Shown here: one piece after another, positions 1 to 64,000 of the stretch
How positions within the stretch are numbered: position 1 is the first letter of the stretch
How the letters are laid out: every line of letters begins with the position of its first letter
Assembly: GCA_046563655.1 (NCBI GenBank)
Contig: CM102286.1
Span: forward strand, 13,578,001 to 13,642,000
DNA from: Yuukianura sp. NJ FZ-2021
Taxonomy: Eukaryota
Direction: 5' to 3'
Length of the DNA stretch: 64,000 nt
Made by a program: the position numbers and the translations under genes
The notes under the pieces: model-generated
The model's input: the letters and a program-made list of their open reading frames with translations, nothing else
What the model was told of the DNA's origin: nothing
Databases searched by the model: none

Positions 1-498
1 TTTCAACTCCAGTGTTAGAAATCGTTTTTGCTAGGCTTTGAATTCTAATAGTTTTGGTTGGATGGTCCAAAGTCAGCTGGACGTCCATTTTGGTCAGAGG
101 AAGAGGATGGCAAAGTGGAATCAAAGTAGATGTTTGCTTCCCGCCCATTATGCCAGCGATTTGAGAAATCGTGAGGACGTCGCCTTTTTTCAATTTGTTT
201 TCCACAATTGCTTTAAAAGTTTCTTCGTTCACGACTACTGAACCTTCGGCAATTGCTTCTCGGACGCTTGACTTCTTTTCGGATACGTCCACCATCTGAA
301 CTTTCCCTTCTGCGTCTACGTGACTTAAAATCGATTTGTTATGATTGTCTGATGATGCTTCATGATGCACTGATGTATGAATCAATCGCTGTTGCATCAG
401 TGCAAGTGAATTTGAAGTATTCTTAGTGCTAATGATTGTACTAATCAGTCTTCCAGTTGCGGCACTCGTAGAAAGTTGTAGAAATCTTGCTGTGGGAT
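1..498 (-). CDS. MOCS1: MOCS1B / MoaC domain (cyclic pyranopterin monophosphate synthase) exon of MOCS1, with N-terminal linker; truncated by the window edge
   Basis: The minus strand after acceptor tttcag (500-499) reads ..LSHVDAEGKVQMVDVSEKKSSVREAIAEG..KKGDVLTISQIAGIMGGKQTSTLIPLCHPLPL..KTISNTGVE. This has the MoaC motifs (LSH/MVDV, KGDVL..AGIM..K.TS.LIPLCHP, TGVEM). It is not in the supplied ORF track because it runs off the edge. Confidence 0.96.
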
Positions 499-603
499 CT
501 GAAATATTTTAAATAGATCGTTTAAGAGTTGTTTTCGGCCATGCCATGACATGGAGATGTCGAGTTTAGAAATTGAAATTGATGACATACGTTTAACCCT
601 TCA

Positions 604-2101
604 TCACCCACCGATTAAAATCATTGGTCGATTTTCCATTTTGGACAGGTTCATCATCCCTATTGTATAGAAAAAATTTTAAGTTTATGAATCGGTCACC
701 ACAAAATTACGGGAAAAAATTATGTTTTAATCACCAGCGTGTTTGGCATGTTTCCTCTTCACTCCTCCTCCAATCAACGTCAGCAGTTCATCATCAGTTG
801 CTCCATTTCGAATTGCATCTCTAAAACAAGTCGAAGTAATCAAAATTATGAAATGAAACAGACAATTTTGAAAAAAATGAAAACAAAAAGCTGGTTGATC
901 GGATTTAAGTACCTGAGGGATACTTCCGAGTTACCGAATAGACAAACTTTTAGATTCCCGTCAGCCGTAATTCGTAGTCGGTTACACCCGCCACAGAAAT
1001 GATCCGACATTGAAGTTATGAAACCGAATTTTCCGGTGTATCCTGGAACTTGATACCCCTGTGAATGCAAATAAATGACAAAATTTTTAAGAAAAGTTAG
1101 ACTTTTGCACTCTTGAATTCAAGGATTTTATTAACGTTTTACCTTTGCTGTGTGATTGACCGAGTCTTGTAATTTTTCGTAGTCTGGATACTTCTTTTTG
1201 ATGATATCCAGCATCTCTTGGTATGAAACCATTTTACTCAAATCCCACTTATTTCCAGTGAACGGCATGTACTCGATGAATCGAATGTCAATTGGTCTGT
1301 CCTTGGTCATCTCAACGAAATCACAAAGTTCCTGTTCGTTTACACCCTTCATCACAACGACATTCAGCTTAACTTCCTTCAGAGGACTTTCCAGTGCCAA
1401 TTCAATTCCTTTCCACACTTTGAACCAAGCTGTTGAAGGTCTTCTGGAAATTTTTTCAAAGAGTTTCGGATTTAGAGAGTCCAGGCTAATGTTGATATGG
1501 GTGACTCCATTGGCAATCAAATCTTTTAGGTATCGTTGCAGAAGAATTCCATTCGTTGTGATTCCAATGGAGTTGACGTTCTGACCCGAGAGTTGACCTG
1601 TGACACAAAGCAGTTTTTAGTTAAGGTTTTCCTACCAATTAGATAAAACGTCATAAAAACGTTAACATACCTATGATACTTGGCAATTCCTTACGAATTA
1701 GTGGCTCTCCGCCTGTAAATCGTATTTTGTCAACTCCTTGACTGATGAAAAGTTTTCCAACTCGAACAATTTCTGAATCCGATAGAAGTCTGGCCGTAGG
1801 AGTCAGCGGAACTCCCTCTTCTGGCATACAGTAAGTACCTAAGTAATACAAAATTTAATATTTAATAAATATTGTAACAATAATAATTTAATTTATTGTA
1901 ATATAATTTTATTTCAGTTTTACACTTACATCTGAGGTTACACCTTTCAGTGACGGAGATTCGAAGGTAGTTGTGGGTTCTGCCGAATCTGTCTGTAAGA
2001 AACGCTGAAAATGGCAGAACTTCAGCGTCTCGAAGGCTTTGAAGTCTGGATTTGATTGAGGTTAAGCGTTCTTGTGAAGGCTGCAGGGCTGCTTCCGAGT
2101 T
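604..2101 (-). CDS. MOCS1: MOCS1A / MoaA radical-SAM GTP 3',8-cyclase, multi-exon; first coding exon not resolved (candidate ATG at 2229)
   Basis: Exons 2101-1930, 1838-1671, 1597-1143, 1058-913, 820-735 and 659-604 join in frame at GT-AG boundaries. They give [29 protein letters not shown] (CxxxCxxC), [47 protein letters not shown] and the C-terminal [13 protein letters not shown] double-glycine. Confidence 0.96.
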
Positions 2102-4380
2102 CTAAAACAAAAACGATTTATTAACGATCGAACAAAACAAAATGGAGAAGAGAACCGATCTGTTATGGATGAAAACCAGCACTGTGCTGTTGTACCTGCT
2201 TTAACTTTTGCTTGGCCTAATGACCTCATGACCTCTCCGATTCAAAATATAATACATAACAGTTGTACAGGATGCGAAACGCTATATTATAATGTATGAA
2301 CGTTATATAAATCGTTAGTAAAAGCTACGGCATCAATCGATTTCGATACGCGCAAGCGTAACGTCAACAGCAGGGACGGCGTCGCATAAACTCCACTCCA
2401 ATGAAGTTTCACTTTCTTTTTTTCTTTTTTTTACGATCTGCTGCTGAATGTCGAAACTGGGGGAGCGGCAGGCAAAGTGTGAAGGAGTCAGTGACAGTTA
2501 ATTGTTTTTAACGATTAATCCGCTGTTTTTACGCCTTTGTATCGATTAATCATTGTCAGTTTACTGTTTCCCGTAAGGAGACTTCGTATACAAATCATCC
2601 CTAACCACAGATTATGCTGGGAGTGAGTGAGGAGGTGAATTAGTTTTTAAAAGTTACGTAATTACGAGGAAACTTACGTGTGGAGATTGATTTTGTTGAA
2701 AGGAGCGTACGGAAGCACAAGTGAGTATTTTCAGTAACTTGTTATTTATCAGTAAACCTGCTGGTTGTGACACTTTTACCAAAAACATTACAATTTCTTA
2801 GGTTTGGAAAAGGCTTTAAAACGGCGAAATTGACGTGTGGTGTGGACGAAAGAGTCAGCTGTTTTTGGTTGCAGTTTCACTTTCAGTGACCTTGACTTAC
2901 ACGAAGAGGAAACAATAGCAGTGTGACCTTCAAGGCTTCAATTGCTACTTCGTTTGCTCTAATTCACACGTAGTCGTGGACAGGATACGTTTTGAAGAGC
3001 GACGCAACTGGTGAATTCAACTTGACTTCAATTCAACACGCGACGGAGAAGAGGGGAGATTATTTGTTATTCAACTGGCTATGTGCAAATGGACAACGGA
3101 ATCAGGTAACTACTGATTGCTAATGATATAGTAAGTGGTTCGTTAATGATAAAGCATAAGTACTTAAGTAGGTATTAGGAACAGAAATATCAGGAAGGAA
3201 AATTACGTAAAGTGGGTGTCGTGTGTCATGCATGCGAAAGTATTGCTACATCAATTCACCCTCACCGTGGTTCCATCAGCCATGCATTTTTACTGGCTGA
3301 GGACTACTGGCTGGAAGTTTTTGGTCATTTTTTTCATTTAAACTGTTCTCTAATCTGTAGTCCCTCCTGTATTTTTTATGGGGTATAAGTTACCGACTTC
3401 CCAAGGCGTATCGGCGTATGTGCCATTAATTTGAGAGTGGTATTAGCAGGATTAAAAGTTAATCCAGTGTTATAAAAGTTAATCAGGATGAGCAGTTGAC
3501 AAGTCCTTCACGAACAATATGTCAAAAGAAATTATAAGTAATTGATTTTTATTTGTTAAATGGGAGTGGTTGGGTAGAACCGAAAACGGAAAATATGAAC
3601 AAACAACTTACTCTACCATATTTTTGGTTTAGTATTTGCACTACTGGTTTTTCCAATAATTTAGCAATATTCTGCTGCGGAGGATTCTGAAATGTTGGGG
3701 GATGACAAGCAAACAAGAAATGCTTGCGTTTATTGATTCTTTCCCCTGGGATATTGGTATTAGTGTTCTTGCCAGGGGTTTTCATCACACACCTCTTTTA
3801 AATTGTGCAAATTAAGTGTAACTGTCAATATAAAGTTAGAGGAAGACGAGAGATGTCAAGCGGGATACTGAACATAAGCTATCCTCGTAATAGACTTGCT
3901 ATTTGTGTCAACCATTTATTCCGTCCTAGCGTGGTTGCTTGTCATCTAATCATGATAAATGAAGTGCTAAATCGGTAATCTACTGCGGTTAACCAATAAT
4001 TAGAACCAGAGTCCGATATTTCTGAATCCTGCTGTATCTAAAAGTACTGCAAAAAAGATAAAAAGATTGGAGTAAGAAGTATACTGAACACCAGCTAATT
4101 GTAATTCTTTGTTTTTCTTTTTTCAGACCAATGCTGAGCATTACATTAAGCGGAGCGTTGTAAGAGCAAGTAATCTTCATCTCCTGTTGTATCGCAATCT
4201 GTCACTTCTCACTTGTCGTTAGGATTTGTGAAAAAATTGCTTCATTTTCGTCGTTTTATCAATGGAAAACGTTTCTACCGACGTTTTATTTAAGAAACAT
4301 CAGAGGAGTGCTACAACAGCCTTTCGTCTCACCATTTTACATCCAGTATTTTAACCTGCAAGAACGAAGACGTCCGAAAC

Positions 4381-6813
4381 ATGTCACTGAAAAACTCTAC
4401 ACTTTTAACACGTCCAAGTTCTTGGAGAAGACGAAATCAATTGACTCCGGTCACTATAATCTTCTACTTGGTTCTGACGTTTTCCCCAGACAACGGTTGC
4501 AAAAGTCTTCACATCCAAGGAAATTTTCACACCAATGACTTCTTTCTCTTCCTGTCAAAATTCGGCTTCCAGCAAACCGAGTTCATCAAAGACAACCGCG
4601 TCCAGAGTCAGGGCTACATTTATGGAAACATCACAAACGTCCTGGACGATGGCAAGCATCCATTCCTTCCCACTACTTCAACCACCACTGTAAAACCTTC
4701 AACATCCACCACTACAACTACTACTCCTGCAGTACCCGCTTCATCTTCAATTCCAGCATCCACAAATGCCACCAGTAGCAGTACTTCCAAAACTAACGAA
4801 ATTGACAGTACTTCTAAAACGAATGAAACCAGCAGTAGCATAGCAGTACCGTCATCTACCGAGGCGACGATGCCAACCATTCGTCCAGAGCCGTTGCCCA
4901 CACCTCAGTCCAGTAGACTACCAAGAAGTATTCCACCTAACGCTGCATATCCAGCAACTTTAGTTGCAGTACATCGTAGTTACTTCCTGGACTTCTACCG
5001 ACTGCGGGACTCCAGAGAAGATCCAAACACCATTTGCCAATTGATGTTCCAGGGAATATCTAGTGGAAATGGGTGCAGTGCAGAAGCCAAAGAAAACTTT
5101 CACAAATACCTCCGTCATGTTCCGTGCTCAAAAAATGGAGTGTGTCCAGATGAAACTGACCTCAACACGCTCGTTGAAGGAAGTCAGTTTACTTTTCCCA
5201 TTATGAATAAGAACGAAGCCAAGTAAGTTTGGAGTCTACCAGTATGCCCAGTATGATACTGCCAAAAGTTACTGGATACTGGCAGTATCCAGTGTCTTTT
5301 GGCAGTATTTTTTGGAATGCGACTAATTGTGTGATTTGTGTTACAGATTTTGGTACTTGACTCTAGTCTCTTGCTACTTTGATGAGAGTAAGTGCAAGTG
5401 GCAACACAGTGCAGAAGACACGACAGTCCACTACGACATTTGGCTAGTCAATGGAAACCCGTATAAAAAGAGCGAGAATCCATTGGAAAACCAGTTTTCG
5501 TTTGACCGTCAAGTAAGTTGGGATTTAACATAATTAAATCATACAAATAGAATGAATAAGTTTTAATATAACTATGTTTTTGCTTTCCGCAGGACACTGT
5601 GGAGATCTATCTCGTTTTCTTCGTGGGCTACCTAATTCTGTTTCCGATTCAAATTCACGCGGTTCTGCGGCAGCGTCATATTGTGCCAAAACTTTTCACG
5701 TCTTCAGTAACGCTGGAGCTTGGTGCTGTGATGGCAAATGTCGTTGATGTTTTGAAGTATGCTGTGGATGGCCAAGGATATCCCAAACTTGCAGTATTTG
5801 GAGACATACTGGATATACTGGCCAGGGTTAGCTAGTAACAGTTGTTGCAAAATTTTGAAAAAATGAATTGGAGTTTTTGAAAATTTTGAGTCGCAGTTTT
5901 TTAAATTGGTTTTAGGCAATTTTTATGTTGATACTGCTGGTGCTAGCCAAGGGTTGGGCAGTTACGCGGACAGAACTTACTGGCAAACCGTTTATATTTA
6001 CGATATGGACGATGTACAGCGTTGTTCACATTCTGCTCTACATTTGGAATCAGGTAATTAGATGCTACATTGATAGATACTTTTTGCAACATTTGCTTTT
6101 TTGTGTGATGAATTCCAAAATGTGCTGACTTTGAATTGTTTTACAGACAGAAGTGGATGTGATTGAGGACATCGACGAGTATCAGACTTGGCCAGGATGG
6201 CTAATTCTTATCCTGAGGACGATCATCATGATGTGGTTTGTGTACGAGCTCAAAGACACAATGGATCATGAGCACCAACCTCACAAATTGAACTTCTTTC
6301 TTCACTTTGGAGCTCAAGCGCTCGTCTGGTTCATCTATTTGCCAATTGTCGCACTAATTGCACTCCAAGTATCTCCATTGTGGAGGTCAAAGTTACTTTT
6401 AGGTGAGAGAGACATGATTTACCGTTAATTAAGTTATGGTATGATTAATTGGTTGATTTGGAATGATTTTCTTAGGGATAACATACTCAGCTGACTTTTT
6501 CGCATTTGCTGTCATGACACATTTGCTGTTTCCAACACGCAGTCAGCAATACCTCCTTCTTACGGCCAACAAAATCGACTCGTCAGTCAACGATGAACTG
6601 GAAGAATTCAACGAAGCTCCACATGTAGTCAATCCATATGCGTCGCGCAGAACAAACAACCGTGTCCCTATCAACTACGCCATCAATGGAGCTTCTACTT
6701 TTGACTCCAATTCACTTCTCAGCTTCAACAACAATACCACTTCCAACTCAAATGGAATCCACAACAATTCGTTCTTTGACAACAAAGACAATGTGCCGCT
6801 CATCAGGACATAA
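4381..6813 (+). CDS. GPR180: GPR180/TMEM145-family integral membrane (7TM) protein, ~657 aa
   Basis: Exons 4381-5222, 5347-5512, 5593-5826, 5916-6053, 6147-6402 and 6476-6813 join in frame. There is a signal-like hydrophobic stretch, a luminal domain (FLSKFGFQ, FWYLTLVSC, YDIWLVNGNP, NQFSFD) and multiple TM helices (LLVLAKGWAVTR, EYQTWPG, WFIYLP). GPR180 versus TMEM145 orthology was not tested. Confidence 0.85.
5256..5308. repeat. 53-nt near-perfect palindrome in the first coding-region intron of the GPR180-like gene
   Basis: ATACTGCCAAAAG-TT-ACTGGATACTG-G-CAGTATCCAGT-GT-CTTTTGGCAGTAT: 13-bp and 11-bp perfect arms. Confidence 0.9.
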
Positions 6814-7159
6814 GCAAGCCAAAGCATCTACCTTTCAACGAGTCAAGTTGAATGTACTTTACAATTGCTCAGCTCACCCACTTCAAATCGCTTAAGCGAC
6901 CGGGGGTTAACGGAAAACGCCTAATTCCATATCATAGTAGAATAGAACTTTTAGCATGTTAGAGCAAATCGCATTTTAAGATGTACTCACTCACTCTTGT
7001 GGCGTTTCTAATGGTTGTTCTTTTTTAATCTGGCTCAATAACATGGATTTGGACATGGACATGACATAAGGTTTACCTGGAGGTTGGTGGCCAGTATTAA
7101 AATGCAAAAACTTGCAAATCTTCTTGGAAGTTTGTGTTGTTGACGATGGTTAATTTTTG

Positions 7160-7752
7160 CTAAAGCAGCTTGAGGTGGCCCGTAATTTCATCAATTGTAG
7201 ATACTGGAGCTGGTCCTAAGCCGAGAACAGTAACTGTGCCAGCTTCAATCTGCCAATGAACAAAATGTTCAATTGAGTAATTAGTAATTTGCTATTAATT
7301 AATCGACATTTAAGTAGTTAGTTGAGTGGACTTACTTGGGTATGACCTGCGTCTCTGACAAGGGCATTGACAACACCGATTGCTTTTGCTTTCTTCTGAA
7401 GGCTCTTCAATTCTGCCTCTCCTCCATCACATTTGATACAAATTTTAGTTTGACCCGTAGCTTCCCAAATGTCCAAATTGACTGGATCAGATACTTGAGC
7501 ACTTTGGTAACACATTACTGCTGCGTGACAACACTGAGCAGCGATTTTTCCTTTACCCATTCCAAGATCATTCCGTACAACGAACACCATTTTATGATTT
7601 CTTCCTAAATTTTTGGCACGAATGGCTGCTAATCGGGCTGTCCGTGACAGAGACTGCGGATTACTAGGTGATGCGAAAACGTATTTCTTCAGGATCACTC
7701 CGGTAAGTATTCCTACTCCATAGATGATTGCTGACCCAACGTAGTAGTCCAT
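7160..7752 (-). CDS. PTRH2: Peptidyl-tRNA hydrolase 2, mitochondrial, 168 aa
   Basis: Exons 7752-7336 and 7249-7160. N-terminal TM anchor, then KMVFVVRNDLGMGKGKIAAQCCHAA, GQTKI, VRDAGHTQ|IEAGTVTVLGLGP..IDEITGHLKLL-stop, which are PTH2 family motifs. Confidence 0.96.
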
Positions 7753-7787
7753 GATGAATTGATGAAGACAATGGTGGAGGGATTCGA

Positions 7788-8098
7788 TTATTGTTCCGGT
7801 CTCGGATTCTTCTTCTTATACTCTTCAATACAGACACGGAAGTCCTCCACTTGTTGCTGACACTTCCTCCAGTCGGCGTAGTCAGCGATACAGGTCTAAA
7901 GCATAATTAAGTAATTAATCGTCAGTTCTCGGGAAATTGTATCTTTAATTTAACGTTTCTCACCTGAACGTCGTAGTGCTTTTGTAAACAACCGGTTTTG
8001 GCTAGAAGACGTTCTACTGGATCTTCTGGCTCTTCAGAACCGCTGGCTTGTGTTGGACGTGATCTTTGATGTCCTTCGAACTGGGCCTTTTTCTCCAT
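7788..8098 (-). CDS. COA4: Cytochrome c oxidase assembly factor 4 (twin CX9C protein), 80 aa
   Basis: Exons 8098-7964 and 7895-7788 give MEKKAQFEGHQRSRPTQASGSEEPEDPVERLLAKTGCLQKHYDVQ|TCIADYADWRKCQQQVEDFRVCIEEYKKKNPRPEQ. It has two CX9C motifs plus the EDPVE..L.KTGC and DWR.CQ..V..FR.C signatures. Confidence 0.92.
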
Positions 8099-8718
8099 AC
8101 AGCAGTTGACCTTTGACCTGAAAGCTGAAAAGCAATTGCCAACAATAAACAAATTCGATTGGAAGACAACGAATGTCACAGCAAAATTTCAGATGAAGTT
8201 CGCAGGGAAATTGCAGCACCGAAGACCGGATTTTTTTCTCAATTGGTTCCCGCTGCCACACTTCTCAGGGTGGTGGTGGGAATCGTACTGGGAGCATCTT
8301 TGAAACAATACCATAGGAACTTTCAAAGGTGGTTGATTTAATTAGTTAATTAGCTAATTACTTGATTAATTAGTTAGTTAGAAATAAAATTCATCATGAG
8401 TGAGTTCGATTGATAGAGGACAGTTTACTGGTAATTTGAATGTGAATTTAACACTTGCAACGCCCAAATTTTATCCTGCAAAACTTAGAGAATCCTGATT
8501 GCCACATTTGCGAGTTTAGCCAAAAAAAGATGTCGACAAAGATAAACTATAAGATTTACCAATACATTTGAAGCATTAACTGTTGTTTAACTTACTAATA
8601 AGACGCATCGATGTTACTCTAACAAAGTTATTTTTACAAAACAAGACATTTTCGAGAAAGGAAAATGCTGTTGCTTAGGGTTGGGATGAAGAATGCAATC
8701 GTTTCACTTCTATTAGAC

Positions 8719-10043
8719 TTAACAACATCCGGATTGCTTAGGTTCCAGAGTTCGTCCTGAATCAATTTTGACTCCGGTGCTTGCAGAATCTTGTGAATAT
8801 TGTGGACCAACACGATGCTTGATCTAAACAGACAGAAAGGAAAGGTTAGATCCAATTACTAACTAATTACTAATCGATTGTTCGTTCCATAGGGAAATCA
8901 AAAACTTACTTCTGAAGCCATCGTCATAAACGCTTGCTCCACGTTTGTGGAGTTCTTTGCCGACGTCTCCAAAAACGGAATTCCCAGGCTATCAGCAAAC
9001 TCCTACACAAAGAAAAACGAGAATTTAGCTTCATACAAGACGGCATACACCGATACGTTGTAATTACAAAATAGTTTATGTTTCCACTTCTAACCTTTGC
9101 ATTTTGATAGTTGACAACTTTCTTTGATGTTAAGTCACATTTGTTTCCGACGAGCAGCTTATTCACATTTTCACAGGCATAGCGATCAATTTCTTCCAAC
9201 CATTGCTTCACATTGTTGAATGACTCGAGATCAGTGCAGTCGTAGACAACAATGATCCCATGGGCACCTCTGTAGTAGCTGGAAGTAATTGTTCGGAAAC
9301 GCTCTTGTCCAGCAGTATCCCACTGAAGTCAAATGTCAATTAAAACCGTAAACAAGTGTTGTAAACTATCTTTAACTTACGATTTGAAGCTTGACGGTCT
9401 TTCCGTCTAGGTCAATTGTTCTAATTTTCTGCAACACAAAGGAAATAACCGTTAATCATCATCTATCAAGATCGACATGCAGTAGCAGTACTAAACTTGT
9501 AAAATGTTAAGTCACATCCAAGCATTCAACTTACGAAATCCACTCCTATAGTGCTGATATAGCTATCTGTGTACGTATCGTCCTGTAGTAATCAAACAAT
9601 AATAAGTTAGTGAAAAATAGTAAGGTTAAAATGAGAAGTAACATAGTATGATTCCTCTGTAGTATTTCCACATCATGAATCTCAGTAAAGGTCAATGTCC
9701 CTGAGATTAGTAGCTAACTGTTGACCAACACTTGTCAGCCCCATTTTAATCTTTCCTTTGTTTCTATCTCAGGAATCAACATCTTTTTAGTTACACAACT
9801 CGATAACATAGAACTCACTGAAAATCTTAGAAGTAGGCATGACTTTCCGACTCCAGAATCCCCGATGAGAAGGAGCTTGAAGAGGTAATCACTGAAATAT
9901 CAACAAAACATGCAATCAATCATCACTGAACAACTAACTAACATCGTATTTCATTCATGTATGAATCATGAATCTCAATTTTATATACATAAACACAATA
10001 ATATCAAATCCAAGACTTACTAATCAGCGTTCATTGTTGCCAT
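8719..10043 (-). CDS. Rab1: Rab1 small GTPase, 205 aa
   Basis: Exons 10043-10021, 9891-9819, 9582-9535, 9428-9381, 9322-9095, 9002-8910 and 8823-8719. They read [88 protein letters not shown] and end in a GCC prenylation motif. Confidence 0.97.
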
Positions 10044-10618
10044 TCCAGTACTTTGAACAGATCAATCGATATTTGACAGAACCTAGAGAGACGAACTCAA
10101 ATCGACTATAAAGCTTAGGAACCAGTAATCACCTGTAATACACAAAAATCAGATCAATCAATTACTCACTAGAATACGCCTCATTCCAAACCTCTTGTGT
10201 CAGGTGACTATCCCTGTCCAGATTATGTACTAAAATAACGTCGTCATATTTACCTCTTGTAATTGCGTCTTGTTCTTGTTTTGGCTAGCAATTTAGGTCA
10301 GTGTTCGGGTGGACTTTGGTGAGCTGCTGCTGAAGTGCTGAGGACTGGATGTTCGGGTCACTTGATAATGAGATTAGTGATTAAAATTTAACTTGATTCC
10401 CCTTAGCTGTACTTTTGGAAGGTAATTGAAGGGAGATACTGGACGTAGTGTGTAGATGACGGGGAGTTTTTTAGAAAAGAGCTCGTATCTCACCATAGGC
10501 TCTTAGGCTAAGTGGTCATGCGATATGGAATGCAATTGAGTTATAGGCTTTGGATATAAGCTTAAATAGTCTTTCGGTATAGGTCTATCCTAACATCATC
10601 ACAGGGAGTGCTATGTGT

Positions 10619-11084
10619 TGACTCATTTTTATAGTATTTTTTCATTTTTCATCATTTCGTCGTCACCAGCCTTCTGACGTGTTACTATAGACTTTCCTCC
10701 ACTTTGTATCAAAATGTACCACAAGATGGCACGAGAATTACTTGGTTTATGGTCAAAGCACGCCAAACTCACTTTCTTCTGCTTTCACCACTTCTATAAA
10801 TGACTCATCGACTCATAAAAACTGATTGACTCATGTGAGTCATGACTCATTTCCACCGACATATCAATTTATAACGTAATTTAACGCCAGATAACACCAA
10901 ATTTGGTGAAAACAACAAAATTTTTGTTTTAGTTTATCCAGAATACTAACGATAGTAATTAGTAATTAACAACCAATCAATTATTAACACGTGAAAAATT
11001 TGTTTTTTGATGTTAACATCTTGATTATGACTCCACACTTGAGTCATTAAGTCAATCAGATCTTTTTGAGTCATCTTTGACTCA
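10619..11084. promoter_or_regulatory. Cluster of eight AP-1-type TGA(C/G)TCA sites plus one TGACGTG, upstream of Rab1
   Basis: Exact heptamers start at 10619, 10801, 10827, 10836, 10843, 11040, 11067 and 11078; TGACGTG at 10675. Function is inferred. Confidence 0.6.
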
Positions 11085-14000
11085 AATTTTCCTTTAACAC
11101 TTCGGTCGGCTTTCATTGAATTTTCTTTCATGGGATTCGTTGATACTACCTGCATAATTCATACAATAGTGAATTATATGATATAAATAAATTATATAAT
11201 ATTATAATAAATACAATACATAGTACATACCATGTAAGTGATTAATTGACAATTTTGTATGGAACACATCGCTAAATTATGACTGAGTTTGAGTGTGGCG
11301 GGTGAACGGCTGTTGTGAATGGAGTTTTAAGGACGTGCGTAGCACACTGTCACTTTTACGTTCCGCTGTAAAGGAAGCGCTTAAACGAAGTTTAGCGGAT
11401 GACTTAAGGTTTGATCCAATGCGAATTTATGGAGCGAACCATTTTACAGCTTTTTTAGTACCGAGTATAGCAGTGTATCTGTAGTAATGCTTAGGCATTC
11501 AAAGCATGTTCAATTCATGGAGTCTCGGATGCTGCTGACTGACCTGCACGCGGCAAGTAGCGGAACGCTGCGTTTATTTTGTTGTCATTTTACGCCATTT
11601 TTATTGTTTTCTGGACTTGGCTAATTTGGAACTTTCTCTCGCGTCAAATTCCAAATCAAGAAATCAACTTGGAAATTTTATGTCCCAAAGCCATTACTCA
11701 TCCCATTGCTTCTTTCGAAAAAAGAAAAAAAAAAACTCACATTTTTTGAAAAAAAAACGAGCACATATATTTTTGGTTTTTGAATAGTACTGAAAAGCGG
11801 AAACCGAATTCCAGGTGTAATTGAAAATTTTGAATTTCGCAACTCAATACATTTGGATTCAAGCTTCCACCTTTCTAACTTACCGATTCAAAAATTCCAA
11901 AACCGATTTTCTAATAACTCAAAAACTCCACGTTTTCAAAAAAAAAGTTTCTGTTCTAAAAGTTTTCGTTTTTGAGATTCTTGTATTTCTGTTGATTGGA
12001 GTAATTAAAAACGTTGACTTTTATATTTGAACACAAAAGTATAAAACTTCCGTTGTTGAAATTTTTACTTGAAATACCATTGGTTAGCATTCGGAGGTAA
12101 CTTCAATTAGATCATGCAAGTTAAGTGGAACTTTTGAATTTGAATTTGGCCTTCACTGTCAATTACTATGTTCTCACTTCATTTTTCAAATTCAGTTCAA
12201 AATTGCTAATTTTCGAAAATGCGAACAAAACCTATACTTATGCTAAACATATTTGAATTTAAATCAACTTTGAAAAAAAAAACTTTGACTTGTTTCTAGA
12301 TTTGTCAAGGTCGAATTCCTAAAGATCAGGAAAAAACTAAACTAATTGCAAACTTATGGATTTATGCATTTCAAAAGTTCATGAAATGTTGGTTTAAAAC
12401 TAAAGCAAAAATTTAACATATTTCTCGCTTCAGTTGCTTCTGCGCCGTCGTGGGATCCTGATTGGCCAATGGCGTTGGCTTAACTTGTAGGACATTTTTT
12501 AAAAAAAAATTTGAAGTTGAAGTTTTTCTCACCATTTTTTTTTATTTGACTGACCCTGATAGTTTATCAAGGTACGTTGACCTCAATACTTTTCTAATTT
12601 TACTTTCCTTTGGTTGAAGCGTGGGAGTGGTATTAATACTACAAGCTTAGATAAATATTTGAAAAGCTTATCTTCTCCGTGTGAAGAAATCCAATTATAC
12701 TTTCTCTCACTCAATTTTTTTGTATCTTCGATTATCGCTATTTTTTCTCTTTTCCTTTTCAATTGAATGGAGAAAGGAACAGTTCCATCCAATTCTTCCG
12801 TTTTCCATTTGATAAAATTTTAATAAATTTATGCTTTCACCTGAGCCAGAAAGTGAAAACGAAAGCCGATGAACTTTGCAATCAATTTTCTTATTTTCTT
12901 TCCCGCCCATACTCTACCAACAATTTACGCAATTTTTCAAAAAAGCACTTCAATTCAAATTTTTTATGTAAGAAAACTAGTAGTTACAAACTAATTTTCT
13001 GGACAAGCGCTAAGTGTGTGGGGGGCATTTTTTTTTTTAAATTTCATTTTCCCGCCTTTACTTTTTGTCGATTCGAATTGTGCGCCTCTCACTCTTGCTA
13101 AGGTTCGGTGATTTTGAAATAAAATTTCAAGGTTGTATCGCTTTACAAATTTCGAGCAGAGTTCCATGATCAGCGTTCCAGAGAATGACTTTAAATTTTG
13201 TCGTGGTTCGATACTTGGCGGGAGTAACTATTTCCAAAAAGTCGCGCCAATTTTAAATTCTAAATTCGTGGTGAATTCTATCTATAAGCATAAAGTGGGT
13301 ACCACTTAGACCTTCAAAAGAAAACCTAAATTGGTAGGGAAGAAGAAAAACTGCGCCAATTTCAAAAATGTTCAAACGTTATCAATTATTAGCTTTCACC
13401 GCCAACTTTCCAACATTTTCTAAAAACGTCATTGTAATGATGAATGAGATAAGCAATGACATGGACTACAACAAAAGTCTATAAAGCTCAACGCCTTCGT
13501 CATGTTAAAAGGAGTGGTAGCATGTCATTTTAACTTTTTGATCATTGACGTCATAGTAGTTCAATTGATTACTAGTAGAACTTAAAATAGCTCCGCTTTT
13601 GACCAACTTCAAAAAAAGTTTGAACTTTCCCGCCCTTGAGAGGATCCGAATGAATGGAAAGTTTGCTTAACCTAATTGAAGGTCATGCAAACCTTAACGT
13701 GAGGATGCCATTTGTGTCCAGTCACGTTTTGGTCGCCGGGAATTTTTGGAAGGTCACGAGAGGTCAAATGGCTTAAATTTTTAATGGATCCGCCTACTAA
13801 GCAATTACTGGCGGCGGGAGTTTAAATTTACCGCGACCGCAACCAATGCCAAGGTCAATGTCAATGGGGTTGCAAAATTGATGAGCTGTGACGTTAATGC
13901 GCTTAAGTGAAATTGAATGTCTGGAATTTTTTGGACATAATTTTGAAAATGAGGCATAATTTTTTCAAAATTTCAACTGTCTGTCTCTCTTTATGCAATC

Positions 14001-14737
14001 ATTTGTGGAAGCATTTTTTTCTTTGAATTTTTGTTCCTCTTTCATGCAATCAAAGTTGAAAGCATTAATTTTCAAAAATTCTTTTTATAACTTTCACTTT
14101 ACACGCACAGCACACAAGAGGAAAACTAAGAATAGATGGCAATTACTTTCTAAAACTTTTTGTTTTAAAAAATATGCAAAACTAAGTTCTTTTTTAACAA
14201 AAAATTTTAAAATGAATTTAAAATTCTTTTTCATTCTGGAAAACTTTGGAAGTTCCAACTTTCTCCATTTTGAGTCCAAAATGGAGAGTCTTTCATTAAA
14301 ATTAAAAGACAAAGAAAGGTAGATGAAATTTTTCGTTTTTGTTCTGAAATTTTCCTTTCCCGAATTTTTTTGTTCTAAAAATTTAATTCACGTTTTCTGT
14401 TTTAACTTGTATGAAATTACACAAAAATTCTTGTTACACTTTTCGTTGTACTCTCGTTATTTCTTATTTTTTGGTTACTTTCACTTTTGTTAAAAAAATG
14501 TGCAAAAATTTTGTCAAACTTTCTACAATCTGCAAAGTAGCAGTTTTTTTTTCATTTTGATTCATTGACGTAAAAAAGTAGAAATTGTGGTGTGCTAAAA
14601 GTGATCCTTTTTGCAACTGTCACTGGCAAATAAGAGATGCTTCATTTTTCATATAAAACTTTCACTTTTTCTCATTTTCCTGATGAAACTCTTCCTTTTC
14701 TTTCTAATATTGCAACTTTTTGTTTCTTTTCACATAG

Positions 14738-17700
14738 ATGGGCACCTACAGTCCAACTCTGTTTCAACTTTGTTTGTGTTTGATTATGGTGACCTGCCCA
14801 GGTCACCCTCTTCCCCTCCACCGTGAGGAAGAGCTCCTGGCTAATTCAGTTGTCTCAACTGAACAAACAAAAAGTTTTGAAACTGTCCACAAGTGGAGTG
14901 GAAGAAACAGTGAGACAAATAATAGAACTTTCTCCAGCGAAGAACCCCTTCCAGCCCAAGATTTAATGGCTGGAGACGCTGAAAACGCTGAAAACGCTGG
15001 AAATGCTGGAGACCCAGGTGGGGTTGGGACCTCATCAACCGGTCCAATTTCTAGAAGAGGTAAGGATTCAGCGGCTATCAACAAGGATTTAAGCCATTCT
15101 GACTCAATCCAGCCTTTCTCCATTGACGACGTCCAATCATCAGAAAAACTACAAAAAACAACAAACGACTCCAATTTGGACCTTCTGTTTAGAGATTTCG
15201 TCCAGATTTTGGGAAAGCCTGTTCTTGTAACGGCCTTTGGGGGGCCGGAAAGGTCAAAGGTCAATGACCTCCCGCCATTTAGCGTTGACCCTGAAGGCCA
15301 AACGCATTTTGATGAATTTGATCCCCAAGAGCGGGGTTTCGGGGTCTGGGGTTTGGGGTCCGACCCCGGTGGGGTTGAAATGTCGGAGGAGGACAGGAGT
15401 AGAGAGAGGAGACAAGTTGAAGACATATTTGTTGTTTCCAATCCATCTGATGTTGTTGTTGTGGAAGACCTTGACCTCGTGACCTCGACTTCCACTGAGC
15501 CAGAGGTCATCAGCCAGACATTCTCTGCACCAACGAATTTTGGTTCTGGTGACATTGGATTTACCGGAGAACAGTTTTTTCACCGTGCTCGTCGCAGCAT
15601 GAACGAAGTGACAGAGACAAGTAGCAGTACTGCGAGTCCCAGAAGCGACCAAGCTGATGTCGCCTCCACAACTGTCGCTCTTCATCAAGCCTCTGCCACC
15701 GAGGACTCATCTTCTGGAAGTGCATCGTCTGGAAGCATCTTCAGACCATCTTCAGACCATTCAGACCATCATGAGACTTTAATTTGGAAATCAACAGAAG
15801 GCCCCTACGGCCCTTCCTCTTCTGGCCCCATGTCAACGTTCATTAGAGGAAGTCATCTGGACACTTCAAGTCCCATGGACCCTTCAACTTCTACTTCCAT
15901 GGTGGACACAGTGGGCTCTTCTACTGCACCGACCATGGTTGATATTGTGGAGCCTCTGGTTCTTCCAAATCCGTTCATAATGCTTCCAGTCTCTTCTGAC
16001 GGGAAATATCCTGTCCTGGTGGAAATGTCCAACTCAACAAGTTCTGTCAACGGAAGTGAAAGTGATGGGGCTTCAGCACGGAAACGAAGTCAACGCAGCA
16101 CATTCCTGCTGCCAAATGGAACGTCACCAGAAGAAACTACAAGTTCAAGTTCTGGATGCGGTGGTGGAGGTCAAAATGCTCCTGAAAATCTGACAGCCAA
16201 TCAAACGCCGAGGAGCGATCTTACAGCAATCAATACTGCAACGGCTGCAACTCCTGTCATTAATACTGCAACTCCTCCGACTATTCCTACAACTCCTGCA
16301 ACCAATACTGCAACTCCGGCCACCATTGCTACAAGTGCTGTCAGCAATGCTGCAACTCCTGCAACTACCACAAGCGGAAGTACTGCAATTCCGACTTATT
16401 CTGCAGTAAGCAATGGAACGGTTCCAGGAAATTCCAGTGCTGGAATTGAAAGCAGTCCAGCTCCAGAAGGAATCATGGTAACAGAACCTACGATGACAAA
16501 TTTTTCAACTTCCGGGCCAGGGCCTATTATTGTGCAAGATTTGACCTTGAGCGGCAACAACCAATCAGCAACGCCAACTGGAACTCTTCCACAAGTCACG
16601 ACACCACCCACCGTAGCTACTAATACTATTGGTTCTGAAACTTCCAGTACTCCAGCATCTCCTGGAAACTCAAATTCCAGTGCAATCCCAGCAACTACAG
16701 AATTTCCTGGAGTTGGCAGAGCACTGATACTAGAGAATGAGAATGCTACGGCTGCAGAGGGCTGCACGTGCGCAAGAGCAAGAACTGGAGAAAGCACTTT
16801 TGTGCCAGAAAATTTAGAAACACATCAAAATTTAACAACTACTGGAAATACTTCTGCAGTTGCAAGTACAACTTTACCGCCTCCTACGACTTTACCACCA
16901 ATGGGAAATACTGCTCAACCACTTGCTGCTAGTACAACTTTACCACCTATGGCAAATATTGCTCAACCACTTCCAGCTAGTACCACTTTACCACCTAATA
17001 CCTATTTAGCCAAAACCTATTTACCGCCTGGGGCTATCACTGTATCACCACAAGCAATAACTGCTCCAATTGTAGGAAATGCAAGTACTGCTCCAATTTC
17101 TAGTGAAAATGTAACTGTTAATGGAAATGGAACGACGCCGTCTCCTGCAAATTGTGAATTGACGGCAAATTCCACTGCAACTGGAAATTCGAGTGGTAAT
17201 TCTGCTGCAAACGGAGTTCCAAATGGCAGATCTGATTTAATTGGAATTTCAGAACCAACTGAAGCCCCTCCTACAACAGAAAATCTAACGGCGGATAATT
17301 CTACAGCTTCAAATGCTCCAAATTCTACTGCTACAGTAGTAACTTCTGAAGGTGAAAATTTTACTGTCCCAGCATCAGCCACTACTGAAAATTCTACTGC
17401 TTTTCCAGCATCAAATTTTACTACTTTACAATTAATGATTTCTACAACTGAAAATTCTGTTGGCCCAGAAGCTATATCTTCAGCTCCAAATTCTACTTCC
17501 CTACCATCAATTCCTAATTCCAATGCCCCACCATCAACTCTAAATTCCACTGCCCCACTACCAATTCCAAATTCTACTGTAGCACCATCCACAGAAAATT
17601 TTACTGCCCCACCATCAACAGGAAATTCTACTGCCCCACCATCAACTCCAAATTCAACTGCCCCACCATCAACTAGCACAAATGCTACAAGTTTTGACAA

Positions 17701-19930
17701 CTGAAAATCCAATTGCTCGCATCAATTTTAGCTTCCAATGCTACTGCTCCACCATCGACTGGAAATTTTACTGCCCCGCCATCAACTGAAAACGCTACAA
17801 CTCCACCACTAGTTTTGACAACTGAAAGTCCAATTGCTCCAGAAGCCATCTCCGCAACTGCAAGTCCTACTGCCCCACCATCCACTGGAAATTCTACTGC
17901 CCCACAATCAACAGCCAATTCTACTGTCCCACCATCCACATCTAGTCCTACTGCCCCACCATCGACATCTAATTCTACTTCCCCACTATCAACTGGAAAC
18001 TCTGCTGCAGCTCCATCGCTTGCATATTCTACAACCCCACCAATGATTTCCACAACTGAAAACTCTGTTGCTCCTGAAGGCATTTCCGCCACTCTAGCTC
18101 CTCCTGTCCCACCATCAATTTCCGTAACATCAAATTCTTCAGCGACAATAAATTCAACTGGAGTAACACTCATAACCAAAAATTCTGAAATTGCACTCCA
18201 TTTGACCCCGCCGCCTGTAAATCCTCTACCGTGTCAATCATATACGTATGGCTCCCCAGAAAATATTGGCACAAAATCCAACCCAACCGTAGAAAAGCCC
18301 GCCTTCAACGTCCCAGCAGCACCATTAACAACATATTCAACTACAACTTCTTCAAATAATTCTTCATCAAATTCAGCAACAGTTTCAACAACCAGCGGTT
18401 CCTCAACTTCAAATTCACACGAAACTACCAATTCTAATACTTCAACAACAATTTCATCAACTCCCGGAAATGGCAACTCACCGTTTACTACCACAACCAT
18501 GTCTACAACTACTTCGTCAACAAATAATTCTGCGGCAAACAACGCAACATCTTCTGCTACAAACTCAAGCACCAATGCCTCCACAAATTCAAACGGAAAT
18601 AGTTCAACAACAATTTCCTCTACAGGTCCTGCAAATGACTTAGCTCGTGCGAACCTCGCTCCAATTGGGTACCCAGCTCCTCTTGAATTGTCTTCAACCG
18701 GCGCTGCTGACCCGGCTCCTGCATTTTCAAGCTATCCCGTCTTCGATTCAGCATCAGCGTCTACACCAAACACAAATTCACCAAATTCCGCGCCAAATTC
18801 AAATTCAAATCCTACCATCACAAATTCTATGCCAAACCCGAATTCAGCATATCCTGCACCACAACCAAATTCCTCACCAAACACAAATTCTTCACCAACT
18901 TCAAATTTTCCAAATTTTGGTCCAAACTCAAATTCATCAAACACTCAATCAGATGCACCGCCACAAATTCCTGACGCCTCCCAAAGTCAAGCCAGTGGAA
19001 ACGGCCCTGCGCCTGCGCCAAATCCAAATTCAGCATCATCGTCATCCCCCGTACCTTCCAGCATGAATTCAGCTAATGTGCCAATTTCACCGAGTTCTCA
19101 GAATTCAGTCAATTTGCAAAATCCATCATCATCTAATTCTGGAACAAGTTCTCCTCTGACCAGTTCCGGTTCGGAGTCTAATTTGCCTGAAATAGATGCC
19201 ATTCCTATAGCTGGTATGCCTGCCGGAACTTCAAACGAAGCTACCCCTGCTGCTCATGCACCACAAGGTCGTTCGGCTCCAAACGACTCTAACGTAAGTG
19301 CTTAACCATAACAATTAGTTGAAGCAATTAAGACAAACACTTCAGTAGCACCTACACCATCTAAACACTCAGCATTGTAAATTACGCAATAAAAACTACT
19401 TAAAAAACAATAGAATTCTAAAGTTCTTCTGCCTTAACTCAAGGTGAAAATTACCTAACCTGAATTTTCAAGAACTTTTTTCTACATAAACACAAAAGGT
19501 ACACTATTCTCTTGAAATCTTTCAAAAAAAAAGTCAGAAAAAAATTCTCTAGAAAAATGACACCGTACAACTTTCACTTTTGCGTCTTGAGACACTTTTT
19601 CAAAACTATTCAAATTAACATAAGTTTTTCCTAAAAAAATTTCACAATTAAAAGTAGAAGAAAAATTGAAAAAAGTTTAAAAGTACTAAATTTTGGAACC
19701 AGGGTGGACCAAGCCAGTCAAACGCCAACCCAAATGACATTGACTATGCCGTTTCTCAAGGACCGGATTTGTTCTACTCTTTCAACGAAACGGTAAAACC
19801 GAGTGTATCGACCGGTTCGTACAGCGTATTGCTTCCAGACGGTCGAACTCAGATTGTCACCTTCACTGCAGATGAAACTGGCTATCACCCAGTAATTCAA
19901 TATCAAAACATCAAAGCTCCTTCGGGATGA
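14738..19930 (+). CDS. Large secreted Ser/Thr/Pro/Asn-rich mucin-like cuticular protein with a C-terminal Rebers-Riddiford (chitin_bind_4) domain, ~1,580 aa if the break at ~17,690 is spliced or corrected
   Basis: Acceptor cacatag lies directly before ATG 14738, followed by a signal peptide (MGTYSPTLFQLCLCLIMVTCPG). The ORFs at 14738-17704 and 17713-19305 share the same repeats. Donor AAC|gtaagt at 19293 joins in phase 0 to exon 19703-19930, which reads ..DIDYAVSQ..TGSYSVLLPDGRTQIVTFTADETGYHPVIQY (R&R consensus, resilin/RR-2-like). Confidence 0.85.
17380..18110 (+). repeat. Coding tandem repeat, ~24-nt unit encoding N-S/F-T-A-P-P-S-T, with a higher-order 'ISTTENSVAPE' unit
   Basis: Repeated aattctactgccccaccatcaac(t/a) variants are visible in the DNA and in both translations. 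Confidence 0.85.
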
Positions 19931-20998
19931 AAGTGAAAATGCACTTTTACTTCAGATACTCCGAATTACTTTACTTAAATTCCAAATGACATCAAACTAC
20001 CATCTCCATCATTTCACTTCACTTCCACAACATAACATGCAGTAAAATGCTTTCACCAGAAATTGTGGAAACTCTAGATTTTCCAGAAATTCTGGAATTT
20101 TGCACAAAGTGAAGTGTAGTTGGTCATAATCAAAGGAAATGAGGCACTTCTCACATTTCCTTCTTCCGTTATTTCCAACACTCTCAGAAAACGACTCTCC
20201 TTCTGCAGAAGTCCACTTTTCACTTGGAATTTGAATTTCCTTTCTCTAACTTTCACTCCATTTAAAGTACTTCATTAAATTCTACGGTAATTGTATCTTG
20301 GCACCACTTTTTTTGAATTTTCCCTCTCTACATCACATTAACATTTCCAAAAAAGTGTTTTAAAAAAAGCTAAGCGTCTTGTCTTGTAAAAATTCTTTGA
20401 CTTTTTAAACTCACTTTCACAAGATTAAATAAAAAATAAACCTAAACTTTTATTTCCAACTCCACTCTCCATGATTCTCTTGAAATCACAAACATATGCG
20501 TAGAAGTTTCTGAAATTTTGGAATTTCAGAAAGTTCAAAATTTTGAAAATCTAACTTTCTCTTTGAACATTTTGATGTGGGTGCTCATCATTTTGTGAAA
20601 TCTGCCGGTGAAGTACTAACTAGATCAAAGTCAATTAAAAGCTCATGGAGAAAGTGAAATCCTGGACTTCAAATTTTGACCTCAAAATTTCACCTCGAAA
20701 TTTGATTTTGGCGTCAAAAGTTTTGACTACGACGCACCTTACAAGCGTTTGAGCTCCCTTGCCGCCAACTTTTGAGGGTTTAAATAATAAATGGAGTCCA
20801 TATTCTTGGGAAGTGAACCCCTGCAAACAGCATGTCCCATCAAACTTCTCTGGAAAGAGTCTCTGCTACTTCGTAATCTCGTTAGACTCTTGCTACAATT
20901 CAATTTTCTTACTATGCATGGGCATTACAATCCTCACATCATAGAACAAAAGGAACCAAAGTCCTTTAAAAGCAAGATTAAACCAAGATGGATGCCAG

Positions 20999-21253
20999 CA
21001 AGGTTTGTTCACTTTGATTTTCTGTACCAGGTTGGGTAATACCTCATGTTTCTTTGATTTTTACAAAAAAGTGTGTTTGATTTCACTGCATCGTAGTCAT
21101 AACAATACAGCCGAATTTTTCAAAATTGTGCAAAAAAATTGGTAGCAATTTTTCGGATTGGTACTAACATTGCTACCAATTTTTTTCTGTCAACAAACGA
21201 GGTAGTACCCAACCTGTTAAAGAAAACTAACTTTTCTTTGTCAAGGAACCTTG
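20999..21253. mobile_element. Non-autonomous TIR element (MITE) family A, copy 1, 255 bp
   Basis: Ends CAAGGTT...AACCTTG with flanking direct repeat GATGCCAG at 20991-20998 and 21254-21261. Homologous in reverse orientation to the copies at 32565 and 52635. Confidence 0.9.
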
Positions 21254-23992
21254 GATGCCAGCAGGACATAAATTATAAATGATTTTCAAATTTCCTACTT
21301 CTTTTTGTGTGTTTTCAAAATCCCGATCCCAGAGTCTCCATTCAGAAACAAAAACAAAAGCTTTTTCTTCACTTTTTAATACAAAAAAGTTTTGGCGGAG
21401 CTTTTGTTTCTTGTGACGCTTGACAGCGACTCTCACGATGCCAAAAAAAAGTTCGCTTTAACATTTTGCTGAAAAGAAGCAACTGGTTTTTTCAAACACA
21501 AAAAAACTTCAAATATTTCAAATTTGGGCACCTAAATTTGAAATTGGGAGAGATCAAACTATAAACTCAAAAAAAGTTTCACCCCCATCACTTCCCGCTC
21601 TTTTTGGTTTTGAATACTCCAGGGAATGTTGTCTCACTTTTTACGAGAGCAGAAGCATTAGATAGTGAGATTGTATCTTGTTTCCCTGCCCATCGAAATG
21701 GAAATTTAGAACATCAAGAAGTACAGAAACGCAGAATGCCGTGAATAAAGAATTCCATTTTAAACTTTCCCGCCTTCTTTCTTAGCTTACTTTCTTGTTT
21801 TCTCTCAGTTCATGGTCCCTCTCACAACCAATTCCACTTTTTTGAAATTTCCCTCCTCAGAAGAACATTTCATGTTTGGTGTAACGGTACAACTTGGAAT
21901 TTGGTTTTGGCGGGAAAATTCAAAGAAGCATTTGATGTTCCACGTAAACCGTCAGTTCAGTTGCCATAAATTACAATTCTGGGAAGACTCAAGGTGAAAG
22001 TAAGTACAAAATCCAATTGTGAAAGAAGATCACTTTCTCCTGCGCAGCTTTTAGTAAAATGGGATCTGCGCAGCCAGGATGCTCGACCTTCATCATTTAT
22101 GCGCAGTGAAACTCATACGTAAAGCTTTTTGGTACGAAAAGGTGAATTATCTTGTCATTTCTGAAAAATGACACGAAAAGCTGTAAAATCTAAGGTTCGT
22201 TGTAGCTTTTCTCCAAATGTGTTATGTTCACACGTTTTCAAAAATTTGGCTCAACTTGAATTTTGAGTTAATGAGACGAATAAGTGTAAAAATGGTGTAG
22301 GAAATTTGAAATTTTCCAAAAGTGCGAATTGCATAATTTGTCAACTTTCCAAAAAAATAAAAACGAATTAAAATTAAACTCCAACTTCAATAAAAAGTTG
22401 TCTCCTCGTTTTTGCTGTGTCCTAAATCTTAAATTTTTTTTGTATATTGTTTCATTTTTTCAAATTTCAAACTTTCACTTTTAGATTTTTTTTCCTACAA
22501 AAAGAACAAGTTTAGTTTTAGTTACTTTTTTGAAACTGAACCACTTTAAAAATTTCAACTTTTCGCATTTCGTACGTAGAGTAGCTTCTCAATAACTTTC
22601 AACTTTCTTTTTTTAAGCGTAAACGCTACACCAAAATACTCAAAAAGTTTTCCCTTGTGGGTTAAAAATGAACCAGGCAGCGTTTTTTCGTACGTTTTTC
22701 ACAGTTTCCAGCGTTCAGTTGATGTTTCAGCGCTGCAGCGTTTCAGCGCGCCTTAACTTTTTTCCACGATTCATCTTACTACAAAACTTGACTGGGAAAG
22801 TGGAATTGTTAAGCTACAGAGAAAAAGGGAAGTACGTGTGAAATGTTTGTGGCTTTTCATCTTCCTTAGTTTTTTCACTAAACTTATATAGTGAACTGCG
22901 TTTTTTGCCTTAAACCTTACACTTTTTCCAGCCAATTCAAACTTCTGAAGCTCCAACAACACTACCGCTTAAAAACTTTTTTTTAAACTTAAAAAGCAAA
23001 CCAAGCTTTTAAGTTTTGAAAAAAGTAAGGAACGCAGCAAAAGCCCGAAATATTTTCTGCACTTCATCCAACTTCCGCCAGTTGTAGTTTCTGTGATGCA
23101 ATTTTTTAAAATTAAAGAATGCCATTTTTTGAAATTTTTTCTGGAACACTTTTATAAATACGAGTGAAGATTTCTGAAAGTGAGGAGAAAGTTTTCTTGG
23201 AAGAGGAAGTGAAAGGAGGAATTTGTCTTACTTTGCTCAAAATTGCATTACTAAAAGGCGGAAGAAGTCAGTCGTCCCTGACGTTTCTGCAAGACGCGAC
23301 TGTTTTCATTGGATTTTAAACCAATTTAAACTTATCTTGTGTCATACAAAGGAGGTCCTTTAGTTGTGCAGAGTACAATTTTAAACTTTCCAGCTTTAGC
23401 GGTTGATGAACAAACCACTGAAAATGAATAGGAAACACAAAAGGTCAATGTAATGCAGAGGCATTCAAAATTTTGCCGCCACTGGAATTTCTTTTCCGTC
23501 TTTGTGGTTTTCGAAATCAAAGAGAAAGTTTGGGCGAATATTCAAAAGATTCCCGGGCATTCTTGAAGCTCGTAAATGGTAACCACACCATTAGGGTAAG
23601 AAATGCTTCCGGTTTTTGGCGGTTGAATTTTTGAAATTTTGGAAACCAAGAGACAGCTAGAGAAAGTGAAACCAAAGTGAAAGTTAATGTCACAAATTCG
23701 GGAAGATCTGGAAGTGACTTGGCAGGTATATGTTTTCCGGTTTGTCGGTTGGGATTGATTCCAAGGATAAGAAAACTTTTACAGACAGACTTTTTTGAAA
23801 AAACAAAATTTCGAAAGAAAGAAAAAAAGAAGTAACCATATTTTGATACAAGTTTTTTTTTCTTGAAACGAAAAAAGTTTGAAAGTTTGCTAACAAGACG
23901 CTGACAAGTTTTCATGAATTAAGCCAAAATTGGACTGGATATGAAACCAAGCGACATAAAGTTTTTAAAGCTTTTTGGCTTAAAATTTTGGA

Positions 23993-24033
23993 AGGTCATT
24001 GACCTTTTTGACCTTGACTTTGACCTCTGACCT
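23993..24033. promoter_or_regulatory. Perfect IR1 (AGGTCA-T-TGACCT, EcR/USP-type element) followed by tandem TGACCT half-sites including a perfect DR1
   Basis: aggtcattgacctttttgaccttgactttgacctctgacct read directly; about 3.8 kb upstream of the Sidestep-like first coding exon. Confidence 0.6.
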
Positions 24034-27000
24034 TTTTACAGCTCTCAGAAAATTAATACCGAACACTTTTTTGCACTAAGGCAAAGATTAAAAATGGTTT
24101 TTGTAAATTTTCTGAAATTCTCCCTCCAAAAAATATTTGAATTTACAGTAAAAGGGAATTACTTCAATCCTTAGATTGTGCAATAGGTTAACTTTTAGGA
24201 TTAGTTTTTGATCAGATTAAGTGACTTAGGTTAGATTTTACGTTAGGTAAGTCGTTTGAACAAAAGTAATTATTTGGTCAAGCCATGCGTCATGGAACAA
24301 TAAAAGTGATGGGTTCAATGCCGCCAAATTTGTCATAAGTTCCAGCGGTTTCCAGTGCGGCTTAGGCCAAATACTTCCTCCTGTGACCTCAAACGACCTT
24401 CCAGATCCTGGCTCCAAAAGGCGGGCTTTTTCGAAAAGTCATTAGAACGCTATGATTCATGGAGCGTAAGCTGCGTTAAGCGATTCTTCACGGGACGAAA
24501 CGATTCCCGCAAAAGCGCTAACAATAGGCTGATTTTCAAACGTGTTTGGAATGCCTCAAATGCTCTAAATGGCCCAAACTTTGCAAAACTTCTGCAATGT
24601 ACAGAATAGTTTCTGCAGAGCCAAAACTTTCCACCTTTGACTTTCTAAACAGATTTCTCAAAATTTTGGGTCTTTAAGTCAAAGTTGTTCAAACGTTCCA
24701 AAATTTTGGAAAGGAAAGATAAAAGATTAATATCTGCCAATTTTAGAGTTTGTTCAAAAACTTTTCATGCCAAATGAGCATATCAGTGCTGTGTTAAGGG
24801 TTTCGAAATTTTGGAGCACACAAATCAACTTTCACCATTTCAAGTTTTCAAAATTTCCAAAATTCAAAACTAATATTTTCCAAACAGTTTTCACTGATTT
24901 CCCGAAAACTTAAAACGAATCAAGCTTCTACGCAGTACATTTTTACTTAGGTTTCATTTTTGTTTCAGTTTTGAAATTTTCGATTTTCAAAAATTGCGTT
25001 AGTGAAATTTACACAAATGCAGAGCTAAATGTAACTGCGAGCAAGAATTTTTTTTAGGTTTTGAATTTTTTGCTTTCTTTCGTCCATTTTCAGGCCTAAA
25101 ACCCTATTTTTTTGAAAATCGTTTATTTTGAAAAACTAGCACCATATCTTAATAGAAAATCTTCGTTTTTTGAGAAAAATAGATCAAGAGGTCGAAGTTG
25201 AATAAATTTGCGGATTGAAATGACCCCGTAGAGTGAAAAATTGACGTTTCAAAAGATATTACTTCCTAGTAAAAGTTCTTCGATCTTTTTTAGTCGCACA
25301 GTTTTTCTCCTTAATCTTTGCCAGCAGGAAATCGTGCATAAGAAATCGCTGGAAACTGTTCTAGGAAAAAGAGGTTCCAGCTTCTTTCCTTTTTTCAAAA
25401 GAAAAAGACGCAGCAACCTGCGTCTTTTCGCAGAAAAAAAAAGTTTTCTTAGATTTTTGTCCTAAGGAGTTCCTTTGCATCACCATCACTGTTCCAGCAG
25501 CTTCCAAAAACGTCGTTTTTCCGCCAGATTTTCCAGAAACTTAAGAACCGTGGTGGGCTTCCTTTCGAACGGTTTTTGGTTCTTCGAGAGAAAGCAAAGC
25601 AACGGTCCATGTCAACTGGCATTTGTCCAATTTCTTCTTTATTCCACAGTTTCTCCACTTGGATCCAGGAATTCTATAAATTACATTTTACTCAAATGCA
25701 TTCCATCCAATTTGACCTCCAACTACATCTCAAGTTATTCACTTTTCTTATTTTGGAGGTAACATGCTTGTCATCACGTCATAAAATATCGTAGAAACTG
25801 TTTTTTCTAAATTCTGTTTTTCTCAAAATTTTGAAACACTTAAAAAGTAGTAGCGTGGCTTGTAAAAATAGAATTTGAAACCAAAATCATCCCATCATCT
25901 ATCAACAAAAGCGTAATTTTGTTGTTTTAGTCTTCACTCCTTTTTTTTTACTCCATTTTCTTTAAATAAGCTACTTCATTTTTTGAAACTGAAAACAAAG
26001 TTTTTTTTACAGTGCTGAAATACAGAGAGGTGTCAAAATGTCAAATTTTTGCATTCACACTCGTTTTTGTTTAGAAAAAAACGATTGCTACTTTTATTTC
26101 AAATTTTTTACTTTTTGAAAAAAAATATGTTGGTTTAGTTGTACCCGGTTTTGAATTTCAACACTTTCAATTTTCAATTTAATCAACTTTCGGTAAACAC
26201 AAAATGAGATTTTTGAATGAAAATGTAACAGAAAACCTTTTGTGCAACATATTTAATTTTTTTGTGATAAAATCAAAAAATTGACAAAGTTGCAAAAAGT
26301 TGCGTGGGATGATTGGCTCTGCCTTTGGCCCATTTTGTTCCAACTTTTGGTGGACTAGTGTCCTTCATTCAACTTGTTCTAGAAAACCGCACAAAGTCTT
26401 GAACTTTTTTTTAGTTTGTTGAGGGTGGGTGGAGACACCTTCATAAACCACTTTTTGAGTTTTCCAAAGACTGGTAGTAGACCTCTGTCAAATTCTTTGG
26501 AGGAACGAAGAAAACCGTGAAAAGTGCACCGTGCCCGCCGCAGAAACGTAAAGTAGAACTTTCGAATTTGAGCAGAGTAGAGAGAAAGGCTATAAGAAGA
26601 GAAAGCACCGGAGAAAGTTCAGTCAGTAGTAAATTCAACTCACAGTCAGAACTCCCAAATTTCAAACTTTCCCAAAAATTCAAAGTTCAAACAAAATTCT
26701 TCTCAAATTTTGGTTGACTACTGTTCACACACCAAAAAACTTCTGTTACCTTTGACCTCATTTCAAATTTTTTTCTCTTTTTGAAAAAAAGTGAAGTTCA
26801 GTTTTTTGAGAAATGCCAAGGGAAAGAAAATTAGAGAAAGTGTTCAGTGTCTAAGTTTTTTTCTTACTTCTGCTGCGTTAGTGAAAACTTTTCTCGTGAT
26901 CAGTCTATTCCTTACTATTTTTTTCTCCTGGTGCCCAGAAGCACTCATCTAAATTAACCAAGAAAGTGATAAAGTCAATCTAGGTCAAAGGTCAAACACT

Positions 27001-27825
27001 CTTCAATTCATTCAAACTGTGGTGCAACATTAGGTTAGAACGGTGTTTCAAAATTTTGAACAAATTTGGAAAATTTTGAAAAATCACCTTTACATTTCAG
27101 GTTTTCTTGTGAGGGTGTCGAAGTTAGACAAAAGGTAAAAAGTTTTGGTTTTTTCAATTCATGAAATGCTGGTGGTTGCGTAGAAGTAAAAAAAGTCTTT
27201 TTGAACACTTTTTTTCTAACTTTTTGAAAATGGAACAAACTTTAATCAGACACGGTGGAAAGAGAAAGTTTTCTGAGAGTTGAAAAAAAAGTTTTATAAG
27301 TTCCTTTGAACCACTCTTGTTTGGATCAAACAGAGAAGCCAATTTAAAAGCAATGCTTTCCAAAAAAAAATTGTGTGAACTTTTTGCAATCTCTTTTTGA
27401 AAACAAAATTTTTGTGTTCCTTTTTCAAATTATTGACGCATAAAATTAAAAATCAAAACCAAAATTCTTTGATTCTCCCCAAATCGAAATTTTTGACCCG
27501 CAGTAACAAGAAATTTATTCTAACCAGAAAAAATACCACAAATAGCATTTTTACAACATTTTTGGACCACAAAGTTAATGTTCAAAATTTTGCAACTTTT
27601 TTTTTGGCTTTTCTTGCAGTGAAATTCAAAAGTGAAAGTGCTAAAACCTGTTCACGTTCATCACTCATTTCTTTTTTGGTGGTGATGATGATGGACTGCT
27701 TCGCCTGTTGATTGCCGTTTCAAATTGAAAGTGAAATTTGATCAACAGTTTTTAATTATACAGAAATTTGATCAACAGGATTTTTTTTCAAAAAGTTGAA
27801 GAAATAAATTCTATAAAAGTTCAAA

Positions 27826-27964
27826 ATGGGTTGTGCAGCTAAGACAGCCATATTCCATTTGGTCATGTTTCTTCTAAGCTCTCAGAGGATCCAAGTGGAG
27901 TCCAAGCCTGATGGACTTCTGGACCAAGACTTCTTTGTCAACGAAATTGAAGAGGACATTCACT
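27826..27964 (+). CDS. Probable signal-peptide first coding exon of the Sidestep-like gene
   Basis: caaaATG context; MGCAAKTAIFHLVMFLLSSQRIQVESKPDGLLDQDFFVNEIEEDIH. It ends in a phase-1 donor T|gtgagt compatible with the phase-1 acceptor at 48492 (intron of ~20.5 kb). Confidence 0.7.
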
Positions 27965-30900
27965 GTGAGTAATCACACACATTAACTTAATGTTACATTT
28001 AATACCGTAAACCATCAATTTACTACCTAGCTCCTAATCCTCTCGAAATTACTACCGTAAAACATCTTCTTGATAAACTGGCTCAAATCAGAAAAAAAAA
28101 CTGGCTTTTGTTTCAAGAATTGACAATAAATTGGAAAAGTTGACAATAATTCAAAAAGTGCAAAAAAAGCTTTAAGGATTCAGCAAAATACAAATAGTCC
28201 AAAAATTTAAAAAAAATTTTAGTTTTTTTTCAAAAAAAAATTTAAGAAATGTGTTTATGGCTTTATAAAATATTGCACCAAACATTGTCAAACTGGTTCC
28301 ACTTTCTCCTACACAAACAGAAAATCCAACCGAAAAGTGTTTGGGAATTTTGAAATTTTGAAAATTGGAGACCAATTATGAAATGCTGGCTAAAAAGTTA
28401 ACAGGTTCAGTCCAGTTGAGTGTGGCTGGAATTGGTTTTTGGGCGTGGTAGGGTGGTGAATGTTGTATTCCAGGTTCAAAATTTCGAAAAGCTGTTTCCA
28501 AAATTTTCCTTTTGTACATAGAAGTTTAGAACAGTAGCGAAGCGAGGACATACTTCGTAATCATTTTATCAATACTTCAAACAAAACTTTTCCAGTCGTC
28601 TCATTATGTATTCTTGACAAGATTTGAGAGAATCACTAATTGATTCATGAGGAAAAGTCTTTCGGTTGTGGTTTGGACTCCAGCACTAGAAGCTGGAAAC
28701 TTTCAAAAAAAAACTTCTTTTTAAAGAACAACTTCCAGCTTAGCTGCTTTGGAATTCCAGTAATGACGGATTTGGCTAAAACGATTATGTAACTCACGTC
28801 CTCAGAGACACTCTAACTTAAAAGCGTCATGTCTCACTTACAGTCTTCATTGTAGTGCTTTACATTACAGAAATGACGCTACTTAAGTAGCGAAAGTGAC
28901 TTGGTTGAAGTCAAGGCGGGAAAACGTTATGATGTTATGGCTCTTGGCGAATAGTACGCCAGCACAGGTCATTTCCCATTACAGAAATTTTGAGCCACTT
29001 TCTAATGGGTACTGTCAGGTGATAATAAAGTCTCCAGCGGCAACTTACATTTTCCCGCCCTCCAATTTCTGAAACTGTTCTCCAAAATTTTGAAATTTCG
29101 CGGGCTCTAAAATTTTCGAATTCCGGAATGATTATTACTTTCACTCTGGTCGAACTTACTCTTCGACTCTTCTGGCACTAATGGACTAATAGACCACATC
29201 TGACTCTCTTTCAACCTGAAAACCCGTAGTGGGTACATCACCCTATTTTCTGCCGTACTTCAACCGACGGGGGACCCGGCAGAGACAATTTACCATTTTT
29301 ATGGTCAATATATTACGGTTCTTATGACCTTTTCCTACTTACTCCACCTTTTCAAGTGAAACTAAAAGTTTTGTGGATTTTGAAAATCGGTTTTTTAAAA
29401 AACGTTCCAGAGAATTATTGAGACCATTCCAGTAGATTAATCGTGACAGGAGAAGTCAATTGACAGAATCAATTAGGCATAGGGAAGTGAACAGTGAAGA
29501 GATTTAGGTTGAAGAATTGCCTAACCTAATGCCTTTCCCTAACCTAATGCCTCCTAGCCTAACTTTAGCCTAACCGAATGGTTCTAGCCTTGAGTGTAAC
29601 CTAACCTAAGGAGCTTATTAGTCATGACGTAATGTGAATTTAATTGGAGTGAGAATGGAGGCAGCTGGAGTAGATTGAGGGACACTTCTGATGTCGTCGG
29701 ATTCAGAGGAATAGTGAGACCCTGTACTGCCGTGGTGACAGAGTTGGTGAAAACGGAGGCCTGAAATGAATGGATGTGCTGCCACTTTCTCCGCCTTCCC
29801 GCCCGTGTTTAATTTGGGTGGAAGTGAAAGGAATGCTGGCGTCCAGATGAGTAGGTAGAGGAGATAATGAGAAAGACAAAGATGAAGAGAGCATAGAACT
29901 AATAGTGGAGCTGGGAGGGAATGCGGTGGCTTCCAGTGCTTTATAATCTCGACTATTTACGATACGACTCCCCTTGGCACTGGAGAAAGTTCACACAAAG
30001 TTCCACACATAGACTCACTTCAATTACACGGAAGCAGTCAGAAGAAGAGACTCTGTGGGTGCCCATATTTGGAAGAAGACAGTATAGTTCAAGTCTTGGT
30101 TGCTCAAAATACCGACAACAAAACTGTCGAAACCGAAAAGCGCCGAAACTGACTATATTTCAGACACAAAGGAAAATTTTTCAACTTAATTTAAATCGAA
30201 GAGAAAGTTAACTTTGAAATTTTGTGTCAAAAAAGTTCCATTTTTTTGACAGCTGCGCACCGCTTTAATTTTGTTTGGTTTAGAAATAGAAAATAATTTG
30301 TTTAGTTTAAAAAAGAATATAGTTTTTTTTACATTGTTTTCGTTTTTCACTTTTTGAAAAGGTTTATGGCAAATTCGGCAAATTATACCATTCAAAAATT
30401 CTGGACAACAAAAAAGCTTAAATTCTCAGTTTGGTTGTGGCATTTAGGTTGTCCGTATTTAGTTTTCTCTGAAATTGTTGTCGATGTTTTGATCTGTCCA
30501 CTGAAAACCCTGTACCAGGATGCATGTTGTTTTGGTGTAAGTGTCACTTGGATGTTTTCTGTACTTTCACACTTTGTCCATTAGAAGTTTCCCATGGCGA
30601 CTTCTCAGACTGCTAGGATTAATACTTGGGCATCAATCTTGGCGCGTCAGGGCAGAAGGGCAAGGAGCCACAAGAATTCAGGAATCAGGTTGAGCCACCA
30701 ACTTTTTCAAAAGACGCTCCACCAAAACCTTAAGGCGTCTGCGCACTTTAATGGTTTTCGTCATGTTGTAACTTCTGCAACTCTACACTAACTTGTGCAA
30801 CAAAATACGATAATAAGGCGTATCCAATGGCCTCTTTTTCTTTCTCTCCTCTTAGAACTTGGGATGTAGCAGCTAAAAGTTGGGATCTCGCTAGAATCTG

Positions 30901-32564
30901 AAATCTAGTGTCTGGATCTAGCGGAAGACGATAGTAATAAAGGGCTTGCCATTAGCAGATCAAATGGCAAAGTACATTACGTTTACGCTTCCTAGGATTC
31001 CCTCAAGAGCTGATACTGTACTACTAGATGATCTTACACCTACAACCACACGAGTAAAACAGAACTTGTTTTCTCCAACGTTGTTGTTATAACACACGTC
31101 CATTTTAAGCCTAACCTTTGACCTCGTCTCGAAGGGCCCGTTACTCTAAATACGCTTTGGACGCAGTAAAAGTCACCGCAAATGGCGTCCATGGTATTAT
31201 GGTCATGAGAACCTCGCATCAACGACAACGTTACTTTTCTGGAAATCATTTAATTTCAGTTTCTGAATCATTCAAGAATTGTACTTTGTCTATTTTTACA
31301 AGGCACTTTTGTTTTTGTCGTTTTCTAGCATCCATTACAACGCTTATGGAAAAACTCAGTTTCGCAAAAATACTTTCCTCCATTAGGTTTGTACAGAAAA
31401 TTATAAAAATTGATCACTTTTAAGTTAACATTTTATATTAGGCGACTGAAATTTTTTGAAAAATGGCCTGACAAAAATAGACAAAAATCTAAATTGTACA
31501 CAACTCTTTTCGCTTTAAATTGATTTTTTTACCCGATAAAAATTTGGTTCGTAGTTGTTTTTTCAACGTGGATTTAGTTATGCAAAAAGACAAAAGATCG
31601 AAAAACAAACGGAAATTTAAAAAAAGAGATAATTTACGCATGAAATTGTCAATGTTCCAATACCTGCCACGAGGAACGGTTATGGATCTGCTTGTCAAAA
31701 TGTTCGTTTTTTGAAAATGATAAAAATCTGAATGGAAATTGGAAAATATAGTCAGAGGTCACCCGACTACGCGTTGAAAATGTTTTTCTATCTGTTTACT
31801 TCTGAACACAATTGAGTTCAGGGAGTATCAAATGGAATCGATTGGATATTAGTTTATTCATGTATTAATTTAAGGAAAAACGCCACTTCTAGTCACCGTA
31901 ACGTGATGGAGCACTCATGTGCGCTCAATTTTGGATGTTGTACGATTGCCCTTGATTAGGTTCTGTGCGTCCATTAGAGTAAACGTCCATCAGTAACTCT
32001 CCAGAAGTGTCCAGGACACTCTTCTATGTTAGTTTCGACACATGCTGTTGATCAACATCATTTTGTCATAAATTGGATTTTGTAGTAGTATGGCCTATTG
32101 ATCACTTTGATCGACAGTCCCATTGTTTTTTTAGGCTGGTGTTTTTCTTAAGTGGGAGGAAAAGTGACCTGGAAGGACGTTTGAAGTTGATAGAAATTGA
32201 CCTAAATGACATTGGAATTGGATTACACTTTTCTAAAATGACAAGAAAACAATTGTCGACGTGTCCTTCTCTTTTGAAAAATAAATTGGAGGGCTTTTAC
32301 TTTTTAATGTTTGTGTGGGTGAAAGAAATATCGGAAGACGGAGGGTGAAAGTACAAAAAACAAATGAAAATTTGATTTTTTTCAAAAAATAATTGCAGTA
32401 AGTGGTGTACTTTTCTTCTAGTTGCTAATGTTTGTGTAGGTGAAATTAAATATGAGAAGGCGGTAGGTGAAAACGCAAAAAAAAACAACAAACAAACAAA
32501 GAAACAAAAATTAAAGTTAGATTTTTTTAAACCGGAGTAAAACATGAAAAGGGATGAAGTATCC

Positions 32565-32812
32565 CAAGGTTCCTTACAACGAAGAGTTAATTTTTTTAAC
32601 AGGTTGGGTGCTACCTCACTTGTTAATGAAACAAAGAAAAAAAAAGAAAAAGTAGTACCAATCGGAAAAATTATACTACCAATTCGTATGCAAAATTAAA
32701 AACCTGGCTATTATGATTATGATGCACTGAAATGAAAAGACACTTTTTTTGCAGAACAAAAAAACATAGGTATTACACAACTCGTTAAAAAATCACAAAT
32801 CAACAAACCTTG
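32565..32812. mobile_element. MITE family A, copy 2, 248 bp
   Basis: Ends CAAGGTT...AACCTTG with direct repeat AAGTATCC at 32557-32564 and 32813-32820; internal homology to copies 1 and 3. Confidence 0.9.
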
Positions 32813-35800
32813 AAGTATCCTTTGGTTTATTACTGCATATTGTTTTTGTTGGTGAGAGTTTAGCATACAGAAATGAGCTTAGTGAAAGCACAGGAGTAAA
32901 AAAAATGAAAAGTTCAATTTTTTTCTTCAAAAGTGAAAAGCGGTGAAGTAGTTTTTTGGCTGGTTTTTAACATTTTCTGGCCGATTGGTTTCTAGAGTGT
33001 GGGCAGAGAGTGAAAATGATTTTGAAATTGAGAGCTCTCGGTCCGTCATACATTTTTTGAGTTGAAGTGTACAAAAAAATGAAGCGTTCTGGCCAACATT
33101 TTTATACTGCACATTTCAGTTGACATTTTTTTTTGCTTTTTCTACAAAGTGTCTTTCCTACACCAACCAAAAGAATTATTACCCACTTTCATTTTTGAGG
33201 GAAACCCAAGGGAGAGAAATGGAGAAGATCATGAGTAGAACAAAAAAGAAAGTTTCTGCAGAATCCGACTTTAAAAAAAAGTTTTCAAAAATTCAAAATT
33301 TTCATTCTTCATACTTTCCAGTATGAACCCACACAATTTCTTGGTTTCAAAATTACTTTCCGTGGTTTTTAGAAAAGCTGAAAACTTTTGTAGAAAAAAA
33401 TCCTTGGTCAAAATCAAATGTTTTTGCCATAAACCTTTTTCCTCTAAAATTTTAGTAGTAACGAGTCATAAAACAACTAAAAAGCTATTCATCATTCAAT
33501 TAAAAGCTTTGCTTTTGGCGGAAAATTTACAACCTAAACTTTTTTTTCCAAATTCTATAAAAAGTTTTTGAATTTGAATCTTAAAAAATTTCTCACGAGT
33601 GTTTCTGACACTTTTTCAAATTTCTCAACTTCAGACAGAAATCATTCATACGGAATGCAAAATCTGTTATGTTTTCCGGTGTCCTCGAATTGAATTGATT
33701 TTTTTTTTCGAAAAATGTATAAAATTTTAAGAATGCGCTTTGTTGATGGTTACAATTGCTTTGAACAGAGACAGAGGAGCACCAACAACAAGGAAATCGT
33801 ATAATATTGTATCCGCTTCATTGAGTTTACCTCTATGTTATGCAAAAAGAACAAAAAAGTGAACACGGACATTCACTTTTTCCATTTCAACAAAAATCTT
33901 CTGTTCAAGCCACACATTTTTCCCATTCCTCGCGGCAAGATGCTTTCTTTGTCACTTTCACTTTATACTATTTGAATGTAGGCTCGCGTACATAAAAGTG
34001 GAACGTAAAAAATAGGAAATGTGCCAATATTACATCAAAAATACTTTTCAAAACTTCAATAAAAATTTGGAAAAAAGTAGCAGCAGTCTTCCTTCCCATA
34101 ATCGCATCACAATACCATTCAACGCACGTTTGCCAAAAAATATGTAAGTTTGGAAACTAAAAAATTGAAATTTTGTATGTATTGAATTTGGAACACAGCG
34201 AGTCTTGTTTCTTCTTCTTCGCGCCAAAAATTTTCTATGAGCAATATATTTTGTGTTATGTGCAGAACAAAAGTTTTTAAAAAATGGCGAGACGGAAGAT
34301 GAATTTCTTGAATCAATTGATGCGAACTTTTTTCAAGTAAAAAGTGGTGCATTTTCTACTTTTTGCAAAAGAAAAAAAGAATAGAGGCAAAAGTGTTTGC
34401 AGGAAAATGAAGAATTGCCTTCAATCGTTCAATAAAAAAAGAGGGAAAAAGTTTGATGATAGTTTATGAGCGGAGCTGCTTTCTCTTTTCAATATATTTT
34501 GACGAAAGCATTCATTCGGCAGCACGGTTGGATTTAATAAAAAATGAGAAGAAAAAAATTTCCCGCATTTTTTTTTTGAAAAAAATAGAGAGGTCTAAAG
34601 CTATAGTGGTTTGATGTGTCTCAATTCTTACCAACGGCACGTTCGTCTTCTTTCCTCTTTCAACTTTTTTTTGATTGTCTCTGGAGAAAGTAAGAGCAAA
34701 ATTTTTTGAGAGCGTATAAAAATCTTCCAGAAGTGAAAATTTTTCTCTCTTCCCAAGCACTGCGAAAAAACAGAAAACAAGATTTTGAAAGTAAATAGAT
34801 TTTTCATCATCAAGGAACTTCCTTATGGCCTCATTTTTTTCTTCCTTCTGGGTATATTTTGCACATGAGAAAACTAAATAGGTTTACAACCGTCAAGAAA
34901 AACAACAATTTTTGGCAAATTGAATTTTTTGGGCGTAATTTTTTTTCGCTTTTCTGTTTCAAAATTATGTTTGCTTGTTATCTAATTCCAAGGTTCCTAA
35001 ATCCAATTTAAATTTGTGGAAAATTTAAAAAAATGTTTTCGCGGAAAGATGAAAAACTCTAATCAAATTTACAGTTTATCTGAAAGCCATTTTTTGAAAA
35101 CGGAAAGTTGCAAAAATTAAAAACTGTCTTTTTGAAAAATACAGTGTTTTTAAAAAAATAAAAGCAGCAATTATGTAGGTTGTTTTTCTTCTTGTAATTT
35201 TAACTTAACTTTCCACACTTAAGCTGCACCCAAAAAGTGGGCTGTTTTCGCTTTTCATTTTTTCAAAAAAAAAAATAGAAAAGTGAGGGAGTTGAGTCAG
35301 TCTAGCTCAACTCATTAAATTTTAATGTTTTCATTTCATTTTTTAGGAAAACATGGTGACGGATGAAATGAGAACAAAACACTTGAATATGCTTTCATTT
35401 TCAAAATTTTGATCCTCCTTTCCAGATTAAAGTGACAGTCGAGTGCTTAACTTTGTTTTCGGTTCAGATTAGGTTAGTAAAACTTTGTGTTTCGGAACAA
35501 GAACTTTGTGGTCAAGCCGAGCAAGGTCCAAGCAGACTCCGGCCTAATTCAAATTCAAAACACGGTTTATGTGGCTCGGTTGCATTTCAGTTTTGGGAGA
35601 TGTTGGGTTAGTTAGGTTATCGAATCCGAAACGGATCGATTGGGCAGTGGAACGCTTGGATTTGCTTTCTTTATGCCTTAAGAATTCCAATAATTCCTGC
35701 ACAGAAAGTTCCATTCCATACAACAACTCGAGCTATGATCGTGTCCAGAAAATAGGTTTGATGAAAGCAGAAAATGAAAAAGAGTGGCGTGAGATTATGA

Positions 35801-36522
35801 AAAATTGCTTTGGAATTGGAACAGAAAACAATCGTTAGCGCAATAAATTTCATATTGCGTTTACAAAGGAGGAATTTTGGCAAAATCGGTTAGACTTTCT
35901 TGGTGGAGTAAAAGTAATTGAAATGGTTTCCAAATTTAATCATAAAGGATTTAATGACATACTTGAGACAACGCCTTTCATTAACTTCGGTTTGTTCAAA
36001 CAAGCTATCAAACTTGTCAATAACTTTTTGCAAAGCTAAGGAAGTGCTTTCGTAAGTAAGCAATAATTTTTTTGATGGGCAATTACAGAAGTAAATTCAA
36101 AGGTTAAACAAACTGTTCAGTTTGTGAATGTCAGAAGGATTTTGTTTTTGTTTTCGCTTTTTTGAAATCCGATTTCAAACCAAACCTCTTTCCTACAACA
36201 GCTTATAATTTTGGCAGAGCCAAATTTCTCTAAAGTGAAAAAATTTAAACTCCAGCTTTATGATTACCTAATCAATACAATAATCCATTTTAACTAGGCG
36301 TTACTTCATGTAAGAGGTCACAAATATCGTAGACGTATAATTAAATAAGTGAGAATTGTGTAAAAACTAAATCAGCATTGAAGTGAGTTAAATTACTTAA
36401 GCAGCCCAATAATTATTTTGAAACTCGCATTAATTTCAACACTTGCAACATCGACAGTTTCCGAAAAACTATAAATTGAATGACTTGATTATTCCCGCCT
36501 TAATTTTTGGTTGACTTATAAG

Positions 36523-36719
36523 CAGGGATGTCGAAAATATTTAGCTTCATGCCGGTCATGTTAATAAAAAAAAAGTAATTTGCTCTTTTTTGTTACTCAA
36601 GTATTTATTTAGTTGCCCATGCGATTAATGTTAAATAGGAAAATATTTGGGCCATTTTTTGAGTAAATATTTTTTTGTCAATATTTCCGGGTTTTCTGCA
36701 CATATTTTTGACAACCCTG
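36523..36719. mobile_element. hAT-type MITE, 197 bp
   Basis: 18-bp TIRs CAGGGATGTCGAAAATAT / ATATTTTTGACAACCCTG (16 of 18 match) and 8-bp TSD CTTATAAG at 36515-36522 and 36720-36727. Confidence 0.85.
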
Positions 36720-39154
36720 CTTATAAGGTTTTATTCAAAATGTTTTGTTTCAAAAATATTGTATTTTTGAAATTAGATCTTTTTCAAAATTTTGAATTTC
36801 TTGTAGGAAAGTGTTTAAGAAGACCCCCTCATGAAGGGGTTGGATTGGAAGCTGAAATGCTTTGCTTTTTTTTAGTAGATGCTAGAAGACTTTCTCTCCT
36901 TTCTCCCTGTCTCATCTTCATTTTGCTATAGAGAAGGACGTGTCAAATTATTACTCAAACAATGTTCTTTTTCCCGCCTTTTCCTCCATCATCTTTTCCC
37001 AAAGGAAACGACATTGGCCTTATCCCTTTCCACTTACTCATTCTCCTCCAGTGCTCCACTTTCTACGTCCAACAGAAGGACTCTGCAACTGAACACTTTG
37101 ACTTGAATCAAAATTCTGCCATGAAACGGCTCAGATCCCATCTCAAAAAGACATTTTCAAAAAGTCCCTTCAACTAAACTGTTAGCACCGCCAGCAGGAT
37201 TCGAACCCGCGTCCTAAGAAAAAATAAATGCGTTCTCGTCCATAATAACTATCCTCTTTCATGTCACACTTGGCTCTAATAAAAACGGGAGAAAAAACGA
37301 TAGAGAATTTTTAAAAAAAGAGAATTTTTTTCAAAATCTGAAAAAAATACGGCTTGCTACTTGCTTTAGTGAGCAGCAGTATGGTCGCGTAATCCTCAGA
37401 TAGGCTGTGACAAAACAGCTTTTGCATTTTTTGACATTTTTCAGTTTTTGAGAAAAATGTGACTCAATGACTCTCTTGACAATTTTGATATTTTTATATA
37501 AATTTTATTATGACTTTCTCCAAGTGAAAAGTGACTGTTGTTGGGCTCGTAGCCAAAGTTAGGTTAGTTAGGTTATGGTTAGGTTTTGATAAGGAAAATA
37601 CCACGATTTGAAAAACACACACACAACATTTTTCAGGATTAGAATTGCAACTATTTCGTAATGGTGGAGGAGTGCTATGGTCCATAAATCAAAATAAATG
37701 AAAACCTTTGTGAAATTTTAGGAAAAGTGAAAGCGTTTTGTTCCAGCTTTCTCCTTGGAGGCGGTGAACTGCGTATAAGATTTTTGAAAGTGCGATTGTT
37801 TTCTTTAGTTTTCGTTCAAAATTGTTCAAAAAACAAGATCGTCGATTATTTTCAATTTGAGTGCTCGTGTTTGTTGTGTTGGGTTTTCCTGTCAACTAAA
37901 ACTCAAAGAAGAAAAACATTTTCGGTTTACTTTCAAAAAGTGGACATGACGGAATATTGTTTTGAAAATAATTTTTTTTGATTGGTAAAGCGCCATCGAC
38001 CGGCCGATGTCGATCAAAAGTTTTTCGTTACTTTTTTTGGTTTAGAAGAAAAGACCTAAACTACTTAAGACAGACTGTTCAAATATTTGAACAAAGGCGC
38101 GTTTTGTTTTCCATTGCTAAAATAAAAAAAACTGTGGCACGCTGATTGTATAGTACATCAGCGGACAACTCATGCATTATTCCTATCGTTTACAAAACAA
38201 ACTCGTCACGCGTGGAGACGCGTAATTACGGTTATGCCAAAAACAAAATAGGAGTTGTCACAATTTCTAATACAACTGAAGGTTAAAAAACTGACGTTCT
38301 TTTTACGTGCAACAGTTTGACAATTCAAAATTTTCAGAAAGAAAATATTTTGATTCTGCTTGTTTTATGAAAAAAAGAGTTTTCCCGAGTTGTCTACAAA
38401 CAAAGTTTGGAAAGGAATTTTGTTGTTATAGACTTTGAGTTTTAATTTTAATGAATTTTCGCGCCAGAAACTTTTCAATAAGTTTTTAACAGAAGTTGAA
38501 GTAACAAGTACACTTCAAAAATTTTGTATCGGTACACTTACATGATTTTGTTCAAGTGCGTGCTGTATTTCTACTTCAACAATTTATAAAAACAACAAAC
38601 TTTTTTTCAGTTTTGAATTTGCCACAAAATAAAAATCCTACACTACGAAAAATTTTTTTCCAGCCAACATAATTCTCTTCCGTTTGTATTGGATCATTTT
38701 CCTTTTAGCATAAATATGCAATGTAAGAATGACATAAGAAGATGAGAACGAGGAGCTAAACAGGTTTTTCTTTTTCTAAAAAACACTAACATGTGTACTT
38801 TCTCTTGTTTTAAAAAACGTCCGTTTTCCACGCTCTTTTTTCTAAAACTTTCCCAAGGAATGCATATTTCATTCTCTCTCTCTCCGTATTGCTTTTTGGG
38901 AGAGAACATTTTACCCGGGTAAAATTCTCAAAATTCCTATAGCATCCTTCTTAAATTTTCTTCTCTCTCGAAAGCAACAACCTCTTGAGTAAAATAAATG
39001 TCGACTTCCCTCTCGTTTATCCTTTTCTCCGAAAACCTCGCAGATTTTCACCAAAAAGGCACAAAATCCACTTTCTCCAGGTCTTTTCTTCCGAAGCCAA
39101 GTAAATGCGGAAATAAGCTCCAGAATCGTATTCGCATCAGCAGCGTTCCCGATA

Positions 39155-39251
39155 CCGTAAATTTCCAAATAGTGTACACGTAGTAATCCATTTTGAGGTT
39201 TTGTCTATGGTGTATTAGTAGAAAGATGGTGTACTATTTGGAAATTTACGG
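39155..39251. mobile_element. Tc1/mariner (pogo/Tc2-like) MITE, 97 bp
   Basis: TIRs CCGTAAATTTCCAAATAGT / ACTATTTGGAAATTTACGG (19 bp perfect), flanked by TA on both sides. Confidence 0.8.
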
Positions 39252-39799
39252 TATCTGCCCGATGCACACTCTGTGACTCTTAGCCTTTTCTACTCTTTCG
39301 CCTTTTTACGGTTTTCCCGCTTTTTTCTCGAGTTTGTTTCAGAACGATTTCACCTTTGCGTGTGTGCCTTGAGGAACATAAGAGTAACCCAGAATTGTAA
39401 AAGTTGGTTTTCGTAAGAGTAATTTATTAAATCCGGTTATACACTCAGCAATTATGTGAAAAACAAACTGAAAGTTCGGGAGACCTTGTTAAGTTAGTGA
39501 CGCGTGAGTTTTAATTTTCTAGTCAATGGCTCTGTTTTGTGAAATGGAAAACAGTTGTTTTAGTGAAAGGTAGAAATTTAGGTCACAGGTCACTCACATT
39601 TAATAGATTTTTTATTTGAGGGATGTCAGAAAATTAGACTTGGAGGATGAGAAATGACAAGAAATTTTTCACAATGTTGACAATAGTTTGACAATATTTG
39701 GAGAAAATGAGACAGGGATAACATTAAGGGCGGACTATTTTGTTCCAATGTTAACATAACATTTGTAGAGCAGATAGTTGTTTTTTGTATTTCTTAAAG

Positions 39800-39840
39800 A
39801 GGTCATTGACCTGAATAACCAATTTAGAGGTCATTGACAC
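39800..39840. promoter_or_regulatory. Paired IR1 elements (one perfect AGGTCATTGACCT, one near-perfect) in Sidestep-like intron 1
   Basis: 39800-39812 aggtcattgacct; 39828-39840 aggtcattgacac. Confidence 0.55.
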
Positions 39841-39881
39841 CAAAAGTTTTAAACGCGACTGCCTTCAAACAAGTAATGTAA

Positions 39882-39965
39882 AAAATTCGTCGAATCGGAT
39901 CCAGTTTTTTGTAGATTTTAAAAAAAAATCGTAGAATCGAATCCAGTTTCTCGTAGATTTAAAAA
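39882..39965. repeat. Imperfect tandem duplication, ~42-bp unit x2
   Basis: tcgtcgaatcggatccagttttttgtagattt and tcgtagaatcgaatccagtttctcgtagattt. Confidence 0.75.
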
Positions 39966-42900
39966 CAGAGAAGAATTTCCTATGTCGTTTTCCTTCAAAA
40001 TTTCCTTCAAGCGTCAATTCAAATGAAAATTGAATTAGAAAAAGCGCGAAAATTTGAATTGAAACGTTTTTGCGATCGTATAGAAGTAAACCATGCTGCG
40101 AATTTAAAACTGGCGGGCGGAAACCCGAAAGGCAAAATTTGAATTGAAGCTTTATTTTTTTGAATAGAAATGTTGCGAGACTCTAATTTGAAACTGCCGG
40201 GGGAAGAGCTCTTGTATTTTAAAAGAGCCGCTTTGTAAGCCGGTGCAGTAAAAGTAGAAAGTTGAGCGTTTAGTTTATTCATTACAGCAAAACCCATTTG
40301 AGTTTCAGTGGCACTTTGAAGTAGTAGCTGTTGGTGGACGTTTCGCAGGGAAAGTGTAAGTTGAACGTGGAAAGCATATGTGACTAAATTAACTAATTTG
40401 AGTCTTAAGCCTCCTCTTCAAATGGATTCAAGGAGCCACTTTCCCGCGCTTTCTCTACTCGTCTCTTGGAAATTGTTTCCTCAACTTCAAATCCAGAATG
40501 CTTCGCACGGACCCTAATGGAAAGGGAGAAGTGGGCGCTTGAAGAGCTGTTTTTTGAAATTAAGAACGCCATTTTCACATCTCCATTCCACTGGTTTCTC
40601 TCTTTTTCGTTAAATATATTCTGTTGGAGAAACTTCCTCTTCCTGCACACTTTCTTTTCCTGTCGAACGGAATCTTCAGAAGAATTTTGTTCAGGTTGAA
40701 GCTCCTCGTTGAGGTCAAAGTTCGTTTCACTTATGTTAAAATTCTTCCTTGAAACTCCCGCGTTCAATTCCTGTTTGAATCTCGCGCCTTCTCAAACCTA
40801 ATGTATTATTTGTCTTCCCCAGAGATATGAAGAGTAACTAAGATTCTGAACTTTAAATTAATTATAACTTTCACTTCCTTTGCACCTTTGAGCACCAAAA
40901 CTCAAAAGCTTTCGAAAAAAATTTCACTCAACTTTCCCCAAACTTCGATATCGACCATTTTTAAAAATTTTGAAAACGTGGATATTACATGTCAATGAAT
41001 TTTTGAAACAAAATTTGTCCAAATTCGGCTTTATTTAATACATTTAAGTCGTCATTTCTAAATTCAGGTCACAAAAAAGTAAAAATAGAAAGTAAAACAG
41101 AGAATTGATGAGTTTTTTGAATTGGGCGGAAGTGGAAAAAAGTTATTTGAGTGAAAGAATGGAAGTGGAACAAAAGTGGACCACTTTTGCACATAAAGAA
41201 GCAGTGGACAAAGCCACTGACTGCTCTCTTTTTGTTAAAGAAGCGAGGGAAGCGGAAATTGCTAAGCCGGAGGCTTGATCTTAGGCGGGCATTTTGTCTA
41301 CTCCTTTCATAATAGACGTTTGAGCTCATAATTCAAAAATCTCCGCGTGCGGGTAGAGGATGAGCCTAATAAAGGAGCTCCTTTTATGATGAATGGGGCT
41401 TTTCAAGGGATAATGAAGACGGCGGGAAGTGAAAGCCCAGGAGAAAGTTGCCGTGTCAACAGAGACCGTAAAGCAACAAGGTTTCTCATCGATACACTAA
41501 TCCAAACCATAACTTTTAATCTCAAAAACTAACCAAACTTCACTTTTTTTGGAAAAATTTGAAATTGAAAATGTGAAATCACAAAGAATTTTTAAAATTT
41601 TAACTTCCCTTAATATGTAAGTCAGGAACAACACGAGGTCAATGACACTTTTTTTTTTCATTTCTAAAATCAGATGTTACATATTTTCCTCTGCAGCGGC
41701 TTTCTCCATAACGCAAACGCCTCGAGGCCTCTTTTCGCTTAACACGATTAGGCTCTCTAAGGTTACATTTTTTAGTTTTCTTTGCCGGAAATTCACACTG
41801 GGCCACTTCATCCACTCAGCTTCGCACTTTCTCCATTGTTCTTTCTTTTTTCAATTCCCGGAGCAGAAACTAGGCAACAATTCCTTTTCTTTTTTATGTT
41901 TTAGTCTCAACTTCCTAATGATGAAGATGCGTGTGTAGGTTTTTCTTAGTGGCCCAGATTTCCAAGACAGGAGCCATTTAGACCTCCCCAAGGCTTTCTC
42001 TGCCTCTTTCCTCGAAAAAGCTAGGCTAGAAAGCACGGAGAGCCCATTTACATTCGAGCGTTGTATCTGTACTAAGGAATGGAGCAGACAGTGGGGAATA
42101 GCTTCTGGAACGACGAACGTGGTGGAGGCGGAGGGCGGAAGGTGGCAGGTTGTTATGTTTTGTTAGGTTGGAGTACGGCTGATGTGCTATGTTGTTACCA
42201 GACTGTGTGTGGAATTGTTTAAACTCTGGTATTCCATCATGCATGGTTTGGTTACTCTTACATTCTGAACATAAAGTTAGGGTTAGGTTAGAGTATGAAT
42301 AATGAAAAAGACATTGGTTGATAAAGTGTATCATTTATATTCCTAAGTTCCTTGCGGTGAGCGATTACTTTCTTCTTTCTGTTGTTGTTCTGAACCCGGA
42401 AAAGATTCCTTGAATATTGAATTTTCTTGGTGAAAGAAAAATAGAAAACCGAGTAAATTTTTACTCAGAAAAAAGTTTGACAGAAACAGGAATCGAAGAC
42501 TCAGCACTCAGTGCATACAGTAGCCTTTTGTCCACAAAACCAAATTGGTTTTGAAAAAAATGTCGCGCAAATTTTAGTTCAAGCTTTTTTTTTAGTATAA
42601 CCACAAACACTTTCACTAACACAACAAAAAACATGCAATTTGAAGAATTCATTTTTGGCATCTCATTCACTATTTTTTTTATTATGTTACACGTACTAGT
42701 ACATGTAGAGCATCAAATCACAAGATTTTGCTCAATTTTGACCAAAATAGCCTCGTGTGCAAAATTTGATTTTCATACAAAGTTTGATTTGAGGAAAACA
42801 ATAATTATTTTTTGGCTGTGCGTGTCCGACCTTCTGGAACTTTGCAAAATAAGTTTGACTTTTGACTTCTACCATCAGCAACACGCTTTCTGCCTGTGAA

Positions 42901-45900
42901 GTGTTGACTTTCTGCGCGGGAAAGCAGAAAATGCTTTCTGCGCAGTGTGAAAATATGGATTGAAAAATAAGCCAAAAATCACTTTCCCTGAGTATTTTTT
43001 TTTCAAAGAGAGCAACAGAAATTGACGTGAACAGGGGAAAAATGGAGATTGAATTGAAGTTAATGGTTCTTTTGTGAACGTTTATTTCCCGCGATTGCTT
43101 TCTCCACTTTTTCCGCGAGTTCTGAGTATTAGACTGCCCTGTTTTGGTATAAAGTGAAAGTCAATTGGAATGCAGAGGGGGAAAAGGTTAATATTTTATT
43201 TGGTTAAAATGAAATCTGAGGAAACATGGACAAATGTCAATAGTTTTCAAGTGACAAGCTTAGTACTAACATCAACAGAGTTACGAAAAGTTTAAATTCG
43301 AATTGAAGTGAAAGTTGTGTTGAAACTTTTAACGCAAGGGTGATTGGAAGTTAAAAGTTAAAATGAAATTGATGGTTTAAATCAAACTTTGACTTTTTCC
43401 TGGCCGCTTTCCTTTAACTCTGCGATACTAAAAGATTTACAAGAAGTTTGGAATAGAAATTTAACAGGAGAGGCCAAGTTTTAAATGGAAAAAGAATCTT
43501 TCCAAGTTCCTTTTGTTTGCACACTGCGTGTCATGAATGAGTGATCTTCCACGAAGTATAAAATCATGTTCACTTTCAATAACGTTACGCAAATACGTAA
43601 AACGTTACATGGAAACGTATTGTACACGTAAATAACGCATGGAAACGTTAAACCACACGGGATTGTAAAGCGATAAACGTAAGTTTACGTTAACTTTTTA
43701 TGGAACTTAACACACAAACTTAATATTATCCAACTTTCACCACATTTTCGTCAAAACTCGCATGTAACCGGTATAAATTGTCCAAAAAAATTTGCAGAAA
43801 AGAATACCTTAGTAGAGAATAATTTTTTACCGTTTTTTTTATTACTTTAGGTTTGAGATTAGATTATGTTCTTGGTTAAGCTGTTTATCCAAATGTGTTT
43901 ACCTCTTTCCTGTTTACTTATTTGTGTTTACCACTTAACCTACTTCCATTGAATTCCTGTAAAGATGTAAGGAATAATGGGAAGGGAACATCATAAATTG
44001 GTTGCTGTTTTTGAGTAAGCGGAATACGCAGATGAAGAGAAGGAGGGCGTACGACGTCGTTCTTTCTTCTTTCTCTTGCACTTTCACTACGGAGCTTCCA
44101 GAATGTTGGAAAGGGAACTAATGGCTCAGCTCCAATAAATTGATTATATCGCACTCATAAATTATATGAAGAAGGCTTGTGAGCTGTGAGTCAGTGGAGC
44201 ACTACTGGTGAGCTGGGACTTTGTGAGGCTTTTATGTCTATTGCCTATTTAAAGGCCTCCGAACCTGTGCCTTGGGTTCACACAAGTCAGATTCAATGGA
44301 ACACCTACAAAGAAAGTCAAAAGTTTCGGTCACAACTTTCACTTTTTCCATTTCTGGGTCAAAACACAAAATTCTTGTTTACAAAAATCCTCGCATCCTG
44401 AAAAAATCTTGGATTGAAAAAAAATAAATTTCTGGGACTTGAAAATTGATTTGGTAAAAAGTTTACATAGGAATTTTTTTCTAGAATTTTAGTTTTTTGG
44501 TGGAAATTTGTGTTGTCAAAATTTTGGCAATATGGAGAAAGTTTTGTTTTATACTTGTCGATGACTCGCTCTGTACTTTTTTTGGGCCCACCTTTAACAT
44601 TCCCTAATGCACTCGTGCTCCTTGAACACATCTGCTCCTTCCATAACCTTAACTAGACCTAATCCGTGTACCTTTGAAAACAGCCTGAAGAAAAACCAAA
44701 CTAAAATATATGCCCTGTCAACTTTAAGGACGTCGTTCCTTTTTTCAAAATTTCAAAAAACCAAGAAATATAAAAAAAAAAAGTTTAGCCCAAATTTTCC
44801 AAAGTTACAGTTTCGTTCAATCTAATGCCCAAATCAAATGGGGATCACTAGGCCACTTTCTCCTTGGACAGATTTCAAATTTCTGAAAAAATCCATTTGC
44901 CTGCTCGTAAAGTTCAAAATGCAACTTCAAAGTCTTAGAACATGCCTCCGAAATGGTCAATTTGCCCAACTCTGAAACGGTGGTGAAAGGAGCCCATTTT
45001 GGTTGGAAATTGTGAACCGGAATAGATTTGGCAGCCGTGGTCACTCTGGGTCATTACTCCTCTTGTCTCGTGTTAGGTTTATAACCTAACTGTTCTGTGT
45101 ATAACCCAAGCCAGCAGTAGTGTTGGGCGTAATGGAACGCCTAGACGCCCGCCCATTTTCAAAATTTGGAAATACTACAAAATAGAATGTCTTTTGGTGG
45201 TTGGGGAGTCTCTAGAGACGGAAAGAGTAGAACGTAAGATGGAAATGTTCTCTCTCCATTTCTTTGGCTTTCAAAAAAGTACAAAGGACTTTCTCCCTCT
45301 AAATGGATGGAAAAGGAAATGGAGAATTATTTCTTTTGGTCCTGAGATGCTGGAAGCTAGAAGATGCTGGATGCTGGATGCTGGAAGAGAGACAGTGATG
45401 TTGGCTCCTGTGTAATGTTAGGCAGCGGAAGAATCAGAGGGAAATCAGATTGATCTCCAGCAGTGAGAACATTCAACATGAAACTACGACCACACGCTGG
45501 AAGAAGGAAGAAGACCTTAAATCCCTGCACAATTTAATATTCCACTGAAGGAGCAAAACCGCCAAAAAGCGACAATATTTGGCTTTTTAGACCTCGCACT
45601 ACTCACCCTTTATGGAAATTTAGTCTCTTTTGCGGTATCATTTTCAAAGTAAGCACAACTCTACTAGAAAAGTAGTTTTTTTTGCTTTTTGCCCAGCACT
45701 GTCACTCACCAAAGAAGACTTTTCACTTTTTGATCATATCTTTAACACAGAATTGGAAATTCGGTTTTTGCCCAGTTTTGTTAAGCCAAAGGTTGGAAAT
45801 TTTTGATCATCGTGCCCAACTCTGCCTGCAATCAAAAAAACTTTCACTTTGGAGTTATGCTCCGCCATGTAGAAACAACTTTTACAATTTTTTTTTCAAA

Positions 45901-48491
45901 TCTTGAAATTTTTATGAGTGAAAAGCAGCAACTAGCAGGGTCGATGAAAGTTGCAGAATGTTAGTGTAGGAATTTTTGCGTTTTCTTTTTCCTTTCCTTT
46001 TTTTTTATTTTCGGACCGGATTGGTTTTGAACTTGCGTCTTTTTTTTAGTTGGTTTGCACGACAAATTTATTTGTAATGAGCACTTTTCCATCGAGACTT
46101 TTCTTGAATGAATCAGAGTGGAAACTATTGCAATTTACTTTCCTGTTTTCACCAACCCTACCATATAGTTACTCCCTCCAATTCTTTTTCACTTTGTTTC
46201 CAAAACCAAATGGAAGGAAACCCATTTCTCCTTAGTACAGAGTGTGGTGGTGGTTCGTCTGTTCCATTTGTTTAGTAAAAGTGGAAATGAGTCTCGAAAG
46301 TGGATAGGAAAGGACACACTTCCGGACAAGGAGTCACAGAACATAAATTTAGATTTAAGATTCTGTCCTTTCTGGGATTTAGACTCATTTTTAGTCTTCC
46401 CTCCCCCAACAACACTTTGGCTAGAACCAGGGTTCCACTAAAAGTGAGAGATATCAGACACAAGGTTTCTAAGAGCCAAAGAGGATGAGGCCATTCGCAC
46501 TCGGAACATTAAACCCCGCAGACGGCAGATCGTCAATTTCTGTCAAAAGTAAACTTTTTAAAAGTCCCACCAAAAAAGGTTTTTAGAGGTGTGCACCGCA
46601 AAAGGTGAAACCGCCGTTTGCATTTGGAATTGTGCTAAATGGCATGAAATAATGACTGTGGAAAGTGGGTGTAAATGAATCATTTTCCCTTTTGCTACCA
46701 TCCGCTTCAGTCACTTTCACTCCCTTCCAATTGACTTTTATTTCTTCCTTAGTCGAATGTAGCAGTTTTCATTTTTTTTAAACAGCGGGCTTCTGTTGAA
46801 ATAGCACCCGCCAGTATTGTATAATCCGAATTCTCTGAAAAAGAAATTCTCCAAACTGAGAATTTCAAGTGCTTGGTAATAAAAAATTTTATGAGCCTTT
46901 TCTCCAACTCTGCTACCCGGATTTCGGACAAAATTGGGGCAGACGGTATAATACTCCGTTTTTTTTTCAAAAAAAATATAAAGCACTTCTTGTCTCATAT
47001 TTTAACCAAAAAAGAACACCGTCGAAATAATGTTTAATTCAAAGTATCTTTTTACCAGGGATAACAAAGTAGCGAAAGCAAATTCTGAAAAAAAAACTAG
47101 TTATATCCTTGGTGCTTCAAAAATTTAATAAATTCAATACAAAATCACAATTCTAAGAAAGAATACATTTGGCCTGAAGTTTGAAATTTATTTCAGCAAT
47201 TGTCAAGAACAAAACTCAAAATTCTCAAGGTTGTAAAATATTCTGCGGACAGAGCTACAAAGTAACCATTTTCACAAAGTCGTACGTTTCGGGCTATAAG
47301 TCCAAGTTTAATTTTAAACAAAACTAATCTGATAAAAATTGACATTAAGTTTAAAAACTTAAACTCGTTAAATTGTTGGTATAGAAATTCTGCGGACAGA
47401 GCGACAAAGAGACACTTTTTGTAATGTGGTTGATGTTTTCGCAACTTAAAAACCTCCAGCGTTGGTGAAAATGCAAAAAGTTGTTTGGTGGTCGTTGGTG
47501 TTGATGTTATTTGGTTCGGTGACTGTTTTTGTTTTATTATGATTGTAAATTATGATTCTCCTTCCTCTTTCGAATTATTCCTTCGATGCACCACGTTAAC
47601 AAAGTTGGAAAGTTTTGGGTTTCTCATTTTGATTTATTCTCTCTTTTTTGGTGTTTTGGGAAATAAGAAAAACAAAATTTCCGCTGAAACATGTACATAT
47701 TTATGAATGTTTGGCTGGTTCTGTGCTGGTCCTGCCAATATTTATGTTCCAACAGCGTCGTTCCATCATAAATTCCGTTTAGTGTTTCTTCCTATACTAT
47801 GGCATGAGTGTGAATAGTAAAAGTTAACGACTACCGCAGTTATTTTCCTCCTTTCACCAAAACTCATCACGATTTTACTAGGTTTGGGCCTCAAAGTAGC
47901 AATGCCACTTCCAGGTAGGACTTTAGAATGTTCCAAAATTATATTGAACTCTCAGCGGATGTGTAAAATCAAATCACAAAGTGGTTCTGTTAACGAAAAT
48001 TGACGGAACGGCTGGAAAGTGCTTAAAACGCTAAGGACTTAATTGGCTTAATAACATTTCCTCTTACTTTCACTTTCAACCTAAAAGCTTAGTACTTTCG
48101 TCATTAGTTTAAGCAAAATTTAAAAGTTAGGCAAGTAAAAAAAATAGGCTGGTTTAGCCCAAAATAAAACGAATGTAGAACTTTGAATTGAAACAAAAAT
48201 CGGATTTGTGGAAAAATTTTTTAAAAAATGACTTTTGTTTACTCCGAGAGCGTTGACCTCTGGTGACCTTTTCATTTCGATTTCGATTTGGAGTTTCTTT
48301 GAGTTTTTTCTTCTGTTTTTCAAATTTGGTGCCGAAATCAAATGTTTCAGGGTTAACTGGGTAATGATAGAAGTTTTGCGGTTGGTTCATTTGGTAGTTG
48401 TGGACCAGCGAACTTGTTCCATTAGCCTTCCAGCTCAAGGAACTGAGTAAATGGCTCAAATCTAATCCAAAAACTTTTTCTTTTGAAACAG

Positions 48492-51400
48492 CCGTTCCAG
48501 AAATGGGCGTTGAGGCCGTAGTTGGTGGACGAGCAGAACTTGGCTGTGATGTGACCCCTTCCAGACGTGACGATTCGGTCCACATGGTTCTTTGGTTTCG
48601 TGATGATTTCCCAAAACCAGTCTATAGGTAAGTAGAATCTCCAAAAACTCTGCTTTATTGATTAGCAGCCACAAATGGTCTGCAGAAATTTGGTCATTCG
48701 CAAAAAAATTGAACCAGAAATGGACTTTTTATGGCAGAAGAAAAATCTGAAGTTGGCCATAGGGCATTTCTCTACTGCAAGAAAAAACAGAAAGTTTTGG
48801 CGCGAAGATTGTTCCATATTAGAAAATGGAGCAAGACTTTTCCGTTTTGAAAAAATCGGAATCGTCTCGTAGAGATTTTTATGGTCAGAATTATAGTGGA
48901 AATAGTGCCATTTCCTTCAATATTACTTTCGTTTTCCGCTCCTTCAAAAGATAAATGTTTCATTCATGGAGAAAACCAAATAGGATCAAAGTCAGTTTAT
49001 GGACGGAAAAGAAGAGAAAGTTAACCTAGTTTTTTCTTTTGATGTTTGTTAACCCTAACCTAATTAGGTTAAACCTAATCTGATCCTAACTTGTTTATAG
49101 TTTGGATGTTCGTGGAAAACCGTTCAACTCGGCACGCCATTGGTCCTCTTCACTACTATTCGGAACGAGAGCACATTTTCGAACTGTGACGGAACCGGCA
49201 GTTCTTGTGATTGAAAATATCAAAGTGACAGACGAAGGGGTTTACCGATGTCGAGTCGACTTCCGCAACTCTCCAACAAGAAACTTCCGCTTCAATCTGA
49301 CTGTCTTAGGTAACGAAATGCACTTTTGAAATACCTTAACATGCTCACTTAGCCTAACAAACCTAATTTGAACCATAACCTAACGTATGACAACCTAACA
49401 ACTTCAAAAAGCCATGAAAAGCAAAGCAAAGTTTGACAGAACTTGATGTGCCAAGGTTGAAAGGAGTTTTTAAAATTCTGTTTTTACTTTCACTCAACTT
49501 TCACCTTTTGACATCAAATTTAAAACTTTTGAATTTTGGACATTTTTTCTCTACTTTTTTTTAGGAATATGATGAAGAATTGGGTAAAAATTTTGTTCTA
49601 AATTTTGTTTTAAATTTTTTGAAATTTTATACAGTACCGCCCACGTCTGTGTCGATCTATGACCCAACCGGGAGAGCTTTGACAGGCGTCGTGGGCCCAC
49701 TCTCCGAAGACTCTGATTTATCTCTCACTTGCAAAGTCACAGGAGGTAACAACTTAATTCCTTTTCACTATAAAAACCTAAAAAGTCAATGTCACTTTTA
49801 TACTTTCAACTTTCTCCCAAAATTTATGGCTACGCATGTCTCTTTTCAAAAAACTTTACCCCCACAAAATTTTTTTTCAAAAGGAAAAGTTTCCAAAATG
49901 TATTTTATATCTTTCTAATCCAACAACATCAAAACAAAAGTTTGAAATTCTGTAAATCCGGAAATTCAAAAAGTCAACAACAAAAGAGCAGATTTTGAAA
50001 ATCCCGCTTAAAATGGAACCCAGTTTTCAAAATCCGTCACACAAAAGGGAATCTAATTTTCAAAATACTATGCAAAATGGAATATAATTTTCAAAATTTC
50101 AGTGCGTGTTGTCATGTTAGTAATTAATTCAAAAGTTAACTCAGACTGACAGACAAGCCTAGTAGTGATGACAGTAGGTTGTGGCATGCAACCCAGAAAC
50201 GTGAGTTGTCTAATTAAGCACACGCAAGTCTAAAACCTTTTACCTAACAACAAAAATTCAAAAATTTTCTGTTTGTGACCCGAGGTCACGAAAGGTCATT
50301 GGCCCTACAACTTTCTTTTCAAAATTTTGTTTTCACTAAAATCCAATTTTAACTCCTTTTGACCTTTGACCTCCAGGTTATCATTTCGCCATTTGCTGAG
50401 ACAATCCAAACAAACAAAATTAAAAGCCAGTTTTTGTTGGCTTTTCCAAAAGCCCAATTCAAGTGACAATTTTGAAAAGAAACAAAGTTTGTTTGGAAAA
50501 TCCTCATAATCGCATCTCCTACTTTCTCTTTTAAACCTTTCCCCCGCTTTCTCTGTTCTGTTCAATGAGCAAAAGCAAAAAGGAGGATTAATTTTCATTT
50601 ACAAAACTAACCAAAAACCTTCTAGGACGAAGAGCAGCACTCTCCTATCTTAAACTTTTCTTTGAAGTTGAACTAATAGGAAAATCTAAGGATTCTAGTA
50701 AGAGAGCTTAGTTGTAGGATTCTGTGGGCGAGAACTCGGAAGGATAAGCTTCTGAAAAGACTTCTGTCGTGGTCTGTGCTTTCTCTTTTCAAAATAACTT
50801 CATCCTAAAACTTAACTAGAAATTGTTTCCCAGTGGCATTGCCTTTGCTTCTTCTTCGTTTTTGCAAAGTTTTTGGCGGAAAGGAGAAAGTCTTTCCGTT
50901 TTTATGTAAATTAAGACGTAAAGAAAGCAGGAGGAGTGAAAGCTTTCAAGTCATAACGCTTAATAAGCTTAGAGAATTTGGGCTGATTGTTGATGTTTTG
51001 AGAGGCGGAGCTTTAGGTTTTTGTCCAACTGGTTCTTATTTGTATTTTAGTAGTTCGTATAGTTACTCCCTCCAGGGGAGAGAATGGGAGAAGATTAAAG
51101 TCAAAGGAAAAGGCTGGTGGCGGGGAAAGAGAAAGTCAAAAGTAAGCTTTCTCCTGGAGAAAGTCCATTTAACTTTCCATTCAAATATGTAAATTAAACC
51201 TTCTTCCGGGATTGTCTACTTGCTTTCGTTAGGTTTAGGGGAGGTGGATAGTCTTTCTAATCCGCTTTTGCTGGAAAACAATGGAGAAAGGCCACCATAA
51301 CCATAGTTTAGGCTATGTTTTTTGGTTAGGTTATGTCACGATTAGGTTATGCTAGAGGCTATAACCTAACGTCGTGATTAGGAATGGAAAATAGTATTAC

Positions 51401-54400
51401 GAAAAAAAGCTAAAGACTCGCTCATCAATTAGTTTTTTATGGACTAATCTGCTTTCTAACTTCCAAACCACTTTAGAGAAAAAGCATTTTGTGGGCGTGG
51501 CTGTTTTTGGCAATATACGATCACAATATTTTTTGAAAAACTTTGCAAAATTTCTTGAAAAGAGCTTGAGAATGTGGTTCCGGACATATTGAGCATGTTG
51601 GAAATTATTTTCATAAAAATTGAAATATAGTCACAACTTTTTTGGCGGGGAAAGTTTTCAAAAAACTTGTTCATTTTTTTTATACTTTAAGTTTTACTAA
51701 CAAGTCCAAGCAGTAAAAGTTGACTGAGTGATGCTAATTTTTCACAGAAGAAAAACTTGGTTTCAAAAGTACGGGCGCCAAGTTTTCAGGAATTTCCATT
51801 TTGAAAATTTGAAAAGTGAAAGTTGTACCCGCAGTAAAGTAAAAAACTCAATTCCGGGCGTGTCAAAACCAAAATATTGATTAGCCTTAGAGTAACCAAA
51901 AGTAGCCTCAGCGAGAACCGCTCTATGGGCAGACATGTAGTTAGAAAAAAACTGGCGCGAAAAAAAGTTGAGGTTGAGTTCAAAAATTTCTTGAACTAAA
52001 AAGCGGGAAAACTTTTCCCGTCAGTTTGAGTGCGTTAACGTCCAAGACAGCGAAACGAAGCAAAAAAAGTAAAGTGGGGGCGGTGCAAAGCAGTAAAGCT
52101 AAAAAACGTTAACGGTCGACTACACTTTCCACTGGTTCTTAAGGATTAGTTAGCAAGCTGGTGCTGGGCTTTGGAATTCTAGGCTTTAAGAAAGCGTGTG
52201 GCGACGTGTGTCGCCTCTGGGGTGACATTGCCTCCCTTCTTCTGAGTATTAGTAAGTAGGTTAGTTTTCGTTAGACTAGCTTAGGTTAGTGTATTAAACC
52301 TCAAGTAAAGACATCCAATCCTGCCTGTTTCAGTTACGCGTACTCAAGTAACTGAAACGCTCAAAGTGAAAGTCATAGGCAGGCAGCAGGTCGTTATTAT
52401 GACGAGGCTTGGCAGTAGATGTCAATAACACTCTCTTTCTCCTTCACTGCCTAGCCTAACTTTCATCTTCCGCAGAGCTAACCATTAATACAAGGAAAGT
52501 TTACGTTTCGGTTCAAATTTGGGCTGCTTCTAAGTCTAATGGATTTTGAAAGTTCATCCTTAGAAAATTACTCTCTTGTCCTATTATCGTTCTTGGATTA
52601 CTAACGAGTGACTAAAAGTAATACTATGACTATGCAAGGTTACTTGACAAAGGAAAGTTAGATTTGTTTAACAGGGTGAGTACTACCTCGCCTGTTGACA
52701 GAAAAACGAAAGAAACAAAAATTGTTACCAATTTTAGTACCAATCCAAAAAAAATGCCACCAATTCGTATGCAAGATTTAAAAAATTCGGCTGTATTGTT
52801 ATGACCGCGGTGCATTGAAATGAAAAGACACTTTTTTTTTTTTTGCAAAATCAAAAAAAAAACGAGGTATTACCCGACCTGTTAAAGAAAACCAAAGTCA
52901 ACAAACCTTGATGACTATGAACACAAACGTTAAGGTTAGGCAACTGAAGTCACAAAAGTTACTCGGCCGCTCGTTTAGTCTAACTTTGAGCATTTAAAAT
53001 TAACCGGACTTTCACTTTTGTCCAAAAGTAAACTTCCAAGAGTTTGTGCGTAACTTTCTCCAGGTGTAACAAACTGTTTGAATCTTTGCGAGGGAAAGTT
53101 CGGAATGTTTGAATTTTGGCGGCAAAAAGTTTGGAATGTTTGAATCTTGGCGGAGAAAGTTCAAAATGCTCGAATCTTTGCTGTTTGGAAAGGCCGGAAT
53201 TATTTCTGACCGGTTAAATTAGCAGATTAAATATTATTACTCTCGCTTAGCATGCTGAAGTTAGCAACTGCTTGAGACCGATTTACGATCTCATTATAAT
53301 ACTTGAAGGTTAGAGTTTGCGTGAAACGAAACCTTAAATAAGTTGAATTTAGCACGGACTTTTTGAACACTGTGAGAACTTACACAGTGCTCCACTTTCT
53401 TACTTTCCGCGTGATGTTCAAAATGTAGGCAATCCTTTTTTGTTTGTCTCTGTAAGTGTATGTGTGCTTTCTCTTTTTCTTTTTATTTGGCTATCCATGA
53501 GAACCTACGTGCTTTCACTCAGTAAACTCTCACGCATCACGTTATCTGATTACTCAATTTTTCAACAGAATTAGGTAGTGGGACAAGGGAAAAAAAAATA
53601 AGTAAACAAGTTTTCAAAAGCAGAAAAAAAGTTTTTAAAGAAACTCTATCAAAATTTAATTCTGTCGGGCCAAGTTTGTTTGTGAAAACAAACACTCAAA
53701 AAAAGTTTACTTTCATTTTCTCAAAATCTGAAATGTGTCAAGCTCAAACATGCGTTAAAATATAAAAATTTGCCCAAATCTATAAAATCTTGACACGTTG
53801 ACAAAAATCTTTTATGTATGTTCATGTGAATAAAATATGATACGAATTGCGTCAAAAATTGTTTTGACAGAAACTGTTAAAAGGATTTCAAGCTTTGTAA
53901 AAGCTGTAGTTGAAAGTGAAATGCCTGTAACTCAAAAACTGCTTTGATTTGTATAGTTTGCTGGTGTGTGAGTTTGTTTGTTTGAATTTGTTCAAACAGT
54001 TTGTAAATCTGGAGTCTTTGTTACTCTTTGAGTTAGAAATAAGGTCAAAATCTCCTCCGAAATCGCAATATCTTGGTGCATAGTATAGCATTGTAGATAC
54101 AGTAGGATGAAAGTAGAGATGGAGACAAAGTGTGGAAGGTGTAAGGTATCCTTTGAATTGAAATTGAAGTCGACATAGTGAAAATGCCAGGAATGCTTTC
54201 TTCCATGTCAATGAACGAATTGAAAAGAGCTCGGGCACACTTCAGCTTCCATTTTGTCTGTTTGTCCTCTTCCTCTTTTTGGAAAACTAGGCTATCGCGA
54301 CATCACATGGAACTGAAAGTAGGATTTCAACACAGCAGTGGATTCCATGTTATACTAAAAACTTGCCGCCACGCTGCTGGGTGGAAGACTTTGAACAAAG

Positions 54401-57400
54401 TGAGTGAAAGCTACTTTCTCTCTGTTGTCAACCGCTGACTGTCCACCCACCAAAATCCAACTTCCAGTTTAGCGCCTGAAATTTTTTGAAACGGAAAACA
54501 TGGACAACATTCCCTCCCCTTCCAAACCCCCCCCCACCCCCCTCTTTTTTGGTAGGGGGGGGGGTTAACATTTTTTGAACAGATTTGATGTTACTACCAC
54601 CGGTGCGGTTCAGAACAAGGGCGGAGAAACGCATTTCACTCGTCAACTTTCTCCCTTTCCGTTGTCTCGTTTTTGAACACGTTTGAAGGAGAGGCGTGGA
54701 GGTGTCTGTATGTCTGCTGGTTTTCCGAGAATTCAGAGAAACAGTCTGCACCGCACAGTTTCCTCTTTGTGGAATCCATCTGTCATCCTAATCCTAAAAG
54801 TTACTGACATCTTCAAAATTAATCTGCCCAACATCCCGCGTCATCTCCTTATCAAAACAGAAATGTCTCTCGGATGATACAAAAAAAAACTTTCGTTCTT
54901 ATACTTTCTTTTGTTATTTTGAAAAATCCCGTGCTTTTGAATTCTCAAGAGAATATTTTTTTTGAAGGAAGGAAAATGCATTTTTCACCTGAGACAGAAA
55001 TGGCATAAACGTAAGAAAAATCGAATTGAAGCTAGTGTAACTTTTTTAAACTAACCTAATGGTTTACTTAACTGTTAGATCAAGTTAGTTACATTAGTGT
55101 AAGTACTAGTGGTCAGTGCTAATCGATTCTCAAAAGTGAAAGTAAGCATACCCACTTGAAGTCCACTCTAACGCTAATGTTGACTTTGTGCTCGCCAAGC
55201 ACTTGGAAACAATTAAGGTCAATTTCTAGTTTTTCAAGTTCAATTTCAAATAAATCCTTTTTTTTATCTTAGATTTGAAACTGTTTACAGCAATTTTCTT
55301 ACCTGAGCCATCTTCCACTTTTTTTCAAAATAGTTTGACTACAGTTTTGAATTGTTTTTTTCTTCAAAAAGTTTGGAGGTGAATGGTCTGAGAGCTTTGT
55401 ATGCGTCAATTGACACAGTTTTTTTTGTTAAATAATAAATTGAATAATAAATTGACTATTTGACACTTCGGCTAAAAACTGGGTTTTGGAAACTTATGGA
55501 GGGAACACTGGAGCAATTGAAAATTGATGGAAGCGAAGTAGCATGAAATTGAAGGAAAAGTGAAGTTTGAAGTAGAGCGGGAAATGACTTTGAGAAATTG
55601 ACTAAACTTTCACCTTTCAATTTTAGTTTGAGGTTACGTTCTCCTGAATAGTAGGCCCCTTTGTTTACCCAACAAAAAACTTTTGAAACTAACTTTTTTA
55701 GTCTCGAAAATTTGAAATTTACATTTACTATATTTTAAGTTTCAGGTTTCTCTGAAAAGGAAAAGTTTGTTTTATCAATTAACTACTAACAAAAACAGGA
55801 AAGAAAAAGTTTAATTTAACAAGGTTCTCCCCTCATCGATTTTTGTGTAGAGAAAATCGTACCTCTAAAACAAACTCAAAAATTTACTATTTGCAATTGT
55901 GTTACACATTTCGGGTATCACATTTTAATAACGTTCACAATGTTATGCAACATGAAGGTTCTATTAAACTATTCATTGATTTTGGTTGAAACCTCCCCTC
56001 ATAAAATTTTCAAAACGAAACTCAAACTTTTTTTTTGTATAATTTTCAGGAAAACCTACACCGCATATTGAGTGGAGACTTGGCGGGAGGCAAATCGGTG
56101 CAAGTGAACCAATTTACCGCCAAAACAATGGCGAAATTCAAACAAAAATGTTGAGAGACTTGGGAGTAAGGAGAGAACATCATGGCGCCAATTTGACATG
56201 CGTCGCTTACAATTCAAATCTTACGGAACCCATAACCGAAACGCTACGAATCAGTTTACATTGTACGTTTTTAAACTAATTTCAAATTTTTAACAAAAAT
56301 TGCCGCATTTCTAAAACATTTGAGTAGAAAGGTTTCAAAAAATTGAGTGCTTTTTTGCATTTCAGAAGGTTTGAGTTCCATTTCATTTTTAAATTTTGCT
56401 CTCCTGCTTTCATTTAATTTTGAGCGTTTAATTAACTTGGAATCAGACTCCAGAGAGAGAGAGAGAAAGCAGGAACATTTAAAAATTTCTTTTCCAATTT
56501 ATTTTTAGTGAGGCCTCTTTCCGTACGAATCAAGGAAATTGGAAGCATCGTAGCCAACCAACGGCATGAGCTGGAGTGCGTTGCTTTAGGTTCCAGACCC
56601 GCAGCCATGATAACTTGGTGGATGGGAACCCCCGGCATTCGGCAGCTCACTGACGTGACTATTTTGGTAATTTCAAAAAAAAAAAACTAAAAAAAAAGCT
56701 GAAAAAAAGAAAAAAAATTTTTTTTTCCCTGGATCATTCCCTTCCCTACTTTAAATAACTACTATTGCTTTCCTTACGAGAAAGCTTTTTTGAAATAATA
56801 ATGAAGGAGAAAGCTTTTTTTTCTCAAGCTTTTTTTTTCAAATCAGCTTCATAACAAGCAAAAAGCATCTTGCTTAAAAATCAAATTTCAACTGTACTGA
56901 CACGAAGAGTTATAGGGAAACCAAATCATAAATTTTCCCGGCAAAAATTCTATATTTTTTTGTCTGCCTAAAATTTTTTTGAAGAAAGTTTTTATGAAAG
57001 CGTGAGACCACAAAAAAGTATAATAAATTGTTGACAGAAACTCTGCCTGCTCATACCTAGTTGACATGCAAAAGTGATTTTCCCATTTCCATTTTAGTAT
57101 GAAGGGGAAACTGTTCTTTTTGTTCACAAAAGCCTATTTATTCCCTCCACGGATATTAAAATGAGCCTATGGAGATTTGTATCTACTCTTTCTCCCGCCG
57201 TATGCACTTTCTCCACAACCTTGTTTCAAAATTTTGAAAAAACTTTCGTTTTCTGAGAATTGCTTTGGATTCGGACTCACGCACAGATGATTTTAGGTTC
57301 TCATTTTAATTAATATCATTTGCTGAAAACTTCAATTCCTGAGTTTATCGAACCATAATAGTTACTTCCTCTAAAAGAGAGGGAGAGAAATAGTGAGGAA

Positions 57401-60400
57401 AGTTTCAAAGCAGATGCTTTGAAAACTTTTTTTTTATAGTAAAAGTCAAAGTGTAATTTTGTCAAGGCTAAAAAAAGTTTTTCTTTAACCAGCCCAGCAC
57501 CATCCGATTATGGCGATAAAGTTCGTTTTAGCGGGATTCTGTGAATAGCACCCCGTTCCCCCTCACATTCTTTACATACTGCATAAAACGGAAGATAAAC
57601 GGAACCCCCCATAATTCTTTTGATCTCATTGCGACAAATGTACATTACGACCGAAGTTCATAATGGCTACTTCAAGTACTTTGGATTCAAAGAACACGTT
57701 ACAAAAGTTGGAAAAGCATTTGGGACATTTCTAACAGCCATTCTCAAAAAATTAAACAAATTAACACCCTCATAAATCGGATCAATACACAAAAATTTTT
57801 ACATGAACAAAAGCCACCGTTTTTATGTTTTTTTCTCTGATCACATTAAACGACATGCAATGAGTTCTGAAAAAAAATTTAATTTCATTATTTTTAAAAC
57901 TGCAAGAATCAAATTTAAATATATTGGTCAATTATTTTATATTATTGTAATCCCCTTTCTAGTGCAAGCAAAATTGCAATTTTTTTAAAAGAAAAACCTA
58001 TAAATCTTCTTTCTTAATTTTAAAATTAGTTGACCTTTTCTCTTCAATTTGACGTTCTTCGACTTGTGAAACCAAAAGTCGCAAGTTATATAGCTTTTTA
58101 ATTACAGAATTTCTGTCTTTTGTGCCGGAAATCCCCTCACGGTTTCTCACAATTTTGTAGCTGCTGTTCTTAAACGTTTTATTGTTGATTTCAGAGCAAT
58201 GAAGGGGGACTTGGACCAGTTTCAGATGAAGTAGAGAATGTGACTCGGAGTCGTCTTGCCCTCGTTCCGTCAATTGAGGATCATGGTGAAAAAATAACAT
58301 GTCGAGCAGAGAATCCATGGGTGGCTCGGAGCTTTGTCGAAGACTCATGGGTCCTCCATGTCGTTTGTAAGACAACCATAAATCTCTAACTAGTTGTTCA
58401 CCCGAGACAGCCCCAACTTTACGCAGCTCAAACGAAAAGAGAGATATGGACTGAGGAGAAGAAAGAGCGGGAAAATAGAAATTTCCAATTTGGTTTGGAC
58501 TGGAACACAGTTCGTAATGCTGGTAGCACACAGAAACCTTTCATCCTCTGGCCCGCTTTCTTCCGTCGTCCAGCCATCCATACCCTGATTGTTGAGTCTC
58601 CCTTAGGATTTCCTGTACCCTTTCAAGTACCCCCTGAATGTACAATGCTGATGGATGGCTCCTGATTTTCCATTACCGCTCACTCCAACGCTCGATGGCA
58701 CTTATTCTCCCTCCTTTAGCACTCAGAAGCTCTTTTTCAAAGTGATACTGTAAACTGTATGTCTCTTTGAACTAGTCTTGGTAACAAGTTCTGGAAGAGA
58801 GAAAGTTGTGACAGATCATTTTCAATTCCAAAAGCATCCCGGGGATCTTGGAGGCGTATGAATTCAAAACGGCGGGTATTATCATCTCATTTTGAAAAAT
58901 TTTGGATTTGGTACATTTCAGATCCACCAATTGCTGAACTTCGGTTGGGAGCTGCCCTTGTCAAGGATGGAATCAAAGAGGGGGATGATGTCTACTTTGA
59001 GTGTCATCTCAAATCGAATCCGCCTGTGCAAAAACTGATTTGGAAGCTCAATGTGAGATTAACTTTTCAAAATTTTGGTTTTGTTTTAAAAAAAAAAGCG
59101 TTTCATTTTTTTGAAAACATCAATGTTCGGAATTAACCAAAAAAAAAAGAGCTGGCAGGGAAAGTTTAATTTTTTTCCAAAAGGAAATGAATTTTTTCTG
59201 TTTTTAACTTAATGAAAGACGCTTCCGCGCTTTAAGCGCGACGAAGTGGAAAGGTGAAAGGGCTTGAAAATTTATTTGACCTTATTACCAAGTCACATTT
59301 CTTTTCTTTTGTTTCATTTTAGGGTCAACCACTTCAACACAACGTAACTGCCGGTGTAATCCTAAGTAACCAGAGTCTCGTTCTTCAAGTGGTTACACGA
59401 CACATGGCCGGAAATTACAGTTGCGTTGCATCCAATTCCGTGGGCTCATCTGTCAGCAATACATTTCCACTAAGAGTCAAATGTAAGAAAAAATACACAT
59501 TTACACTTTTTCATTACTTTCTCTAACTTTATGCACTTTCACTCTCCAGGAAGCTAAAAAGTCGCTCGGTACATTAGAAAGAATTTATGTTTGTAAAATT
59601 ACAGTCTGAAAAGTATATTTTGCTGTCGCGTGCCTATTTTATGTTAAGTGTAACAAAAACCTTTTGTTTTCAAGGCCAGAAATTAACATGAGATTGAAAT
59701 CTGGTGAGGTTGAAAAGGCGCTCATTTTGAATTGTGCTCTGATTTTGGGAAGTGAATGCGGAAAGAGGACTTTTGAGAGAAATGATATGGAGGGAGTAAC
59801 TAACTTAATAATGCTTTTGGCATAATGCTTTCTCGGGCTCCATTCAAGGAGAAAGCGGAGAAAGTGAATGTTAGGCTATGCCAAGTGTATAAAATTTAAT
59901 TAGTGAATTGCTCTTGCCTTAAATGAGAAGATATCCATCTTGATTAACTTTAATTTCCTACTCTACTTTCTTTTACTTAGACTAACATTACCTAACTTTT
60001 CAAAATTATGAACCTAACATCGTTCAACTCAAAAATTTTATGAGGTTTCTCTGTCTGACCTTTCTAAGACTTAAAAAAATTGAAATATGAAAAAATGTGG
60101 AGTTTTGGATTTGTTGTTTGTTTAAAATTTTGAAATTGAAACGCATTTTAGCGAACAGAAGTTGTGCAATTGTTGTTTGAACGCTCTTGGTGGAAAAGTT
60201 TAAAACAAGAATTGAGTGAAAGTCTAAGTTTATTTGTTCAAATCAAATCTTTAAGAGTTGGGAATGTTGTTTTGGCGCACACTTTGTACATTTTCATTTT
60301 GTTGACTAAGGCTTGTGTGAGTTGAAAGGGAAAGTTAAGGGCCTCTGAAGAAAGTGGATAGGATTGTGTAAATTTGTAATCAGACTAAAGATCCACTTTC

Positions 60401-63400
60401 TCTTCTAACAATTTCTTCCTTTATTTCTATACTTTTGAAGTGTAGTGCGCCGCTCTACTTTTCTTTGTGCTAAAAAAGTAATGTTCAAAGCCCCGTCTTC
60501 TCTAATTGTTTCCAGACTATGATACGAAGGAGTTCAAAAAAAGTACCAGATTTGTGCAACTTTCACTTTTATTTTTGTTCTTGTTGAAAATGGAGATGCT
60601 GCTCTATATTCTCCAAGCATGATTAATCTTATGCTTCTTTTCTTTTATTTTCTCCAGCCTTCTTCTTTTCTTACTAAAAAATTCATTCCAACATTCTTTC
60701 CGTTTTTTTGAAACTTTTTTTTTTGTAAGCGCGAGTGAAGTTCTTTTGTTCAAATGGAATTTGGAACAGTTTCCGCGAATTTCAATTTTCAGTTCTAAAT
60801 TTTCAGTGAAAAATTTTGAATTGCCAAAAAAATTACTTTTCAAAAAATTTTGCTCAACTTTTGCCAAAAATGCGTTGCACTGCAAAATTCACAAAATTTT
60901 TCCTACTCTTCAATGCAATTGTAATTTCACGGGTGTTTAACATTGTTGGGTGAAACGGAAAAATAGACAAAAGTTATGGATATGAATGTGTTAGCGTTTA
61001 GTGAGCTTATTATCATATTCTAAAGTTAGGCTATCGATTTGACACTAGAATTAGAAAGATTGAGGTTAGTTTGTGGATTTTAACGTTTTTGAGCTATGGA
61101 AAGATAAAGTTAGGTTATGGATTTTTGGATTTTAAGGCTACGGAGGGGTTAGGTTATGGATCTTCGGGTTAAATTTTGAGCCCATTTGGAGTCTAATCTC
61201 CATTTGCCATGCAGATTTTAGATTTTAGTGAAAGTAGAATACTGTGAAAGTGCTCTGAGCATGGGGGTTGCCTAAACCGAGCTTTTGAGGGAAGCATTGG
61301 AGATGCTGGAAAATGTTCCTTTTGAAAGGCTTCATTCAAGTTGAAGTTTTGAAACGGAAGAGCGAGGGCCAAAATGGAGGAGGAACAGTCAGTCACTTTT
61401 CATCAAGCCATACGAATAATCTATTCCACAATTCTCTCACGCTTCAACAAAGTTTTGTTAGTTTTCTATAGGAGAGCCTAACCTAAAACCAGTAGAATTG
61501 AATCAAAGTTGGGGTTCAGTATGAAATCCTATTGTTAGAGCATAGAAGATTTGCTGATAATCGTACTTTGAGATTTCTCCATTGTTTCAATATTAACCAC
61601 CGCACAACACACTAACTCTCAAAACAAATTTCAATTTTAGCTGGAAAGTACTAAACCCTTATCAGGAGTTATTTTCTTCCATTTGTTAATTTTTACAAAA
61701 TTAATTTGGAGAAAGTTTTTCCAATTTCATAACTTAAGTTTGTGCTGAGTCAATATCTTTTTGAATATCCTTTGGAATGAACTTTTTTAAAAATTTGAAA
61801 TGAATTTGAATTTTTCGAAACCAAGTTGAATTTGAAAACTTCCGTGGTTTCTGGAGGTGAAGGGGCTATTTGAGAAGTACAAAGTCAGTGAAAAGTGTCA
61901 AACGCGGGAAATGGAGTAGTTTATGGTCAATTTCTCGTGTCTTTGTTCACTTTCAGCTCATGTTGAGAAAGTAAAAGAAAGTTGGAGGTCAAAGGTCATG
62001 GAATTTTTTCTTTAGATTTTGATATGATTTATGATAGCCGTCAATAAGTTTCAGGCGGTAATTCCATAATGAACAGCAAATGAAAATGAAGGAAGAGTCA
62101 GAAGGGGTCATGAATCATGTTGCGTGTTTGTAGCCTACTTAACCTAAAACCTAAACCTTTCTACTTGCAACTGTTGGAAACTTTTGTAAAGCTAGAGGCA
62201 TGGCTATGTTATCCGCTTTAAGCCTAACAAAGAGTTACGAAGATCCAAAATGTCAGAAATTAGAAAGCATTGCATGAGAAACAAAGAGTTACTGGTGAAA
62301 CATAATTTCATTAAAATTTGACAATGGACAAAAGCGGTGGGGTCAATTAAGAAAATTTTGAATGTTCCCAAAACATGAAATTTTGGTTGCATTTTCTATT
62401 GTTTTCTTCTCTGTTTTTAATTTCAGATGCTCCAATATGCAAACAGGATCAACCCACGATTGTTGGCGTGTCAAAGGGCGAACGAGTGACAATTAAATGT
62501 GAGGTGGAAGCGGATCCACCGGAAGTAAATTTCCGGTGGGACCTTGCCACGTCTGGACAAATGATCCAAGTTTCTCCTTCACGCTACTCGAGTCCCACCG
62601 GTGGGTCCATGAGTCTGCTTCACTACGCTCCTGCCACCAACCTAGACTATGGTTCATTATTCTGTCGTGGAAGTAATGCTGTGGGAGCTCAGGTGGCGCC
62701 GTGTGTGTTCCAAGTCGTGGCGGCCGGTAAGTTTCAAAATAGAAAGTGAAAGCAAACTTTCACCGAAATGCCGCTGGGTGGCGTCGAACCAGCGGCGGCA
62801 GTCGGTAGCTAGCGTAACTTAATCCACAAGCCTACTTTCACTTTTAAGCGAAAGGTGGCAGTGGAAACAACTTTCTCTTTTTCCGGAATCTAACTTTCTC
62901 CACCAAGCTTCAAAAAATTCGAAACCAATTTTTTCAAATTTGCTTAACTGGAAGTTTTGAAAACTTGCTTTAATCATTGTAAACAATTTTTGAAAATCAA
63001 AAAGTTGTTTTGAAATTAGAAAAAAAATCTAAAGTTCAAGAGTAAAAGTGAGAACATTATGATACATTTTTCATAATTTTTTTTAATATGTAGATTTTTT
63101 TGTAACTTTTTTTTTCATTTTTTATAAAGTTTTTTTTTAATTTGAGGTAAAAGTTACGTTAGTGAACCCAGGTTAGGTCTGTTTTAAATTTTTGCCAGAA
63201 GAAGTTTTGATACGGTAGATTTGAAAAATAAGTTGTTTGAATGAAAAATGAAAAGACGTTACTGTTTCCTCTCCTAGTGAAATAGTGAGTTTCATGCAGG
63301 AAGTCATGAAATTTCTAAACTCAATTTGGAAGCAATGAATCAAGTGAAAAAGGGAGAAAGTTAGTTGATAGGGCGGCCTGAGGCATCTGGTCCAAATGGA

Positions 63401-63893
63401 CCAAAGTCGGTTGCAGTACGGCCCACACCGTTTCTTGTACCCATGAGTCATTCCAAGTCCATATCTTAAGTGAGGTTATGTTAGATTCTGGAAGGAAGAG
63501 GAGAAAGTTGTTTGAAATTCAATGGGGTGCTTCTTAATGTGTAAATGTCTGTCTATAAATTGTGTTGTAAACCTTATTTTTTGTATTCTTCTCCAGAACG
63601 GCCGTCTCCAGTGTCTAACTGTAGCGTCTTTAATGAGACAAGTGAATCAGTGGAATTGAGTTGTGACGAAGGTCATGACGGAGGGCTCCAGCAGCACTTT
63701 GTTCTCGAAGTGTTTGAGACGAACTTCCCTGAGTTAAGATACAATGCCTCCAGCAAGTACCCCGCCTTTCATTTGGGCAATTTAACACCCAAAACGGGCT
63801 TTCGGATATTCGTCTACTCTGTCAATGCCAAAGGAAGGAGCGAACCATTTCACATTGACGACCTCATGCTCAGGCAGTCTGAAAAATTCGCAG
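48492..63893 (+). CDS. Sidestep-family (nephrin-like) immunoglobulin superfamily protein, five Ig domains + FN3; TM and cytoplasmic part beyond the window
   Basis: Phase-compatible exons 48492-48627, 49101-49309, 49635-49745, 56050-56262, 56509-56666, 58195-58366, 58922-59052, 59323-59482, 62427-62726 and 63597-63893. Family signatures: [109 protein letters not shown]. Confidence 0.93.
52635..52910. mobile_element. MITE family A, copy 3, 276 bp
   Basis: Ends CAAGGTT...AACCTTG with 9-bp direct repeat ATGACTATG at 52626-52634 and 52911-52919. Confidence 0.9.
53074..53181. repeat. Degenerate minisatellite, ~30-bp unit x3-4 (aaagtt(c/t)ggaatgtttgaat(c/t)ttggcgg)
   Basis: Units can be aligned by eye between 53074 and 53181. 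Confidence 0.75.
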
Positions 63894-64000
63894 GTTAGTT
63901 TAAAAAAAACACATTTATTTTTGCAAAAGTTATGTAAGGTTATGCTTAAGTTATGTAAGGCATAATATGTGAGGTCACGCACAACGCATAATGTTTATCC

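Follow-up and report, generated by a model that had tools for sequence, protein, structure and literature searches.

Gene organization of the locus

The 64,000-nt stretch analysed (hereafter the window), from the genome of Yuukianura sp. NJ FZ-2021, contains on its minus strand two closely spaced genes, one coding for a COA4-like protein, with a spliced translation of 80 aa, and the other for PTRH2, with a product of 168 aa; the features of the locus are collected in Table 1.

Table 1. Features of the COA4-PTRH2 locus (positions within the window)
Feature	Position	Strand	Description
Leader 5′ of the COA4 ATG	8125-8099	minus	Conserved weak context CTGnATGG and polypyrimidine-CAG
COA4-like exon 1	8098-7964	minus	ATG at 8098; 45 codons; ends ...HYDVQ ahead of GT donor
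COA4 intron	7963-7896	minus	68 nt, GT..AG
COA4-like exon 2	7895-7788	minus	35 codons and TAA stop at 7790-7788; second half of twin Cx9C
Intercistronic spacer	7787-7753	minus	35 nt; ATG, AG, AATAAA and ATTAAA all absent
PTRH2 exon 1	7752-7336	minus	139 codons from the ATG at 7752; hydrophobic N-terminal segment followed by PTH2 domain
PTRH2 intron	7335-7250	minus	86 nt, GT..AG; conserved HTQ| position
PTRH2 exon 2	7249-7160	minus	29 codons and TAG stop at 7162-7160
ATTAAA	7029-7024	minus	First canonical poly(A) signal past the COA4 stop on the spliced transcript; 131 nt beyond the PTRH2 stop

The initial annotation of this DNA had described the short distance between the COA4 stop and the PTRH2 start on the same strand, together with a spacer devoid of poly(A) signals and of an AG acceptor, and both observations were reproduced. 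Past the COA4 stop, the spliced minus strand has no canonical poly(A) signal until position 7029, and the ATTAAA located there is presumably the one used for polyadenylation. A further ATTAAA, at 7949, is contained in the COA4 intron, where an unspliced short isoform could end, while the polypyrimidine-CAG of the leader may, speculatively, represent a 5′-UTR splice acceptor. An operon resolved by SL trans-splicing was ruled out, since the spacer has no AG and is just 3 nt long in one related locus (L002, see below).

Identity of the two proteins

The cysteines of the COA4-like protein, at positions 37, 47, 57 and 67, form the two motifs C37-x9-C47 and C57-x9-C67, that is a twin Cx9C arrangement, which is kept in all the aligned relatives. 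The Pfam CHCH profile (PF06747) scored 19.6 bits on exon 2 of the window gene alone, against a gathering cutoff of 27.2, and matched four of five full-length relatives with 22.1-25.1 bits, all under the same cutoff; no match to this profile was obtained for the COA4 of locus L072. The window protein is 57.7% identical over 78 aa to its counterpart in L002, which in turn matches “Cytochrome oxidase assembly factor 4 [Halocaridina rubra]” with 61% identity (E 1.3e-19), and the closest named relatives of the ORF are COA4 proteins, not members of another twin-Cx9C family. An Atlas cluster named “Cytochrome c oxidase assembly factor 4 homolog” scored 0.92, to be taken as a lead only. The intermembrane-space location and the role in complex IV assembly are assumed from the family.

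For the second gene, exon 1 alone matches the Pfam PTH2 profile (PF01981) with 106.2 bits (E 1.5e-30, cutoff 23), and the L002 orthologue covers the whole 115-position profile with 146.4 bits; a hydrophobic stretch at about residues 5-22, a possible anchor like that of the mitochondrial form, is visible in the translation and conserved in the alignment. The identities that had been proposed for both genes are correct. We know of no complex shared by COA4 and PTRH2. The protein searches spanned 76-244 aa and 299-2000 aa, a COA4 and PTRH2 fusion (about 250 aa) falling outside both ranges; the 299-2000 aa search returned 12 matches, which were fungal or other multi-domain proteins.

Start contexts and ATG depletion in the window

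The COA4 start lies in the context tgctgtATGg, with T at -3, and the PTRH2 start in ttcatcATGg, with A at -3 and G at +4, so that the opposition between a weak first and a strong second start, already pointed out for this locus, was found again. The same is true for the lack of ATGs between the two starts: none occurs in the 275 spliced nt, where the earlier estimate was about 4 and base composition gives 4.07, and the single ATG of the unspliced interval lies within the COA4 intron. Mononucleotide shuffles yielded 4.10 expected ATGs, with a probability of 0.012 of finding none, dinucleotide shuffles 2.78 (P(0) = 0.021), and protein-preserving resampling of synonymous codons gave P(0) = 0.017 or 0.038 in two runs. 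As a comparison, PTRH2 exon 1 of the window has 8 internal ATGs per 414 nt.

Taken alone, the depletion in the window is modest (P about 0.01-0.04), and it becomes convincing only in combination with the relatives. ATG-to-ATG gaps of at least 278 nt represent about 2% of all such gaps in the window, as would suit the view that in a compact genome the two genes are neighbours, and the stretch between their starts is free of ATGs, by chance and with no functional meaning.

Conservation in related loci

The comparison set consisted of 80 related metagenome loci. A COA4 ORF is present in 11 of them, identified by tblastn and, for the same 11, by HMM, and it is always immediately upstream of PTRH2 and on the same strand; neither method revealed a COA4 ORF in the remaining 69. 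PTRH2 identity is 98.9% between L004 and Orchesella dallaii and 73% between L008 and Allacma fusca, therefore at least two further springtail lineages have the COA4-PTRH2 arrangement. The length of COA4 varies across the loci from 63 to 97 codons.

Six of the 11 loci (L002, L004, L006, L008, L014 and L072) lack both the COA4 and the PTRH2 intron, and therefore derive from spliced RNA, their contigs spanning both ORFs. Both introns are present in the window and in L001, L005, L007 and L009, which have the COA4 intron at a common position, after HYxVQ; the PTRH2 intron is also present in L003, where COA4 is truncated. In the convergent gene further downstream, L002 likewise lacks an intron that the window and L001 keep. 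In L002, L004 and L008 the first ATG of the contig is the COA4 ATG, and these contigs also take in, in antisense, the 3′ end of the convergent gene. Assemblers merge overlapping transcripts, hence a contig spanning both ORFs is no proof of a single RNA molecule.

Neither the length nor the sequence of the spacer is conserved, the former ranging from -8 to 224 nt among the relatives. Few ATGs are found between the starts in L001 (none in 242 nt, with a 17-nt spacer), L002 (one in 240 nt, in frame; spacer 3 nt), L008 (two in 203 nt, both in frame; spacer 14 nt) and L014 (one in 199 nt, where the ORFs overlap by 8 nt). The more distant relatives have 4-7 intervening ATGs: four each in L004 and L005, with spacers of 76 and 172 nt, five in L009 (80 nt), and seven each in L007, for which the gene model is uncertain (136 nt), and in L072 (224 nt). 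A strict absence of AUGs thus does not hold in these five loci, and their ATGs and spacers of up to 224 nt indicate that pure leaky scanning is not universal at the locus. For comparison, PTRH2 exon 1 holds 8-15 ATGs per 357-486 nt.

A codon-aware null, whose codon table rests on only about 220-460 codons per locus, was applied to 10 loci, a set that omits L003 and L006, where the COA4 start is off the contig. Out-of-frame ATGs in the COA4 coding sequence were 10, compared with 31.9 expected, and the PTRH2 control under the same null gave 64 observed versus 56.0 expected. When the PTRH2 start of L014, which lies inside the COA4 ORF, was excluded and the counts were split by exon, the exon-1 part of COA4 showed 6 ATGs against 14.7 expected (Poisson P 0.009) and the exon-2 part 3 against 17.2 (Poisson P 3e-5). 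Identity between loci at third-codon positions of conserved residues is only 21-59%, in a comparison that left out L009, where the anchor motif is absent; the loci are nearly independent, with synonymous sites essentially randomised relative to each other.

The start contexts follow the same asymmetry as in the window. A pyrimidine is found at -3 of the COA4 start in eight of the 10 loci, the exceptions being L014 (A) and L072 (G), and a purine at -3 of the PTRH2 start in nine, L001 having C; in addition, four of five aligned springtail-like COA4 starts read CTGnATGG. The initial annotation had proposed a homology search in relatives for conserved adjacency and AUG depletion, and the comparison shows both, the former in 11/80 loci. 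A chance origin, already disfavoured, is very improbable, because adjacency, order and strand are conserved in 11/11 COA4-bearing loci and the depletion is seen repeatedly among loci that are essentially randomised to each other at synonymous sites.

Known dicistronic pairs

Two Drosophila loci resemble the one described here: CG44194/CG17327 of D. melanogaster, of which we take CG44194, following FlyBase orthology, to be specifically the COA4 orthologue, and Ccdc56/mtTFB1, of which Ccdc56 is presumably the upstream cistron. One report lists CG44194 with the genes for cytochrome c oxidase assembly (PMC13712805), another mentions it as nested within CG17327 (PMC13624857), and CG17327 is referred to as an aminoacyl-tRNA hydrolase (PMC3411240). 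In File S1 of Crosby et al. 2015 the two genes carry the entries “all di/polycistronic”, “unrelated” and a 16-nt overlap (PMC4528330). Matched by text and supplementary table, they appear to be the same gene pair as COA4-PTRH2, even though the fly ORFs overlap by 16 nt, while those of the window are 35 nt apart, and File S1 gives the fly pair no translation mechanism. Thus the supposition that the pairing had never been described appears to fail, CG44194/CG17327 being listed as exclusively dicistronic in that 2015 FlyBase list (PMC4528330). No paper describing the COA4-PTRH2 pair was found in the Drosophila and Collembola dicistronic literature or in that on COA4, and the fly annotation came up through the CG numbers only.

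The Ccdc56/mtTFB1 locus likewise combines a small complex IV assembly factor, Ccdc56 (COA3), with an unrelated mitochondrial enzyme, and it is exclusively dicistronic, but it involves other genes and an 88-nt spacer (PMC4528330); a separate source refers to Ccdc56/Coa3 as a COX assembly factor (PMC9953451). According to Crosby et al. 2015, 159 dicistronic pairs are annotated in D. melanogaster, most of which, as the text has it, fail the requirements of a scanning mechanism (PMC4528330). For sloth1/sloth2, reporters show that translation of the first ORF limits that of the second, as in leaky scanning (Bosch et al. 2022, PMC9681215). That pair resembles COA4-PTRH2 in having a small mitochondrial protein first, a tiny spacer (5 nt in sloth) and a non-optimal followed by an optimal Kozak context; however, sloth1 and sloth2 are described as paralogous peptides of one complex, complex III (PMC9681215), whereas COA4 and PTRH2 share no sequence relationship. 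Leaky scanning is also reported as experimentally supported for bicistronic loci of green algae (Duenas et al. 2024, PMC11291117), which share with the present locus a weak Kozak-like context of ORF 1 and an under-representation of start codons before ORF 2, but belong to another kingdom and to other gene pairs. In one of these algae, five of 22 mitochondrion-associated bicistronic loci are given cytochrome c oxidase assembly functions (PMC11291117).

Transcription and translation of the pair

COA4 and PTRH2 are very probably co-transcribed, as suggested by the springtail contigs that derive from spliced RNA and span both ORFs, and by the conservation of adjacency, ATG avoidance and Kozak asymmetry. 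Two separate mRNAs could be produced instead, if transcription of PTRH2 began within COA4 exon 2 or a short way ahead of it, or if an isoform skipped COA4 exon 1, the spanning contigs then being artefacts of assembly merging or products of minor read-through; convergent transcripts are demonstrably joined in these contigs, and of the two parts of COA4 it is that in exon 2 that shows the stronger ATG depletion. Nonetheless, the exon-1 depletion and the conserved weak context of the COA4 start would be unexpected if PTRH2 had its own mRNA, and a COA4-only mRNA would, once spliced, meet its first canonical poly(A) signal only at 7029. The 76-224-nt spacers of the distant relatives could house a promoter, but only 3 nt are available in L002 and 35 nt in the window. 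FlyBase, as stated in Crosby et al. 2015, has alternative monocistronic transcripts at many dicistronic loci (PMC4528330), yet the Drosophila pair is listed without them. On this evidence, separate mRNAs seem unlikely.

In the proposed single transcription unit, the primary transcript would begin upstream of 8098, both introns would be spliced out and polyadenylation would follow the ATTAAA at 7029, leading to a mature mRNA whose 5′ and 3′ cistrons are COA4 and PTRH2, respectively. Part of the scanning 40S subunits would initiate at the weak-context COA4 AUG, with its pyrimidine at -3, while the others would scan through the COA4 coding region, free of further AUGs, and across the 35-nt spacer, and initiate at the strong-context PTRH2 AUG, so that the ratio of the two mitochondrial proteins would be set at translation. 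Judging from these sequence features, leaky scanning is probably the main route to PTRH2 translation.

Termination-reinitiation on the same dicistronic mRNA, by 40S subunits that resume scanning or slide back to the nearby PTRH2 AUG, would not constrain out-of-frame AUGs in the first ORF, and yet these are depleted about 3-fold; nor would it account for the conservation of the weak COA4 context. Stop and start codons are indeed close or overlapping in several cases (3 nt in L002, 14 in L008, 17 in L001, overlaps of 8 nt in L014 and 16 nt in Drosophila), and the relatives tolerate in-frame internal AUGs, as reinitiation would permit; spacers, however, reach 224 nt, and a first ORF of 63-97 codons is long for efficient reinitiation. 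It is thus doubtful that PTRH2 is translated mainly in this way. Far less probable is an IRES ahead of PTRH2: such elements are possibly common among Drosophila dicistronic pairs, as discussed by Crosby et al. 2015 (PMC4528330), but a spacer of 35 nt in the window, 3 nt in L002 and negative length in L014, conserved neither in length nor in sequence, would hardly accommodate one.

The complete reading, a single dicistronic mRNA translated by leaky scanning, is on balance likely. The same single mRNA is predicted for the organism of the window, with leaky scanning rather than reinitiation as the main route. The initial annotation had proposed a leaky-scanning bicistronic mRNA, and the signature on which it relied stands and is kept in relatives; that one transcript makes both proteins in a ratio set by the first AUG is what we still infer, and universality is lost with the 4-7 ATGs of the distant relatives.

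Significance

The occurrence of dicistronic mRNAs in arthropods is accepted, although it is a minor trait of their genomes, and the dicistronic pairing itself appears not to be new; the additions made here are its deep conservation, with the COA4-PTRH2 linkage extended to springtails, and a measurable selection signature, in which synonymous sites of the first cistron avoid AUGs and a conserved weak start precedes a strong one. This signature points to leaky scanning for a gene pair that has never been assigned a mechanism. A bolder and improbable proposal would be that COA4-PTRH2 is an ancient obligately dicistronic unit, which predates the split between springtails and flies and was kept because cells require a fixed translational ratio, or strict co-expression, of a complex IV assembly factor and the peptidyl-tRNA hydrolase anchored to mitochondria. 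If true, respiratory-chain biogenesis would be functionally tied to the process by which stalled translation products are rescued at the surface of mitochondria, a connection that to our knowledge nobody has examined. As to genome annotation, gene finders that assume one ORF per mRNA tend to omit the 80-codon COA4 or to misplace UTRs at this locus.

Organization of the COA4-PTRH2 Locus

The minus strand of the window contains, between 8098 and 7160, two complete two-exon ORFs, and the coordinates, the 35-nt spacer and the start contexts (tgctgtATGg for COA4, ttcatcATGg for PTRH2) reported in the initial annotation were all found in the sequence. The first ORF codes for 80 residues, with cysteines 37, 47, 57 and 67 in a twin Cx9C arrangement; the second codes for 168 residues with a PTH2 domain, which is recognized already in exon 1 by itself (PF01981, 106.2 bits against a cutoff of 23). 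No ATG, AG, AATAAA or ATTAAA occurs in the 35 nt from the COA4 stop to the PTRH2 ATG.

Coordinates of the COA4-PTRH2 locus and of its surroundings in the window
Feature	Strand	Position	Details
COA4-like ORF	minus	exon 1, 8098-7964; exon 2, 7895-7788	ATG 8098; TAA stop 7790-7788; intron 68 nt, GT..AG
PTRH2 ORF	minus	exon 1, 7752-7336; exon 2, 7249-7160	ATG 7752; intron 86 nt
Upstream neighbour, Ras-family, Rab-like GTPase gene	minus	8719-9328	PF00071, 101.9 bits; C-terminus ...SGCC
Downstream neighbour, GPR180/TMEM145 transmembrane domain, convergent	plus	6135-6813	PF10192, 93.6 bits
ATTAAA signal	minus	7029	facing pair, region 7024-7101
ATTAAA signal	plus	7096	facing pair, region 7024-7101
TAATTA-like runs	minus	8330-8395; 7896-7963; 7250-7335	upstream of COA4; both introns

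The named PTRH2 proteins nearest to that of the window come from springtails, with 62-63% identity for Orchesella cincta and O. dallaii and 52% for Allacma fusca, and unnamed metagenome proteins reach 81-86%; a springtail is therefore the most likely source of the window. The COA4-like ORF shares 57.7% identity over 78 residues with the uninterrupted ORF of the metagenome locus L002, which in turn matches "Cytochrome oxidase assembly factor 4 [Halocaridina rubra]" (61% identity, E 1.3e-19); an Atlas cluster bearing this name scored 0.92, which is a lead only. Pfam CHCH matches of the window COA4 exon 2 and its relatives are 19.6-25.1 bits, just below the gathering score of 27.2. On the basis of the twin Cx9C motif and of the named relatives, the predicted product of the first ORF is accepted as COA4.

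For the 3′ end of the Rab-like gene and the promoter and leader of COA4 together, no more than some 620 nt are available. TAATTA-like motifs form dense runs (e.g. ctaactaactaattaatcaagtaattagctaattaactaattaaat) upstream of COA4 and in both introns, and these may be mere AT-rich filler. In the convergent gene, the stretch 6192-6404 has 100% protein identity with L002 over 71 residues, a conservation far higher than that of COA4 or PTRH2.

Conserved Adjacency and Co-transcription

A metagenome scan with the PTRH2 alignment retained 80 loci, and tblastn and HMM search gave an identical set of 11 bearing a COA4 ORF (L001-L009, L014 and L072), which in all 11 immediately precedes PTRH2 in the same orientation; it is absent from the remaining 69, mostly weak, C-terminal-only PTRH2 matches. 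L004 PTRH2 is 98.9% identical to that of O. dallaii and L008 PTRH2 73% to that of Allacma, and L014 and L072 belong to animals that stand further away. The COA4-PTRH2 arrangement is genuine and conserved.

Intron positions are conserved as well: the COA4 intron follows HYxVQ and the PTRH2 intron follows HTQ. Both introns are present in the window, L001, L005, L007 and L009, and that of PTRH2 in L003, where COA4 is 5′-truncated. In L001 the 3′ end of COA4 exon 1 and its 5′ splice site are duplicated in tandem at 264-409 (72-nt unit, 2.0 copies, 100% match), so that the same donor site occurs twice in succession. In L002, L004, L006, L008, L014 and L072 both introns are missing and both ORFs are uninterrupted; L002 is moreover without an intron that the convergent downstream gene has in the window and in L001. 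Spliced RNA was therefore the source from which these six loci were assembled. On the contigs of L002, L004 and L008 no ATG precedes that of COA4, and these contigs also extend, in antisense, into the 3′ end of the convergent gene, indicating that the assembler merged overlapping transcripts; the opposing ATTAAA signals of the window predict a matching 3′ overlap between PTRH2 and the GPR180/TMEM145-like gene. Because of such merging, a spanning contig is strong evidence of continuous RNA coverage, not proof of a single molecule. As for a separate COA4 mRNA, no canonical poly(A) signal was found on the spliced strand before 7029, and the two ORFs stand only 3 nt apart in L002, 14 nt in L008 and 17 nt in L001 and share 8 nt in L014. 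In all likelihood, judging from these sequences, COA4 and PTRH2 are co-transcribed in the window, and the pair very probably represents a dicistronic unit.

Translation of PTRH2

The initial annotation had pointed out that no ATG lies between the two starts, where about 4 would be expected, and the absence was reproduced here: none in 275 spliced nt, against an expected 4.1 in mononucleotide shuffles (P(0) = 0.012) and 2.8 in dinucleotide shuffles (P(0) = 0.021). When synonymous codons were resampled with the protein fixed, an out-of-frame ATG was possible at eight codon junctions and is formed at none (P(0) = 0.017 or 0.038); ATG-to-ATG gaps of such length are about 2% of those in the window. 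Taken alone, this stretch is suggestive, not compelling.

The cross-locus set comprised the window and nine loci with the COA4 start on the contig, leaving out the truncated L003 and L006.

ATGs between the COA4 and PTRH2 starts in the ten loci
Locus	ATGs	Interval (nt)	Spacer (nt)
Window	0	275	35
L001	0	242	17
L002	1 (in frame)	240	3
L008	2 (both in frame)	203	14
L014	1	199	-8 (ORF overlap)
L004	4	367	76
L005	4	382	172
L009	5	320	80
L007	7 (model uncertain)	418	136
L072	7	461	224

Out-of-frame ATGs in the COA4 coding sequence amount to 10 against 31.9 expected under the same resampling, whereas the PTRH2 control has 64 against 56.0. For comparison with the ATG counts between the starts, PTRH2 exon 1 of these loci contains 8-15 ATGs in 357-486 nt. 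The depletion is present in both COA4 halves (exon-1 part, 6 vs 14.7, Poisson 0.009; exon-2 part, 3 vs 17.2, Poisson 3e-5). Since third-position identity between loci at conserved residues is only 21-59%, synonymous sites are close to randomised and the loci are nearly independent observations. Of the pattern that the initial annotation had proposed to seek in relatives by tBLASTn, adjacency and pooled AUG depletion hold, but strict AUG absence is confined, among the ten loci, to the window and L001; these two have Leu where a conserved ...ERML... motif gives most relatives a Met and so an in-frame AUG. Position -3 is a pyrimidine at the COA4 start in 8/10 loci (exceptions L014, A, and L072, G) and a purine at the PTRH2 start in 9/10 (exception L001, C), and CTGnATGG around the COA4 start is common to four of the five aligned springtail-like loci.

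A weak first AUG, a strong second one and selection against first-cistron AUGs are the signature described for leaky scanning with experimental support, as in Drosophila sloth1/sloth2 (PMC9681215) and in green-algal bicistronic loci (PMC11291117); the initial annotation, too, had called the start contexts and the ATG-free stretch of the window typical of leaky-scanning bicistronic mRNAs. The weak COA4 AUG would be partly bypassed, the AUG-poor first cistron scanned and the strong PTRH2 AUG used, and leaky scanning is probably the main route to PTRH2 in the window. Reinitiation alone would exert no selection against out-of-frame AUGs within COA4, which counts against it, and an IRES ahead of PTRH2 is implausible, given spacers of -8 to 35 nt without conservation. 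In the more distant lineages, where several AUGs and long spacers occur, leaky scanning by itself is probably not enough, and an extra PTRH2 transcript or reinitiation after short out-of-frame ORFs may contribute. The L014 layout is unlike that of springtails: the PTRH2 start falls within COA4, the two ORFs sharing 8 nt (481-488), and the leader before COA4, whose start has A at -3, contains five upstream ATGs.

Relation to Known Dicistronic Genes

Text searches for COA4-PTRH2 under these names yielded no description of the pair; the gene-number route led to a fly pair, CG44194/CG17327, in which CG44194 is presumably the specific COA4 orthologue of D. melanogaster. A micropublication passage places CG44194 nested within CG17327 (PMC13624857), while other excerpts describe CG17327 as an aminoacyl-tRNA hydrolase (PMC3411240) and count CG44194 among the cytochrome c oxidase assembly genes (PMC13712805). 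The entry in File S1 of Crosby et al. 2015 (PMC4528330) reads "all di/polycistronic", "unrelated" and "OVERLAP 16 nt", and in a second supplementary table there the pair appears as a "dicistronic locus" whose multiphase exon is shared. Going by these entries, the pairing, which the initial annotation did not know to have been described, appears to have been catalogued already, and the locus would be a springtail instance of a gene pair listed as dicistronic in the fruit fly. What is new is modest, namely the depth of conservation and a quantitative selection signature favouring leaky scanning. File S1 also lists Ccdc56 (COA3)/mtTFB1, a pair in which another complex IV assembly factor (Ccdc56; PMC9953451) is carried on an exclusively dicistronic transcript.
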